Shown here: piece after piece, positions 1-5,878 of the stretch | Layout of the letters: each line of letters opens with the position of its first letter | Position numbering within the stretch: position 1 is the stretch's first letter | Source of the DNA: a virus | Taxonomy: Duplodnaviria > Heunggongvirae > Uroviricota > Caudoviricetes | DNA: 5,878 nt | IMG/VR virus record: IMGVR_UViG_2681813274_000006 | Reading direction: 5' to 3' (one strand) | Position numbers and translations under genes: made by a program | Notes under the pieces: model-generated | Seen by the model: the letters and a program-made list of their open reading frames with translations, nothing else | Told to the model about the DNA's origin: nothing | Databases searched by the model: none

Positions 1-570
1 AAACACTATCAATAAGTTGGAGTCATTACCCGATATCCTGCTGAGAACATAAACACCCACGGATCGAGGCGTACGCTATCATGTTGCTACCACACTGACA
101 TGTTTTAAAAAATGCAATAAGACATTGTATCTGANNNNNNNNNNNNNNNNNNNNNNNNNNNNNNNNNNNNNNNNNNNNNNNNNNNNNNNNNNNNNNNNNN
201 NNNNNNNNNNNNNNNNNNNNNNNNNNNNNNNNNNNNNNNNNNNNNNNNNNNNNNNNNNNNNNNNNNNNNNNNNNNNNNNNNNNNNNNNNNNNNNNNNNNN
301 NNNNNNNNNNNNNNNNNNNNNNNNNNNNNNNNNNNNNNNNNNNNNNNNNNNNNNNNNNNNNNNNNNNNNNNNNNNNNNNNNNNNNNNNNNNNNNNNNNNN
401 NNNNNNNNNNNNNNNNNNNNNNNNNNNNNNNNNNNNNNNNNNNNNNNNNNNNNNNNNNNNNNNNNNNNNNNNNNNNNNNNNNNNNNNNNNNNNNNNNNNN
501 NNNNNNNNNNNNNNNNNNNNNNNNNNNNNGCCGGGTTTTGTGATGACCGGTTACGCCAACCCTGTACGTC

Positions 571-620
571 TCACCACCTCCCTGATTGGCGTCAGAGGTG
601 GTGATCATCCAATTAATTGG
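571..620 (+). promoter_or_regulatory. Inverted repeat plus palindrome immediately upstream of the rha start codon; possible operator or structured element
   Basis: Perfect 10-bp inverted repeat TCACCACCTC (571-580) / GAGGTGGTGA (595-604) with a 14-nt spacer, followed by the perfect 12-bp palindrome CCAATTAATTGG (609-620) and GGAG at 619-622, about 10 nt before the ATG at 632. It may instead lie inside the 3' end of a masked upstream gene. Confidence 0.25.
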
Positions 621-631
621 AGTCATCACAT

Positions 632-1189
632 ATGAATACAGCTATAACTTTTTCTAACGAGTCACCAAAAGTCTTTTTCAAAGATGGTCGCCTGGTTACC
701 ACCTCTCAAGCTGTTGCCGACTACTTCGATAAACAACATAAACACGTTTTAGCTAAGATTGACACACTCGACTGCTCTCCCGAATTTACATCAGCCAACT
801 TTTCGGCCGATGTTCAGACTGTCGAAATTGGCAACGGCGCAGAACGTGAATCACGATGCTACCTGATCACAAAAGACGGCTTCATGTTCCTCGTAATGGG
901 ATTTACTGGCAAAAAAGCAGCCAGACTAAAAGAAGCTTACATTGAAAAATTTAACGCAATGGAAGAAGAACTCCACAAACGTCCTCCTGCAGCACAAAAC
1001 TCCCCCGCCCCAAATAATGGATGCGCATTACTGATCCACTTCGATAAACACGGTCAGGTCGAGTTCACAGAAAAAGTCCCCGCCGATGCGATGGTATGCA
1101 CTCTGGAACGGTTTAAATTTTATCTGGAGCAACATGGGTGGATCGTTGCCCGTAAAGAACAATTGGTGGAAAGGTTGATGCGGTTTTAA
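632..1189 (+). CDS. Rha-family phage regulatory protein: N-terminal Rha-like domain (about 110 aa) plus an uncharacterised C-terminal region (about 70 aa)
   Basis: Open frame of 186 codons from ATG 632 (the ORF track starts at TTG 617; ATG 632 with GGAG upstream is the more likely start). The N-terminal part (TTSQAVADYFDKQHKHVLAKIDTL ... CYLITKDGFMFLVMGFTGKKAARLKEAYIEKF) matches the pattern I recall for the phage Rha regulatory domain. Stop TAA at 1187-1189. Confidence 0.75.
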   Translation: MNTAITFSNESPKVFFKDGRLVTTSQAVADYFDKQHKHVLAKIDTLDCSPEFTSANFSADVQTVEIGNGAERESRCYLITKDGFMFLVMGFTGKKAARLKEAYIEKFNAMEEELHKRPPAAQNSPAPNNGCALLIHFDKHGQVEFTEKVPADAMVCTLERFKFYLEQHGWIVARKEQLVERLMRF

Positions 1190-1198
1190 TGAATGCAA

Positions 1199-1230
1199 AA
1201 CCCCGGATGATCACCGAGGTTAATTTTATC
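1199..1230 (+). terminator. Weak candidate intrinsic terminator after rha
   Basis: AACCCCGG (1199-1206) / CCGAGGTT (1214-1221) forms an imperfect 8-bp stem (one mismatch) with a 7-nt loop, followed by AATTTTATC. Confidence 0.3.
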
Positions 1231-1315
1231 GAGCGTGATTGCCGCTAATCGCCATCGCTCTGATTGAGCGTAAATCATTCAGGTTATTCAGTTCTTCCTT
1301 CTGCTCTCGCTGACG

Positions 1316-1486
1316 TCAATAAATCCCATCATTGCGATCAACCTCATCCTTAACCATTGATGCGAGCAGTTCTTCCAGTTTCTGCGCTGACAGCTTTACC
1401 TGGTGATCTTCAGCATCTTCCCGGGCTATTGTGGTTCGCGCAGTGGCTGATTTTGCTGACATCACCACAGGGGGCAGACGGACCAT
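1316..1486 (-). CDS. Hypothetical small protein (56 aa), convergent with rha
   Basis: ATG at 1486-1484 preceded by GGAGG with a 10-nt spacer (complement of 1497-1501); TGA stop at 1318-1316. Product MVRLPPVVMSAKSATARTTIAREDAEDHQVKLSAQKLEELLASMVKDEVDRNDGIY is charged and probably helical. The track ORF 1316-1597 starts at a TTG with no ribosome-binding site, so I prefer the internal ATG. No family recognised. Confidence 0.35.
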   Translation of the reverse strand: MVRLPPVVMSAKSATARTTIAREDAEDHQVKLSAQKLEELLASMVKDEVDRNDGIY

Positions 1487-1552
1487 TGAACCATGGCCTC
1501 CGGAACAAATAAGGGCAAAAATAACAACCACTATCGAAAGCTCACAAACTAA

Positions 1553-1586
1553 CCGCAGCACGTTCCTGCATACGACGTGTCTGCGG
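1553..1586 (-). terminator. GC-rich hairpin 15 nt downstream of the tfa-fragment stop; member of a recurring hairpin family
   Basis: CCGCAGCACGT (1553-1563) pairs with ACGTGTCTGCGG (1575-1586) with one bulge and an 11-nt loop; a moderately U-rich tract follows on the minus strand. Confidence 0.35.
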
Positions 1587-1600
1587 CATAATCCCAATGA

Positions 1601-1962
1601 TTACTCCCTGACAGGATTTGCAGGCCACTCAATATCAGGTGCAGTTGATGTATCAACACGATTCAACAATACCCGATATTTATTCCATGCCTCCAGCAAC
1701 GATCTTTCTTCCTCCGTTGCGATTTCCAGATCTACAGCATCCTGCAGTGGCGCAATATACTCACTAAATTCCTGGATGTAGAACTGTGTGGTGACGGTCT
1801 TCCAGCCATTCGGCTNNNNNNNNNNNNNNNNNNNNNNNNNNNNNNNNNNNNNNNNNNNNNNNNNNNNNNNNNNNNNNNNNNNNNNNNNCTCACTAAATTC
1901 CTGGATGTAGAACTGTGTGGTGACGGTCTTCCAGCCATTCGGCTCCTGCTGTATCGAAGCAT
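1601..1962 (-). pseudogene. Tail fibre assembly protein (lambda Tfa-like), 3' fragment only
   Basis: Minus-strand translation gives ...[70 protein letters not shown], matching the C-terminus I recall for lambda Tfa ([24 protein letters not shown]). The frame is closed upstream by TAG (complement of 1963-1965) with no N-terminal Tfa region. The track ORF 1732-1962 (-) is in a different frame and does not give this product. The region spans the masked 1816-1888 gap. Confidence 0.7.
1760..1944. repeat. Tandem direct duplication inside the tfa fragment: 56 bp identical at 1760-1815 and 1889-1944, 129-bp period
   Basis: Exact 56/56 identity on either side of the 73-nt N block. 129 bp is 43 codons, so the duplication is in-frame if the masked length is real. 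Confidence 0.6.
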
Positions 1963-2026
1963 ACTAGGCTATTTCAATATCGCTATGCTGCGGCAGCATT
2001 TAACCCCTTGTAATTCATCGCCATAA

Positions 2027-2055
2027 TTGATTTAATTCACAAATAAAACTATAAT
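2027..2055 (+). promoter_or_regulatory. Sigma70-like promoter for the methyltransferase gene
   Basis: TTGATT (2027-2032), 17-bp spacer, consensus TATAAT (2050-2055). The -10 abuts the ATG at 2056, so the real start may be the in-frame ATG at 2068 (MKKNTDD...), preceded by GGTGA. Confidence 0.4.
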
Positions 2056-2724
2056 ATGGTGAAATTAATGAAAAAAAACACAGATGATGGGGCTAAAATT
2101 TACACACCACTTACCCTAAAGCTTTATGACTGGTGGGTTTTGGGAGTATCAAATCGGCTTGCATGGGGATGTCCTACAAAGGAACACCTTCTTCCACACT
2201 TTCTGGAACATTTAGGTAACAACCATCTGGATATTGGTGTTGGAACTGGGTTTTACCTTACTCACGTACCTGAGAGTAGTCTGATATCTTTAATGGATTT
2301 GAACGAAGCTAGCCTGAACGCGGCATCTACAAGGGCTGGGGAATCAAAAATTAAACATAAAATTAGCCATGATGTTTTTGAACCTTATCCCGCGGCGTTA
2401 CATGGTCAATTTGATTCCATTTCCATGTTTTACCTTCTTCACTGCCTGCCTGGAAATATATCTACAAAAAGCTGTGTAATACGCAATGCGGCGCAGGCCT
2501 TAACTGACGATGGAACTCTATACGGAGCCACAATTCTTGGCGATGGAGTTGTGCACAATAGCTTCGGTCAAAAACTGATGCGCATTTACAATCAGAAAGG
2601 CATCTTTTCAAACACAAAAGATTCCGAAGAAGGCTTAACACATATACTCTCAGAGCATTTCGAGAATGTTAAAACCAGGGTTCAAGGTACTGTAGTAATG
2701 TTTTCCGCTTCAGGGAAAAAATAG
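2056..2724 (+). CDS. Class I SAM-dependent methyltransferase (orphan; small-molecule or protein type rather than DNA type)
   Basis: 222-codon ORF with glycine-rich SAM-binding motif I (LDIGVGTGFY), an acidic residue at the end of the following strand (LMDLNE), and a motif II/III-like FDSISMFYLLHCLP. No DPPY/NPPY or PCQ DNA-methyltransferase motifs. Markedly more AT-rich than its flanks. From memory it resembles the prophage methyltransferases ybcY/ymfD of E. coli; not verified. Confidence 0.8.
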   Translation: MVKLMKKNTDDGAKIYTPLTLKLYDWWVLGVSNRLAWGCPTKEHLLPHFLEHLGNNHLDIGVGTGFYLTHVPESSLISLMDLNEASLNAASTRAGESKIKHKISHDVFEPYPAALHGQFDSISMFYLLHCLPGNISTKSCVIRNAAQALTDDGTLYGATILGDGVVHNSFGQKLMRIYNQKGIFSNTKDSEEGLTHILSEHFENVKTRVQGTVVMFSASGKK

Positions 2725-2731
2725 CATCCAA

Positions 2732-2769
2732 CCGCAGCACGTTCTTGCTTAAGACGTGCTACGGTTTCC
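2732..2769 (+). terminator. Candidate intrinsic terminator 8 nt after the methyltransferase stop
   Basis: CCGCAGCACGT (2732-2742) / ACGTGCTACGG (2754-2764) forms an 11-bp stem with one mismatch and an 11-nt loop, followed by TTTCCTTT. The left arm is identical to that of the hairpin at 1553. Confidence 0.45.
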
Positions 2770-3027
2770 TTTACGATTTGGGGTTGCGACTTTACCTCTA
2801 TTGATAATGCATTCCGGCAGAACGTTCAAATATGAACGTACGATATTTAACTAACCGAAAAACAAAATATAGCACAGGCGAGACATTTACCATCTAAGAA
2901 AATAGTATCGTTTTTTTACAGTTAAATCAACATCTCTTCCTTAAAATGAAAACAATAAATTTCAATCCTGAAACATTTTATTTCAGCTTATNNNNNNNNN
3001 NNACGTGCTGCGGCATAATCCCAATGA

Positions 3028-3138
3028 TTACTCCCTGACAGGGTTCGTAGGCCACTCAATATCAGGTGCAGTTGATGTATCAACACGGTTCAGCAACACC
3101 CGATACTTTTTCTAGGCTTCCACCACCAGCACGACAAG
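3028..3138 (-). pseudogene. Second copy of the lambda-type tfa 3' end (about 27-35 codons), fused to the pin remnant
   Basis: Minus-strand translation of 3111-3028 gives [27 protein letters not shown]. It is about 90% identical at nucleotide level to 1575-1685 and is preceded by an in-frame TAG (3114-3112) where the other copy has TGG (Trp). Confidence 0.7.
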
Positions 3139-3354
3139 ATGCCGCATACAGTGCCCCAGTCAGTCCAGTTTTCAGACAACCAGTGCGTCACCTTTTTGAA
3201 GGCGCTTTAAAGCACGTTTTAATCCAGGTCGGCCTGTCCTTGTTCCGCTTAATTTATCTTCAAATATTTGTTCATATCCTGCACAAACAAGAGCGTTTCG
3301 TTGCAGGTCTGTATTCTGGTCATTTGTTGATACCCTTACATAGCCAATCAGCAC
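3139..3354 (-). pseudogene. pin: Pin/Gin/Hin-family serine DNA invertase, N-terminal remnant with in-frame stop codons
   Basis: From GTG 3354: (M)LIGYVRVSTNDQNTDLQRNALVCAGYEQIFEDKLSGTRTGRPGLKRALKRLQKGDALVV, then TGA (3174-3172) where Pin proteins have Trp, then KLD, a second TGA (3162-3160), then LGHCMRH. The catalytic-serine motif YVRVSTxxQ is intact. The remnant stops after about 70 codons instead of the roughly 185-190 aa of intact family members. Confidence 0.85.
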
Positions 3355-3408
3355 GCTGAATCTCCCGTCCAAAAGCACAAATCATGCCATGCAGGCCAGA
3401 AACCGCCA

Positions 3409-3434
3409 TTATCTAAAACCTCGGTTTACGAGAA
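3409..3434. other. gix/pix-type inversion crossover site
   Basis: TTATCTAAAACCTCGGTTTACGAGAA: 26 bp made of two imperfectly inverted 12-bp half-sites around a central dinucleotide. It closely matches the Gin/Hin/Pin crossover consensus as I recall it (TTATCCAAAACCTCGGTTTACAGGAA). It lies between the invertase start and the tail-fibre variable cassette, as in Mu and e14. Confidence 0.6.
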
Positions 3435-4193
3435 CTCGGCACAAGCGGGGAGAAAATACCGTTACTCAGTACAGCGAATACCTGGACTAATCGACAAACA
3501 TTCAGCGGTGGCCTTTCTGGTGAACTATCCGGCAATGCTTCTACAGCTGCAAAATTAAAAACTGCCAGGAAAATAAGCAATGTGGCTTTTGATGGTTCCT
3601 CCGATATCACATTAAAAGCAAGTCATGTTGGTGCGTTTGCCTTAGGGAAAACAGGAAGCACCGTTGCGAATGATAAAGCAGTTGGATGGAACTGGAGTAG
3701 CGGAGCCTATAACGCAACTATTAGTGGTGCATCAACGTTAATTATTCATTTTTATATGGGAGAAGGAAGTTGTCCTGCAGCTCAGTTTCGGATTAATTAT
3801 AAAAATGGCGGTATTTTTTATCGTTCAGCCCGTGATGGTTATGGTTTTGAAGCCGACTGGTCCGAATTTTACACCACCAGAAAACCTTCAGCAGGAGATG
3901 TTGGTGCACTGCCGTTATCTGGTGGTCAACTGAATGGTGCACTGGGTATCGGAACATCCAGTGCTCTTGGCGGTAATTCGATTGTATTGGGTGATAATGA
4001 CACGGGCTTTAAACAAAAAGGCGATGGTAATCTGGATGTTTATGCTAATAACGTCCATGTTATGCGCTTTGTCTCCGGAAGCATTCAAAGTAATAAAACC
4101 ATAAATATTACGGGACGTGTTAATCCCTCGGATTACGGTAACTTTGATTCCCGCTATGTGAGAGATGTCAGACTTGGCACACGAGTTGTTTAG
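3417..4193 (+). CDS. Tail-fibre C-terminal variable-domain cassette; promoterless, with the frame opening inside the crossover site
   Basis: The frame is open from the TAA inside the crossover site (3414-3416) to TAG 4191-4193 (259 codons). The track calls only the GTG at 3582. The product (...LLSTANTWTNRQTFSGGLSGELSGNASTAAKLKTARKISNVAFDGSSDITLKAS...) is Gly/Ser/Thr/Asn-rich like phage tail-fibre distal domains. There is no ATG or ribosome-binding site at the 5' end, consistent with expression only after inversion joins it to a constant region. Confidence 0.7.
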   Translation, partial: NLGLRELGTSGEKIPLLSTANTWTNRQTFSGGLSGELSGNASTAAKLKTARKISNVAFDGSSDITLKASHVGAFALGKTGSTVANDKAVGWNWSSGAYNATISGASTLIIHFYMGEGSCPAAQFRINYKNGGIFYRSARDGYGFEADWSEFYTTRKPSAGDVGALPLSGGQLNGALGIGTSSALGGNSIVLGDNDTGFKQKGDGNLDVYANNVHVMRFVSGSIQSNKTINITGRVNPSDYGNFDSRYVRDVRLGTRVV

Positions 4194-4196
4194 ACC

Positions 4197-4343
4197 ATGA
4201 AGAAAGGCGTGATGTATGAAAAATCAGGCCATGTAATCACGGGGCTTGGTATTATCGGTGAAGTCGATGGTGATGATCCGGCAGTATTCAGACCAATACA
4301 AAAGTTAATTAACGGAACATGGTATAACGTATCGCAGGTATAA
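4197..4343 (+). pseudogene. Detached tail-fibre C-terminal tip (48 codons), separated from the cassette by an in-frame TAG
   Basis: Same frame as 3417-4193, with only TAG plus one codon between them. Its product ...[39 protein letters not shown] aligns with the contiguous C-terminus of the minus-strand fibre ([39 protein letters not shown]). Confidence 0.5.
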
Positions 4344-4345
4344 TC

Positions 4346-4999
4346 ATGCAGCATTTAAAAAACATTGTCGCAGGTAATCCAAAAACCGTTGAACAATACC
4401 AGCTAACAAAGAATTTTGATGTTATCTGGTTATGGTCCGAAGATGGAAAAAATTGGCATGAGGAATTAAAANNNNNNNNNNNNNNNNNNNNNNNNNNNNN
4501 NNNNNNNNNNNNNNNNNNNNNNNNNNNNNNNNNNNNNNNNNNNNNNNNNNNNNNNNNNNNNNNNNNNNNNNNNNNNNNNNNNNNNNNNNNNNNNNNNNNN
4601 NNNNNNNNNNNNNNNNNNNNNNNNNNNNNNNNNNNNNNNNNNNNNNNNNNNNNNNNNNNNNNNNNNNNNNNNNNNNNNNNNNNNNNNNNNNNNNNNNNNN
4701 NNNNNNNNNNNNNNNNNNNNNNNNNNNNNNNNNNNNNNNNNNNNNNNNNNNNNNNNNNNNNNNNNNNNNNNNNNNNNNNNNNNNNNNNNNNNNNNNNNNN
4801 NNNNNNNNNNNNNNNNNNNNNNNNNNNNNNNNNNNNNNNNNNNNNNNNNNNNNNNNNNNNNNNNGACTCTCAGCTACAGCTGGGCATCATTTCCGATGAG
4901 AATAAACAAAAATTAACCGAGTGGATGCTCTATGCGCAGAAGGTTGAATCCACAGACACCTCCAGCCTGCCAGTAACGTTTCCCGAACAACCAGAATGA
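4346..4999 (+). CDS. Tail fibre assembly protein (Tfa); interior masked
   Basis: ATG 4346 lies 2 nt after the preceding stop. The N-terminus [23 protein letters not shown] is paralogous to the minus-strand tfa, and the C-terminus ...[28 protein letters not shown] is Tfa-like. 393 nt of the interior are N-masked, so length and frame continuity are assumed. Confidence 0.75.
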
Positions 5000-5001
5000 G
5001 A

Positions 5002-5032
5002 GAAGGCCCGCTATCGGGCCTTAATTTTTATT
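5002..5032. terminator. Hairpin between the convergent tfa genes; probable terminator
   Basis: GAAGGCCCG (5002-5010), loop CTAT, CGGGCCTT (5015-5022), followed by AATTTTTATT on the plus strand. The T-tract overlaps the stop of the minus-strand tfa (5028-5030). Confidence 0.5.
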
Positions 5033-5555
5033 CAGGCTTTTGTGGCCATTCAGGATTTGCCGTATCCACACGGCTGACCAGAACACTGTAGCGTTCCCAT
5101 GCTTCCAGTCGTGTGCGTTCCTCGTCTGTTGCCATATTCAGCCTGACAGCTCGTTCCAGCGGCTGGATGACTGATTCAGCTTCGGAAAGCAATGCGGCCT
5201 TTTGTGATTCGGCCTGTTGTTGCAGTTCCTGTTCTGTATATTCCCTCTTTACTACTTTACCATCCAGAAACATCCATTTTCCGTTATTGTCTGCGTGACG
5301 ATTTGCCGTAATATCAGGAACTTCAACTATGCTTAGCCCTTCAGGATTAATAGTTGAAACGTCTTTACTGACAGCAACGATGATGTTGTTCTCATCGTAA
5401 GCAATTTTTATGGTGTCTGGCTGAAAATTCTTTTGTTCCTCATACCAGTTTTTGCCATCTTCGCAAAAGAGCCATACCACGCCCGCTTTTTTAGTTAGCT
5501 GGTATTGTTCCGGTGTTTTCGGATTCCCGGCCTTAATATTTTTCAGGTGCATCAT
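5028..5555 (-). CDS. Tail fibre assembly protein (Tfa)
   Basis: ATG at 5555-5553, with GGGGAG about 9 nt upstream, starts 1 nt after the fibre stop. Product [23 protein letters not shown] ... [31 protein letters not shown] has a lambda Tfa-like C-terminal motif. The track ORF starts at an upstream TTG (5591), which I think is less likely. Confidence 0.85.
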
Positions 5556-5556
5556 C

Positions 5557-5878
5557 TTAAACACTCCCCACGTTGTACCATATTCCCCCAATCAATTTCT
5601 GAATTGGCCTTCTGGCAACAGTGTCGACAATATCATCCGCATTGCTGTTAATTGCGGCTGTTAAAACATAACCTGACGCATCGCCAAAGCCGTAGTCGCG
5701 CCATACGTTTTTATATTCAATGCTGCCAAGACGAATATCCCGAACGACATGATTATGCAGCCATGTGCTTAACCAGTTGTTTTCCCACACTGAACCATAA
5801 ATATCGCCACTAGACGCAACTTGCGCACCACTTCCCAGCGCAAATTGAGGTAGCCTGAGTTTAACGGACACTCCTTCC
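5557..5878 (-). CDS. Tail fibre protein, C-terminal part; 5' end lies beyond the window
   Basis: The frame is open to the window edge (the track M at 5871 is a GTG; codons continue upstream). The C-terminus ...[62 protein letters not shown] is homologous to the plus-strand cassette and tip, and is followed directly by tfa. Confidence 0.8.

Follow-up and report, generated by a model that had tools for sequence, protein, structure and literature searches.

The 5,878-nt stretch of viral DNA analyzed here (IMG/VR record IMGVR_UViG_2681813274_000006, referred to as the window) very probably carries, at about positions 360-1231, an immunity-I-type antirepressor cassette of the kind represented by P1 immI, P4 CI, and Gifsy-1 isrK. 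The first-pass annotation of this DNA had proposed a Rha-domain gene, possibly coupled to a first gene hidden under a masked block, and what was then a hypothetical two-gene module would now become a recognizable RNA-gated antirepressor switch. The sequence facts of that annotation were confirmed overall, apart from the length of the rha product, which counts 185 aa rather than 186. The rha gene is distal and an upstream open reading frame (ORF) does end on its start codon, but the masked partner does not appear to be an ordinary protein-coding gene.

The mask is a run of 395 N at positions 135-529. We read it from a public contig, L092, which matches the window at 100% identity wherever window sequence is visible; a second sequence, L001, is 99.8% identical to window 530-1815 and the same as L092 from the promoter onward (window position = L001 - 5471 = L092 - 337). 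Coordinates within the N-run were counted back from 530 and are thus inferred rather than read directly. The same flanks enclose 324-326 nt in L092, L001, and L086, and the N-run of the window is 71 nt longer, an excess that may come from an insertion in this genome's copy. The counterpart of the masked DNA in L092 carries a sigma-70 promoter, then an isrK-like sRNA, and at its end the 5′ half of the antisense RNA C4 (Table 1).

Table 1. Features of the cassette in window coordinates
Feature	Position	Strand	Basis or remark
Predicted sigma-70 promoter	360-389; -35 TTGACA 360-365, 18-nt spacer, -10 TATATT 384-389	+	In N-run, inferred from L092/L001
isrK-like sRNA with a1/b1 sites and intrinsic terminator	396-470; stem ~450-465, then T-run	+	In N-run, from proxies
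C4 antisense RNA gene	494-581; 530-581 visible, 494-529 under N-run	+	Rfam RF01695
45-codon leader ORF MVGRAGAEKSAPGFVMTGYANPVRLTTSLIGVRGGDHPINWSHHI	498-635; AUG in 5′ strand of C4 closing stem, TGA 633-635	+	Positional homologue of Gifsy-1 orf45
Hairpin directly 3′ of C4, b2 UUGGCGU in loop and 3′ shoulder	575-600; b2 586-592	+	Predicted fold
rha translation-initiation region	601-631; SD GGAG 619-622; a2 622-630	+	Fold and complementarity
rha CDS, 185 aa	632-1189; ATG 632-634, stop 1187-1189	+	RefSeq WP_001348267.1 "Rha family transcriptional regulator"
C-terminal beta-beta-alpha-alpha domain of Rha, ~57 aa (aa 129-185)	1016-1186	+	AF2 domain model, pLDDT 89.7
Terminator-like hairpin and T-rich tail 3′ of rha	1199-1231	+	L001 6670-6692, 8 pairs

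The promoter matches at 11 of 12 positions, is the sole promoter-like site in L001 5640-6760, and is also kept in Gifsy-1, upstream of isrK. The Rfam isrK model (RF01394) scores 72.2 bits in L001 and L092 against a gathering score of 50, and this match, together with the terminator-like site, identifies an a1/b1 decoy element with its own terminator. The c4-a1b1 model (RF03163) scores 43.8 bits, slightly under its gathering score of 46.7, which we count against the reading as a switch. The C4 model (RF01695) matches both sequences over its full length (1-87) with 75.9 bits against a gathering score of 45, and the gene is a homologue of P1/P7 c4, P4 CI, and Salmonella STnc1160. It ends 50 nt before the rha AUG on the same strand, with only its 3′ 52 nt visible in the window. 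When 26 homologues were compared with RNAalifold, 17 of the 27 pairs in the C4 structure showed double compensatory changes; the 3′ end of the RNA is tRNA-like (...CACCACC), the one visible trait bearing on release of C4 by RNase P, which is expected in modules of this type.

Two segments of C4 have complements between the end of the RNA gene and the start of rha. The first, b2, starts 5 nt past C4, and its UUGGCGU is complementary over 7 nt to b′ (ACGCCAA) of C4. The second, a2 GUCAUCACA (622-630; -10 to -2), is a perfect 9-nt complement of UGUGAUGAC in the loop of C4 hairpin 2. Whole-RNA duplex prediction gave unrealistically long duplexes, and complementarity was instead assessed from loop-restricted duplexes and longest-complement counts. 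A b′:b2 complement of at least 7 nt starts 1-8 nt past the C4 3′ end at 26 of 26 loci, and a cognate a′:a2 complement, again 7 nt or longer, falls between -23 and -5 relative to the start codon at all 26, the sequences differing from locus to locus in both cases; in the duplex-energy test the cognate mean was reached by 0 of 2000 permutations. The rha initiation region is predicted to fold (MFE -20 kcal/mol, z = -2.07) into a local hairpin, 601-605/625-629 plus 608-612/617-621, that pairs two of the SD bases (619-620). Judged by sequence, a2 and b2 are placed at the translation-initiation region as in a C4 module, and their pairing with C4 is predicted. We note that the order of the sites here is b2 then a2, whereas that of the upstream decoy is a1 then b1, which also counts against a switch.

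We propose that the constitutive-looking promoter would yield the isrK-like sRNA, ending at its own terminator, and that read-through transcripts would provide the C4 antisense RNA and then rha. C4, either folded in cis or released by processing, would pair with a2 in the SD-AUG spacer by way of the hairpin-2 loop (a′), and with b2, just downstream, by way of the 3′ single-stranded segment (b′); together with the local hairpin over part of the SD, these pairings would hold rha untranslated. The short isrK RNA, carrying decoy a1/b1 sites, may open this structure, as for Gifsy-1 IsrK. Ribosomes starting at the AUG buried in the C4 stem would then translate the 45-codon leader and terminate on the AUGA, and this termination would melt the rha initiation region and pass ribosomes to rha by translational coupling. 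Rha would most likely act as an antirepressor on a CI/LexA-type prophage repressor, and specificity or effector function would reside in its fast-evolving C-terminal domain. The scheme suggests a route for inducing the ompW prophage, in which the module lies, or co-resident prophages without RecA cleavage; the current understanding of the mechanism is left unchanged by these findings.

The Gifsy-1 locus of Salmonella Typhimurium (Hershko-Shalev et al. 2016, PMC4825925) has the same promoter, isrK, C4 (STnc1160), and b2 hairpin, and the regulatory region here is 79% identical to the isrK locus at the nucleotide level. Its orf45, like the leader here, has 45 codons, uses the same AUG, spans 134 nt from AUG to AUG, and ends in an AUGA overlap; indels, however, shift the frame in which the middle of the leader peptide is read. 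In Gifsy-1 the isrK terminator is read through, IsrK activates in trans, orf45 is translated, and anrP translation needs orf45 translation (PMC4825925). The two loci differ in the sequences of the C4 loop and a2 and in the position of a2, which is 5′ of the SD in Gifsy-1 and between SD and AUG here. They also differ in place, the module here being beside the attachment site, beyond the tail fibres, and that of Gifsy-1 downstream of Q. The Gifsy-1 locus includes isrJ, whereas an Rfam scan found no isrJ-like RNA 3′ of rha; the terminator-like hairpin that follows rha has one stem mismatch in the window (ccgagg) and is perfect in L001.

In immI of P1/P7, a C4 RNA of the same Rfam family likewise lies upstream of the antirepressor gene in one operon, with a2/b2 in the downstream initiation region and decoy a1/b1 upstream (the c4-icd-ant paradigm is summarized in PMC8198154). 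A small upstream ORF, icd, is coupled to the antirepressor gene there, and the matching feature here is the leader layout only; unlike in P1, the leader starts inside C4 and a2 lies on the rha RBS itself. Riedel et al. are said to have found in 1993 that P1 icd starts downstream of c4 and encodes a 73-aa cell-division inhibitor, its RBS being the C4 target. P1 Ant is an AntA/ANT-type protein, where Rha stands here, and the P1 immI operon is additionally repressed by C1. In P22 immI (arc/mnt - sar - ant), too, the antirepressor is restrained by an antisense RNA, as we propose here, but the sar RNA family, the Arc/Mnt repressors, and the N-terminal domain are all different, and none of them is present in the window.

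Phage P4 shows the same order of elements (seqA - CI RNA - seqC), its seqA and CI being homologues of isrK and C4, and P4 immunity is RNA-based (PMC4825925, discussion; PMC10111431), with CI, at least in the P4 work as quoted in PMC4825925, acting by transcription termination. By analogy, C4/CI pairing could mainly terminate transcription upstream of rha and leave the leader ORF incidental, which would suit both the strong terminator at the isrK end and a leader ORF end that is not conserved across the family. However, at the 26 loci a2 invariably overlaps or adjoins the SD or the AUG of the gene that follows, a placement that translational control predicts and pure termination control does not, and the Gifsy-1 operon without IsrK is transcribed but untranslated (280 versus 4 Miller units, Table 1A of PMC4825925). 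P4 CI, moreover, controls termination of the epsilon/alpha replication operon, where the next gene is epsilon (PF25738) rather than a gene of the Rha/AnrP type. We consider it improbable that termination is the main mode of control here, the two mechanisms being compatible with each other. In P1, blocked translation reportedly also leads to termination, as the 1990 work of Citron and Schuster and later work are said to have found.

As the first-pass annotation had it, the Rha domain is limited to the N-terminal part of the product: Pfam Phage_pRha (PF09669) matches aa 23-112 (nt 698-967; 3.4e-27, 95.3 bits against a cut-off of 29.9), and TIGR02681 scores 81.3 against 45.95, which places the protein in the Rha family. 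In the AF2 full-length model (pLDDT 76.6) the N-terminal domain is compact and the linker, aa 118-129, is disordered and of low confidence. The C-terminal 70 aa had been described as matching nothing recognized, which holds for curated models, since no Pfam or NCBIfam model matches them; the domain model found no fold match in PDB or BFVD, and a tblastn search of 50,697 phage genomes with the last 75 aa gave nothing convincing (one match, E 0.7). For Rha as a whole, coverage of at least 80% was seen in only 4 phage records. The domain is no orphan, however. BLASTP aligns it with aa 121-184 of Gifsy-1 AnrP (32% identity, E 3e-6), whose C-terminus it is, by sequence, homologous to, and among PHROG profiles it matches phrog_2379 "anti-repressor" (1.8e-17) and phrog_25059 (5.7e-18). 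The AnrP sequence was taken directly from NC_010392; another candidate for AnrP, P0099, was rejected, its neighbourhood being a Rac-like early region rather than Gifsy-1.

A profile of the C-terminal domain matched only 62 cluster representatives among 1.84e9, and the domain was found behind six N-domain classes (Rha, Bro-N, ORF6N, KilA-N, P22_AR_N, and AntA). Its contexts include a KilA-N protein behind isrK and C4, a Bro-N protein behind sRNA-Xcc1, and one P22_AR_N protein in an arc-sar locus, behind Arc and sar RNA. A characterized C-terminal domain in a common context had been expected to speak against the original two-gene proposal; the context does prove common, namely antirepressor genes under antisense-RNA control, while a curated model is absent. 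The domain has no Pfam, NCBIfam, or fold match, is swapped among at least six N-domain classes, and occurs in both C4-type and sar-type loci; we tentatively suggest, as a possibility somewhat short of an even chance, that it is an unrecognized, fast-evolving effector or specificity module of antisense-RNA-controlled antirepressors. This small, uncurated domain is thereby flagged as a candidate determinant of repressor specificity across many antirepressor architectures, and if target-repressor recognition is its role, the prophages that cross-induce one another would be predictable from its sequence type.

The trait that first defined Rha, according to the TIGR02681/Pfam description, was its interference with phages growing in IHF-deficient hosts, and its family name, the "transcriptional regulator" labels of phrog_995/518 among its PHROG matches, and the compact N-terminal domain could all point away from an antirepressor, to a DNA-binding transcription regulator or a toxic or phage-exclusion effector silenced by the RNAs. 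We think this unlikely. The Rha N-terminal domain is interchangeable with Bro-N, KilA-N, ORF6N, AntA, and P22_AR_N before the same C-terminal domain, which also occurs in the P22-type arc-sar-ant locus, and many Rha-domain phage genes are annotated as antirepressors, although these are labels and not experiments. AnrP, which shares the C-terminal domain, raises transcription of the antQ operon and induces Gifsy-1 (PMC4825925). Since the N-terminal domain of AnrP is ORF6N and not Rha, the probable antirepressor activity of Rha is carried over through the C-terminal domain and the shared context only.

Related rha genes were compared at 40 genome loci, which range from Enterobacterales to Vibrionaceae, Acinetobacter, and Neisseriales, and 37 of these have a C4 RNA or the C4-like sRNA-Xcc1 immediately upstream. 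The cassette occurs at 99% identity or more in several hundred complete E. coli genomes. Here the module stands at the end of a lambdoid prophage that is integrated in ompW, next to trpA, and encodes Cro and a LexA-family CI-like repressor, WP_000103687.1. This prophage end is decayed and IS-ridden, which again counts against a switch: around the module lie an IS1 end (window 1-30), truncated ompW, and pseudogenes for tail-fibre assembly and an invertase, and in another strain (L086) an IS21 is inserted in the rha 3′ end. (P0001, of 191 aa, was rejected as the window's own Rha, being an IS21-truncated variant.) Such debris, the mismatch in the terminator stem of the window, and the unexplained length of the N-run would also fit a non-functional relic that a decayed prophage end has left in this genome and that no longer has a role there. 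We give that account little credence, because neither rha nor the leader ORF nor the RNA genes are disrupted; 447 records span 80% or more of the query, and 591 reach 99% identity or better in their best match; and relatives whose Rha is 85-90% identical have the same leader peptide or one that deviates at a single residue. The prophage in L001/L085 also retains its repressor, Cro, replication, lysis, and structural genes.

The upstream frame, ...PGFVMTGYANPVRLTTSLIGVRGGDHPINWSHHI, stops at TGA 633-635 in an ATGA overlap with the rha ATG, exactly as first described, and the suspicion that it is open under the mask was borne out in L001, where it runs for 97 codons. RefSeq annotates there a 91-aa "ash family protein" (WP_001296031.1) that overlaps rha by the ATGA and matches Pfam PF10554 (2.9e-14, 53.8 bits). 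Its TTG start (L001 5831), however, is formed by the first three bases of the -35 element of the only promoter, so that the first ~36 nt (12 codons) precede the likely transcription start, and the ORF passes through two RNA genes and an intrinsic terminator. Where nucleotides are conserved between this locus and Gifsy-1, the two loci read them in different frames. Entropy by codon phase is flat (0.88/0.93/0.87), that is, codon periodicity is absent, whereas entropy differs between paired and unpaired columns (0.69 versus 1.29). Among relatives, the length and stop position of the leader ORF vary freely. On these grounds, a masked ordinary protein gene is unsupported, the "ash" frame does not behave as a translated product conserved at the protein level, and the RefSeq protein is here most likely the translation of an RNA gene. 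The account in which a 91-aa Ash-family protein is made, is coupled to Rha, and works together with it, for which the annotation, the PF10554 match, the open frame, and the ATGA might speak, is therefore scarcely credible.

The 45-codon leader ORF is the only plausibly translated part of the upstream frame, and its coupling to rha at this locus is probable by analogy with orf45. The overlap that first suggested coupling is weak evidence when taken alone, and we rejected it as such, as the ATGA start is present in 24 of the 38 related loci listed; an upstream ORF of at least 30 codons ends there in only 5 of the 24, including this one. Leader termination on the rha AUG is kept in just two lineages, the E. 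coli ompW prophage and Gifsy-1, while in other relatives the leader ORF ends 13-80 nt upstream of rha or is fused in frame to it. Coupling is thus no general requirement of the family.

The Pfam "Phage_ASH" conceptual ORF likewise lies over an RNA in P4, whose immunity is the RNA-based one described above: the stretch of the old "cI" ORF that PF10554 matches is the very one in which the C4 model detects the CI RNA. A side point of the C-terminal-module suggestion is that, if it is true, "ash family protein" (PF10554) annotations as a class would be translations of the C4/CI RNA gene. We note that the equation of P4 epsilon with PF10554 in PMC8628076 is unsupported, as epsilon matches PF25738 and it is the old cI ORF that PF10554 matches.

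The rha gene very probably belongs to an isrK/C4 antisense-RNA-gated cassette for a predicted antirepressor, an already known kind of switch whose closest known example, judged from sequence comparison, is isrK-orf45-anrP of the Salmonella Typhimurium prophage Gifsy-1. The first-pass annotation had proposed a protein gene hidden in the N-run at 135-529 and coupled to rha. Its description of rha and the upstream frame holds in the window sequence, except that the ORF gives a product of 185 aa and not 186 aa; the frame that leaves the N-run at 530 encodes ...PGFVMTGYANPVRLTTSLIGVRGGDHPINWSHHI and ends at TGA 633-635, which overlaps the rha start as ATGA.

The masked DNA was read through unmasked relatives. 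A locus adjoining trpA and a truncated ompW shares 99.7% identity with window 530-1300, and database matches to the rha locus comprise 447 records with at least 80% query coverage and 591 records whose best match is at least 99% identical. Flanking DNA and annotation came from the genome locus L001 (NZ_CP028483.1), and the viral contig L092 was located via the IS1/ompW junction. L092 is 100% identical to all visible window parts and equals L001 in sequence from the promoter onward (window = L001 - 5471 = L092 - 337). The 395-nt N-run corresponds to 324-326 nt between the same flanks in L092, L001, and a further stand-in, L086. The remaining N-runs (1816-1888, 2992-3002, and 4472-4864) are likewise longer than the proxy DNA, the last with 393 N versus 273 nt in L092. 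An exact 56-nt duplication flanks the 73-N run at 1816-1888, where L092 and L001 have one copy only; neither of them contains an equivalent of window 2765-2991. The N-runs thus look like scaffold gaps or joins, or length-altered masks, and not simple masking, although a real insertion of ~70 nt within 135-529 of the window genome is possible.

Both isrK and the C4 RNA gene, as recognized by Rfam, lie inside the CDS that RefSeq annotates as an "ash family protein". The first three bases of the promoter's -35 hexamer are the annotated "ash" TTG start codon, and an intrinsic terminator stands at the isrK end.

Features of the rha region and the tail-fiber genes (window coordinates)
Feature	Position	Strand	Details
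rha CDS	ATG 632 to TAA 1187-1189	+	ORF of 185 aa
Leader ORF	AUG 498 to ATGA		45 codons; AUG conserved, in 5' strand of C4 closing stem
"ash family protein" (RefSeq)	360-635		91 aa, TTG start; overlaps rha; Pfam match PF10554
Sigma-70-like promoter	360-389		TTGACA-18-TATATT; 11/12 positions match; sole one in region
isrK	396-470		Rfam 72.2 bits, gathering 50
C4 antisense RNA	494-581		Rfam 75.9 bits, gathering 45
c4-a1b1	overlaps isrK		Rfam 43.8 bits, gathering 46.7
Tail-fiber genes	3582-4193, 4346-4999	+	
Tail-fiber genes	5028-5591, 5557-5871	-	

Four lines of evidence argue against "Ash" as a real protein at this locus. The regulatory DNA of Gifsy-1 and the rha locus is 79% identical with indels of -4, +1, and +7 nt, so that the conserved stretch GGTTACGCCAACCCTGTACGTCTCACCACC is read in different frames, as GYANPVRLTT at the rha locus and VTPTLYVSPP in Gifsy-1. 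Among 26 homologues, column entropy by codon position is 0.88/0.93/0.87, with third-position excess absent, and follows RNA pairing (paired 0.69 vs unpaired 1.29); compensatory double changes occur in 17 of the 27 C4 pairs. The ORF from the conserved AUG spans 17-54 codons in related loci, and its end falls between 80 nt ahead of the rha AUG and 29 nt beyond it; some loci have it joined in frame with rha, which accounts for database proteins carrying PF10554 and PF09669 together. In phage P4, whose immunity is RNA-based (PMC4825925; PMC10111431), PF10554 "Phage_ASH" matches an obsolete 137-aa "cI" ORF (L095 8168-8584, minus strand) at the position of the CI RNA, which scores 74.9 bits with the C4 model. 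PF10554 has been taken as an epsilon marker in a published survey of P4 satellites (PMC8628076). Because PF10554 covers the P4 CI RNA and the epsilon family is PF25738, it seems that PF10554 matches, like the "ash family protein" entries of PGAP, result from translating the C4/CI RNA gene; this is one useful by-product of the analysis.

The proposed coupling is partly right, since there is a leader ORF and the homologous ORF of Gifsy-1 is coupled; the hidden protein gene was mistaken, with RNA genes in its place. Gifsy-1 orf45 matches the rha leader in its start, its 45 codons, the 134 nt from AUG to AUG, and the AUGA overlap. There, the isrK promoter gives a read-through mRNA that is transcribed without translation (280 vs 4 units), and IsrK in trans activates translation ~100-fold (Hershko-Shalev et al., PMC4825925). 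Translation of orf45 has been demonstrated, anrP activation is reduced by orf45 start-codon mutations or an early stop, and orf45 is conserved at the nucleotide and not the amino-acid level (PMC4825925). In E. coli relatives with Rha 85-90% identical, the leader peptide differs by 0-1 residue. This likeness and this retention make leader-to-rha translational coupling plausible; it is not shared across the whole family.

The loop of C4 hairpin 2, UGUGAUGAC, is the perfect complement of GUCAUCACA at 622-630 (a2), between the Shine-Dalgarno GGAG (619-622) and the rha AUG. The C4 segment ACGCCAA (b') is complementary to UUGGCGU (b2, 586-592), a site presented by the loop and 3' shoulder of the hairpin just after C4. 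Both pairings (at least 7 nt) recur at equivalent places in 26/26 aligned loci, with a2 between positions -23 and -5 relative to the start codon and b2 beginning 1-8 nt after C4, and the pairing sequences vary between loci. Cognate duplexes between loop and translation-initiation region are stabler than non-cognate ones (means -16.7 vs -11.8 kcal/mol), and the cognate mean was attained by none of 2000 permutations. A local hairpin at the rha start also pairs part of the Shine-Dalgarno (z = -2.07). P1/P7 c4 follows the same pairing logic (PMC8198154); at the rha locus, the a2 site falls on the ribosome-binding region itself.

C4 or sRNA-Xcc1 lies just upstream in 37 of 40 genome loci with related Rha proteins, usually with isrK. 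In some loci sRNA-Xcc1-type RNAs replace C4, and judged by eye these have the same loop-to-RBS complementarity. sRNA-Xcc1 (Rfam RF02221, no clan listed) holds the C4 position ~30-140 nt upstream of Rha- and Bro-N-type genes (L004, L008, L009, L022, L030-L032, L034, L039, L082, and L098) and may be a functional analogue or distant relative of C4.

Rha aa 23-112 are matched by Pfam Phage_pRha (3.4e-27) and aa 11-117 by TIGR02681. The last 70 aa, reported earlier as unrecognized, indeed match no model in Pfam or NCBIfam, but they align with aa 121-184 of the antirepressor AnrP (32% identity, E 3e-6), whose own N-domain is ORF6N, and match phrog_2379 "anti-repressor" (1.8e-17) and phrog_25059. In the full-length AF2 model (pLDDT 76.6) the N-domain is folded, aa 118-129 form a disordered linker, and the C-terminus makes up a beta-beta-alpha-alpha unit, which modeled by itself reaches pLDDT 89.7; structure searches of PDB and BFVD with this domain found zero neighbors. 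Its profile matched only 62 cluster representatives among 1.84 billion, and its N-terminal partners (42 tested) include Rha (14), Bro-N (9), ORF6N (4), KilA-N (4), P22_AR_N (3), and AntA (2). Examples are isrK and C4 followed by a KilA-N protein, sRNA-Xcc1 followed by a Bro-N protein, and arc with sar RNA followed by a P22_AR_N protein, each with the Rha-type C-terminal domain. A useful by-product is thus the delineation of an uncurated domain common to several antirepressor architectures. Members of the Rha subfamily hardly differ in the N-domain, and in the C-terminal domain one Gly alone is invariant; we infer that the C-terminal domain would be the part of the putative antirepressor that varies and provides its effector function or specificity.

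Among related loci, the module lies beside the integrase, downstream of Q, or at the prophage end past the tail fibers, as in the window. In L001/L085, it terminates a lambdoid prophage of ~50 kb, interrupted by IS21 and IS66 elements, with a LexA-family CI-like repressor, Cro, replication, Q, lysis, head, and tail genes; the repressor is the obvious candidate target of Rha.

Window 1-30 has thousands of matching sites in E. coli genomes and plasmids, and we take it to be the IS1 terminal inverted repeat. IS1 directly abuts the ompW remnant in the window genome, and L086 carries IS1 genes for InsA and the transposase immediately upstream. At window 88/89, 44 nt of the remnant are missing that are present in L092 (452-495) and L086. 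In the terminator hairpin after rha (1199-1221), a G of the 3' arm is replaced by A (ccgagg); the L001 stem is a perfect 8 bp. A class I SAM-dependent methyltransferase gene (2056-2724, +; 222 aa; Methyltransf_12/23/25), intact and cargo-like, lies at the prophage end between tail-fiber-assembly pseudogene fragments. Flanking it are ~89-90% identical repeats (1551-1695, 2730-2764, and 3003-3122), tail-fiber-assembly gene fragments by L001 annotation, and a truncated Pin-like invertase ORF (3172-3378, -) adjoins them; together these are probably a decayed invertible tail-fiber segment. Tail-fiber C-terminal (gp37_C) and tail-fiber-assembly genes occupy both strands of 3582-5871 convergently, the usual arrangement of an alternative-host-range cassette. 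An STnc100 sRNA match (161 bits) lies at L092 10100-10309 (-), ~4.4 kb past the right end of the window.

Follow-up and report, generated by a model that had tools for sequence, protein, structure and literature searches.

The modular theory of lambdoid phage evolution has its linker or boundary sequences, and Rad52-like recombinases carry out relaxed homologous recombination. REP/BIME palindromes occur in hundreds of copies per genome, scattered among core genes. Moron cargo is a single gene that is not needed for phage growth, and morons were reportedly described by Juhala et al. in 2000 as promoter–gene–terminator cassettes between phage genes. That work is cited for morons in PMC4104026. 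Two described small RNAs also bear on the locus analysed here: PreS/LPR1, an Hfq-dependent sRNA of lambda that forms at tL2a, a terminator in the interval from ea10 to ral (bioRxiv 10.1101/2024.10.31.621285); and CssrB, the chromosome-encoded Shigella sRNA B, for which a Northern band of ~180 nt was obtained between SF2021 and SF2022 in S. flexneri 301 (PMC3071730), and whose end is the one hairpin of our locus that is already catalogued.

We analysed a 5,878-nt stretch of a Caudoviricetes record (IMG/VR IMGVR_UViG_2681813274_000006), hereafter the window, in which a sequence-only reading had listed four related GC-rich hairpins, elements 1 to 4, and placed them at every module junction (Table 1). 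Three of the four are copies of one terminator stem-loop that lies beside lambdoid tail-fibre genes; this hairpin is the 3' end of a conserved, small-RNA-like module that is seemingly undescribed. We give a probability of roughly 0.7 to elements 1, 3 and 4 being paralogous copies of one conserved stem-loop, the terminator of a ~95-nt lambdoid non-coding module.

Table 1. Coordinates of features of the hairpin locus in the window.
Feature	Position	Strand	Remark
Decayed lambdoid module copy	1502..1586	+	Covariance model R1, 44.8 bits, E 4e-11
Element 1 hairpin, CCGCAGCACGT-TCCTGCATACG-ACGTGTCTGCGG	1553..1586	+	
tfa fragment A, last 89 codons of lambda-type tail-fibre assembly gene	1601..1999	-	
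Promoter-like sites upstream of methyltransferase	2000..2055	+	Consensus matches only
Class I SAM-dependent methyltransferase, YbcY homologue	2056..2724	+	Moron-like cargo gene
Element 3 hairpin, CCGCAGCACGT-TCTTGCTTAAG-ACGTGCTACGG	2732..2764	+	R1, 28.5 bits, E 1e-6
CssrB sRNA (Rfam RF02799)	2733..2912	-	Full-length match
ipaH-upstream segment	2765..2991	.	Runs into ipaH effector gene in EIEC/Shigella genomes
N-run of 11	2992..3002	.	Probably scaffold join (contigs of two paralogues) rather than masked hairpin sequence
Element 4, right arm ACGTGCTGCGG, GCGG allele	3003..3013	+	Contiguous with tfa fragment B
tfa fragment B, ~last 28 codons	3028..3112	-	Annotated partial tail fiber assembly protein

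Elements 1, 3 and 4 are homologous at a level far above chance, and to this extent the claim of a related family stood. The 11-mer CCGCAGCACGT, with at most one mismatch, occurs four times in the window (1553+, 2732+, 2754-, 3003-) against 0.03 expected, a count reached in none of 200 shuffles. The 15-nt stretch that elements 1 and 3 had been said to share is present in both (AACCGCAGCACGTTC, at 1551-1565 and 2730-2744), and the match between them extends beyond it to 29 nt at 90% identity; elements 1 and 4 run on into tfa 3' sequence that is 90% identical over 118 nt. Folding, a check that had been proposed, gave stable structures relative to shuffles for element 1 (+ strand, -17.9 kcal/mol, z -3.3; - strand, -22.0, z -3.6) and element 3 (+ strand, -18.4, z -4.4; - strand, -23.6, z -4.9), and not for element 2. 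Elements 1 and 3 have the stable GC-rich stem-loop of a terminator (-17.9 to -23.6 kcal/mol), which covaries in 94 homologues; both also show the terminal hairpin of the family, with an AA/AG lead, a stem of 11-12 bp and a loop of the form TCTTGCATACG (TCCTGCATACG in element 1; TCTTGCTTAAG in element 3, a variant found also in L083, L162 and L239). The wider-family covariance model R1 detects the two on the + strand only (scores in Table 1).

Element 2 (1985-1999) is the perfect 7-1-7 palindrome ATGCTGC-G-GCAGCAT that had been described, but it is unrelated to the other three: it folds like its shuffles (z -0.14 and +0.22) and the family model does not detect it. Read on the minus strand, it supplies codons one to five (ATG CTG CCG CAG CAT, encoding MLPQH) of the 89-aa Caudo_TAP open reading frame that is left here. 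It shares with the hairpin flank a 10-nt string (TGCCGCAGCA, minus strand), which we regard as chance level. A hairpin at every junction was an overstatement, as no family member lies at the junction of tfa fragment A with the methyltransferase promoter or at that of tfa fragment B with the pin remnant.

The gene between the tfa fragments is preceded by two promoter-like sites (TTAACC-16-CATAAT at 2000-2027 and TTGATT-17-TATAAT at 2027-2055), and we compared it with the context of ybcY in the K-12 prophage DLP12. Element 3 begins 8 nt past its stop codon and is followed on the + strand by TTTCCTTT, in which 6 of 8 positions are T; with its ACGG allele, the + strand has a C.A mismatch where the - strand has a G.U pair. 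That opposite strand carries CssrB, matched over model positions 1-180 of 180 with 230.2 bits (gathering score 76; E 5.5e-52), and element 3 is its 3'-terminal stem-loop, the terminal helix of the model. The methyltransferase (SF2021-like) side of the CssrB context is present in the window, and the opposite side is an N-run followed by tfa fragment B; EIEC and Shigella loci have ipaH (SF2022-like) on the far side of CssrB, in a -> <- -> arrangement. The ipaH-upstream segment is missing from the collinear arrangement of EC958 and L012.

Element 4 had been thought to have its left arm in the masked block. This is doubtful, as L012, L011 and EC958 have a single hairpin whose arms correspond to elements 3 and 4; in EC958, L012 and K-12 DLP12, the element 4 arm pairs with a left arm downstream of the methyltransferase. 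Since these arms belong to one hairpin in near-identical contigs, and since the N-runs are not length-true, the four elements are most likely two hairpin loci plus one allele from a paralogous locus, and element 4 would be the right arm of the element 3 hairpin, which lies beside tfa fragment B in collinear genomes. It is rather likely that the window pattern is partly an assembly artefact, in which elements 3 and 4 are one hairpin and two paralogous loci were spliced over an N-run, with a methyltransferase–hairpin–CssrB–(ipaH) contig joined to a hairpin–tfaB contig. The same artefact would account for the sequence around the N-run (1816-1888) that breaks tfa fragment A and whose two flanks carry the same 56 nt: this apparent duplication (1760-1815 and 1889-1944) would be a contig overlap. 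Fragment A was identified from the 89-aa Caudo_TAP gene called at its position in near-identical loci, together with EC958 annotation and BLAST mapping; fragment B, with its stop at 3028-3030 (minus strand), is 90% identical to the matching part of fragment A.

Mapping to L012 is consistent with splicing, in that window segments 530-1815 and 1889-2764 fall on overlapping ranges (590-1875 and 1820-2695), segments 1889-2764 and 3003-4471 overlap by the 11-nt arm, and where the window has N-runs of 395 and 393, L012 has 325 and 273 nt. All nine E. coli genomes with the CssrB segment continue into ipaH and none of the nine reaches tfaB, while a single Shigella contig (L010) has both junction types. 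The junction of the CssrB segment with tfaB was not found in 5426 E. coli genomes, IMG/VR or JGI metagenomes. On the other hand, a true ipaH deletion or a true 129-nt tandem duplication also fits if the N-runs are length-true, and the right-hand contig begins just 7 nt before the variant base, unlike what a k-1 overlap predicts. The join of the CssrB segment to the N-run is probably a scaffolding artefact.

The homology of the hairpins themselves extends well beyond the window. A loose hairpin pattern applied earlier to IMG/VR returned mostly chance matches in GC-rich phages, and copies of the module were instead gathered by a left-flank seed only, giving 94 distinct copies. Their hairpin structure is under selection: 93.8% of cells pair, against 25-63% in slid-register controls; double changes occur in 13 of 16 pairs; and compensated cells number 118 against 28.9 in shuffles, a value that none of 500 shuffles reached. 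There are 61 stem alleles, and the loop columns are 78-100% conserved. An intact module has a 5' box (GTAAAAT), a stem 1 (GGCTGG/CCAGCC) and an invariant ~30-nt loop ahead of the terminal hairpin. Elements 1 and 3 are remnants, not intact modules: the copy that includes element 1 has lost the 5' box and stem 1 and keeps only CACTATCGAAAG, the 3' third of the conserved loop, with a degenerate linker and the terminal hairpin; element 3 lacks all the upstream features.

Both lambda copies are direct sequence homologues of the window copies. The one between ea31 and ea47 (~24161-24256) is a full module (110 bits), whereas the window copies are truncated; the second, in the ea47–tfa intergenic region (~22573-22606), is degenerate and lies 15 nt past the tfa stop. 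Judged by its sequence, the decayed copy containing element 1 is the orthologue of this latter region, window positions 1500-1697 being 77% identical over 198 nt to lambda (L134 4578-4780), hairpin and tfa 3' end included. The element 1 sequence is also present in the complete genome of EC958 (L001 4354-4387). Elsewhere the module lies directly downstream of the annotated sib site in HK97, downstream of dinI in EIEC and Sakai Sp15, and, with a compensated stem (CCGTGGCACGT/ACGTGCCGCGG), in Stx phage 1717; further copies are found in Citrobacter, Kluyvera and Pantoea. The three copies located in K-12 are all in cryptic prophages, Qin (1632470-1632571), Rac and DLP12, against four places counted by BLAST in a K-12 record. 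The module is present in 5259 of 5426 E. coli genomes, at a median of 2 and a maximum of 8 places. A motif common and randomly distributed in the host genome would have spoken against the family; instead there are one to eight copies per genome, found only in prophage contexts.

Rfam has no family for the module, and searches with the window, HK97, lambda, Stx phage and K-12 Qin copies returned only partial CssrB matches, through the hairpin. The examined K-12 and lambda copies carry no RNA feature annotation; the lambda record has neither an RNA nor a terminator feature at either site, and one copy lies under a predicted 'hypothetical protein'. A literature search by sequence strings found no published name or quoted sequence for the module.

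We then asked which strand the hairpin serves, as it had been suggested that the hairpins may simply be inherited tfa terminators. That reading, in which they terminate the late operon on the minus strand, were duplicated with tfa 3' ends and have no role in exchange, is unlikely. It has positional support: elements 1 and 4 are separated from a tfa stop by 14 nt (for fragment A the stop is at 1601-1603, read as TTA on the + strand) and lie within the 118 nt of 90% identical tfa sequence, and the lambda arrangement is alike. Minus-strand RNA hairpins are also the more stable, and a minus-strand scan flags 1570-1554 plus GTTAGTTTGT as terminator-like, element 1 being followed on this strand by TTAGTTTGT, a partial match to a U-tract; given this terminator-like sequence, some function of element 1 for tfa is possible. 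Across the family, however, the evidence points to the opposite strand, which is that of the methyltransferase, dinI, ea47 and int. At least four T within 8 nt past the hairpin on the + strand are found in 50 of 94 copies, and at least five A before it, the A-run of a minus-strand U-tract, in 0 of 94; wobble pairs favour the + strand (98 G.U against 30 A.C), these flank statistics and this ratio being counts of sequences, not of independent events. The model scores 28-45 bits on the + strand and 7-11 on the - strand. Two 'orphan' 3' ends mapped by Term-seq in MG1655, 1632571(+) and 1632574(+) (PMC7815308, supplementary file 1), fall inside the T-run downstream of the Qin hairpin; the same list holds no 3' end for the Rac and DLP12 copies. 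Most copies, moreover, are not beside tfa, but are found downstream of dinI, sib or ea31, or at the ends of prophages, and their flanks reassort. Inherited tfa terminators are thus not what the hairpins primarily are.

Under the preferred reading, of a stem-loop that closes a non-coding module, the native working strand would be the + strand of the window, and the hairpin would be a factor-independent terminator shared by lambdoid prophages of Enterobacterales. The module lies in the accessory ('b') region, where cargo read leftward (in lambda ea47, elsewhere dinI-like genes or the YbcY methyltransferase) and the late tail-fibre operon, which ends with tfa, run towards each other; the hairpin would end the cargo transcript and so insulate the cargo from tfa. 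Element 3, with its + strand U-tract (TTTCCTTT), would terminate the methyltransferase cassette, and its other strand would serve as the terminal hairpin of CssrB, probably transcribed divergently from an ipaH gene. Element 1, a lambda-type copy that has decayed, would no longer have a gene to terminate. We infer termination at the window's own copies; because the + strand T-run is absent from element 1 (followed by CATAATCC) and from the EC958 form of element 3, these may terminate poorly or only protect 3' ends.

It had also been proposed that the hairpins are sites at which modules were exchanged, and that cargo should vary between copies. Cargo does vary: among the 94 copies, left and right flanks reassort (17 left-flank classes, 40 right-flank classes, 58 combinations and six four-gamete squares), pairwise identity drops to ~0.27 within ~5 nt of the hairpin 3' edge, and linkage decays across the module, all these figures describing this hairpin family alone. 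At the window locus, the EC958-type and EIEC-type arrangements part within the final 4 nt of the right arm, with GCGG|CATAAT (tfa) in the one and ACGG|TTTCC (CssrB–ipaH) in the other. Because flanks switch at the 3' edge and reassort, the notion of an exchange point has partial support, in the sense of a common terminator that is also a patch of homology and a recurrent mosaic joint of lambdoid prophages, rather than of a dedicated recombination site. Joints just past the hairpin would be tolerated because it closes a transcription unit, and a patch of 35-95 nt of near-identity between unrelated prophage segments would allow general or Red/Rad52-type homologous recombination to swap sides; we infer this pathway from the flanks. 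Joints could also coincide with the hairpin through selection alone, the homology having no role.

A dedicated DNA site, forming a cruciform or hairpin for a site-specific recombinase or transposase in the manner of attC, IS200/IS605 ends, REP/RAYT or Pin crossover sites, with cargo cassettes inserted there, is disfavoured and very improbable: the hairpins do lie at cassette borders, with the switch point in the terminal 4 nt of the right arm and a pin invertase remnant (3172-3378) in the same locus, but no recombinase is consistently adjacent when the differing gene neighbourhoods of copies are compared, the Pin-type crossover site is elsewhere (TTCTCGTAAACCGAGGTTTTAGATAA, 26 bp, 3408-3433) and does not resemble the hairpin, a genome has just 1-8 copies, the left-hand joint lies at a varying distance (8 nt from element 3 but ~24 nt from element 1), and free stem variation with compensation and G.U tolerance fits selection on RNA, not on a DNA site.

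How, then, does the module compare with the described systems? Like REP/BIME and Pin/Gin/Hin sites, its hairpins are GC-rich imperfect palindromes in intergenic DNA, and the locus also holds a Pin-type system; unlike REP/BIME, they occupy a median of 2 and at most 8 places per E. coli genome, in prophage contexts only, and the site consensus and cognate recombinase that define Pin/Gin/Hin, attC and IS200/IS605 systems are unmatched by the copies. The methyltransferase unit fits the description of a moron cassette, its promoters and its dispensability being putative: promoter-like sites lie upstream, the hairpin 8 nt downstream, the whole lies between tfa fragments, and the gene is read against the late operon. 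It differs in that its terminator is not private, but a copy of a hairpin common to many cargo units; the same allele lies downstream of a dinI-type module instead in L083 and L239. Because the hairpin is so widely shared, it seems that the methyltransferase cassette was joined to a terminator already resident there. CssrB differs in being read from the strand opposite to the apparently selected one, and only its last ~35 nt belong to the hairpin family; its body (2765-2912) consists of ipaH-upstream DNA, which only 9 of 5426 E. coli genomes contain. As with the linkers of the modular theory, a short conserved patch here separates non-homologous modules, its flanks reassort and linkage decays across it, but this patch is a structured, transcribed element under its own constraint.

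PreS/LPR1, a small RNA formed from a terminator in the leftward transcription unit of lambda and conserved across many prophages, resembles the module in these respects, but the two differ in location (tL2a, ea10–ral) and sequence. Neither is the module AgvB, AsxR or EcOnc03, which are other sequences at the PR' moron site; EcOnc22-24, which lie between tail genes; EcOnc43 or EcOnc31, at the Sp5 end with no module near; or EcOnc47 of Sp15, which is on the opposite strand beside the module and not on it.

More tentatively, lambdoid prophages may widely carry an undescribed ~90-nt sRNA that is transcribed independently and has the hairpin as its terminator; besides any regulatory role, its core would double as a homology patch for shuffling cargo. 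The module has sRNA-like features: a box resembling a -10 element (TAnnnT), a covarying stem that exposes an invariant single-stranded loop of 30 nt (AAAUCAUUCAAUACUCGCACUAUCGAAAG), and a terminator whose loop is conserved. A -35 element is found in one flank class only (TTGAAC-16-TACAAT) and in none of the dinI, lambda or Stx-type flanks, so that a promoter of the module's own is putative. Cargo shuffled through the core would include dinI, the methyltransferase, ipaH and other effectors near tail-fibre genes.

What is new is a ~95-nt structured element of the lambdoid accessory region with strong covariation, an invariant exposed loop and a mapped RNA 3' end in K-12. Among the cargo that changes at it between prophages are SOS-inducible dinI genes, a methyltransferase and ipaH effectors of Shigella. 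Should the module be an RNA gene as well as a recombination hinge, it would offer a concrete, testable mechanism for the movement of virulence cargo between prophages, and would add an overlooked transcript to phage lambda.

Three of the four palindromes that the sequence-only reading had grouped as one family, elements 1 (1553-1586), 3 (2732-2764) and 4 (3003-3013), do belong together. The arm CCGCAGCACGT, with at most one mismatch, occurs four times in the window against 0.03 expected, a likeness beyond chance. Elements 1 and 3 have 29 nt in common at 90% identity, including the 15-mer previously noticed, and the similarity between elements 1 and 4 extends into tfa, the tail-fibre assembly gene, for 118 nt at 90% identity. 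On folding, elements 1 and 3 proved much more stable than their shuffled counterparts on either strand. Element 2 (1985-1999) is a perfect 7-1-7 palindrome with a folding z of about 0, its minus strand encodes the first five codons of a residual 89-codon tfa ORF, and a covariance model of the hairpin family did not detect it; together these rule it out as a member.

A pattern search of IMG/VR showed that true relatives of the hairpin sit inside a longer conserved stretch; seeding with that stretch only, hairpin excluded, we recovered 94 distinct copies of a ~95-nt module, found in 215 phage records, with the layout GTAAAATCGGTAACGGCTGGAAATCATTCAATACTCGCACTATCGAAAGTTCACCAGCCAA-CCGCAGCACGT-TCTTGCATACG-ACGTGTCTGCGG, often followed by a T-run (see table). 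It comprises a TAnnnT box, an invariant 30-nt loop closed by a covarying stem, and a terminator whose own loop is conserved. A covariance model of the module gave + strand scores of 97-128 bits for intact copies, 44.8 bits for element 1 and 28.5 bits for element 3; minus-strand scores were only 7-11 bits. With this model a second lambda copy came to light, a degenerate one (about 22573-22606) 15 nt past the tfa stop codon, to which the element 1 region aligns over 198 nt at 77% identity; element 1 is thus the lambda ea47-tfa intergenic hairpin. At five IMG/VR loci (L199, L154, L230, L195, L238) the hairpin end GCGG continues straight into GGTTCAACTCCCGCCAGCTCCACCA. If, as we presume, GGTTCAACTCCCGCCAGCTCCACCA represents the ssrA (tmRNA) 3' end, the module adjoins the attachment-site core of ssrA-integrating phages there.

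Features of the window and placement of module copies in other records
Feature	Record	Position	Strand	Context
Rha-family gene	window	617-1189	+	
DUF4376 pseudogene	window	about 1226-1504	-	
tfa fragment A	window	1601-1999	-	
class I SAM-dependent methyltransferase, homologue of K-12 ybcY	window	2056-2724	+	
tfa fragment B	window	3028-3112	-	
pin invertase, truncated	window	3172-3378	-	
invertible tail-fibre segment	window	3582-5871		
module copy	HK97 AF069529	20946-21040		right after annotated sib site, between int/attP and tfa
module copy	lambda	about 24161-24256		between ea31 and ea47
module copies	Stx phages			near prophage end
module copies	EIEC, Sakai Sp15			after dinI
module, full copy	K-12 MG1655 Qin	1632470-1632571		
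module part	K-12 Rac			hairpin plus flank
module part	K-12 DLP12			hairpin only
module copy	compared locus L133	2489-2591		
module copy	compared locus L134 (lambda)	2984-3086		
module copy	compared locus L250	3470-3573		

Species-level matches to the module fell in Escherichia/Shigella, Citrobacter, Kluyvera and Pantoea. Many matches in unrelated taxa were tiny low-coverage contigs or contigs of ~48.4 kb resembling lambda contamination. Exact matches occurred in assemblies of Pseudomonas, Shewanella, Streptomyces, Enterococcus, Paenibacillus and others; module-bearing contigs included lambda-sized ones of about 48.4-48.5 kb (L265, L272, L298) and, mostly at low coverage, ones of 0.26-2.5 kb (L255, L261, L266, L269, L278, L279, and further L281, L284, L289, L293, L295, L296). 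The exact matches in unrelated taxa are probably phage lambda DNA contaminating the assemblies.

The structure of the module is under constraint. Across the 94 copies, 93.8% of cells in the two proposed helices pair, with compensatory double changes in 13 of 16 pairs; compensated cells numbered 118 against 28.9 in shuffles (0 of 500 as high), and slid controls paired at only 25-63%. The hairpin has 61 different alleles, its loop columns being each 78-100% conserved. Its non-canonical pairs are biased, with 98 G.U against 30 A.C (the latter being G.U on the opposite strand), and a + strand T-run follows it in 50 of the 94 copies; none of the 94 has the A-run required for termination on the minus strand. 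Two 'orphan' RNA 3' ends, MG1655 1632571 and 1632574 (+), are on record from published Term-seq (PMC7815308, supplementary file 1), both inside the TTTTT after the Qin hairpin. Since the stretch from the Qin boundary to this copy has no + strand gene, a transcript ending there must be short. The G.U bias, the + strand T-runs and the Qin ends point to the hairpin family being a + strand terminator, reading in the direction of methyltransferase, dinI, ea47 and int and convergent on tfa. The hairpins are therefore probably not primarily inherited tfa terminators, as had been offered as a simple explanation; a bidirectional effect of tfa-adjacent copies is possible.

We compared the module with known RNAs. 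No Rfam family matched it, PreS/LPR1 was ruled out on comparison, and it corresponds to none of the Hfq-bound EcOnc RNAs on its strand in Sakai. Among the papers searched, none quotes its sequence, and the K-12 and lambda records examined carry no RNA annotation at it. A hypothetical ORF covers the lambda copy in the lambda phage record examined; single-base indels among copies favour a non-coding element. The TAnnnT box is conserved, with a matching -35 evident in one flank class only, making an own promoter a candidate at the level of sequence. In Sakai (NC_002695), the Hfq-CRAC peak EcOnc47 (2896476-2896522, minus strand) is antisense to the 3' end of dinI (ECs_2939) and, read in the minus direction, comes shortly after the Sp15 copy, which a minus-strand RNA may cross.

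Element 3 also has a role on the other strand: the Rfam model of the sRNA CssrB (RF02799) matched the window at full length over 2733-2912, minus strand, at 230 bits against a gathering score of 76, and element 3 is the last helix of this match. CssrB, of ~180 nt, is Northern-confirmed in S. flexneri 301 between SF2021 and SF2022 (PMC3071730). The ACGG allele of the right arm of element 3 gives a C.A mismatch on the + strand and a G.U pair on the CssrB strand. The hairpins fit known categories: intrinsic terminators, a moron-like cassette terminator and the CssrB 3' helix. At the E. coli ST131 EC958 locus (L001), RefSeq places a 45-aa 'hypothetical protein', WP_001309429.1, at 5341-5478 (window about 2669-2764 plus flank), starting in the tfa 3' flank and running antisense through the hairpin into the methyltransferase gene; the ORF called over the hairpin here is in all likelihood spurious.

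The window is a remnant of a lambdoid prophage, 98.5% identical to the EC958 locus; genes were assigned from the ORF list, RefSeq annotation of that locus and Pfam marks on near-identical contigs. The already truncated tfa fragment A carries an additional inactivating change, a TAG (ccTAGta, minus strand, about 1958-1962) where EC958 and K-12 have TGG (Trp). Rfam IS009 (RF02111) matched the minus strand at 1644-1812, 3071-3150 and 5056-5245, all below the gathering score and overlying tfa coding sequence; the lambda tfa gene scored 224 bits, and a protein-coding stretch of tfa seems to be what this 'RNA family' represents. The invertible segment consists of stf/tfa pairs, 3582-4999 (+) and 5028-5871 (-), and is probably frozen because the invertase is truncated. 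TTCTCGTAAACCGAGGTTTTAGATAA (3408-3433, minus strand), similar to the 26-bp crossover site of Pin/Gin/Hin invertases, lies between the pin remnant, a 5' part only, and the variable region of the tail fibre.

N-runs occupy 135-529, 1816-1888, 2992-3002 and 4472-4864; their lengths are unlike those of their equivalents in EC958 and the contigs L012 and L011 (395 vs 325 nt, 393 vs 273 nt), and the 56-nt 'direct repeat' flanking the second (1760-1815 = 1889-1944) is a single sequence in near-identical contigs. Such a pattern suggests that short reads were scaffolded across prophage segments present in several copies, which makes adjacency across the N-runs unreliable. In those contigs the mapped ranges of window 1889-2764 and 3003-4471 overlap by exactly the 11-nt right arm. 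In EC958, L012 and K-12 DLP12 a single intact hairpin, CCGCAGCACGT-TCTTGCTTAAG-ACGTGCTGCGG, comes after the methyltransferase and is joined directly to a tfa fragment. Window 2765-2991 is the region upstream of an ipaH effector gene in EIEC and Shigella; it occurs in 9 of 5426 complete E. coli genomes, and in all nine the match ends at the window's N-run and the genome runs on into ipaH. The window's own joint, ipaH-upstream segment to tfa fragment B, is absent from the 5426 genomes, IMG/VR and JGI metagenomes. A real deletion could possibly lie behind this arrangement; the most economical reading of the sequence is that scaffolding merged two paralogous methyltransferase-hairpin units, of which one leads to tfa and one to ipaH, into a single path. 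Elements 3 and 4 would then be two alleles of one hairpin, and one apparent copy is probably a product of scaffolding. The Shigella draft contig FTTI01000078.1 (L010, 124-6503) holds three methyltransferase copies or fragments in about 5 kb, one of them a fusion of a tfa N-terminus with the methyltransferase body that has hairpin, CssrB and ipaH after it, reflecting either repeated recombination at this unit or a further assembly problem.

The interpretation attached to the hairpins, that they mark sites of module exchange at every junction, is partly right, the observation itself being real for three of four elements. Grouped by their flanks, the 94 copies show 40 right-hand classes (30 nt following the hairpin) and 17 left-hand ones (30 nt preceding the module), in 58 combinations; 12 right-flank classes occur with at least two left-flank classes, and six four-gamete squares are present. 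Within about 5 nt of the hairpin 3' edge, pairwise identity has fallen to the random level, about 0.27. Linkage decays across the module, alleles of the 5' part following the left flank (AMI 0.56 vs 0.30) and hairpin alleles the right (AMI 0.45 vs 0.28), as would be expected from crossovers within the conserved core. In the locus of the window, the arrangement linked to tfa and the one linked to ipaH diverge within the last 4 nt of the right arm, and the methyltransferase meets the hairpin 8 nt upstream of it; the element 3 allele also lies behind a dinI-type module in other prophages (L083, L239). Exchange at the hairpin thus has real support from flank reassortment, linkage decay and the split in the right arm. 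Nothing points to a dedicated recombination site: no recombinase travels with the copies, the Pin-type crossover site is elsewhere, and neither the cassette's promoter-side junction nor the junction of tfa fragment B with truncated pin has a hairpin. The hairpin has only 1-8 copies per genome, which also argues against such a site. The likely cause of exchange there is mundane: at a shared terminator a joint is safe, and the terminator supplies homology as well.

As remnants of a shared prophage terminator, the window's elements are ordinary; the conserved parent module is the more interesting object and merits a direct experimental look.

What the first reader, a model, noticed from the sequence alone, without database searches (positions are those of the whole stretch)
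1945..2991. AT-rich cassette carrying an orphan SAM-dependent methyltransferase, inserted between two copies of a tfa 3' end
The segment 1963-2991 is visibly more AT-rich than its flanks. It carries a single gene with its own near-consensus sigma70 promoter and a terminator hairpin, and is bracketed by duplicated tfa 3' ends (1601-1962 and 3028-3138). The enzyme has a SAM-binding fold but none of the DNA-methyltransferase catalytic motifs and no partner nuclease, so it is not a classical restriction-modification module. Its substrate is unknown. Self-contained expression and placement in a tail-fibre-adjacent hotspot are typical of lysogenic-conversion or defence cargo, so this is one of the two best candidates here for an undescribed function.
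Basis: partly seen in the sequence, partly recalled or inferred. Interest (0 to 1): 0.55.

Follow-up and report, generated by a model that had tools for sequence, protein, structure and literature searches.

The report
ybcY prophage methyltransferase cargo gene
The segment is the long-annotated but still uncharacterised prophage cargo gene ybcY, a small non-DNA methyltransferase found in about 70% of complete E. coli genomes, so it is real but ordinary.

Summary
The gene, its promoter-like site, the hairpin and the flanking tfa 3' ends are all present. The interval, however, merges two unrelated things.

- **1963-2766:** this is the ybcY module of lambda-like (DLP12-type) prophages. K-12 already annotates the same layout as tfaD-ybcY-tfaX. 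At least 80% of promoter plus CDS is present at >=95% identity in 3798 of 5426 complete E. coli genomes and in plaque-forming lambdoid phages.
- **2768-2991:** this most AT-rich part is a separate remnant of an ipaH effector promoter, with an exact MxiE box at 2905-2921.

The protein (218-222 aa, PHROG 2132, unknown function) is a class I SAM methyltransferase. It lacks DNA-methyltransferase motifs and has no conserved partner gene in 80 loci from 30 taxa (mostly genera). It matches no defence family and evolves under purifying selection (dN/dS 0.11-0.19). Its structural neighbours are small-molecule and lipid methyltransferases, with no clear nearest family.

The most likely role is a lysogen-expressed, H-NS-bound cargo gene that methylates a small hydrophobic metabolite or xenobiotic. 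The substrate remains unknown. The conserved unit ends inside the tfa fragment and at the tfa hairpin, which suggests spread by recombination at tail-fibre gene ends.

The N-runs may be assembly joins, because no searched genome holds the 2991/3003 junction.

The parts
1553..1586 (-). Hairpin copy 1, directly downstream (on the minus strand) of the left tfa fragment; a tfa terminator-type hairpin.
   Evidence: Fold of 1545-1600: -22.0 kcal/mol on the minus strand, z = -3.6. The scan reports a terminator-like site on the minus strand at 1570-1554. 1551-1579 is 90% identical to 2730-2758.
1601..1962 (-). 3' fragment of a tail-fibre assembly gene (tfa'; equivalent to K-12 tfaX). It contains N-run 1816-1888, flanked by an exact 56-bp duplicate.
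   Evidence: Annotated as 'tail fiber assembly protein, incomplete, missing N-terminus' in EC958, RX24 and CFSAN029787 and as tfaX in K-12. 118 nt repeat with 3008-3125. 1760-1815 = 1889-1944 at 100%, single-copy in all comparators.
1963..2055 (+). ybcY upstream region. It holds a sigma-70-like promoter TTGATT (2027-2032)-17-TATAAT (2050-2055) and a weaker alternative, TTAACC-16-CATAAT, at 2000-2027.
   Evidence: Scan. Conservation across phage-borne copies. The K-12 equivalent is the sequence assigned to an RpoD-holoenzyme SELEX peak flagged H-NS (PMC3946193). GC 33.3%.
2056..2724 (+). ybcY-family class I SAM-dependent methyltransferase CDS. The ORF is 222 aa; the conserved start is probably ATG 2068 (218 aa), preceded by GGTGA at 2058-2062.
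2730..2766 (.). Hairpin copy 2, between the ybcY stop codon and, in the usual arrangement, the stop codon of a convergent full-length tfa. A probable two-way transcription stop, and the right edge of the conserved module.
   Evidence: Fold -18.4 kcal/mol (+) and -24.0 kcal/mol (-), z = -4.6 and -4.9. Homology of most genomes ends at 2764-2767. Phage PhiR49_2 matches only the hairpin, and phage Ayreon only the last 36 nt of ybcY plus the hairpin.
2768..2991 (+). This is not part of the methyltransferase module. It is a remnant of an ipaH-type type III effector promoter region, with an exact MxiE box at 2905-2921. The ipaH CDS is absent from the window.
   Evidence: 99.4-99.5% identical to the sequence upstream of ipaHe in CFSAN029787 and in Shigella flexneri-type loci, where the ipaHe ATG lies 49 bp beyond the window-2991 equivalent. 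MxiE box GTATCGTTTTTTTACAG: 0 of 200 shuffles match. GC 31.7%.
3003..3138 (-). Right arm of a third hairpin copy (3003-3014), followed by a second short tfa 3' fragment (stop codon at 3028-3030). It is joined to an N-terminal fragment of a pin-type invertase at 3172-3378.
   Evidence: Alignment A2. Repeat D1. EC958 annotates an 84-bp tfa pseudogene and a recombinase fragment at this position. Resolvase Pfam hit E = 4.6e-15.

Best explanation
Window 1963-2766, together with the adjoining part of the tfa fragment, is the ybcY module of lambda-like (DLP12-type) prophages of Escherichia and Shigella. It is a single-gene cargo unit (a 'moron') lying between the tail-fibre operon and the attachment-site end of the phage.

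**Shown**
- The gene is convergent with stf-tfa and ends at a copy of the hairpin that follows the tfa stop codon.
- Every copy examined carries about 100-150 bp of a truncated tfa upstream.
- The unit is nearly invariant (>=98.5% identity) across nine comparison loci, while the sequence on either side changes.
- The product is a 218-aa cytoplasmic class I SAM-dependent methyltransferase under purifying selection. It is not a DNA methyltransferase and has no conserved partner protein.

**Inferred**
- It is transcribed in the lysogen from its own sigma-70 promoter, independently of the phage late operon, and is probably damped by H-NS.
- It methylates (O-, N- or S-) a small, probably hydrophobic, metabolite, lipid-like molecule or xenobiotic. 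This would benefit the host as lysogenic conversion or detoxification rather than acting on DNA or blocking phage.
- The module spreads between phages, and is lost from them, by recombination at the tfa 3' end and hairpin sequences that lambdoid phages share.

The window's copy sits in a decayed prophage end next to an ipaH promoter remnant and broken pieces of an invertible tail-fibre segment.
For: **Identity**
- 98.5-99.5% DNA identity to ybcY loci, including K-12 (tfaD-ybcY-tfaX).
- PHROG 2132, E = 1.9e-156.
- 3798 of 5426 complete E. coli genomes carry >=80% of promoter plus CDS at >=95% identity, with up to 4 places per genome.
- Present in plaque-forming lambdoid phages 2G7b, ev243, Turner and the PhiR series, between the tail-fibre genes and ompT/int.

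**Module edges**
- All compared lineages are conserved from about 100-150 bp inside tfa' to the hairpin.
- To the right there are three different continuations: full-length tfa; ynaM-ydfK-pin; or the ipaH promoter.

**Enzyme class**
- Motif I D59-x-G61-x-G63-T-G65, with acidic D81 and D106 invariant.
- Pfam Methyltransf_12/23/25/11.
- Top Foldseek hit is the phospholipid N-methyltransferase PmtA (8ys9, E = 1.2e-11).
- Best sequence hits among solved structures are juvenile-hormone acid methyltransferase (E = 1.4e-5) and UbiG (E = 1.4e-3).

**Not a DNA methyltransferase, restriction-modification or defence gene**
- No DPPY-type or PCQ motif (read directly from the sequence).
- No conserved neighbour in 80 loci from 30 taxa, mostly genera.
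- PADLOC gives only a 14.6-bit hit.

**Functional gene**
- dN/dS is 0.19, 0.11 and 0.11 against the Citrobacter, Salmonella and Enterobacter copies.
- 61 columns are invariant across 28 sequences down to 56% identity.

**Expression**
- Conserved promoter region.
- An RpoD-holoenzyme SELEX peak with an H-NS flag lies at the K-12 ybcY/tfaX spacer (PMC3946193).

**Weak hints of a lipid or acyl substrate**
- Synteny DUF6388-methyltransferase-enoyl-CoA hydratase holds in 15-17 of 19 Pseudomonas loci.
- Esterase or lipase genes lie nearby in Erwinia, Enterobacter, Yersinia and the E. coli phages.
Against: - No substrate, product or phenotype is known. A K-12 ybcY mutant (K-12 carries a pseudogene) showed no effect in the one assay found (PMC2408971).
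- If TATAAT at 2050-2055 is the -10 element, transcription would start at about 2062. That leaves almost no leader before ATG 2068 and cuts off the GGTGA ribosome-binding site, so either the start codon or the promoter assignment is uncertain.
- The promoter match is not above chance by the scan alone, and the hairpin fails the terminator criteria.
- The lipid and esterase neighbourhood hints involve unrelated protein families and may be coincidence.
- The Pseudomonas synteny is limited to one genus.
Confidence: 0.6

Rival explanations
1. It is a membrane-lipid methyltransferase. YbcY would modify a phospholipid head group (as PmtA does) or esterify a fatty or isoprenoid acid (as juvenile-hormone acid or fatty-acid O-methyltransferases do), changing the envelope of the lysogen.
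For: - The top Foldseek hit is R-type PmtA (8ys9, E = 1.2e-11, TM 0.62-0.66, similar length).
- The best sequence hit among solved structures is juvenile-hormone acid methyltransferase (E = 1.4e-5).
- The family has an invariant aromatic-rich N-terminal helix (Y24, D25, W26, W27, W37), as lipid and quinone methyltransferases do.
- An enoyl-CoA hydratase gene lies next to it in Pseudomonas, and esterase or lipase genes lie nearby elsewhere.
Against: - The profile match to PmtA is not significant (E = 0.071).
- By the approximate register of that match, the positions that bind the lipid phosphate in PmtA (His117, Ser120; PMC11446283) are an invariant Tyr126 and His129 here.
- E. coli is not known to make methylated phosphatidylethanolamine or phosphatidylcholine, although 70% of genomes carry the gene (established knowledge, not tested here).
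Confidence: 0.15
2. It is an RNA or protein methyltransferase that modifies a tRNA, an rRNA or a host protein.
Against: - No RNA-binding or extra domain; the protein is a bare 218-aa catalytic core.
- No NCBIfam RNA-methyltransferase family is matched at E <= 0.01.
- The nearest sequence and Foldseek matches are all small-molecule enzymes.
Confidence: 0.1
3. It is anti-phage defence or counter-defence cargo, for example an orphan DNA methyltransferase or part of a defence system in a tail-fibre-adjacent hotspot.
For: - It sits in the variable cargo region of temperate phages.
- There is a marginal PADLOC hit to mad2 (E = 0.0026, 14.6 bits).
Against: - No DNA-methyltransferase catalytic motif and no target-recognition domain (sequence).
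- No conserved partner in 80 loci.
- Most homologues are ordinary chromosomal genes with host-like GC content, in Pseudomonas, Erwinia and Salmonella.
- The PADLOC hit is at the level expected for any class I methyltransferase fold.
Confidence: 0.05
4. It is a silent passenger. The gene has no current function in E. coli and persists only because it is embedded between the recombination-prone tfa ends of very common prophages.
For: - It is a pseudogene in K-12.
- Truncated variants are common in the protein clusters (for example P0028, 161 aa, 445 members).
- H-NS is flagged at the K-12 promoter spacer.
- The K-12 mutant showed no phenotype.
Against: - dN/dS is 0.11-0.19 across lineages.
- The intact 222-aa cluster has 6589 member sequences.
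- 3798 genomes keep >=80% of the unit at >=95% identity.
- The promoter region is conserved even in a Citrobacter copy with 90% protein identity.
Confidence: 0.1

Closest known systems
E. coli K-12 ybcY (b0562), cryptic prophage DLP12, flanked by tfaD and tfaX
   Same: It is the same gene and the same layout: full tfa, convergent ybcY, then a tfa 3' fragment. DNA identity is 98.5% over window 1889-2764. The promoter hexamers are shared (TTGATT-17-TATAAC in K-12).
   Different: K-12's copy is annotated as a pseudogene; the window's ORF is intact and 100% identical in protein to Shigella flexneri-type copies. In the window the right-hand neighbour is an ipaH promoter remnant and a tfa stub, not a full-length tfa.
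PHROG 2132 (phage protein family of unknown function) / NCBI 'class I SAM-dependent methyltransferase' WP_000239881 and WP_000240999
   Same: Full-length match, E = 1.9e-156, residues 5-222 to profile positions 1-218. The same protein names are annotated in the best-matching genomes.
   Different: Nothing; this is membership. The family has no assigned function.
Salmonella STM1638 and other chromosomal homologues in Enterobacter, Erwinia, Yersinia and Pseudomonas
   Same: 50-68% protein identity over the full length, with all family motifs invariant. All are stand-alone genes.
   Different: They are not linked to tfa or to prophages. Their contexts differ between genera: next to rydC/cybB in Salmonella, and DUF6388 and enoyl-CoA hydratase in Pseudomonas. 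Their GC content is host-like, unlike the E. coli copy. They are also uncharacterised.
R-type phosphatidylethanolamine N-methyltransferase PmtA (PDB 8ys9)
   Same: It is the best Foldseek match (E = 1.2e-11), of similar size (207-217 aa), with the same class I core plus an N-terminal helical lid. The SAM contacts Gly53 and Asp73 of PmtA correspond to G61 and D81 here.
   Different: Identity is 17% and the profile E-value is 0.071. The lipid-phosphate ligands His117 and Ser120 are not conserved in the approximate register. There is no evidence of membrane binding, and E. coli is not known to make phosphatidylcholine (established knowledge).
Juvenile-hormone acid O-methyltransferase (PDB 7ebs, 7ec0) and UbiG
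   Same: They are the best sequence-level matches among solved structures (E = 1.4e-5 and 1.4e-3), covering motif I to beyond strand 5.
   Different: Only the SAM-binding core aligns, at about 21% identity. The substrate-binding N- and C-terminal parts do not align, so the match says nothing about the substrate.
Lambda-type cargo genes ('morons', such as lom and bor) and the effector loci beside lambdoid tail-fibre genes
   Same: It is a single gene with its own promoter and a hairpin, lower in GC than its flanks, placed beyond the tail-fibre genes. In some genomes it lies directly beside a type III effector gene (ipaHe).
   Different: The product is a cytoplasmic enzyme, not a surface protein or a secreted effector. 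No hrp or PIP boxes were found upstream of homologues. The MxiE box in the window faces away from ybcY, towards the missing ipaH gene.

Membership tests
YbcY family / PHROG 2132 | Full-length match to the family profile | tested here: met
   E = 1.9e-156, 518.9 bits, residues 5-222 against profile 1-218 of 218.
YbcY family / PHROG 2132 | Family-specific invariant motifs (YDWWVL..SN..AW.C.T; HLD.GVGTG.Y; DS.S..YL.HCL.G; GATI.G; YN.KGIF.N..D) | tested here: met
   All 61 invariant columns of the 28-sequence alignment A1 are present in the window protein.
YbcY family / PHROG 2132 | Genomic layout of the phage-borne lineage: convergent with tfa, shared hairpin, tfa 3' fragment upstream | tested here: met
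   The left fragment and hairpin are present. The same layout is seen in K-12, EC958, RX24 and phage 2G7b. In the window the right-hand tfa is only a stub beyond an N-run.
Class I (Rossmann-like) SAM-dependent methyltransferases | Motif I (D/E-x-G-x-G-x-G) and an acidic residue at the end of strand 2 | tested here: met
   D59-I-G61-V-G63-T-G65 and D81 are invariant. Pfam Methyltransf_12 E = 3.8e-9, above the gathering score.
Class I (Rossmann-like) SAM-dependent methyltransferases | Seven-stranded beta-sheet fold | tested here: met
DNA methyltransferases of restriction-modification systems | Catalytic motif IV ((D/N/S)PP(Y/F/W) for N6/N4 enzymes, or PCQ for C5 enzymes) and a target-recognition domain | tested here: not met
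   Neither motif occurs in the 222-aa sequence (read directly). The protein is a bare 218-aa core. No DNA methyltransferase Pfam family is hit.
DNA methyltransferases of restriction-modification systems | Adjacent restriction endonuclease or specificity subunit | tested here: not met
   There is none in the window. No conserved neighbour exists in 80 loci from 30 taxa, mostly genera.
Known anti-phage defence systems (PADLOC-DB 2.0) | Significant match to a defence-system protein model, with the partner genes present | tested here: not met
   The only hit is mad2, E = 0.0026, 14.6 bits, over the generic methyltransferase core. There are no partner genes.
R-type PmtA (phospholipid N-methyltransferase) | Significant sequence similarity, plus the catalytic Tyr10 and the phosphate ligands His117 and Ser120 (PMC11446283) | tested here: inconclusive
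   Foldseek E = 1.2e-11, but the profile E-value is 0.071. By the approximate register, Tyr126 and His129 replace His117 and Ser120. The equivalent of the N-terminal Tyr could be Y16, which lies in a low-confidence part of the model. No residue-level structural alignment was available.
Named NCBIfam methyltransferase equivalogs | Score above the curated family cut-off | tested here: not met
   Only CpaM (17.4 bits against a cut-off of 180) and RquA (16.8 bits against 175) appear at E <= 0.01. No other NCBIfam family appears at that threshold.
Type III secreted effectors | Promoter box of the type III secretion regulon upstream (MxiE box, hrp box or PIP box) | tested here: not met
   The MxiE box at 2905-2921 lies downstream of ybcY and faces the missing ipaH gene. 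No hrp or PIP box lies within 400 bp upstream of the gene in any of the 80 homologous loci. A secretion signal cannot be tested with these tools.

The most novel reading that the evidence does not exclude
The YbcY family is a toxin- or signal-neutralising methyltransferase. It would methylate a specific small molecule made by competitors or by the animal or plant host, as Rv0560c does for quinolone toxins or TmtA for gliotoxin. Lambdoid phages would then have spread this resistance trait to about 70% of E. coli, using the tfa 3' end and hairpin as portable recombination handles.
Probability: 0.15. Interest if true: 0.6.

Novelty: already known. Interest (0 to 1): 0.28.

Why it matters
ybcY is among the most common prophage cargo genes in E. 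coli. It is present in 3798 of 5426 complete genomes, often in several copies, yet no study found in the held literature tests its function. Finding its substrate would assign a function to a family of more than a thousand protein clusters across Gammaproteobacteria and some fungi. It would also show what temperate phages gain by carrying it. As a discovery, however, the segment is not new: the gene, its position between tfa copies and its unknown status are already recorded in K-12 annotation and in PHROGs. The practical value of this check is twofold. It separates the methyltransferase module from the unrelated ipaH promoter remnant merged into the same interval. It also flags that the window's N-runs may be assembly joins.

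Tried and rejected
- **Conserved-neighbour search:** I extracted six-frame ORFs from 80 related loci and clustered them with all-against-all BLASTP. Only generic families (ABC ATPase, short-chain dehydrogenase, LysR) recur, at varying distances. The apparent second-largest cluster is an antisense shadow of the methyltransferase gene itself.
- **Effector hypothesis:** I scanned 400 bp upstream of all 80 homologues for hrp and PIP boxes and found none.
- **Defence hypothesis:** PADLOC gave only a 14.6-bit hit.
- **Domain fusions:** ten longer homologues (276-743 aa) were scanned with Pfam and their N-termini inspected. The extensions look like miscalled starts, or an unrelated RCC1 domain in one fungal gene model. 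They gave no clue.
- **PmtA residue mapping:** the PmtA paper has no supplementary text held, so I could not obtain its sequence for a residue-level alignment. Only an approximate register from the HMM hit was used.
- **Source of the window:** an exact-pattern search for the 2991/3003 junction in species-representative genomes found nothing, and BLAST of 2700-3400 found no complete E. coli genome spanning it.
- **Literature:** of 12 papers mentioning ybcY, I read three; they give a SELEX promoter entry, a no-effect mutant and a gene-context note, and none tests function.
- **Palindrome:** ATGCTGCgGCAGCAT at 1986-2000 was considered as an operator. It is not conserved in the Citrobacter copy, so I dropped it.
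Full report
**1. What is in the sequence**

The window carries four N-runs: 135-529, 1816-1888, 2992-3002 and 4472-4864. Within the finding's interval there is one intact ORF, 2056-2724 (+), of 222 aa. The start conserved across the family is Met5 (ATG at 2068, 218 aa). This follows from the 28-sequence alignment and from the phage-family profile matching residues 5-222.

With N excluded, 1963-2991 is 38.7% GC. The two tfa fragments are 47.4% and 50.0%, and the whole window is 43.8%. The interval is not uniform: upstream region 33.3%, CDS 41.0%, hairpin 51%, tail 2768-2991 31.7%. The CDS is no more AT-rich than other phage genes in the window (stf region 43.1%, tfa(+) 41.0%).

A sigma-70-like site, TTGATT-17-TATAAT, lies at 2027-2055. 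The scan finds such sites no more often than in shuffled sequence, 3 against 4.1 expected.

A stable hairpin lies at 2730-2766 (-18.4 kcal/mol, z = -4.55). It fails the terminator criteria.

The two tfa 3' ends are real direct repeats: 1581-1698 against 3008-3125, 118 nt at 90% identity.

**2. Identity**

The interval matches thousands of E. coli genomes, where the gene is annotated as a class I SAM-dependent methyltransferase. In K-12 the same locus is tfaD-ybcY-tfaX in cryptic prophage DLP12, with ybcY marked as a pseudogene. DNA identity to the window is 98.5% over 1889-2764.

Promoter plus CDS (1963-2729) is present at >=80% coverage and >=95% identity in 3798 of 5426 complete E. coli genomes, with up to four places per genome. 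It also occurs in sequenced lambdoid phages such as 2G7b, ev243, Turner and the PhiR series. In those phages the order is J, lom, stf, tfa, then convergent ybcY, then a tfa 3' fragment, then an alpha/beta hydrolase, ompT and int.

The protein is a full-length member of PHROG 2132, a family of unknown function (E = 1.9e-156).

**3. The module and its edges**

I aligned nine loci around the gene. A block is nearly identical in all of them, running from about 100-150 bp inside the upstream tfa fragment through the promoter and CDS to the hairpin. To the left, the tfa fragments diverge to 86-99% identity. To the right of the hairpin there are three different continuations:
- a full-length tfa (RX24, EC958, K-12, phage 2G7b);
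- ynaM-ydfK-pin (KSC64, phage Turner);
- an ipaH promoter (CFSAN029787 and Shigella flexneri-type loci).

The hairpin after ybcY is a copy of the hairpin after tfa: 1551-1579 against 2730-2758 is 90% identical, and a half copy lies at 3003-3014. It folds at least as well on the tfa strand (-24 kcal/mol). Phage PhiR49_2 matches the interval only at the hairpin, and phage Ayreon only at the last 36 nt of ybcY plus the hairpin.

So the 'bracketing' is a conserved feature of an old module, not a fresh insertion in this window. The upstream tfa fragment is best read as the scar of a past exchange of tail-fibre modules. Because the edges of the unit coincide with sequences shared by lambdoid phages, I infer that homologous recombination there moves the gene between phages or deletes it. 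That step is inference.

**4. The last 225 bp are something else**

Only nine complete genomes match 2768-2991. In them this sequence is followed, 49 bp later, by the start of the type III effector gene ipaHe. It contains GTATCGTTTTTTTACAG at 2905-2921. That is an exact match to the MxiE-box consensus as I recall it from the literature (GTATCGTTTTTTTANAG), and 0 of 200 shuffles match.

This segment is the most AT-rich part of the finding's interval and is unrelated to the methyltransferase. The ipaH coding sequence is not in the window.

**5. Window integrity**

The 56 bp at 1760-1815 are repeated exactly at 1889-1944, on either side of an N-run. Every comparator genome has this 56-mer once.

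The pieces between the N-runs also have different closest relatives:
- 530-1815 is 99.8% EC958-like;
- 1889-2991 is 99.4-99.5% like CFSAN029787 and Shigella flexneri-type loci;
- 3003-3400 is 99% EC958-like.

No complete E. coli genome spans 2700-3400. No species-representative genome has the exact 2991/3003 junction. The N-run at 135-529 is 71 nt longer than the EC958 sequence it replaces.

This pattern is what scaffold joins between overlapping contigs would give, perhaps from a genome with two ybcY loci. I cannot prove that. Adjacency across the N-runs should be treated as uncertain.

**6. The enzyme**

The alignment shows the class I motifs: D59-x-G61-x-G63-T-G65, D81 and D106. It also shows family-specific invariant residues in an N-terminal helix (Y24, D25, W26, W27, N33, W37, C39), after strand 4 (Y126, H129, C130), and in a C-terminal segment (N168, Y178, N179, K181, F184, N186, D189).

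The AlphaFold model is confident (pLDDT 85.8, pTM 0.84), except for residues 1-14. The structure and family searches gave:
- **Foldseek:** R-type phosphatidylethanolamine N-methyltransferase PmtA ranks first (8ys9, E = 1.2e-11, TM 0.62-0.66). Many natural-product O-, N- and C-methyltransferases follow closely.
- **Profile against solved-structure sequences:** juvenile-hormone acid methyltransferase 1.4e-5, UbiG 1.4e-3, PmtA 0.071.
- **NCBIfam:** nothing near a curated cut-off.
- **PADLOC:** only a 14.6-bit hit.

The protein has no DPPY-type or PCQ motif and no extra domain. It is therefore a distinct family of small-molecule-type methyltransferases with no characterised member.

By the approximate register of the HMM match, the residues that bind the lipid phosphate in PmtA (His117, Ser120; PMC11446283) correspond to invariant Tyr126 and His129 here. 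The pocket positions are kept but the chemistry differs.

**7. Distribution and selection**

The family has 2296 hits in the 90%-clustered protein collection. A profile search gave 1723 representatives at E <= 0.001, of which 413 are at E <= 1e-30; these include a few fungal proteins.

In Salmonella the homologue is STM1638, beside the small RNA rydC and cybB. In Enterobacter, Erwinia, Yersinia and Aeromonas it stands alone in unrelated contexts. In 80 loci from 30 taxa (mostly genera), no neighbour is conserved across genera. Within Pseudomonas, DUF6388-methyltransferase-enoyl-CoA hydratase synteny holds in 15-17 of 19 loci.

Linkage to tfa is confined to Escherichia and Shigella. Copies with 79-90% protein identity in Citrobacter and Salmonella sit among prophage-type cargo genes (DinI, PerC).

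The gene's GC content equals its flanks in Pseudomonas, Erwinia, Dyella and Salmonella. It is 5-12 points lower than the flanks in Escherichia, Klebsiella, Providencia, Morganella and Hafnia.

dN/dS is 0.19, 0.11 and 0.11 against the Citrobacter, Salmonella and Enterobacter copies. The protein is therefore under purifying selection.

**8. Expression**

The upstream region is almost invariant among phage-borne copies, and largely so in the Citrobacter copy. A genomic-SELEX study reports an RpoD-holoenzyme peak in the K-12 ybcY/tfaX spacer, assigns TTGATT-17-TATAAC to ybcY and flags H-NS there (PMC3946193). This supports an autonomous promoter that H-NS may silence.

One inconsistency remains. 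A -10 element at 2050-2055 predicts a transcript starting near 2062. That would remove the GGTGA ribosome-binding site in front of ATG 2068. The weaker upstream candidate, with its -10 at 2022-2027, would avoid this.

**9. Most likely explanation**

The segment is the ybcY cargo module. It is a lysogen-expressed, stand-alone, cytoplasmic methyltransferase acting on a small, probably hydrophobic, molecule, carried for host benefit. It spreads by recombination at tail-fibre gene ends.
- **Shown:** the identity, the layout and the enzyme class.
- **Inferred:** the substrate class and the benefit to the host.

The rivals are ranked in the Rival explanations section: lipid methylation, an RNA or protein substrate, defence, and silent passenger. 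The only functional mention of ybcY that I found is a K-12 mutant with no effect in an Hha-toxicity assay (PMC2408971).

**10. Verdict**

It overstates novelty, because this is the known gene ybcY in its known position. I found no support for a defence role. Interest is low to moderate. It is a very common 'known unknown' whose substrate would be worth finding, but nothing about it would surprise a specialist.

Noticed in passing
window 2768-2991 (MxiE box 2905-2921, + strand): A remnant of an ipaH-type effector promoter, with an exact match to the MxiE-box consensus as recalled (GTATCGTTTTTTTACAG). It is 99.4-99.5% identical to the sequence upstream of ipaHe in CFSAN029787 and Shigella flexneri-type loci. 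The ipaH CDS, expected to start about 49 bp beyond 2991, is missing; an 11-N run and a tfa stub follow instead.
   Followed up: yes
window 1760-1815, 1816-1888 (N), 1889-1944; also 2992-3002 (N) and 135-529 (N): An exact 56-bp duplicate flanks an N-run, whereas all comparator genomes have it once. The pieces between N-runs have different closest relatives (EC958-like, Shigella-like, EC958-like). No searched genome holds the 2991/3003 junction. This looks like scaffold joins or a composite, so adjacency across the N-runs is uncertain.
   Followed up: partly
window 1553-1586, 2730-2766, 3003-3014: There are three copies (the last a half copy) of the same GC-rich hairpin that follows tfa stop codons. 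It marks the points where lineages switch to different flanking sequence, so it appears to act as a recombination joint as well as a transcription stop.
   Followed up: partly
window 3172-3378 (-), 3400-4343 (+), 4346-4999 (+), 5028-5591 (-), 5557-5878 (-): Broken pieces of an invertible tail-fibre segment: an N-terminal fragment of a pin-type serine invertase (Resolvase, E = 4.6e-15), a C-terminal stf fragment, and two opposed tfa genes with an opposed stf end.
   Followed up: partly
window 4191-4193: The stf fragment (3582-4193) is cut by a single in-frame TAG. The ORF 4197-4343 continues in the same frame and ends with ...[17 protein letters not shown], like the C-terminus of the opposed stf (...[17 protein letters not shown]). 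This points to a nonsense mutation in a tail-fibre pseudogene.
   Followed up: no
window 632-1189 (+) and 1227-1600 (-): An intact Rha-family phage regulatory gene (Phage_pRha, E = 3.5e-27), followed by a decayed DUF4376-type tail-fibre-related pseudogene, as in the prophage end next to trpA in EC958.
   Followed up: no
window 1986-2000: A 15-bp palindrome, ATGCTGCgGCAGCAT, lies just upstream of the ybcY promoter candidates. It is conserved among the E. coli copies but not in the Citrobacter copy with 90% protein identity, so it is probably not an essential operator.
   Followed up: partly
L061 5666-7467 and 14-16 other Pseudomonas loci (L056-L098): In Pseudomonas the homologue sits in a conserved row: DUF6388 (109 aa, 8 bp upstream in L061), the methyltransferase, then an enoyl-CoA hydratase family protein (230 aa). 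This is the only recurrent neighbourhood found for the family. It is confined to one genus.
   Followed up: partly
L007 7001-7663 (Salmonella enterica): The chromosomal Salmonella homologue is STM1638. It lies directly upstream of the small RNA rydC, an activator of cyclopropane fatty acid synthase mRNA, and cybB, about 6 kb from a gene with Sif and GDSL-lipase domains (probably sseJ). The link to lipid methylation may be coincidence.
   Followed up: no
L020 (MAG labelled Bacillus sp.), L030 (MAG labelled Planococcaceae), plasmid record HM037272.1 (Bacillus thuringiensis CT-43): Copies of the E. coli ybcY region with its tfa flanks appear in records labelled as Firmicutes: DNA 99.4% identical over window 1889-2764 in L020, 98.8% in the plasmid record, and a 100% identical protein segment (residues 15-161) in L030. 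This is most likely E. coli or cloning-host contamination of those assemblies.
   Followed up: no

Follow-up and report, generated by a model that had tools for sequence, protein, structure and literature searches.

On its minus strand, positions 3028-3354 of the 5,878-nucleotide stretch of DNA analysed here (the window) hold what is very probably a non-functional fossil of one old illegitimate recombination event, in which a pinE-type DNA invertase gene, broken off after codon 77 (...RSMRHLVVLV), was joined to the final 30 codons of a lambda-type tfa gene. The breakpoint lies between 3123 and 3122, the same junction is found in about 10% of complete Escherichia coli genomes, and the invertase part of the window copy has itself been exchanged for a gin-type allele over most of its length. 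The remnant adjoins a tail-fibre cassette that occurs in both orientations in genomes carrying the dead gene.

Results

The window is a cryptic lambdoid prophage remnant of E. coli or a close relative. The same locus lies between trpA/yciEFG and a truncated ompW in the ST131 strain EC958, in NCTC86 and in many other strains. RefSeq annotates there, in order, ash, Rha, a DUF4376 fragment, a tfa fragment, a class I SAM methyltransferase, a tfa fragment ("incomplete"), a "recombinase family protein, incomplete", a tail-fibre C-terminus, tfa, a second tfa on the opposite strand and a tail-fibre gene, the N-terminal domain of which is lambda-Stf-like. The series of tfa fragment, methyltransferase and tfa fragment is the tfaD-ybcY-tfaX module of K-12 DLP12, with identical 54-nt spacing. 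The invertase remnant points away from the invertible tail-fibre cassette.

The window contains four runs of N (135-529, 1816-1888, 2992-3002 and 4472-4864). A perfect 56-nt direct repeat borders the 73-N run on both sides. This suggests overlapping contig ends of a scaffold, in which case the N runs would be gaps of uncertain size and not masked letters. The 11-N run adjoins a hairpin just downstream of tfa and masks the join of an ipaH-upstream segment (2765-2991) to that hairpin. Scans of genome contigs across this run, and with the junction in the form specific to the window, gave no match. The joint described below sits 120 nt within continuous sequence and is replicated in complete genomes.

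Translation of the minus strand from 3378 to 3003 gives a single frame that begins with the N-terminus of a Pin/Gin invertase (VLLDGRFSVLIGYVRVSTNDQ) and ends with the C-terminus of Tfa, exactly the string that a first-pass annotation of this DNA had reported. After the invertase N-terminus come a TGA stop (3174-3172), KLD, a second TGA (3162-3160), LGHCMRHLVVLVVEA, a TAG (3114-3112) and the end of tfa, with its natural TAA stop at 3030-3028. The first of the three premature stops replaces a TGG (Trp) codon in the gin-type part of the invertase, the second occupies codon 65 in the pinE-type part, and the third falls on a Trp codon of the tfa part. When the stops are repaired, the frame matches Pfam Resolvase (PF00239, E = 6.9e-22) at residues 3-83, covering profile positions 2-91 of 145, and Caudo_TAP (PF02413, E = 4e-12) at residues 79-105, covering profile positions 104-130 of 131; these borders are consistent with the breakpoint. 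The fusion signal is well above chance, and the recurrence of the junction in 538 complete E. coli genomes rules out an assembly artefact.

To place the breakpoint, we made a three-way alignment of the window with two invertase genes, K-12 pinE and the intact, gin-like L004, and with several lambda-type tfa genes or longer fragments. Sequence derived from the invertase ends at 3123 and sequence derived from tfa begins at 3122, with ...GTGCTGGTGG on the invertase side and TGGAAGCC... on the tfa side of the minus strand. Past this position the parent invertase continues with AGGAGTTG, and ahead of it the parent tfa reads CCTTGTTGC. Across the joint the window has ...ATGCGGCATCTTGTCGTGCTGGTGG and then TGGAAGCCTAGAAAAAG (in longer form, TGGAAGCCTAGAAAAAGTATCGG...). 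K-12 pinE is identical to the window up to the joint and thereafter reads AGGAGTTGCGCGAACGAGGC, while lambda-type tfa genes have ...GAAACCTTGTTGC ahead of the joint and TGGAAGCCTGGAAAAAGTATCGG past it, where they match the window. Among 5426 genomes, BLAST matches to tfa alone stop at 3122 (with 100% identity) or at 3125 (with one mismatch). The parental reading frames coincide at the joint (CTG GTG / GTG GAA GCC TGG), so the fusion is in frame.

These alignments and the sister loci described below bear out the earlier claim of a recombination event that fused a truncated invertase and the closing codons of a lambda-type tfa into one reading frame. The breakpoint itself had been put near 3130-3150, which is 8-28 nt off. 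The HLVVLV codons (3140-3123) are purely invertase and identical to K-12 pinE; they seemed ambiguous because they are pinE-type rather than gin-type. Similarity to tfa does not end at 3111, the outcome that would have counted against the earlier claim, but extends over the E-A-W codons as far as 3122.

There is no clean microhomology at the joint, as the parents share three of four bases after it (xGGA) and two of four before it. With this little parental homology at 3123/3122, the junction has the appearance of an illegitimate one. No ix-like core is present there either: the breakpoint reads GGTGG/TGGAA, without AAACC-NN-GGTTT. The abrupt, one-position switch between parents is that of an illegitimate mosaic joint, or fused pseudogene.

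The invertase half is composite. Positions 3354-3164 (codons 1-64, the part that matches Pfam Resolvase) are gin/P88-type, with 182/191 bases identical to the intact gin-like invertase, compared with 134/191 for K-12 pinE and 132/191 for a locus beside potB (L018), and with 93-95% DNA identity to the invertases of Mu, D108, SfMu and P88. Positions 3163-3123 (codons 65-77, ending ...MRHLVVLV) are instead pinE-type, matching L018 at 36 and K-12 pinE at 35 of 41 bases but gin-type sequence at only 22; the final 27 nt of the invertase part, GTATGCGGCATCTTGTCGTGCTGGTGG, are identical to pinE. By these identities, the window copy is a three-part mosaic of gin-type (3354-3164), pinE-type (3163-3123) and tfa (3122-3028) sequence. 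Within 3165-3146 (GAC TGA CTG GGG CAC TGT), five positions are unlike both parental types, an excess over the divergence of the flanks that we can explain only as drift. When the remnant was extended with pinE sequence and used as a query, no intact invertase with the gin/pinE hybrid structure of the window was found among complete E. coli genomes, the best full-length match being 85%.

What is left of the invertase includes the Ser10 region (YVRVSTNDQ) of the N-terminal resolvase domain, although only profile positions 2-91 of 145 are covered. A complete open reading frame with catalytic domain, alpha-E helix and helix-turn-helix (HTH) is absent: the stops at 3174-3172 and 3162-3160 interrupt it and the invertase sequence ends at 3123, so that about 77 of about 185-195 codons are left. 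The stop-repaired frame gave no match to the HTH profile PF02796, whereas intact homologues have both PF00239 and PF02796. The D-R-L-G/S-R arginine motif is also lost, as the window reads D-stop-L-G-H-C where PinE and an uninterrupted chimera (P0001) have DRLGRS. With this loss of codons, three stops, the destroyed DRLGRS motif and neither alpha-E helix nor HTH, the remnant cannot work as an invertase, and its protein is not expected to have any function.

The tfa half (3028-3122) consists of the last 30 codons and TAA of a tfaD-like gene. It is identical at 94 of 95 bases to the tfa fragment of strain 2 HS-C (L007), and the fragment is 98% identical to tfaD of K-12 DLP12 (DH5alpha). The 30-residue fragment alone matches the C-terminal end of the Tfa profile (PF02413, E = 3.4e-13, profile positions 105-130 of 131). 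A full-length tfa would have about 175-200 codons and its own start; here only the last 30 codons remain, with TAG at a Trp codon. A second, independent tfa 3′ fragment (tfaX-like) with hairpin lies on the minus strand at 1581-1698; the annotations of EC958 and K-12 DLP12 call it a partial tail fiber assembly protein. It aligns without gaps to 3008-3125 with 90% identity over 118 nt (86/98 bases in the coding part), in agreement with the figure of about 90% given earlier. The TAG at 3114-3112 faces the TGG (Trp) of this second copy (VVEA-stop-KKY compared with LLEAWNKY), as had been noted, and sister copies of the junction keep TGG.

Downstream of tfa, 3003-3013 form the right arm of a hairpin (ACGTGCTGCGG) that in related prophages separates tfa from the methyltransferase gene convergent with it; the left arm either is masked by the 11-N run (2992-3002) or was lost within it. 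Complete copies of the hairpin occur at 1553-1586 and 2732-2764. In EC958 and K-12 DLP12, the stop codons of the methyltransferase and tfa genes are 54 nt apart, and one hairpin occupies this gap.

The junction was detected in 538 of 5426 complete E. coli genomes, about 10%, with a 73-nt query across the joint that had to be at least 80% covered. All 538 keep the invertase 5′ third. Phage records did not contain the junction; phages match the invertase part (3164-3440) or the tfa part (3003-3125) alone. In bacterial chromosomes it resides at ompW (EC958, AST205 and NCTC86), at the lambda attachment region between bioA and ybhB (E70, 63-2 and L6-21) and at potB (O114:H49 strain 90-9280, and also L018). 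At the nucleotide level, the eight other loci that we aligned, from three chromosomal sites, all have exactly this junction. The flanks differ: bioA-ybhB copies have another tfa tail (..TGPIIE, then stop), and downstream of it a diguanylate-cyclase gene replaces the methyltransferase module.

A protein search with the stop-repaired frame recovered uninterrupted chimeras of 102-107 aa that contain both PF00239 and PF02413 and have the joint LVVLV/VEAWKKY (P0001, P0002 and P0003; P0005 is shorter). In nr these open forms of 102-107 aa are listed as "recombinase family protein". They are rare, with one or two contigs each, and their invertase part is pinE-type throughout; assembly GCA_013071485.1 is one that has the open form of 107 codons. 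The locus that encodes P0001 is L018, beside potB, and its nucleotide junction is the same as that of the window. Since the junction is present at three or more sites and the invertase part of L018 is wholly pinE-type, the joint predates both this prophage copy and its gin-type allele, and appears to have been made once, in a pinE-type gene. Taken literally, the first-pass annotation would put the event in this prophage and this invertase allele. That assignment does not hold, as the junction occurs at three sites or more, its origin is pinE-type and the 5′ part became gin-type later.

The stop codons also differ between copies. TGA at codon 65, together with His-Cys in place of Arg-Ser, is found in 7/7 interrupted sister loci, at all three sites. 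Only the ompW-locus copies, the window included, have TGG to TGA at 3174-3172, TGG to TAG at 3114-3112 and Cys27 to Tyr (TGT to TAT). The potB and bioA-ybhB copies retain TGG at both Trp positions, which upholds the suggestion of a second, independent change from Trp to stop. On the coding strand, each of these three ompW-specific changes is from G to A, a sample too small to interpret.

From these patterns, we infer the following order of events. The joint would have arisen in a lambdoid prophage lineage, removing about 85% of tfa and, from the invertase, the DNA-binding domain, the alpha-E helix and what remained of the catalytic domain, and leaving an open chimera of 107 codons that survives in a few strains. 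In the lineage of the window, the DNA upstream of about 3164 (invertase 5′ end, ix site and cassette) may then have been exchanged for gin/P88-type DNA by homologous recombination, with a crossover within the conserved ...GGTGAC..CTGGTTGTCTGGAA.CTGGA... stretch, while in other lineages the tfa tail and downstream module would have been swapped. The TGA at codon 65 would have followed, with Arg to His and Ser to Cys in the DRLGRS motif, and the conversion of two Trp codons to stops (TGA at 3174-3172 and TAG at 3114-3112) would have come last, in the ompW-locus lineage.

Beside the invertase start lies an ix/gix-type crossover site (3411-3436, ATCTAAAACC TC GGTTTACGAGAACT), and its core, AAACCNNGGTTT, occurs once without mismatch in the window. 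The site is homologous to the annotated boundary of the Mu G segment, and similarity to NCTC86 switches orientation there. It is one of a pair of 26-bp ix sites, the distal member of which lies past the end of the window but is present in the corresponding genomic loci (L001, L009 and L010-L012). Within the invertase 5′ part, 3270-3333 on the minus strand is a candidate recombinational enhancer because of its position and spacing and its 93-95% identity to gin: it holds two G-N13-C 15-mers (3333-3319 and 3284-3270) at a spacing of 49 bp, the closer of which lies about 98 bp from the ix centre. For comparison, the enhancer of Hin has two Fis sites and is located about 100 bp away from hix (PMC3798978). 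The Mu record carries no explicit enhancer (sis) annotation. The retained 5′ part of the invertase may hold a putative Fis-dependent enhancer region.

The cassette is inverted in the window relative to NCTC86 (L009), with window positions 3405-4471 corresponding to 7400-6331 at 98.6% identity. As a more stringent test, we inverted the EC958 segment in silico between the centres of its two ix sites and searched genomes for the new joint that this predicts. It was found with 100% identity over 300 nt in 152 genomes, including the ST131 strains JJ1886, JJ1887, JJ2434, MNCRE44, U12A and 4/0; EC958, U13A, U14A, U15A, 4/1-1 and 4/4 have the opposite orientation at the same chromosomal position. Since both orientations occur among genomes that share the dead remnant, inversion probably continued after inactivation, with the tail-fibre segment still flipped in trans by invertases of other resident prophages. 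Possibly, the alternative orientation was instead imported by recombination. Published findings fit with continued flipping: a preprint on ST131 wound isolates reports that tail-fibre segments invert reversibly in three prophages, one of which lacks an invertase of its own (10.1101/2022.05.07.487787), and the e14 segment is inverted in trans by PinQ, which belongs to prophage Qin (PMC12529663). The functional leftover of the gene is probably the cis-acting DNA of its 5′ third, namely the ix site and the enhancer region.

Discussion

What lies on either side of the joint bears on how it arose. The tfa fragment has the position of tfaD, and the DNA to the right of the joint (tfaD position, hairpin, methyltransferase) is therefore in its native lambdoid context. 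To the left, the DNA is P2/P88/Mu-like, beginning about 650 nt inside the tail-fibre gene, and the constant part of the tail fibre beside the distal ix is 89-92% identical to P2 gpH and to the P88 tail fibre. The parent could have been a prophage that carried an intact pin, other DNA and a complete tfa in the same orientation, in which a local deletion within this very prophage made the joint. A single event would be enough, and the placement of the tfa fragment relative to hairpin and methyltransferase is that of tfaD in K-12 DLP12 and other prophages, with a 54-nt gap in both. We regard this history as rather doubtful for the window, however, as the identical junction is present at no fewer than three chromosomal sites, including L018 with its wholly pinE-type invertase part. 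The P2/P88/Mu-like block would fit equally well with a foreign cassette replacing the C-terminus of stf and the N-terminus of tfa, and no ancestor with pin, spacer and tfa was found in the E. coli genomes or phage records searched. More generally, deletion within a prophage and an illegitimate crossover between two phage genomes would be equivalent single-event histories, both of which fit the sequences; they are not distinguishable because no genome with the pre-joint arrangement was found. Of the earlier proposal that the C-terminal part of the invertase and the intervening DNA were deleted, loss by recombination stands, while deletion becomes one of these two histories.

Two candidates considered along the way were set aside. 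Inversion between convergent tfa and pin genes, arranged as in Rac and Qin, would also yield a fusion of the pin N-terminus to the tfa C-terminus, but it is ruled out by the DLP12-type collinearity; the absence of an antisense invertase 3′ half past the tfa stop likewise argues against it. Searching phage records with the constant part of the tail fibre led to P2/P88-type phages and to Yersinia phage vB_YpM_39, which has baseplate genes; we rejected vB_YpM_39 as an ancestor, its intact invertase being followed by unrelated genes.

Two further readings give the invertase or the chimera itself an active part. Serine invertases sometimes act on secondary sites, pin and tfa are adjacent in many tail-fibre modules, and further pin::tfa chimeras with other breakpoints exist, all of which could point to a joint made by the invertase through site-specific recombination (deletion or inversion) between ix and a pseudo-ix. 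Yet the breakpoint has no core and lies within the invertase coding sequence, away from ix; the sole perfect core in the window is that of the true ix, at 3416-3427. The downstream DNA is collinear with the lambdoid tfaD-hairpin-methyltransferase arrangement, and there is no reciprocal inversion product. We reject this explanation, the least probable of those considered. Scarcely more probable is that the in-frame chimera Pin(1-77)::Tfa(C-terminal 30) works, or once worked, as a small protein, the window copy having been inactivated recently. If true, the chimera could, for instance, act as a piece of the catalytic domain and interfere with, or tune, the invertases that flip the orphaned switch in trans. 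In its favour, it can be said that the fusion is in frame, that open forms of 102-107 aa are predicted in a few E. coli assemblies and that 538/538 genomes have the 5′ third. But one in three joins would be in frame by chance, the open forms are rare, the codon-65 stop is in 7/7 interrupted sister loci, and the ompW copies have three stops. The chimera lacks the alpha-E dimerisation helix and the HTH (Pfam positions 2-91 of 145, no PF02796), and cis-acting ix and enhancer DNA would be a simpler reason for retention of the 5′ third. The reading that we prefer is thus the non-functional fossil of an old illegitimate event.

The remnant resembles the Pin/Gin/Cin/Hin invertases (pinE with the e14 P segment, gin with the Mu G segment, and P88-type P2-like phages) in having an ix/gix site immediately upstream, N-terminal catalytic sequence that includes the Ser10 region and a putative enhancer within the first 100 codons, and in adjoining an Sv-tfa / tfa′-Sv′ invertible cassette. 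Unlike these invertases, it has about 77 codons with three in-frame stops, D-stop-LGHC, and neither alpha-E helix nor HTH. On the tfa side, the order of tfa 3′ end, hairpin, convergent methyltransferase and second tfa fragment with hairpin is that of tfaD-ybcY-tfaX in K-12 DLP12. There, however, tfaD survives as a longer remnant (438 nt) with a terminase fragment, not an invertase fragment, next to it. The window has an intact methyltransferase open reading frame, with an ipaH-upstream segment between this frame and the tfa fragment.

The corresponding loci annotated by RefSeq/PGAP in ST131 and other E. coli contain the same DNA and the same joint, and both halves are already called as partial genes. 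Unlike our reading, the annotation has two separate neighbouring pseudogenes with a gap between them, and no joint, breakpoint or mosaic. What we have found is ordinary prophage decay: a fused pseudogene at an illegitimate mosaic joint is a familiar kind of object, and its halves are annotated in hundreds of RefSeq genomes. The present analysis adds the exact breakpoint (3123/3122), the single pinE-type origin, the three-part mosaic and the stops of each copy, as well as the link to an orphaned, apparently still invertible tail-fibre switch. For annotation, its value is that two RefSeq partial genes are one fused pseudogene with a defined breakpoint. It also offers an example of how a lambdoid prophage is assembled and then decays, with one joint in about 10% of genomes, reshuffled flanks and stepwise nonsense mutations.

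The scar itself matters little, and the orphaned switch noticed beside it is modestly more interesting. Here, a segment beside a dead invertase gene occurs in either orientation among near-clonal genomes, and the action of PinQ on the e14 P segment is a published precedent for inversion in trans between prophages (PMC12529663). Cross-complementation among pin, gin, cin and hin is classical. The difference from PinQ and e14 is that the adjacent invertase is permanently lost here, so that the switch would rely wholly on other prophages. Thus, the tail-fibre host-range switch seems to keep flipping in ST131 despite its own invertase being dead and would depend on co-resident prophages, and the invertase 5′ third may persist not as a gene but as cis-acting DNA, in the form of a crossover site and a putative enhancer.

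A rare ipaH-upstream segment adjoins an N run

Comparison with the homologous loci revealed that positions 2765-2991 of the window are missing from ST131 and NCTC86. Together with the rest of 1889-2991, these nucleotides share 99.4% identity with the DNA that separates the methyltransferase gene from ipaH, which encodes a type III effector, in E. coli of the enteroinvasive type (CFSAN029787, for example), and they contain a perfect MxiE-box-like sequence, GTATCGTTTTTTTACAG, at 2905-2921. The segment breaks off at an 11-N run (2992-3002), 49 nt before ipaH would begin, and on the far side of the run the sequence picks up again with an arm of the tfa hairpin. The window has either lost ipaH by deletion or conceals it within the N run, which would then be an assembly gap. 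Since only 9/5426 complete E. coli genomes carry the segment, the window may derive from a Shigella or EIEC strain.

The hairpin, CCGCAGCACGT ... ACGTGCTGCGG, is present in three copies (1553-1586, 2732-2764, and 3003-3013), sited at the 3′ ends of the tail-fiber-assembly (tfa) gene fragments and the methyltransferase gene, and probably acts as a terminator in both directions. In the second copy, the right arm is followed directly by the ipaH-upstream segment; in the third copy, the right arm alone is visible. The arm has thus been duplicated, with one copy at each end of the insert.

N-run lengths may be unreliable

A perfect 56-nt direct repeat (1760-1815 and 1889-1944) lies on either side of the 73-N run at 1816-1888. 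The repeated sequence is single-copy in the ST131 strain EC958, and the repeat looks like overlapping contig ends (a k-1 overlap) joined by the scaffolder. Alternatively, it could reflect a masked 129-bp tandem duplication. If the repeat is a scaffolding artifact, every N run in the window could be a gap whose stated length is unreliable. One of the runs (393 N, at 4472-4864) is spanned by a plus-strand tfa ORF (4346-4999) whose frame is kept throughout. This ORF is 98.6% identical to its NCTC86 counterpart and 120 nt (40 codons) longer, and the NCTC86 interval corresponding to the N run is 273 nt. The extra 120 nt represent either a 40-codon insertion in this allele or an unreliable estimate of gap size.

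We also detected a 20-nt repeat (CAATAAGTTGGAGTCATTAC and CAATTAATTGGAGTCATCAC, 85% identical) at 10-29 and 610-629. One copy is near the window start, ahead of the 395-N run, and the other is just upstream of the start of a Rha-family gene. The repeat may be a translation-initiation or operator region repeated at the ash/Rha genes.

Invertase-tfa fusions and probable inversion of the tail-fiber cassette

In the remnant, where the 5′ part of a dead invertase gene is fused to the 3′ end of tfa, three substitutions are specific to the lineage at the ompW locus: TGT to TAT, TGG to TGA, and TGG to TAG (minus-strand codons at 3276, 3172, and 3113, respectively). All are G-to-A on the coding strand (3/3), a number too small to establish a mutational bias.

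Further chimeric ORFs join an invertase N-terminus to a Tfa C-terminus at breakpoints unlike that of the window. Protein P0039 (locus L019, 1378-1686), which reads ...RHLVVVLDYIDAVTATDTSTAPDVIWPELPEA, is encoded in an e14/Mu-like tail module. In P0035 (loci L020/L021, 7001-7330), which reads ...RSLTDSIDTAKAPDIEWPVSPE, the joint falls at a DT(S) patch common to Pin (SIDTS) and Tfa (RVDTS). Because their breakpoints differ, fusion of invertase and tfa genes seems to recur.

Next to the window's invertase remnant lies a tail-fiber cassette bounded by invertase crossover (ix) sites (window 3405-5878; also in the homologous loci L001 and L009). Near-clonal ST131 genomes differ in the orientation of this cassette, both orientations being represented, and the flipped arrangement predicted from EC958 has a 100% identity match in 152 genomes. 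As the neighboring invertase gene is dead in these genomes, the sequence comparison implies that the cassette is inverted in trans, presumably by the invertases of other prophages.

Follow-up and report, generated by a model that had tools for sequence, protein, structure and literature searches.

Fate of a tail-fibre switch beside a dead gin-type invertase stump in Escherichia coli and Shigella sonnei

Does a dead invertase gene lock the tail-fibre segment that lies beside it? The question is raised by a 5,878-nt stretch of Caudoviricetes DNA (IMG/VR virus record IMGVR_UViG_2681813274_000006; called the window here), in which the gene of a serine DNA invertase, interrupted by in-frame stop codons, is located next to mirrored tail-fibre cassettes. 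An initial annotation, made from the sequence alone, took the gene for a Pin-family invertase that had recently decayed by nonsense mutation. It concluded that, with no recombinase in cis, the switch is probably locked unless a paralogous invertase acts in trans.

The essentials of the locus were already known, from the publication on E. coli EC958 in 2014 and from RefSeq/PGAP annotation. The present analysis adds the order of the decay events, a census of segment orientations together with the exchange of half-sites, and the loss of the switch caused by IS600 in S. sonnei.

Anatomy and decay of the invertase stump

The window is a draft scaffold that runs from one insertion sequence to another (Table 1), with four runs of N that mark scaffold gaps. 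The first 30 bases are, by their terminal sequence, the right end of IS1; an IS1 transposase gene is located directly upstream in the sequences L008 and L022–L029. The IS3-family element at the right end is presumably IS600, again by its terminal sequence, and the IS element in L008 encodes ORFs of 100 aa (HTH_Tnp_1) and 272 aa (rve).

At least one contig of the scaffold is out of place. In the finished chromosomes window position 2764 is joined directly to 3014, with an 11-nt overlap. The contig that covers 1889–2991 is uninterrupted in L011–L013, and its methyltransferase protein is identical to the copy in L011 and differs by 2 aa from the copy at the trp locus. The contig comes from a paralogous methyltransferase module next to ipaH and was misplaced. 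IS-bounded draft scaffolds of S. sonnei can thus hold a wrong paralogous contig.

Table 1. Positions of the features in the window, with the basis of each assignment.
Feature	Position	Strand	Basis or remark
IS1 right end (…AAACACTATCAATAAGTTGGAGTCATTACC)	1..30	+	Window starts inside it
Scaffolding artefact, 227 nt and an 11-N gap	2765..3002	.	Not beside the stump in finished genomes
3′-terminal tail-fibre-assembly (tfa) gene fragment, fused in frame to the stump	3028..3126	-	Direct repeat, alignment, PGAP
gin/pin-type serine DNA invertase stump, codons 1–76	3127..3354	-	Translation, Pfam, alignment to intact genes
Second in-frame TGA, codon 65	3160..3162	-	Arg65 (CGC) in intact relatives
First in-frame TGA, codon 61	3172..3174	-	Trp61 (TGG) in all intact relatives
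Presumptive Fis-bound recombinational enhancer inside the stump	3270..3333	.	Position and homology
gix-type crossover site, 26 bp, TTATCTAAAACC TC GGTTTACGAGAA	3409..3434	+	Regex scan; matches EC958 Phi4_3prime
Headless variable tail-fibre cassette Sv	3417..4193	+	Translation; Pfam gp37_C
Tail-fibre-assembly gene of Sv	4346..4999	+	Interrupted by a gap (4472–4864); 177 aa in finished genomes
Mirror-image tail-fibre-assembly gene tfa′ of Sv′, 175 aa	5028..5555	-	Pfam Caudo_TAP, E = 1e-36
Alternative cassette Sv′, C-terminal remainder cut by IS600	5557..5845	-	Homology to intact Sv′ ends at 5845
IS3-family element (presumably IS600), left end (TGAGGTAGCCTGAGTTTAACGGACACTCC...)	5846..5878	+	Window ends inside it

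The stump is read on the minus strand. In translation from 3354 to 3040 it begins with a GTG start codon and has VLIGYVRVSTNDQ at the N terminus. Its first 60 codons are open, with the catalytic Ser9 located inside the motif YVRVSTNDQ, as the initial annotation had described. After repair of the stops, 80 residues match the Pfam Resolvase profile PF00239 with an E value of 9e-22 (residues 3–77, covering profile positions 2–86 of 145). Together with its upstream region, from the G-segment boundary onwards, the stump has 91–94% DNA identity to the gin genes of Mu, D108, SfMu, P88 and P884B11. With the intact gene for a 199-aa “recombinase family protein” in a P2-like E. coli prophage, the identity is about 95%. 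The resemblance to invertases is far beyond chance, and the earlier view of a homologous gene rather than a chance ORF stands.

The Pin-family label placed the stump in the right family but is loose, and the alignments point to “gin-type” as the more accurate term. A “PinE-like” label was also considered and dropped: pinE has only about 75% DNA identity, measured against the Phi1-type invertase gene, as compared to 91–94% for the gin genes. Pin of the e14 P segment in E. coli K-12, though not the closest relative, belongs to the same family and serves a fibre switch of the same type. Functional complementation is known among Gin, Cin, Pin and Hin.

The overall arrangement is similar to that of the G segment of Mu, where the invertase gene is also located just outside the crossover site and beside mirrored Sv-U and U′-Sv′ cassettes. 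Mu-type Gin and the stump have the same N-terminal protein sequence, Ser9 included. However, Mu Gin is an active protein of 193 aa whose gene is followed by com and mom, whereas the stump has 76 codons and two stops. Its host element is a lambdoid prophage remnant, unlike that of the Mu-like gin genes.

Homology to invertases continues in the same frame past the two TGAs, as had been claimed, but only to codon 76 (approximately position 3126), and codons 61–76 are markedly more diverged than codons 1–60. After codon 76 the frame enters the final ~25 codons of a tfa gene. The 3′ end of tfa is present twice in the window, at 3008–3125 and at 1581–1698, as a direct repeat with 90% identity. The fusion junction is located at about 3122–3131, within a CTGGTGG microhomology. 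The third stop of the frame, a TAG at 3112–3114 (codon 81), lies in the fused fragment and corresponds to a Trp codon of tfa (LEAWNKYR → VEA*KKYR). In finished genomes, PGAP annotates the stump as “recombinase family protein, incomplete, missing C-terminus” and the adjoining sequence as “tail fiber assembly protein, missing N-terminus”.

Of the features of a serine invertase, the stump retains the N-terminal catalytic motif (YVRVSTxDQ, with the nucleophilic serine). About 115 codons are absent. The catalytic domain, about 100–130 aa when complete, is cut short, the oligomerisation helix E is missing, and the tfa fragment takes the place of the C-terminal helix-turn-helix (HTH) DNA-binding domain (HTH_7, PF02796). 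In addition, the frame is interrupted at codons 61, 65 and 81. The stump is a pseudogene derived from the gin group and not a functional family member, and no protein made from it can recombine DNA. The initial annotation was right to call it a pseudogene, and the decay is worse than it had supposed, as the gene is also truncated and is flagged by PGAP. Since helix E and the HTH domain are deleted, reversion of both TGAs could not restore the enzyme. Read-through of the TGAs, or their recoding as selenocysteine, was rejected because the C-terminal half of the invertase is absent. A functional 60-aa peptide was rejected as well, as it would be a fragment of one α/β domain that is gathering mutations.

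The stops are not sequencing errors, a possibility that the initial annotation had itself raised, since the same lesions recur in the fetched copies of the stump and across independent assemblies. A 28-mer that contains both TGAs and a 31-mer across the fusion junction are present in all fetched copies except the diverged L007; the copies are those of EC958, NCTC86, R6, an O25b:H4 contig, three IMG/VR contigs, seven further NCBI contigs and eight finished 4.8-Mb chromosomes. A 331-nt query (3110–3440, the stump with its flanks) is matched at 99% identity or above by 384 finished E. coli genomes. The window itself, being a gapped scaffold with at least one misplaced contig, could lead one to suspect that the stops or even the whole arrangement are artefacts of draft sequencing and assembly. 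We consider the chance of this negligible, however, as the stump contig (3003–4471) is 100% identical to the eight finished chromosomes, and PacBio genomes are among the independent assemblies that share the 28-mer and the junction.

The order of the lesions is indicated by L007, a contig of a MAG mislabelled as Bacillota, in which the copy of the stump is 96% identical to that of the window. This contig was the single hit when genome contigs were scanned with a 38-mer that the stump has in common with intact paralogues. It shares the fusion junction and the codon-65 TGA with the window. At codon 61 it keeps TGG, at codon 27 it has TGT (TAT in the window), and its fused tfa fragment has TGG where the window has TAG. 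Since L007 has the junction and the second TGA yet TGG at codon 61, the truncation is older than the first TGA. The comparison points to the truncation and Arg65→TGA as the first events, with Trp61→TGA, Cys27→Tyr and the TAG of the tfa fragment arising later, on a stump that was already dead. An old deletion joined codon 76 to the 3′ end of tfa and removed helix E and the HTH domain, and point mutations accumulated after it, Arg65→TGA being the earliest.

The course of events in the initial annotation was a different one: a full-length invertase was recently killed by two nonsense mutations, and the missing cis recombinase locks the switch. Both TGAs are real, as it had noted, and they fall at conserved Trp and Arg codons. 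However, the gene ends at codon 76 in a fusion to the tfa fragment, and this truncation preceded the first TGA, which argues against recent nonsense decay as the inactivating event. We regard this course of events as very unlikely, and the orientations of the segment described below weigh against its second part.

The segment of Phi4 in Escherichia coli

The stump belongs to a decayed lambdoid prophage located in ompW, next to trpA, which is Phi4 of EC958. The order of the locus in EC958 is trpA, an ompW fragment, ash, rha, a DUF4376 remnant, a tfa fragment, a class I methyltransferase gene, a second tfa fragment, the stump, a crossover site, Sv, tfa, tfa′, Sv′ and a second crossover site. Beyond the second site are the constant part of a lambdoid side tail fibre and lom, which is split by ISEc12. 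The layout in NCTC86 is the same, followed by lom and J.

The element in the window and EC958 Phi4 are the same. They share both TGAs, the tfa fusion, the 26-bp site and the neighbours (methyltransferase, Rha and the trpA side), with 99.4% identity over 3003–3700. The stump is EC958_1582, which has been described as a truncated Phi4 invertase with the C-terminal HTH domain missing (PMC4134206). In contrast to the window, EC958 Phi4 has kept the distal site, the constant part, lom and J, and inversion of its 3106-bp segment occurs in culture. In the S. sonnei version to which the window belongs, the left end is occupied by IS1 and everything beyond 5845 has been removed by IS600.

The crossover site in the window is identical to the EC958 site Phi4_3prime, which Table 3 of Forde et al. 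2014 lists as ccgccaTTATCTAAAACCTCGGTTTACGAGAA, corresponding to window 3403–3434 (PMC4134206). The match to the Mu record, at its annotated G-segment boundary, begins at query base 12, which is window position 3429. Between the crossover site and its stop codon at 4191–4193 the Sv frame is uninterrupted, and in the window orientation it has neither a start codon nor a constant part. In E. coli R6, the same Sv cassette is fused to the constant part, which gives a fibre of 941 aa.

The window contains the mirrored pairs of fibre cassette and assembly gene that are typical of an invertible segment, with an inverted repeat between 4346–4470 and 5431–5555. It has a single gix-type site, as compared to the two inverted 26-bp sites that are present in the E. 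coli relatives EC958, R6, NCTC86 and L020. The E. coli version of the segment has all the features of an invertible fibre segment, and only a working cis invertase is missing.

Both orientations of the segment are found in E. coli. Two junction queries of 698 nt, each with 427 nt from the stump side and 271 nt from inside the segment, were compared with 5,426 finished E. coli genomes, requiring a match over at least 80% of the length. The window orientation is present in 239 genomes and the flipped orientation in 143. Both sets are mostly ST131 (EC958, 4/1-1, 4/4 and p4A versus JJ1886, 4/0 and p11A). In GCF_001874485.1, the orientation in the chromosome (CP015085) is opposite to that in a spurious 32.8-kb contig (CP015087); this “extrachromosomal” contig spans the trp operon and the tail region of Phi4, from the tape measure gene to the ompW remnant. 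In two cases, one DNA preparation gave both orientations.

The same stump is therefore found beside both orientations, and in E. coli, contrary to the claim, the segment is not locked by the absence of a cis recombinase. That this is seen even within single DNA preparations, as also reported earlier (PMC4134206), counts further against a switch locked by recent nonsense mutations. As a separate observation, the orientation in strains 4/1-1 and 4/4 is opposite to that in 4/0; the kinship of the three is known only as ST131.

The two states of the segment can be compared at the crossover sites of EC958 and R6. The inner half-sites, GGTTTACGAGAA and GGTTTACAGGAA, are exchanged exactly at the central crossover dinucleotide. 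The outer half-sites are constant (TTATCTAAAACC towards the stump, TTATCGAATACC towards the fibre gene). The difference between the states is exactly the one that a serine invertase produces. Each orientation contains an intact fibre ORF, of 968 aa in one and 941 aa in the other.

PacBio reads of one EC958 culture show both orientations of the Phi4 segment, from which inversion in trans was concluded (PMC4134206). The Phi1 invertase was proposed as the enzyme responsible because the Phi1 and Phi4 sites are nearly identical (PMC4134206); in our comparison the Phi1 sites, TTATTTAAAACCTCGGTTTACGAGAA and TTATCGAATACCTCGGTTTACAGGAA, are 1–2 bases off those of Phi4. Action in trans on heterologous sites has moreover been reported for invertases of the Gin/Pin family (PMC4134206).

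The intact Phi1 invertase, WP_000905061.1, is encoded in EC958 at 957668–958267 by a full-length ORF of 199 aa, and an identical gene (100%) is found in strain 4/1-1 of ST131, among many other strains. It is similar to the stump (~95% DNA identity) but is full-length and located at another locus. In the E. coli lineages that have the distal site, the 3.1-kb segment still inverts, and an intact paralogous invertase must act on it in trans. By the published inference, the Phi1 enzyme is the best candidate for this role. The initial annotation had named trans action as the one way in which the segment could still flip. In at least one ST131 genome, WP3-W18-ESBL-07, a megablast search showed no close invertase paralogue.

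Loss of the distal crossover site in Shigella sonnei

The lineage of the window itself is S. sonnei. Eight finished chromosomes carry window positions 3003–4471 and 4865–5878 with 99.9–100% identity and at most one mismatch; the findings on S. sonnei chromosomes refer to these eight, which were fetched, and 12 further similar places were left out. In addition, the fusion ORF at 5557–5871, created by the insertion of IS600, is found on 585 contigs with the source name Shigella sonnei, whose usual length is 5.3–5.7 kb.

The order in the eight chromosomes is trpA, IS1, ash, rha, tfa fragment, methyltransferase, stump, crossover site, Sv, tfa, tfa′, truncated Sv′ and IS600. After IS600 come DUF1327, a holin, a NanS-type esterase, a second IS600, a DNA methylase, antiterminator Q and RusA, which represent the lysis/Q region.

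The junction with IS600 is located inside Sv′, at 5845/5846, and the homology of the window to the intact Sv′ of L019 and L020 breaks off at 5845. The eight chromosomes lack what lay beyond the junction in Sv′, together with the distal crossover site and the constant 5′ part of the fibre gene; lom, J and every head and tail gene are missing as well. IS600 has no target-site duplication at its flanks, which suggests that an IS-mediated deletion or rearrangement has taken place here.

Within ±10 kb, only one gix-type site is present in each of the finished S. sonnei chromosomes, and the segment has the same orientation in 8/8. The population check for both orientations that had been proposed earlier gives a single orientation in S. 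sonnei (eight finished chromosomes and three IMG/VR contigs), as compared to two in E. coli. The S. sonnei segment is a frozen relic, the state of the window's own genome beyond IS600 being taken from the 99.9–100% identical chromosomes. What freezes it is the lack of a partner site and of a fibre gene to switch, regardless of the invertases that the cell may contain.

The description of the switch as locked is therefore correct for the S. sonnei lineage, but the reason is the loss of the distal site at IS600 and not the dead invertase. A single orientation in all fetched S. sonnei sequences would also be expected if nonsense mutations in the invertase had locked the switch; here, however, loss of the second crossover site is sufficient alone.

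The best explanation of the whole, to which we assign a probability of roughly 0.85, is that the gene is the dead gin/pin-type stump of Phi4, beside a segment that is still flipped in trans in E. coli and has been frozen by IS600 in S. sonnei. As a discovery the locus carries little weight, and its value lies in caution. A dead invertase beside an invertible segment does not mean that the segment is locked, as paralogous invertases with near-identical sites can drive the flipping. Conversely, a switch can be frozen by the loss of a crossover site outside the stretch that is being read.

The crossover site and putative enhancer of the stump

Two Fis-like 15-mers, both matching a weak motif, are located in the stump: GTATCAACAAATGAC at 3333–3319 and GTGCAGGATATGAAC at 3284–3270. 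They start 49 nt from each other, with ~95 bp separating the proximal one from the middle of the crossover site. By comparison with the hin Fis-site sequences, they are at positions homologous to the two Fis sites of hin, and they may constitute a recombinational enhancer. The Gin enhancer is reportedly located “within the invertase gene” (title of Kahmann et al. 1985). The Mu GenBank record has no enhancer annotation, and a literature search for enhancer positions found nothing. In the Hin system, the enhancer is about 100 bp from hixL (PMC3798978).

Codons 8–29 of the stump form the region homologous to the hin/gin enhancer, and they are spared by the deletion endpoint at codon 76. The C27Y change falls inside the distal Fis-like site. 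The surviving cis-acting pieces would then be the crossover site, which is directly observed, and the putative Fis enhancer, which in this family is within the first ~100–170 bp of the gene. As the deletion endpoint would spare both elements, inversion in trans could still work.

It is conceivable, though in our judgement improbable, that selection keeps the stump, in lineages with both sites, as a cis module of site and enhancer with which foreign invertases go on flipping the fibre cassettes, and that this module may recombine with the gix sites of other prophages. The position of the deletion endpoint relative to the enhancer-homologous codons and the crossover site (PMC3798978) would fit such a role, as would the persistence of flipping in ST131 and the in-frame joining of the segment to a different constant fibre part in L019 (see below). 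On the other hand, the copies of the stump are near-identical, so that their conservation is uninformative, and the stump gathers mutations, one of them, C27Y, in the distal Fis-like site. The Phi4 prophage of ST131 is itself defective, with lom split by ISEc12, and a benefit from switching is doubtful. The evidence from L019, finally, comes from one draft contig, in which a repeat may have led to misassembly.

Even as a dead remnant, the stump could leave an orphan gix site and putative enhancer that stay a live substrate, with the cassettes flipped by the invertases of other prophages and with occasional recombination between prophages. We offer this as a speculative extension that is more probably wrong than right by a wide measure. 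If true, recombination at the orphan module would create hybrid tail fibres and inter-prophage chromosomal rearrangements.

A hint of such recombination comes from the contig L019 (GCA_019732345.1), which shares IS1, rha, the methyltransferase, the stump and the segment with the window; its hybrid junction was found in none of the finished E. coli genomes. The distal site in this contig is a hybrid, TTATCGATAACG TC GGTTTACAGGAA. It joins Sv′ in frame to an e14-like constant part, giving an ORF of 476 aa that is followed by ymfQ/Mu-gp48-like baseplate genes. Fibre genes that adjoin ymfQ in E. coli share 99.6% identity with the constant part of this ORF.

Composition of the draft scaffold

The window is an entire draft scaffold bounded by insertion sequences, of a kind that is found in hundreds of Shigella sonnei assemblies. 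It begins within the right end of IS1 and runs out inside an IS600-type element, at that element's left end. The middle contig, which is bordered by gaps on both sides, originates from a paralogous copy of a methyltransferase module located next to ipaH. Its methyltransferase protein is identical to that of the ipaH-adjacent copy and differs by 2 amino acids from the true copy at the trp locus. The contig also carries ipaH upstream sequence, which is absent beside the invertase stump in finished genomes, and the first gap is flanked by identical contig ends of 56 nt.

Positions of the scaffold features in the window
Feature	Position	Remark
IS1, right end	1-30	scaffold start
Contig ends flanking first gap	1760-1815 and 1889-1944	identical
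First gap	1816-1888	
Middle contig	1889-2991	
Class I SAM methyltransferase	2056-2724	
ipaH upstream sequence	2765-2991	
Second gap	2992-3002	
Stump codons 61-76	3127-3174	
IS600-type element, left end	5846-5878	scaffold end

The class I SAM methyltransferase, located between 3′ fragments of the tail-fibre-assembly gene tfa, is a repeated, moron-like module (also at 10001-12628 in loci L011-L013). The second copy, in L011-L013, is directly upstream of an ipaH-type effector gene (LRR plus NEL); the prophage remnant that holds it is a different one, located close to yehU/yehT and mlrA.

Divergence and older copy of the invertase stump

The stump differs from gin genes at only 3-4 of 60 residues up to codon 60. 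Divergence jumps immediately after this point, with 9 of the 16 residues in codons 61-76 being different. These codons probably resemble a PinR/PinQ-type allele (GRSMRHLVVLVEEL), a likeness that would suggest a mosaic ancestor of the stump, rather than divergence by decay alone.

An older version of the stump and its tfa fusion, 96% identical, is located in a 2.5-kb contig (L007:1-330, JAEWTL010000008.1), where it adjoins an AT-rich GGDEF-type gene. The contig belongs to a metagenome-assembled genome labelled Bacillota, and is almost certainly enterobacterial DNA that was placed in the wrong genome bin.

Fibre cassettes and rearrangements in related assemblies

In one assembly (L019:5130-6560; GCA_019732345.1, JAACXM010000015.1), the variable cassette Sv′ is linked in frame, through a hybrid crossover site, to a constant fibre part. 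This part belongs to an e14-like element and adjoins ymfQ. The hybrid junction has no match among the finished E. coli genomes searched, and it stems either from an invertase recombining two prophages or from chimeric assembly.

In four other assemblies (L015-L018; GCA_9001xxxxx, contigs FUDD, FUDI, FTYV and FTTI), the stump, methyltransferase and fibre cassettes occur two or three times, with the orientation alternating from copy to copy. These look like the product of an assembler confused by a population of mixed orientation, rather than true duplications.

The fibre gene of Phi4, the same prophage in E. coli EC958, is one intact ORF of 968 amino acids (L001:8474-11380, minus strand) that runs from the constant part through the crossover site into Sv′. 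PGAP nevertheless labels it "missing C-terminus" and assigns nothing to 8458-9884, an artefact that the invertible segment has caused in the annotation.

Finished S. sonnei chromosomes differ in the part of the prophage that lies beyond IS600: its early, Q and lysis block has been inverted or rearranged in L025 and L027 relative to L022-L024. IS600 copies are present at the breakpoints, which indicates that IS600-mediated rearrangement of this prophage remnant is still ongoing.

Follow-up and report, generated by a model that had tools for sequence, protein, structure and literature searches.

A probable Din-family crossover site in a decayed invertible tail-fibre segment of a prophage remnant

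The 26-mer TTATCTAAAACCTCGGTTTACGAGAA at positions 3409-3434 of the analysed DNA (the window, i.e. the whole stretch of 5,878 nt) is most probably the recombinase-proximal crossover site of a decayed Din-family invertible tail-fibre segment; judged from sequence comparisons, a probability of about 85% was assigned to this reading. In this particular genome the site is probably an orphan relic and the switch non-functional, because the local invertase, the silent cassette and the expressed cassette are all broken, while contig L005, which served as proxy, indicates that the genome has lost the constant fibre part and the partner site. The locus is a decayed prophage remnant at ompW. As a system it is ordinary and decayed, and its type, mechanism and trans-complementation have long been known: the Gin/Pin/Hin tail-fibre switch has been textbook knowledge since the 1980s, and cross-complementation between invertases is established. 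The coordinates of all features are collected in Table 1.

Table 1. Features of the window, with positions counted from its first nucleotide.
Feature	Position	Strand	Remarks
Tail-fibre-assembly gene, C-terminus remnant	3003-3120	-	fused to the broken invertase gene
Gin/Pin-type serine invertase pseudogene	3175-3354	-	GTG start 3354-3352; 59 codons including the catalytic Ser9 region
Presumed Fis-dependent recombinational enhancer (sis)	3250-3330		putative; in what is left of the invertase gene's 5' part
Probable crossover site, Din-family gix/bix type	3409-3434		recombinase-proximal, gixR/bixR position
Silent fibre C-terminal cassette A	3417-4343	+	308 codons, no start of its own; gp37_C
Tail-fibre assembly gene of cassette A	4346-4999	+	interrupted by N run 4472-4864
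Tail-fibre assembly gene of opposite cassette C	5028-5555	-	175 aa; Caudo_TAP
Fibre cassette C, last 95 codons and stop	5557-5845	-	expressed position; IS-severed from a 918-aa gene
IS600 (IS3 family) end, first 33 nt, terminal inverted repeat	5846-5878	+	from L005 and E. coli annotation

A minimal site of 26 bp is recognised by all known Din members (PMC3241671). For site searches, a reference set of ten sites was used, consisting of nine published Din-family sites and the window site itself, and both strands were scanned with up to 6 mismatches allowed. The published sites were taken from Table 3 of PMC3241671; those of Mu and e14 were re-read in the genome records. Six loci, in which the system is single-copy and the complete segment present, served as controls (Mu, e14 and L001-L004). 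Exactly two inverted sites were found in each of these six, and exactly one site, 3409-3434, in the window. The 26-mer itself occurs once in the window when both strands are searched with ≤ 3 mismatches, and 200 dinucleotide-preserving shuffles gave an expectation of 0 matches. Its closest published counterpart is bixR of the Shigella B segment/pinB (24/26 identical), followed by gixL/gixR of Mu (23/26), hixL, cixR and bixL (22/26 each), cixL and pixL (20/26) and pixR (19/26). The sequence-only reading had recognised a Gin/Hin/Pin-type crossover site here, which is borne out by the identities to bixR and gix and by the uniqueness in the window. At 2672-2683, within the methyltransferase gene, AAACCAGGGTTC was considered as a second site and rejected, the 26-mer at this place having more than 6 mismatches to every reference site.

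The architecture expected of a Din-family site, two imperfectly symmetric half-sites of 12 bp around a 2-bp core, is present. The core dinucleotide, TC at 3421-3422 or GA on the opposite strand, is that of gix and bix, and the site reads TTCTCGTAAACC GA GGTTTTAGATAA as reverse complement. The outer half-site, TTATCTAAAACC, points towards the recombinase gene, and the inner half-site, GGTTTACGAGAA, is part of the invertible segment and codes for ..LGLRE. The site is placed 54 bp upstream of the minus-strand gin-like recombinase gene, and the arrangement of site, spacer and GTG start aligns base for base with that of Mu gixR-gin.

Inside the site, a TAA is found at 3414-3416, and the frame of cassette A is open from 3417 onwards. 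It translates as NLGLRELGTSGEKIPLLSTANTW... and contains a gp37_C domain according to Pfam. The sequence-only reading had let this frame run from the TAA to 4193 without a start codon of its own. The TAA and the opening were found as described, and the first start-type codon in frame is an internal GTG at 3582. The end at 4193, however, is not the natural one: the stop codon TAG at 4191-4193 replaces CAG of the E. coli relatives, and beyond it the frame continues to 4343, where the fibre naturally ends in those relatives. By this comparison, the TAG reads as a nonsense mutation, with 4343 as the true end of the cassette. The 48-aa 'ORF' at 4197-4343 is the severed fibre tip, since the frame beyond the TAG reaches the natural fibre end. 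Compared to the E. coli copies, cassette A also has an in-frame deletion of 3 bp. The assembly gene of cassette A encodes 177 aa in L005, and the length of 217 aa given by the window is not real. The role proposed for the plus-strand frame, a silent alternative C-terminal fibre exon, agrees with its natural fusion to the constant part in two E. coli loci (L003 and L004); there, cassette A is 98.7% identical to window positions 3403-4471 and the fused fibre reads through to ..NVSQV. Of the Din-family hallmark of alternative C-terminal fibre exons with assembly genes of their own, both cassettes and both tfa genes are found in the window; the constant fibre part is absent from it.

The recombinase gene next to the site is a remnant. 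Where Gin has Trp, the remnant has TGA (3177-3175), another stop in the same frame comes 4 codons further on, and the degenerate invertase reading breaks off at about 3121, near codon 79. Pfam recognised positions 2-69 of the 145 of the Resolvase domain only, and no HTH domain was found by Pfam in the remnant. The activity of Gin requires Ser9, the E helix (e.g. residue 114) and the DNA-binding domain (PMC3575834); the fragment therefore cannot act as an invertase. The adjacent small serine invertase typical of Din systems, composed of Resolvase domain, E helix and C-terminal HTH, is thus missing from the window. Records of complete E. coli genomes list this 59-codon pseudogene as well.

Of the invertase gene, the window still has roughly the initial 180 nt. 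For hin in its native arrangement, the distance from hixL to the proximal Fis site is ~100 bp (PMC3798978), and the stimulating site was placed inside the invertase gene by Kahmann et al. 1985, as far as this work is quoted in PMC3798978. Over alignment columns 101-200, the fragment of the window and Mu gin differ in one base. Hence, the putative enhancer may well have survived in the window.

Two copies of tfa 3' ends, ~89% identical, are located on the minus strand at 1551-1698 and from 3003 to about 3120-3125. The first lies upstream of the methyltransferase gene and the second is joined to the invertase remnant. Recombination between tfa genes seems to have led to the insertion or duplication of the methyltransferase module.

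Inversion at the site was observed in relatives. The complete genomes of E. coli 4/0 (a UTI isolate) and E. coli 4/1-1 (a faecal isolate), both from one Swedish collection, carry the identical 26-mer and share the location of the locus (trpA-ompW'). If the 3,083 bp bounded by the two cores are turned around in 4/0, the result equals 4/1-1 with 0 mismatches over 10,146 bp, whereas 2,241 mismatches are counted without inversion. Among complete E. coli genomes, the junction in the state of the window was found 377 times and the flipped junction 154 times. Exchange at the core dinucleotide, the defining reaction of the Din family, is therefore seen in relatives (4/0 vs 4/1-1) and not in the genome of the window. 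Both isolates carry the 59-codon invertase pseudogene. Since the adjacent recombinase is this pseudogene, inversion in the relatives likely depends on an invertase that another prophage supplies in trans. In 641 of 5,426 complete E. coli genomes, full-length relatives of the invertase are present; AZ148 is among the 641, with two matching places in its record. Gin, Cin, Pin, Hin and PinB reportedly act on one another's segments, a result ascribed to Tominaga et al. 1991.

These observations bear on genome annotation. Because the segment flips in E. coli lineages with a pseudogene as its neighbour, assemblies of close isolates and comparisons between them will show a 3-kb 'structural variant' which is the switch state only. 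The two orientation states yield different gene calls in otherwise identical strains; the 26-bp sites are unmarked in genome annotation, and silent cassettes are annotated as 'incomplete tail fiber protein' or 'hypothetical protein'.

An inverted partner site in the minus-strand fibre gene to the right had been predicted for the window, at a tolerance of 4-6 mismatches, and such a site exists in intact relatives. L019 is free of the IS and 99.85% identical to L005, the 100%-identical proxy of the window. Its partner, TTCCTGTAAACCGAGGTATTCGATAA, matches the published bixL at 26/26 positions and the window site at 22/26 (4 mismatches). It is inverted, lies 2,916 bp rightwards and covers codons 618-626 of an intact fibre gene of 918 aa (..AVIEYLGLQETVNKAG..). 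In the E. coli loci L001, L020 and L021, an inverted partner is located ~3.08 kb away. When the 2,918 bp between the cores of L019 were inverted in silico, the junction read ..AVIEYLGLRELGTSGEK.. in frame, and the fibre (..AVIEYLGLRELGTSGEKIPLL..) stayed in frame for 875 codons up to the TAG. The predicted continuity of the frame across the site after inversion thus holds in L019.

At the right edge of the window, IS600 interrupts the fibre gene of the minus strand between 5845 and 5846, which corresponds to about codon 823 of 918. The fibre sequence CAGCGCAAAT is followed by TGAGGTAG in the window and by CCCCCATC in L019, the IS-free relative (99.9% identical), so that TGAGG in the former stands against CCCCC in the latter. 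Three IMG/VR contigs contain the exact 63-mer of the right edge, and they are 100% identical to every unmasked block of 3003-5878. L005 is the only contig with the same IS junction that extends past it, and all readings beyond 5878 rest on L005. There, the IS is complete (1,267 bp, with orfA and orfB), and E. coli records annotate it as 'IS3-like element IS600 family'. The DNA on the far side is unrelated to fibre genes. No 3-bp target duplication flanks the IS of L005 (AAT vs GTT); the difference between the flanking triplets therefore suggests an IS-mediated rearrangement and not a simple insertion. The ten-site scan detected no second Din site in L005 within +7.3 kb and none in L007 within -11.7 kb.

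Thus, an inverted second site in cis is found in the IS-free relatives and is absent from the window, L005 and L007. The sequence-only reading had noted that the partner does not lie within 5557-5878, and none was found there or elsewhere in the window. Its expectation of a partner further to the right holds for L019 and for L001, L020 and L021; it fails for L005, where none is present within 7.3 kb. The genome of the window is presumably without a usable partner site, like L005. The probable lack of an inverted partner within a few kb points to decay of the switch and not to misidentification of the site.

In its intact design, the system would work as follows. A dimer of the serine invertase would sit on each of two inverted 26-bp sites, and an enhancer bound by Fis, situated near the start of the invertase gene, would assist; the strands would be cut at the central GA/TC and rotate. 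This would invert ~3 kb carrying two convergent cassettes of 'fibre C-terminus + assembly protein', and either cassette would thus be joined in frame to the constant N-terminus of the fibre, which lies outside the segment. In the orientation of the window, the cassette beside the site (3417-4343) is the silent one. The invertase is down to 59 codons, the silent cassette carries a nonsense codon, and the expressed cassette is severed by IS600; taking L005 as proxy, the constant part and the partner site were probably lost by the same event. The linkage of block 4865-5878 to the block of the site was adopted from the relatives. As a whole, the earlier interpretation stands in its gix/pix-type site, its silent exon and its partner in intact relatives. 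Corrections were necessary in four points, which include the adjacent recombinase, in fact a truncated pseudogene of 59 codons, and the opposite fibre gene, which is cut by IS600 inside the window. Dismantling of the switch by a nonsense mutation and IS600 fits the general IS-driven prophage decay in a Shigella-type lineage.

The switch could also be alive, if IS600 were a simple insertion or the partner were located elsewhere in cis, and if the invertase of another prophage flipped the segment as in ST131-type relatives. We consider this unlikely. Flipping despite a dead local invertase does occur in E. coli (4/0 vs 4/1-1), the site and probably the enhancer are intact, and the window shows only 33 nt of the IS; L005, however, shares the junction and continues past the IS with unrelated DNA, lacks a target duplication and contains no partner over 7.3 kb. 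Moreover, the TAG would shorten the fibre made from a flipped cassette A, and the IS has already interrupted cassette C. An orphan relic is therefore preferred for this genome. A more general suggestion is tentative and rather doubtful: sites that lack an invertase and retain an enhancer might stay active for the invertases of other prophages, cryptic fibres might keep phase-varying as in the pair 4/0 and 4/1-1, and the window site might be a latent hotspot of rearrangement. If true, sites of different prophages might recombine in genomes with more than one such segment and rearrange the chromosome, and the window site would not be inert debris.

The position of the exchange was delimited with the junctions of the relatives, in which all four types are present. 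Type 1 consists of the invertase flank, TTATCTAAAACC TC GGTTTACGAGAA and cassette A, and type 2 of the constant flank, TTATCGAATACC TC GGTTTACAGGAA and cassette C. Types 3 and 4 are the reciprocal hybrids of these two; therefore, the crossover falls within the 12 bp that surround the core. Flipping in the relatives restores bixR exactly. Beyond the 26-mers, the flanks are unrelated, which excludes ordinary homologous recombination in these cases. This leaves very little room for the view that the orientation polymorphism is due to RecA-dependent homologous recombination between inverted repeats of the cassettes, with the 26-mer being a mere conserved piece of coding sequence. The cassettes of L003 and L004 do share an inverted repeat of ~780 bp and ~98% identity, which begins at the site and could support homologous inversion there. 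In L020/L021 and in L019 vs L013, in contrast, the sequences diverge directly on both sides of the 26-mer; the two sites have only ~12 bp at and beside the core in common, and it is precisely to these that the exchange maps. In addition, half of the site lies outside the fibre coding sequence, upstream of the invertase, as in Mu. A chance resemblance to the consensus, for which nothing speaks, is hardly credible given 0 matches in 200 shuffles, 24/26 identity to a published site, the correct position beside an invertase gene and the exact inversion observed at the site.

The repeats in question cover 7407-8190 and 10396-9610 of L003, and likewise in L004. The two cassettes differ only in the last ~170 nt and in the tfa gene, and the segment is accordingly flanked by long inverted repeats besides the 26-bp sites.

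Among the known systems, the B segment with pinB of Shigella boydii and Shigella sonnei is closest. It is said to have been described by Tominaga, Ikemizu and Enomoto in 1991 (reportedly J Bacteriol 173:4079). The outer, recombinase-side half of the window site is identical to that of bixR, with 24/26 matches overall, the partner in the relatives is bixL at 26/26, and the GA core and a segment of ~3 kb are common to both. The inner half differs at 2 positions, where TTCTCG of the window (LGLRE) replaces TTCCTG of bixR (LGLQE), and the invertase of the window is a pseudogene of 59 codons. In L019 and the relatives from E. coli, a lambdoid stf-type fibre supplies the constant part.

The G segment of Mu with gin has 23/26 identical positions in the site and the same order of site, ~54-bp spacer and GTG-start invertase gene. 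The convergent layout of the cassettes (S'v-U' / U-Sv) is the same as well, and both sites are read in one phase, as LGL(Q/R)E. Mu, in contrast, has an intact Gin of 193 aa and two identical sites, whereas the invertase of the window is dead, the sites differ at 4 positions, and the segment lies in a lambdoid prophage remnant and not in Mu. The P segment of e14 (pinE) and the C segment of P1 (cin) share the site family, the logic of the cassettes and an invertase beside one site. They differ in their core, which is AA instead of GA, and in an identity to the window site of only 19-22/26; further, pinE is intact and stfE of e14 is a pseudogene. A Din-family invertase gene of Shigella flexneri, pinF, is a further comparison; it is reportedly described as defective in the 1991 paper of Tominaga.

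The left end of the window consists of an IS1 terminal repeat (1-30), followed at 31-88 by a match to the ompW pseudogene of E. coli prophage-insertion loci. With IS1 at the left end and IS600 at the right end, the prophage remnant is bounded by these two elements. A megablast search with the blocks of the window returned no single match to the whole region in complete E. coli genomes, and the best hits were mosaics. The IS1 end, the ompW fragment, the IS600 end and the stretch 2765-2991 (see below) suggest that the window derives from a Shigella or enteroinvasive E. coli genome. It was assembled as a scaffold with gaps, in which one join or more is chimeric.

N runs are located at 135-529, 1816-1888, 2992-3002 and 4472-4864, and their lengths differ from the real sequence; a run of 393 N stands where L005 has 273 bases. 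The block containing the site, 3003-4471, is free of gaps. Positions 1745-1815 are repeated at 1889-1960, on either side of an N run, which looks like an artefact of scaffolding or gap filling. Compared to L005, 2765-3002 is an insertion, and the 227 nt at 2765-2991 are absent from L005, L018 and L019. L010-L012 match these 227 nt at 99.7%; there, the stretch is situated between another copy of the methyltransferase gene and an ipaH-type effector gene (LRR_TTSS and NEL), downstream of the former and upstream of the latter. Scaffolding has probably produced a chimera of two methyltransferase modules at 2765-2991; the stretch also speaks for a Shigella/EIEC host.

Two genes survive intact in the remnant, a Rha-family regulator gene (Phage_pRha) at 632-1189 and a class I SAM-dependent methyltransferase gene at 2056-2724. 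The methyltransferase protein occurs with identical sequence on many contigs and is listed in 329 blocks of the collection.

L018 (GCA_019732345.1), a close relative, has sites at 3102-3127 and 6018-6043. It contains the left-hand module of the window with Rha, the methyltransferase, the dead invertase, the site and cassettes A and C; through a site TTATCGATAACGTCGGTTTACAGGAA, this module is joined to the constant S part and baseplate genes of a Mu-like prophage. Phage records include a 'Mu-like phage' region to which the right side of L018 is 92.8% identical, and the module of L019 is joined to a lambdoid fibre. This suggests that the invertible segments of two prophages may have recombined in L018. 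In the draft Shigella-type assemblies L014-L017 (GCA_9001603xx/9001579xx), the segment occurs twice or three times on a single contig, in both orientations, and some copies have invertase-side flanks at both ends (sites c and d of L015). This pattern could be due to mixed orientations in the culture that was sequenced, confusing the assembler, or to several real copies.

What the first reader, a model, noticed from the sequence alone, without database searches (positions are those of the whole stretch)
3409..5878. Shufflon-like tail-fibre host-range switch: two variable cassettes and two tfa chaperone genes, convergent around a shared terminator
The two fibre C-terminal cassettes (3417-4193 + and 5557-end -) and two tfa genes (4346-4999 + and 5028-5555 -) face each other around a hairpin at 5002-5032. 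The tfa paralogues share an almost identical N-terminus (M-HLKNI-AGNPKT-EQYQLTK) but diverge afterwards, and the fibre cassettes share only their extreme C-terminal tip. That fits two receptor specificities, each with its cognate assembly chaperone. In this assembly the minus-strand cassette appears to be the one joined to the constant region.
Basis: partly seen in the sequence, partly recalled or inferred. Interest (0 to 1): 0.45.

Follow-up and report, generated by a model that had tools for sequence, protein, structure and literature searches.

The report
Dead Mu-type tail-fibre inversion switch
This is the decayed remnant of a well-known phage "flip-switch" that swaps the tip of a tail fibre to change host range. 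It sits in a Shigella sonnei-type prophage wreck and can no longer flip, so it is ordinary rather than new.

Summary
It is a close homologue of the phage Mu G segment, not a shufflon. TfaA is 85% identical to Mu U' and TfaB 82% to Mu U. The invertase remnant is 93% identical to Gin. The hairpin is identical to Mu's.

In this sequence the switch is broken in four ways:
- The adjacent invertase stops after 60 codons (3172-3354, minus strand).
- Only one 26-bp crossover site remains (3409-3434).
- Cassette A carries an in-frame TAG at 4191, where an E. coli relative has CAG.
- Cassette B keeps only its last 95 codons (5557-5845) and then abuts an IS600 end (5846-5878). It is therefore not joined to a constant region.

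Complete genomes that match the window at 100% (one named in a Shigella paper, FC1653) show phage lysis genes beyond the IS600, not a fibre gene. Close relatives still hold the intact locus in both orientations, with exact half-site exchange. Two E. coli isolates with identical flanks differ only by this inversion, although their own invertase is truncated. That implies inversion in trans, which is already published for PinQ/PinE. The tfaA ORF length of 217 aa is an artefact of an N run; the real gene is 177 aa. Verdict: already known, low interest.

The parts
3003..3125 (-). 3' fragment of a tfa gene, abutting the invertase remnant. Its translation reads ...[17 protein letters not shown] second copy, 90% identical, lies at 1581-1698.
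   Evidence: PGAP annotates the equivalent stretch in E. coli as 'tail fiber assembly protein, missing N-terminus'.
3172..3354 (-). Truncated Gin/Pin-family serine invertase gene. It has a GTG start, 60 codons, then TGA where Gin has TGG (Trp). Homology to gin ends near 3164.
   Evidence: PF00239 E 5e-15 and phrog_8275 'DNA invertase' E 2e-32. 93% aa identity to Mu Gin residues 1-60. 93% nt identity over 266 nt including the upstream region. The same 60-aa product is annotated in E. coli.
3409..3434 (+). The only remaining crossover site, of the gix/pix type: half-site TTATCTAAAACC, core TC, half-site GGTTTACGAGAA.
   Evidence: Unique in the window even with up to 6 mismatches allowed. Half-sites are exchanged exactly at this site between relatives of opposite orientation.
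3417..4343 (+). Cassette A, the silent variable fibre C-terminus (Mu S'-like). A stop precedes it at 3414-3416. It carries an in-frame TAG at 4191-4193, followed by the 48-aa tip ORF at 4197-4343.
   Evidence: E. coli locus L001 has CAG at that codon and reads through as a 934-aa fibre. PDB 8ju3 (Mu S/S') matches at E 9e-55. Promoter scan of 3000-5878: no sigma-70-like site anywhere in the region.
4346..4999 (+). tfaA, the chaperone for cassette A (Mu U'-like). Positions 4472-4864 are N; the real gene is 177 aa.
   Evidence: phrog_24494 and PF02413 hit the two readable ends. The full copy from L005, a near-identical relative (99.9% DNA identity to the window), is 85% identical to Mu U'.
5003..5032 (.). 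G+C-rich hairpin (8-bp stem) with a T run, lying between the convergent tfa genes.
   Evidence: The sequence is identical to the Mu U'/U intergenic hairpin.
5028..5555 (-). tfaB, the chaperone for cassette B (Mu U-like). It is an intact 175-aa gene.
   Evidence: PF02413 E 8e-37. PDB 5yvq_B (Mu U) matches at E 1e-93 over all 175 residues. 82% identical to Mu U.
5557..5845 (-). Cassette B remnant: only the last 95 codons plus the stop of a roughly 300-aa variable cassette.
   Evidence: phrog_454 E 1e-32. 99-99.7% identical to E. coli prophage and P1-like plasmid fibre tips, with every match ending at 5845. The full cassette was read from L005.
5846..5878 (-). Terminal 33 nt of an IS600 copy that truncates cassette B.
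   Evidence: The window end matches L004 7678-7710 at 100%, and that stretch is contiguous there with a full IS. The IS is annotated 'IS3-like element IS600 family transposase' at 99.6% identity.

Best explanation
The region is a fossil of a Mu G-segment / P1 C-segment / e14 P-segment type invertible tail-fibre module, carried by a lambdoid prophage remnant at the trp-ompW locus of a Shigella sonnei-type genome.

HOW THE INTACT ELEMENT WORKS
A constant fibre N-terminus (Stf-like, PF08400) reads across a 26-bp crossover site into one of two alternative C-terminal receptor-binding cassettes. The matching Tfa chaperone gene follows directly. A Gin/Pin-family serine invertase recombines the two inverted sites at their 2-bp core and flips the roughly 2.9-3.1 kb segment. 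The other cassette and its Tfa are then expressed instead.

WHAT HAS HAPPENED IN THIS WINDOW
- The invertase gene is cut to 60 codons.
- Cassette A, the silent copy next to the invertase remnant, has a nonsense codon 50 codons before its end.
- An IS600-associated rearrangement has removed the constant region, the second crossover site and about two thirds of cassette B.

With one site and no fibre 5' part, the segment can neither invert nor make a fibre. Only the two tfa genes remain intact.

WHAT IS SHOWN AND WHAT IS INFERRED
Shown: the homologies, the single site, the stop codon, the IS junction, and both orientations with half-site exchange in relatives. Inferred: loss of function and lack of expression.
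For: HOMOLOGY TO MU
- TfaA is 85% identical to Mu U', TfaB 82% to Mu U, and the invertase remnant 93% to Gin.
- 266 nt of gin 5' DNA plus the gix region are 93% identical.
- The hairpin is identical to Mu's.
- Gene order relative to the invertase is the same as in the annotated Mu record.
- The cassettes hit the solved Mu S/S' structures.

DECAY IN THE WINDOW
- Only one site is present.
- Cassette A has TAG where E. coli has CAG.
- The cassette B match ends at 5845, followed by the IS600 end.
- Seven complete-genome loci (L004, L006-L010, L012) match the window at 100% across the module and to its last base (99.3-99.5% over the methyltransferase block), apart from two side differences upstream listed under noticed in passing. 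L012 is named in a Shigella paper (FC1653). They hold one site in 16.5 kb, and holin, DUF1327 and other non-fibre genes lie beyond the IS.

THE INTACT MECHANISM, SEEN IN RELATIVES
- L005 has Sc-B...A-pin'. L011 (S. sonnei 830292) and L013 have Sc-A...B-pin'. All are 99.7-100% identical to the window, and the inner half-sites are swapped exactly at the core.
- E. coli strains 4/0 and 4/1-1 have 100% identical flanks (6310 + 3192 nt) and the 3.1-kb segment precisely inverted.
- In 5,426 E. coli genomes, the truncated invertase lies next to an A-type cassette start in 302 and next to a B-type start in 152.
Against: - The window itself ends 33 nt into IS600. What lies beyond is read from other genomes that are identical over the module, not from the source assembly.
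- The window contains N runs, a 56-nt duplication and a 238-nt piece absent from those genomes. It may therefore be a scaffold, and its source strain is not proven identical to them.
- No expression data exist. A 104-codon ORF that fuses the IS600 end to the cassette B tip is called as a gene in several genomes. It could be transcribed from the IS.
- The missing fibre half could survive elsewhere in the genome next to another IS600 copy. This was not searched.
Confidence: 0.9

Rival explanations
1. A live, self-contained host-range switch. The minus-strand cassette would be fused to a constant fibre region just beyond the window, and the locus would flip between two specificities.
For: - The module architecture is complete in outline, and the minus-strand frame is open to the window end.
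- The ancestral arrangement exists in relative L005.
Against: - The last 33 nt of the window are an IS600 end, not fibre sequence.
- There is a single crossover site.
- The invertase is 60 codons long.
- Cassette A has a TAG.
Confidence: 0.02
2. A shufflon proper: a multiple-inversion system of the R64 type, driven by a tyrosine recombinase (Rci) acting on several short repeats.
For: Only the general idea of alternative C-terminal cassettes. Some E. coli relatives have four tfa genes in one cluster (H40), which hints that multi-cassette versions exist.
Against: - The recombinase remnant belongs to the serine Resolvase/invertase family.
- The window has one 26-bp gix-type site, and relatives have two.
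- There are two cassettes only.
- The proteins are phage fibre and Tfa, not PilV.
Confidence: 0.01
3. A remnant retained for a host function. For example, the intact Tfa proteins, or the IS600-fused 104-codon fibre-tip ORF, might be expressed and mask a receptor against other phages, as reported for e14 StfE2. Alternatively, the orphan site might recombine with sites in other prophages under a trans-acting Pin.
For: - Both tfa genes are intact.
- The fusion ORF is called as a gene in several genomes.
- Trans-acting PinQ/PinR/PinE inversion of a cryptic fibre segment, with an anti-phage effect, is published (PMC12529663).
- Trans inversion is evident in E. coli 4/0 versus 4/1-1.
Against: - The promoter scan found no sigma-70-like site in 3000-5878.
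- The e14 effect needs inversion between two sites, and here one is gone.
- The region shows several independent inactivating lesions typical of neutral decay in IS-rich Shigella.
Confidence: 0.05
4. An assembly or scaffolding artefact: the convergent arrangement is created by joining unrelated contigs across N runs.
For: - The window has four N runs.
- A 56-nt duplication flanks one of them.
- N-run lengths differ from the true lengths.
- A 238-nt piece is absent from complete genomes.
Against: The same order and orientation of all module parts occurs at 100% identity in seven complete chromosome loci, and the homologous arrangement in Mu, P2-like and lambdoid prophages.
Confidence: 0.02

Closest known systems
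Phage Mu G segment (Sc / Sv-U / U'-S'v / gin)
   Same: - Same gene order relative to the invertase: gin, site, S'v-like cassette, U'-like tfa, hairpin, U-like tfa, Sv-side cassette.
- TfaA is 85% identical to U', TfaB 82% to U, and the invertase remnant 93% (aa) to Gin.
- The inter-tfa hairpin is identical, and the crossover site is of the gix type.
- Cassette A residues 71-165 align closely with the S' part of PDB 8ju3.
   Different: - The constant part in relatives is a lambdoid Stf-type fibre (PF08400, about 615 aa with a long Ala/Ser-rich repeat region), not Mu S.
- Cassette B and the tip of cassette A differ from Mu Sv and S'v. They are closer to P2-like and L-413C H tips.
- In this window the invertase, one site, the constant region and most of cassette B are lost.
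E. coli K-12 cryptic prophage e14 P segment (stfP-tfaP / tfaE-stfE / pinE)
   Same: - A cryptic-prophage copy of the same kind of switch, with convergent stf/tfa pairs next to a Pin invertase.
- It can be inverted by invertases encoded in other prophages (PMC12529663). This parallels the trans inversion inferred for the truncated-invertase loci.
   Different: - Only weak DNA similarity to the window: 75% over the invertase 5' part and none over the cassettes.
- e14 keeps an intact pinE and both sites, and still inverts. The window copy cannot.
Invertible H-fibre segments of P2-like prophages and P1-type plasmids (P1 C segment / cin)
   Same: The end of tfaA, the hairpin, tfaB and the cassette B tip (4865-5845) are 96-98% identical to such elements. 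In them the cassette is the silent copy next to an intact recombinase.
   Different: Those elements are complete, with a baseplate operon, two sites and a 199-aa invertase. Here the module sits in a lambdoid remnant and is truncated.
R64-type shufflon (Rci, sfx repeats, pilV)
   Same: Only the principle of swapping C-terminal ends of an adhesin by DNA inversion.
   Different: The recombinase class differs (tyrosine versus serine), as do the number and kind of sites and the protein family. No defining feature is met.

Membership tests
Gin/Cin/Pin (Din-family) invertible tail-fibre segment | Adjacent gene for a Gin/Pin-family serine invertase | tested here: not met
   Only a remnant is present: 60 codons, then TGA, with homology ending near 3164. 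It keeps the Ser-containing N-terminus (VLIGYVRVSTNDQ) but lacks most of the catalytic domain and the DNA-binding domain. Homology itself is clear at 93% to Gin.
Gin/Cin/Pin (Din-family) invertible tail-fibre segment | Two 26-bp crossover sites in inverted orientation bounding the segment | tested here: not met
   One site lies at 3409-3434. No second copy is found in the window with up to 6 mismatches, nor in 16.5 kb of the identical complete-genome loci. Two sites are present in relatives L001-L003, L005, L011, L013, L017 and L018.
Gin/Cin/Pin (Din-family) invertible tail-fibre segment | Constant fibre N-terminal part outside the segment, reading across a site into a cassette | tested here: not met
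   Cassette B is cut at 5845 by IS600. The left flank of that IS in L004 has no similarity to the fibre gene. The feature is met in relatives: 918-aa and 934-aa fibres.
Gin/Cin/Pin (Din-family) invertible tail-fibre segment | Two alternative C-terminal cassettes, each followed by its own tfa, in convergent orientation | tested here: met
   Cassette A has a nonsense codon and cassette B is partial.
Gin/Cin/Pin (Din-family) invertible tail-fibre segment | Both orientations occur, with exchange at the site core | tested here: met
   Met in close relatives, not in the window's own genome type. L005 versus L011/L013, and E. coli 4/1-1 versus 4/0: the outer half-sites stay fixed and the inner half-sites swap.
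Gin/Cin/Pin (Din-family) invertible tail-fibre segment | Fis-dependent recombinational enhancer inside the 5' part of the invertase gene (recalled from the Gin/Hin literature) | not tested
   The retained 183 nt are 97% identical to the Mu gin 5' end, so the enhancer is probably kept. No Fis-site analysis or assay was done.
R64-type shufflon | Rci tyrosine recombinase, multiple sfx repeats and pilV cassettes | tested here: not met
   The recombinase remnant is PF00239, a serine type. There is a single gix-type site. The proteins are phage fibre and Tfa.
Caudovirales tail fibre assembly protein (PF02413, Mu U / lambda Tfa) | Profile match above the curated cut-off, and a position directly after the fibre gene | tested here: met
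   TfaB scores 126.8 bits against a cut-off of 22.1. The TfaA C-terminal end scores 48.7 bits. TfaB matches PDB 5yvq_B full length at E 1e-93. Start codons lie 2-3 nt after the fibre stop codons.

The most novel reading that the evidence does not exclude
The remnant might not be inert. The intact Tfa pair, or the 104-codon ORF fusing the IS600 end to the cassette B tip (5557-5871, minus strand), could be expressed and interfere with adsorption of other phages, as e14 StfE2 does. More broadly, the homologous loci with a dead cis invertase may be kept in E. coli because other prophages' Pin enzymes flip them in trans within a single host lineage (strains 4/0 versus 4/1-1).
Probability: 0.05. Interest if true: 0.45.

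Novelty: already known. Interest (0 to 1): 0.12.

Why it matters
It matters little for new biology. The Mu G, P1 C and e14 P segments are textbook examples of programmed inversion, and this copy is a pseudogenised one in an IS-riddled prophage remnant.

Its use is practical:
- It shows how IS600 and IS1 break Shigella assemblies exactly at such modules.
- It warns that an ORF spanning an N run (tfaA) or running off a contig end (cassette B) can be misread as intact.
- Comparison with relatives gives a clean natural example of half-site exchange, and of inversion in trans at loci whose own invertase is dead. That fits recent work on PinQ/PinE cross-activity.

Tried and rejected
- An exact 39-mer from the window end found nothing in genome contigs. 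The species-representative set evidently lacks this IS600 junction.
- I first read the stretch downstream of the invertase stop (3003-3164) as a frameshifted continuation of pin. Translation and the PGAP annotation of relatives show it is a tfa 3' fragment joined by deletion.
- Homologous recombination between long inverted repeats was considered as the cause of the two orientations. L001 has about 770 nt of A-like sequence in both cassettes. I rejected it for L005/L011/L013 and 4/0 versus 4/1-1, because the exchange maps to the 26-bp site with precise half-site swapping.
- I asked whether the TAG in cassette A is a normal feature of phages, since phrog_17305 is a 48-aa family. The closest phage records (P2-like L-413C and others, 92% identity) annotate only an H-type fibre gene and a tfa gene under the match, with no separate 48-aa ORF, although I did not read the codon itself. 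The E. coli relative L001 has CAG there and reads through. I therefore treat the TAG as a lineage-specific nonsense mutation.
- Structure prediction and fold search were not run, because direct sequence hits to the solved Mu S/S'/U structures made them unnecessary.
- The promoter scan found no sigma-70-like site in 3000-5878.
Full report
WHAT IS IN THE WINDOW

The 5878-nt window has four N runs: 135-529, 1816-1888, 2992-3002 and 4472-4864. Its first 30 nt are the end of an IS1. This rests on three things: alignment to the IS1 copy in L004, the start of E. coli homology at position 31 in an ompW remnant, and the IS1 inverted repeat as I recall it.

Its last 33 nt (5846-5878) are the end of an IS600. 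All E. coli matches to the fibre tip stop at 5845. The window end aligns at 100% to L004, where a full IS follows. That IS is annotated as IS600 at 99.6% identity.

The window is therefore an inter-IS piece. Seven complete-chromosome loci (L004, L006-L010, L012) match it at 100% across the module (3003-4471 and 4865-5878) and most other readable pieces, and 99.3-99.5% over the methyltransferase block, in the same order. The exceptions are a 45-nt and a 238-nt difference upstream (see side observations). L012 is FC1653, deposited in a study of clinical Shigella strains. L011, a close relative, is Shigella sonnei 830292. The source is most likely S. sonnei; this is an inference.

CHECK OF THE OBSERVATION

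The layout is real.
- A 26-bp site, TTATCTAAAACC-TC-GGTTTACGAGAA, lies at 3409-3434. It is unique, with 0 matches expected by chance.
- A stop at 3414-3416 precedes an open fibre frame that starts at 3417.
- That frame hits tail-fibre families: phrog_454 at E 9e-79 and gp37_C.
- It is followed by tfaA at 4346-4999, a hairpin at 5003-5022 with a T run, the convergent tfaB at 5028-5555 (PF02413, E 8e-37), and a minus-strand fibre tip from 5557.
- The tfa 5' ends form a 125-nt inverted repeat that is 70% complementary.

Using the unmasked tfaA of L005, a near-identical relative, the two Tfa proteins are 55% identical overall. They are 69% identical over the first 120 residues and 26% over the last 57.

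Four corrections are needed.
1. Cassette A runs to 4343. The TAG at 4191-4193 is in frame, and the shared tip motif ([12 protein letters not shown], 13 of 17 identical) lies in the 48-aa ORF after it.
2. The 217-aa tfaA ORF is inflated by 393 N that stand for 273 nt. The gene is 177 aa.
3. Cassette B keeps only 95 codons (5557-5845).
4. Full-length cassettes also share a central 51-aa stretch at 59% identity.

WHAT IT IS

The region is a homologue of the phage Mu G segment.
- TfaA is 85% identical to Mu U' and TfaB 82% to Mu U.
- The 60-aa recombinase remnant (3172-3354, minus strand) is 93% identical to the Gin N-terminus.
- 266 nt spanning the site, the intergenic region and the gin 5' end are 93% identical to Mu.
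- The inter-tfa hairpin is identical to Mu's.
- Gene order relative to the invertase equals that in the annotated Mu record: gin, S'v, U', U, Sv, Sc.
- TfaB matches the solved Mu U chain (5yvq_B) at E 1e-93, and both cassettes match the solved Mu S/S' fibres 8ju3 and 5yvq.
- The cassette A tip plus tfaA is also 92% identical to the H/G genes of P2-like phages such as L-413C.
- The tfaB plus cassette B tip is 96-98% identical to silent cassettes of P2-like prophages and P1-type plasmids.

In relatives, the constant part is a lambdoid Stf-type fibre with a PF08400 N-terminal domain.

HOW THE INTACT ELEMENT WORKS, SHOWN BY RELATIVES

L005 has the constant region fused to cassette B (a 918-aa fibre), with cassette A silent next to the invertase remnant. 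L011 and L013 have the opposite arrangement. All are 99.7-100% identical to the window.

The sites behave as site-specific inversion at the 2-bp core predicts. The outer half-sites stay in place: TTATCTAAAACC by the invertase and TTATCGAATACC by the constant region. The inner half-sites travel with their cassettes: GGTTTACGAGAA with A and GGTTTACAGGAA with B.

The homologous locus in E. coli strains 4/1-1 (faeces) and 4/0 (UTI), both from Sweden, has 100% identical flanks (6310 and 3192 nt). Its 3.1-kb segment is exactly inverted with the same half-site swap, and the adjacent invertase is truncated to 60 codons in both strains.

Among 5,426 complete E. coli genomes, the truncated invertase lies next to an A-type cassette start in 302 and next to a B-type start in 152. 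Inversion therefore continues after loss of the cis invertase. This implies catalysis in trans by other Pin-family enzymes. That is an inference, but it agrees with published cross-activity of PinQ, PinR and PinE on the e14 P segment (PMC12529663).

STATE OF THE ELEMENT IN THIS WINDOW

- The invertase has TGA where Gin has Trp-61, and homology to gin ends about 10 nt later, where a tfa 3' fragment is joined.
- There is one crossover site only, even allowing 6 mismatches. The same holds over 16.5 kb in the identical complete genomes.
- Cassette A has TAG where E. coli L001 has CAG and reads through to a 934-aa fibre. The TAG is present in all S. sonnei-type loci, including L011, where A is the fused cassette.
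- Cassette B is cut by IS600. The DNA on the far side of that IS in L004 has no similarity to the fibre gene and encodes holin, DUF1327 and NanS-like genes. This points to an IS-associated deletion or rearrangement rather than a simple insertion.
- The promoter scan found no sigma-70-like site in 3000-5878.

I conclude that the switch is a fossil. It cannot invert, and it cannot make a fibre.

COMPARISON WITH KNOWN SYSTEMS

By homology and architecture it belongs with the Mu G, P1 C and e14 P invertible segments. As a functional unit, however, it fails three of that family's defining features here: an intact invertase, two sites and a constant region. It meets the cassette-plus-tfa architecture. 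Close relatives meet all the features that were tested; the Fis-dependent enhancer was not tested.

It is not a shufflon. The recombinase class, the site type and number, and the protein family all differ.

SIDE OBSERVATIONS

- 2765-2991 is the upstream region of an ipaH effector gene. It is 99.6% identical to nine E. coli genomes, including CFSAN029787; in CFSAN029787, the one inspected, ipaHe starts 49 nt later. In the window it is followed by 11 N. It is absent from all ten complete-genome loci.
- A 56-nt exact duplication flanks the 73-N run.
- N-run lengths do not equal the true lengths.
- 45 nt present in L004 are missing after position 88.

These features suggest that the window is a scaffold or a masked record. 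They do not affect the module, whose order is confirmed in complete genomes.

VERDICT

But the element is a well-known type, it is mis-labelled as shufflon-like, and in this genome it is dead. Novelty: already known. Interest: low.

Noticed in passing
window 1-30 and 5846-5878: The window starts inside the terminal inverted repeat of an IS1 and ends inside the terminal 33 nt of an IS600. It is an inter-IS fragment of the kind produced by short-read assemblies of Shigella.
   Followed up: yes
window 2765-3002: 227 nt of ipaH-upstream sequence followed by 11 N. It is 99.6% identical to nine E. coli genomes, including CFSAN029787; in that one, the only one inspected, an ipaHe effector gene starts 49 nt later. 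The piece is flanked by an 11-nt direct repeat. It is absent from all ten complete-genome loci that otherwise match at 99.9-100%. It is either a scaffold join at a multicopy gene or a strain-specific ipaH insertion.
   Followed up: partly
window 1760-1815 and 1889-1944: An exact 56-nt duplication on either side of the 73-N run. The sequence is single-copy in complete genomes, so this looks like an unmerged contig overlap.
   Followed up: partly
window 4472-4864 and 135-529: N runs do not keep the true length. 393 N stand for 273 nt in tfaA, and 395 N stand for about 324 nt. ORF lengths across them are therefore unreliable. The tfaA frame is preserved only because the excess is 120 nt.
   Followed up: yes
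window 2056-2724, with 1581-1698 and 3008-3125: A class I SAM-dependent methyltransferase gene (phrog_2132, E 2e-156) is bracketed by two tfa 3' fragments that are 90% identical. The same block is 99% conserved at the same locus in the E. coli relatives inspected (L001, L002, L017, L018). Its function is unknown; it looks like a moron inserted downstream of a fibre module.
   Followed up: no
L017 (E. coli 4/1-1) and L018 (E. coli 4/0), positions 6284-9402: Two Swedish isolates with 100% identical flanks differ by a precise inversion of the homologous 3.1-kb fibre segment, although the adjacent invertase is truncated to 60 codons in both. This is evidence for inversion in trans on a short time scale.
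   Followed up: partly
window 5557-5871 (minus strand): A 104-codon ORF with a GTG start inside the IS600 end is fused to the last 95 codons of cassette B. It is called as a gene in several complete genomes (L006-L008, L010). Expression is unknown.
   Followed up: no
window 88/89: 45 nt present in L004 inside the ompW remnant are missing from the window.
   Followed up: no
H40, E. coli O25b:H4-ST131 strain 4993 (NZ_CP103557.1, 3401905-3405233): A related locus is annotated with four tfa genes and two or more fibre cassettes next to a recombinase. It may be a multi-cassette version, similar to the p15B Min system. It was not examined.
   Followed up: no
window 617-1189 and the masked stretch before it: A Rha-family regulator (PF09669, E 4e-27) lies here. 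In complete genomes an Ash-family gene precedes it, and that gene falls largely under the first N run. Both are ordinary prophage early genes.
   Followed up: no

Follow-up and report, generated by a model that had tools for sequence, protein, structure and literature searches.

An in-frame amber codon in a cassette of a decayed invertible tail-fibre segment from Shigella sonnei-type chromosomes

Does the stop codon that interrupts a tail-fibre cassette in this prophage DNA mark a nonsense mutation, or is the C-terminal tip of the fibre made as a separate or read-through product? An earlier note on the 5,878-nucleotide stretch analysed here (the window) had put forward both readings. On the + strand, the frame of the cassette runs through ...RYVRDVRLGTRVV into TAG 4191–4193, followed by ACC (4194–4196) and by ATG 4197, which opens an ORF of 48 codons that closes at TAA 4341–4343 (4197–4343). 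Taken as a whole, the locus is very probably explained by a lineage-specific nonsense mutation in a decayed invertible fibre segment.

In this explanation, positions 3172–5878 would represent a decayed Din-type invertible tail-fibre segment of a defective lambdoid prophage, located next to the trp operon in S. sonnei-type chromosomes and composed of two convergent modules, each with an alternative fibre C-terminus and its own Tfa chaperone gene. Within the + cassette, a single C-to-T transition has turned a conserved CAG (Gln) into the TAG amber, so that the C-terminal, receptor-binding domain lacks its last 50 residues and the 48-codon ORF is left as the orphaned 3' end of the gene. The mutation would be recent in origin and carried along with the S. 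sonnei clone.

The amber codon and the tip downstream of it

The sequence and its translation confirm both the position and the description of the in-frame TAG and of the 48-codon tip ORF given in the earlier note. The nucleotides around the stop read CGA GTT GTT TAG ACC ATG AAG, and the start of tfa at 4346 lies 2 nt past the stop codon of the tip. Over the 150 nt 3' of the amber, identity to the uninterrupted 3' end of intact fibre genes is 87–99%. The earlier note had also stated that the tip is contiguous in the minus-strand fibre. The end of that fibre indeed carries a contiguous tip that reads as quoted there, and the tips of the two cassettes share 40% identity across 62 aa (E = 1e-11), indicating that tip continuity reflects homology and not chance. 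The description of this second gene as a fibre holds less well, as the window contains only a remnant of it, about 95 codons long, and positions 5846–5878 are the end of an insertion sequence (IS).

Translated through the amber site, the sequence aligns without a break to the crystallised fibre of phage Mu, both in 8JU3 (E = 8e-55) and in 5YVQ (E = 5e-16); in 5YVQ, the orphaned tip matches Mu S residues about 452–502. The cassette thus resembles the C-terminal regions of Mu S and P2-like gpH in its homology over body and tip (8JU3, 5YVQ, and gpH of Yersinia phage L-413C). It also shares with them a Tfa gene directly downstream of the fibre end, supported by PF02413 matches on unmasked equivalents and on the minus-strand tfa. 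It differs from them in being interrupted 50 codons before its end, whereas the intact proteins are single polypeptides. Because TAG 4191–4193 breaks what would otherwise be a single continuous ORF to the conserved ...NGTWYNV end, the window copy is a pseudogene of the Mu S / P2 H-type fibre family.

Table 1. Coordinates of the features of the invertible segment in the window.
Feature	Position	Strand	Basis or remark
Serine invertase fragment, Din-type (Pin/Gin/Hin-like), N-terminal 68 codons	3172..3378	-	C-terminal part missing
Left crossover (inversion) site, Gin/Pin type, GCCATTATCTAAAACCTCGGTTTACGAGAA	3404..3433		Partner site absent from window and lineage
Body of promoterless alternative fibre C-terminal cassette	3414..4190	+	Translation; Pfam gp37_C; 8JU3 match
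Amber codon TAG, C-to-T change of conserved CAG (Gln)	4191..4193	+	Alignment with L001 and L-413C H; codon census; SNP table
Orphaned cassette tip: Thr codon, 48-codon ORF, stop	4194..4343	+	Contiguous with body in all non-sonnei homologues
Tfa (tail fibre assembly chaperone) for + cassette	4346..4999	+	Middle masked by N; true length 177 aa
Tfa for opposite cassette	5028..5555	-	PF02413, E = 1e-36; 175-aa gene in L019–L028
3' remnant of opposite fibre cassette, about 95 codons and stop	5557..5845	-	Translation
Terminal repeat of IS3-family (IS600-like) element	5846..5878		Truncates opposite fibre at 5845/5846

The same codon in orthologues and carriers of the TAG allele

We compared the interrupted codon with its counterpart in orthologous cassettes, as the earlier note had proposed, and found the sense codon CAG (Gln) at 4191–4193 in every orthologue of the same tip type examined outside S. 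sonnei. In the closest complete genome, E. coli NZ_OZ040035 (L001, 98.7% identical), the aligned codon is CAG, the cassette is fused to the constant part, and the fibre is encoded by one uninterrupted gene of 934 aa. Gene H of Yersinia phage L-413C, which shares 87.8% nucleotide identity with the window across the body, the tip, and the start of G, likewise carries CAG and is uninterrupted. In both L001 and L-413C, the fibre gene ends 3 nt ahead of tfa, and ATG 4197 corresponds to an internal Met codon in intact genes. The orthologues do not uniformly carry a stop accompanied by a separate ribosome-binding site, which supports the nonsense mutation proposed in the earlier note; they carry a Gln codon and are read through to the tip.

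Broader scans gave a consistent picture. A 68-nt query centred on the stop had no exact match in 5426 complete E. coli genomes. It came close in six of them, with a single mismatch in five and two mismatches in the sixth; among these six, the CAG codon itself was inspected in NZ_OZ040035 alone. A degenerate pattern applied to IMG/VR returned 15 loci, nine with CAG and six with TAG, and the same type of scan gave no match in a set of contigs from species-representative genomes, from which the window itself is absent. Between the TAG loci and the nearest CAG loci (L014 and L013, 99.9% identical), the sole difference over 3405–4471 is base 4191, aside from the bases of the crossover site that depend on orientation (3408, 3414, and 3417). 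At the protein level, 117 of the 124 retrieved homologues with an RYVRDVRLG box run on for at least 40 aa. Three of the short entries end at TRVV and represent the TAG allele (P0016, P0018, and P0033); the other four are partial sequences. The same tip type, beginning TRVVQ, is found in 42 protein-cluster representatives among the retrieved homologues.

The exact 48-aa and 203-aa products of the interrupted cassette occur under the S. sonnei names Q3Z104_SHISS (strain Ss046) and A0A0I5G696_SHISO; at least 1000 contigs encode them, and 2201 index blocks list them. The TAG allele itself is present in 10 NCBI chromosomes (HE616528.1 among them) and 6 IMG/VR contigs, and the window differs from the ten chromosomes (L019–L028) by only 4–6 mismatches over 4733 unmasked bases. 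Together, the products under S. sonnei names on so many contigs and the near-identical chromosomes indicate, from sequence comparison, that TAG is an S. sonnei allele that arose by a recent C-to-T transition and is widespread in the clone. A literature search returned nothing on this locus in S. sonnei. Part of the few mismatches between the window and S. sonnei fall at 2056–2080, where the N-terminus of a methyltransferase reads MVKLMKKNTDD in the window versus MVKSMKTNTDD in the otherwise identical L007.

Layout and inversion states of the segment

The window shares several features with the Din-family invertible fibre segments (Mu G/Gin, P1 C/Cin, and e14 P/Pin). The remnant of a serine-invertase gene lies beside the segment, a 30-nt inverted crossover site lies inside the fibre gene (seen in L022, with only the left site kept in the window), two convergent pairs of cassette and tfa are evident from ORFs and Pfam, and both orientations occur among genomes. 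In L022 the inverted repeat spans 7209–7238 and 10129–10158, 2.9 kb apart and 83% complementary, with the partner copy inside the fibre gene. The window differs from the known systems in being broken: its invertase is reduced to 68 aa, one cassette carries an amber, and the second crossover site and constant part are lost behind an IS. It further differs from the Mu G segment in that the fibre constant part is of the lambdoid Stf type (PF08400 phage_tail_N, beside gpJ and Lom) and not Mu S. The prophage remnant adjoins trpCBA.

The adjacent invertase matches Pfam PF00239 Resolvase (E = 4.6e-15) over profile positions 2–69 of 145 only, and RefSeq annotates its equivalent as 'recombinase family protein, incomplete, missing C-terminus'. 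Where a complete invertase gene would encode the catalytic Resolvase domain and a C-terminal HTH, the window has an inherited leftover of one. An intact 201-aa copy is found further upstream in one related locus, L017. Next to the fragment in the window is a region with a class I SAM-dependent methyltransferase gene (2056–2724) between repeats of ~89% identity (1551–1698 and 3003–3125), which are C-terminal tfa fragments. The order in L017, from the full 201-aa invertase to the methyltransferase and then to a 66-aa invertase fragment, looks like a cargo insertion that duplicated the 5' end of the invertase gene.

Directly ahead of the cassette body is an in-frame TAA at 3411–3413. A promoter and terminator scan around the cassette detected no promoter-like site, which is weak evidence consistent with a promoterless cassette. 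The tfa gene of the + cassette is partly masked in the window, and its equivalents in L007 and L019 encode 177 aa with a PF02413 Caudo_TAP domain. The N runs of the window (135–529, 1816–1888, 2992–3002, and 4472–4864) do not keep true length. The 393 nt of N at 4472–4864 stand for 273 nt in the identical L007, so that the tfa ORF given as 217 aa is truly 177 aa, and the L007 counterpart of 89–529 is 415 nt long and adjoins an IS1 copy.

On the opposite strand, the second cassette of intact relatives runs into a 918-aa lambdoid side tail fibre (L022) beside Lom and gpJ, and the window diverges from these relatives past 5845. The same 5845/5846 junction, followed by IS orfA/orfB (HTH_Tnp_1, rve), occurs in L007, L019–L021, L023, and L028, and the 'MSVKLRLPQ' start of the ORF at 5557–5871 is encoded by the IS. 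In this lineage (L007 5718–6960), the genes found after the IS are DUF1327, a holin, and a SASA/NanS-like esterase, and the remainder of the fibre gene is missing there, as are Lom and gpJ; this gene order suggests an IS-mediated deletion or rearrangement.

Three states were distinguished among genomes with the TAG allele. In one, a silent cassette adjoins the invertase fragment, with the opposite fibre intact at 918 aa (L022, L024, L027, and L018). In another, which is that of the window and of L007, L009, L015, L019–L021, L023, and L028, the cassette is also silent, and the IS has reduced the opposite fibre to ~95 codons. In the remaining state, the segment is inverted, fusing the TAG cassette to the constant part to give a truncated fibre of 875 aa followed by the 48-codon ORF (L025 and L026). 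Relative to its flanks, window region 3405–5845 is inverted in L025, L026, and L017. L024 and L025, taken from either end of a single chromosome record (UGZB01000001.1), differ in segment orientation, which suggests that the segment was inverting in the sequenced culture despite the truncated local invertase, likely by an invertase acting in trans. In the window, the IS end at 5846–5878 means that neither the second crossover site nor the constant part is left and that the segment is frozen.

The earlier note had described the mutation as consistent with decay while the cassette was unexpressed. This part of the claim did not stand: the same TAG allele is in the expressed orientation elsewhere (L025 and L026), and because the mutated cassette is sometimes the expressed one, decay during silence is not demonstrated. 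In L017, too, a TAG cassette is oriented for expression, following an N-terminus like that of P2 gpH; this locus was set aside for an ambiguous base and a frame break in a repeated region and may be an assembly chimera, so the orientation argument rests on L025 and L026. We likewise did not rely on L011, where the constant part flanks the segment on either side and tfa (1107–1639) is frameshifted; this locus probably reflects misassembly of a population with mixed orientations. In P0033 (S. sonnei, 443 aa), a chimeric ORF joins the N-part of the other cassette to a constant-region fragment and then to the TAG cassette. The P0033 and L011 variants could be either real decay or assembly artefacts.

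Other damage at the locus includes the invertase cut to 68 aa and the IS at 5845/5846, and related loci contain IS1 copies and a gpJ gene called as two ORFs. Two overlapping ORFs (547 and 513 aa) represent gpJ in L022, L024, L026, and L027 (12816–15994 in L022; 1373–4551 in L026), and three (554, 55, and 462 aa) in L025; these split calls suggest a frameshift and further prophage decay. With its invertase truncated and its opposite fibre cut by an IS, the whole locus in the window is dead. Genome decay of this kind is typical of Shigella, and the locus resembles Shigella pseudogenes and IS expansion in its lineage-fixed point nonsense change, IS1 and IS3-family insertions, and truncated prophage genes, with nothing distinctive. 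This is ordinary pseudogenisation, in which both the type of system and the type of lesion are well known. The tip and the downstream tfa show no further disabling changes in most genomes. If the mutation is very recent, an intact tip and tfa are expected in any case and cannot discriminate decay from retained function.

Fibre structure and competing readings of the stop

We examined the position of the amber in an AlphaFold monomer model of P0043, an intact homologue that is 90% identical, using only the local secondary structure of the tip. The model has a mean pLDDT of 63.7 and a pTM of 0.29, with its last 60 residues moderately confident (block-mean pLDDT 72–87). Five strands are predicted in the tip, at residues 199–202, 206–210, 221–226, 236–247, and 250–253. 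The Gln that became the amber is P0043 residue 208, inside the second predicted strand and not at a domain border, and the orphaned tip encodes most of the predicted strands of the C-terminal domain. The best PDB matches in Foldseek are Mu fibre structures, with poor global fold scores against the PDB for this elongated trimer. Loss of the last 50 residues should therefore, judging from the model, destroy the distal receptor-binding C-terminal domain, and the truncated fibre would be unable to fold or to bind its Tfa; this predicted loss of function draws on homology and on a monomer model of moderate confidence. The change itself would represent neutral decay and not a selected trait.

In the part of PMC9608196 that summarises work on Mu, a separate Tfa chaperone is described as binding the distal part of Mu-type fibres. 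The earlier note had instead drawn an analogy with fibres whose extreme C-terminus acts as an intramolecular chaperone. This analogy does not hold for the present family: Pfam showed no family of such a domain in either the read-through protein or the 48-aa ORF, PDB 3GW6 appeared in Foldseek with E = 3.9 only, and a separate Tfa (PF02413) is encoded directly downstream. The resemblance to C-terminal intramolecular chaperones (K1F endosialidase, T5 pb1) is limited to the general idea that the extreme C-terminus matters for folding; the fibre here differs in lacking such a domain and in using a separate Tfa.

Up to ~4177, within the RYVRDVRLG box (~4150–4180), the cassette body is matched at 98% by hundreds of E. 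coli genomes, which past this point switch to a different tip and a different tfa. These alignments suggest that the last ~50 residues and the chaperone gene are swapped as a single unit at the box.

A working split fibre would require that, in the ON orientation, ribosomes reinitiate at ATG 4197 and that the 48-aa tip joins the truncated fibre and Tfa non-covalently, giving a working or altered receptor-binding tip. Such a fibre would fit the spacing of the stop and the ATG, which are 3 nt apart and in frame, the occurrence of the TAG allele fused to the constant part (L025 and L026), and the movement of tip and tfa as a recombination module whose boundary at ~4177 lies about four codons upstream of the stop. 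Termination and reinitiation at an ATG 3 nt downstream is mechanistically possible in the ON orientation, with the fragment split within a beta-strand. Against it, the arrangement is not conserved, with every non-sonnei homologue continuous; there is no Shine-Dalgarno at a usable distance from ATG 4197 (the sole GAG lies 12–14 nt upstream); the break falls inside a predicted beta-strand and not between domains; and the prophage is otherwise degenerate. We consider this reading very unlikely. Slightly less credible still is its fuller form, in which the tip-less fibre of 875 aa and a free 48-aa tip made by reinitiation, joined with Tfa, are a naturally split receptor-binding protein, or else a deliberately disarmed fibre under selection. 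A genuine two-gene design was ruled out by the lack of conservation of the stop; in addition, intact genes have an internal Met codon at ATG 4197, and no usable Shine-Dalgarno is present.

Equally slim is the prospect that the full-length fibre is restored by a suppressor tRNA of the host or prophage, or by leaky termination. A glutamine-inserting amber suppressor (supE type) would fully reverse a change from CAG to TAG, and the base after the stop is A, both of which would suit suppression or programmed read-through. A scan of six related loci (~80 kb in total) detected no tRNA with a CUA anticodon, the stop is lineage-specific and not conserved, and the downstream sequence is ordinary coding sequence shared with intact genes, with no read-through structure suggested. 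Taken together with the lack of a conserved stop and of a usable Shine-Dalgarno, the place of the stop within a predicted strand, and the internal Met at 4197, these results speak against the earlier note's alternative of a separate or read-through tip. An error of sequencing or assembly in a single record, which would fit a single-base difference with nothing beyond it, is next to impossible: the identical TAG recurs in the ten independent NCBI chromosomes and the six IMG/VR contigs, and its products are encoded by at least 1000 contigs. On this number of independent records, a sequencing artefact was ruled out as the source of the stop. A lineage-specific nonsense mutation remains the reading that we favour.

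For the biology of the lineage, the finding has little significance, as it adds one more point pseudogene, in a prophage remnant, to a lineage known for genome decay. Its practical use lies in annotation: the entries of 203 aa and 48 aa that are called 'phage tail protein' under S. sonnei names are the halves of one broken cassette and should be treated as a pseudogene. The C-to-T change at base 4191, combined with the IS junction at 5845/5846, could provide an easy marker of the lineage. Beyond this lineage, the joint exchange of tip and tfa fits the known pairing of tip and chaperone and may help fibre engineers.
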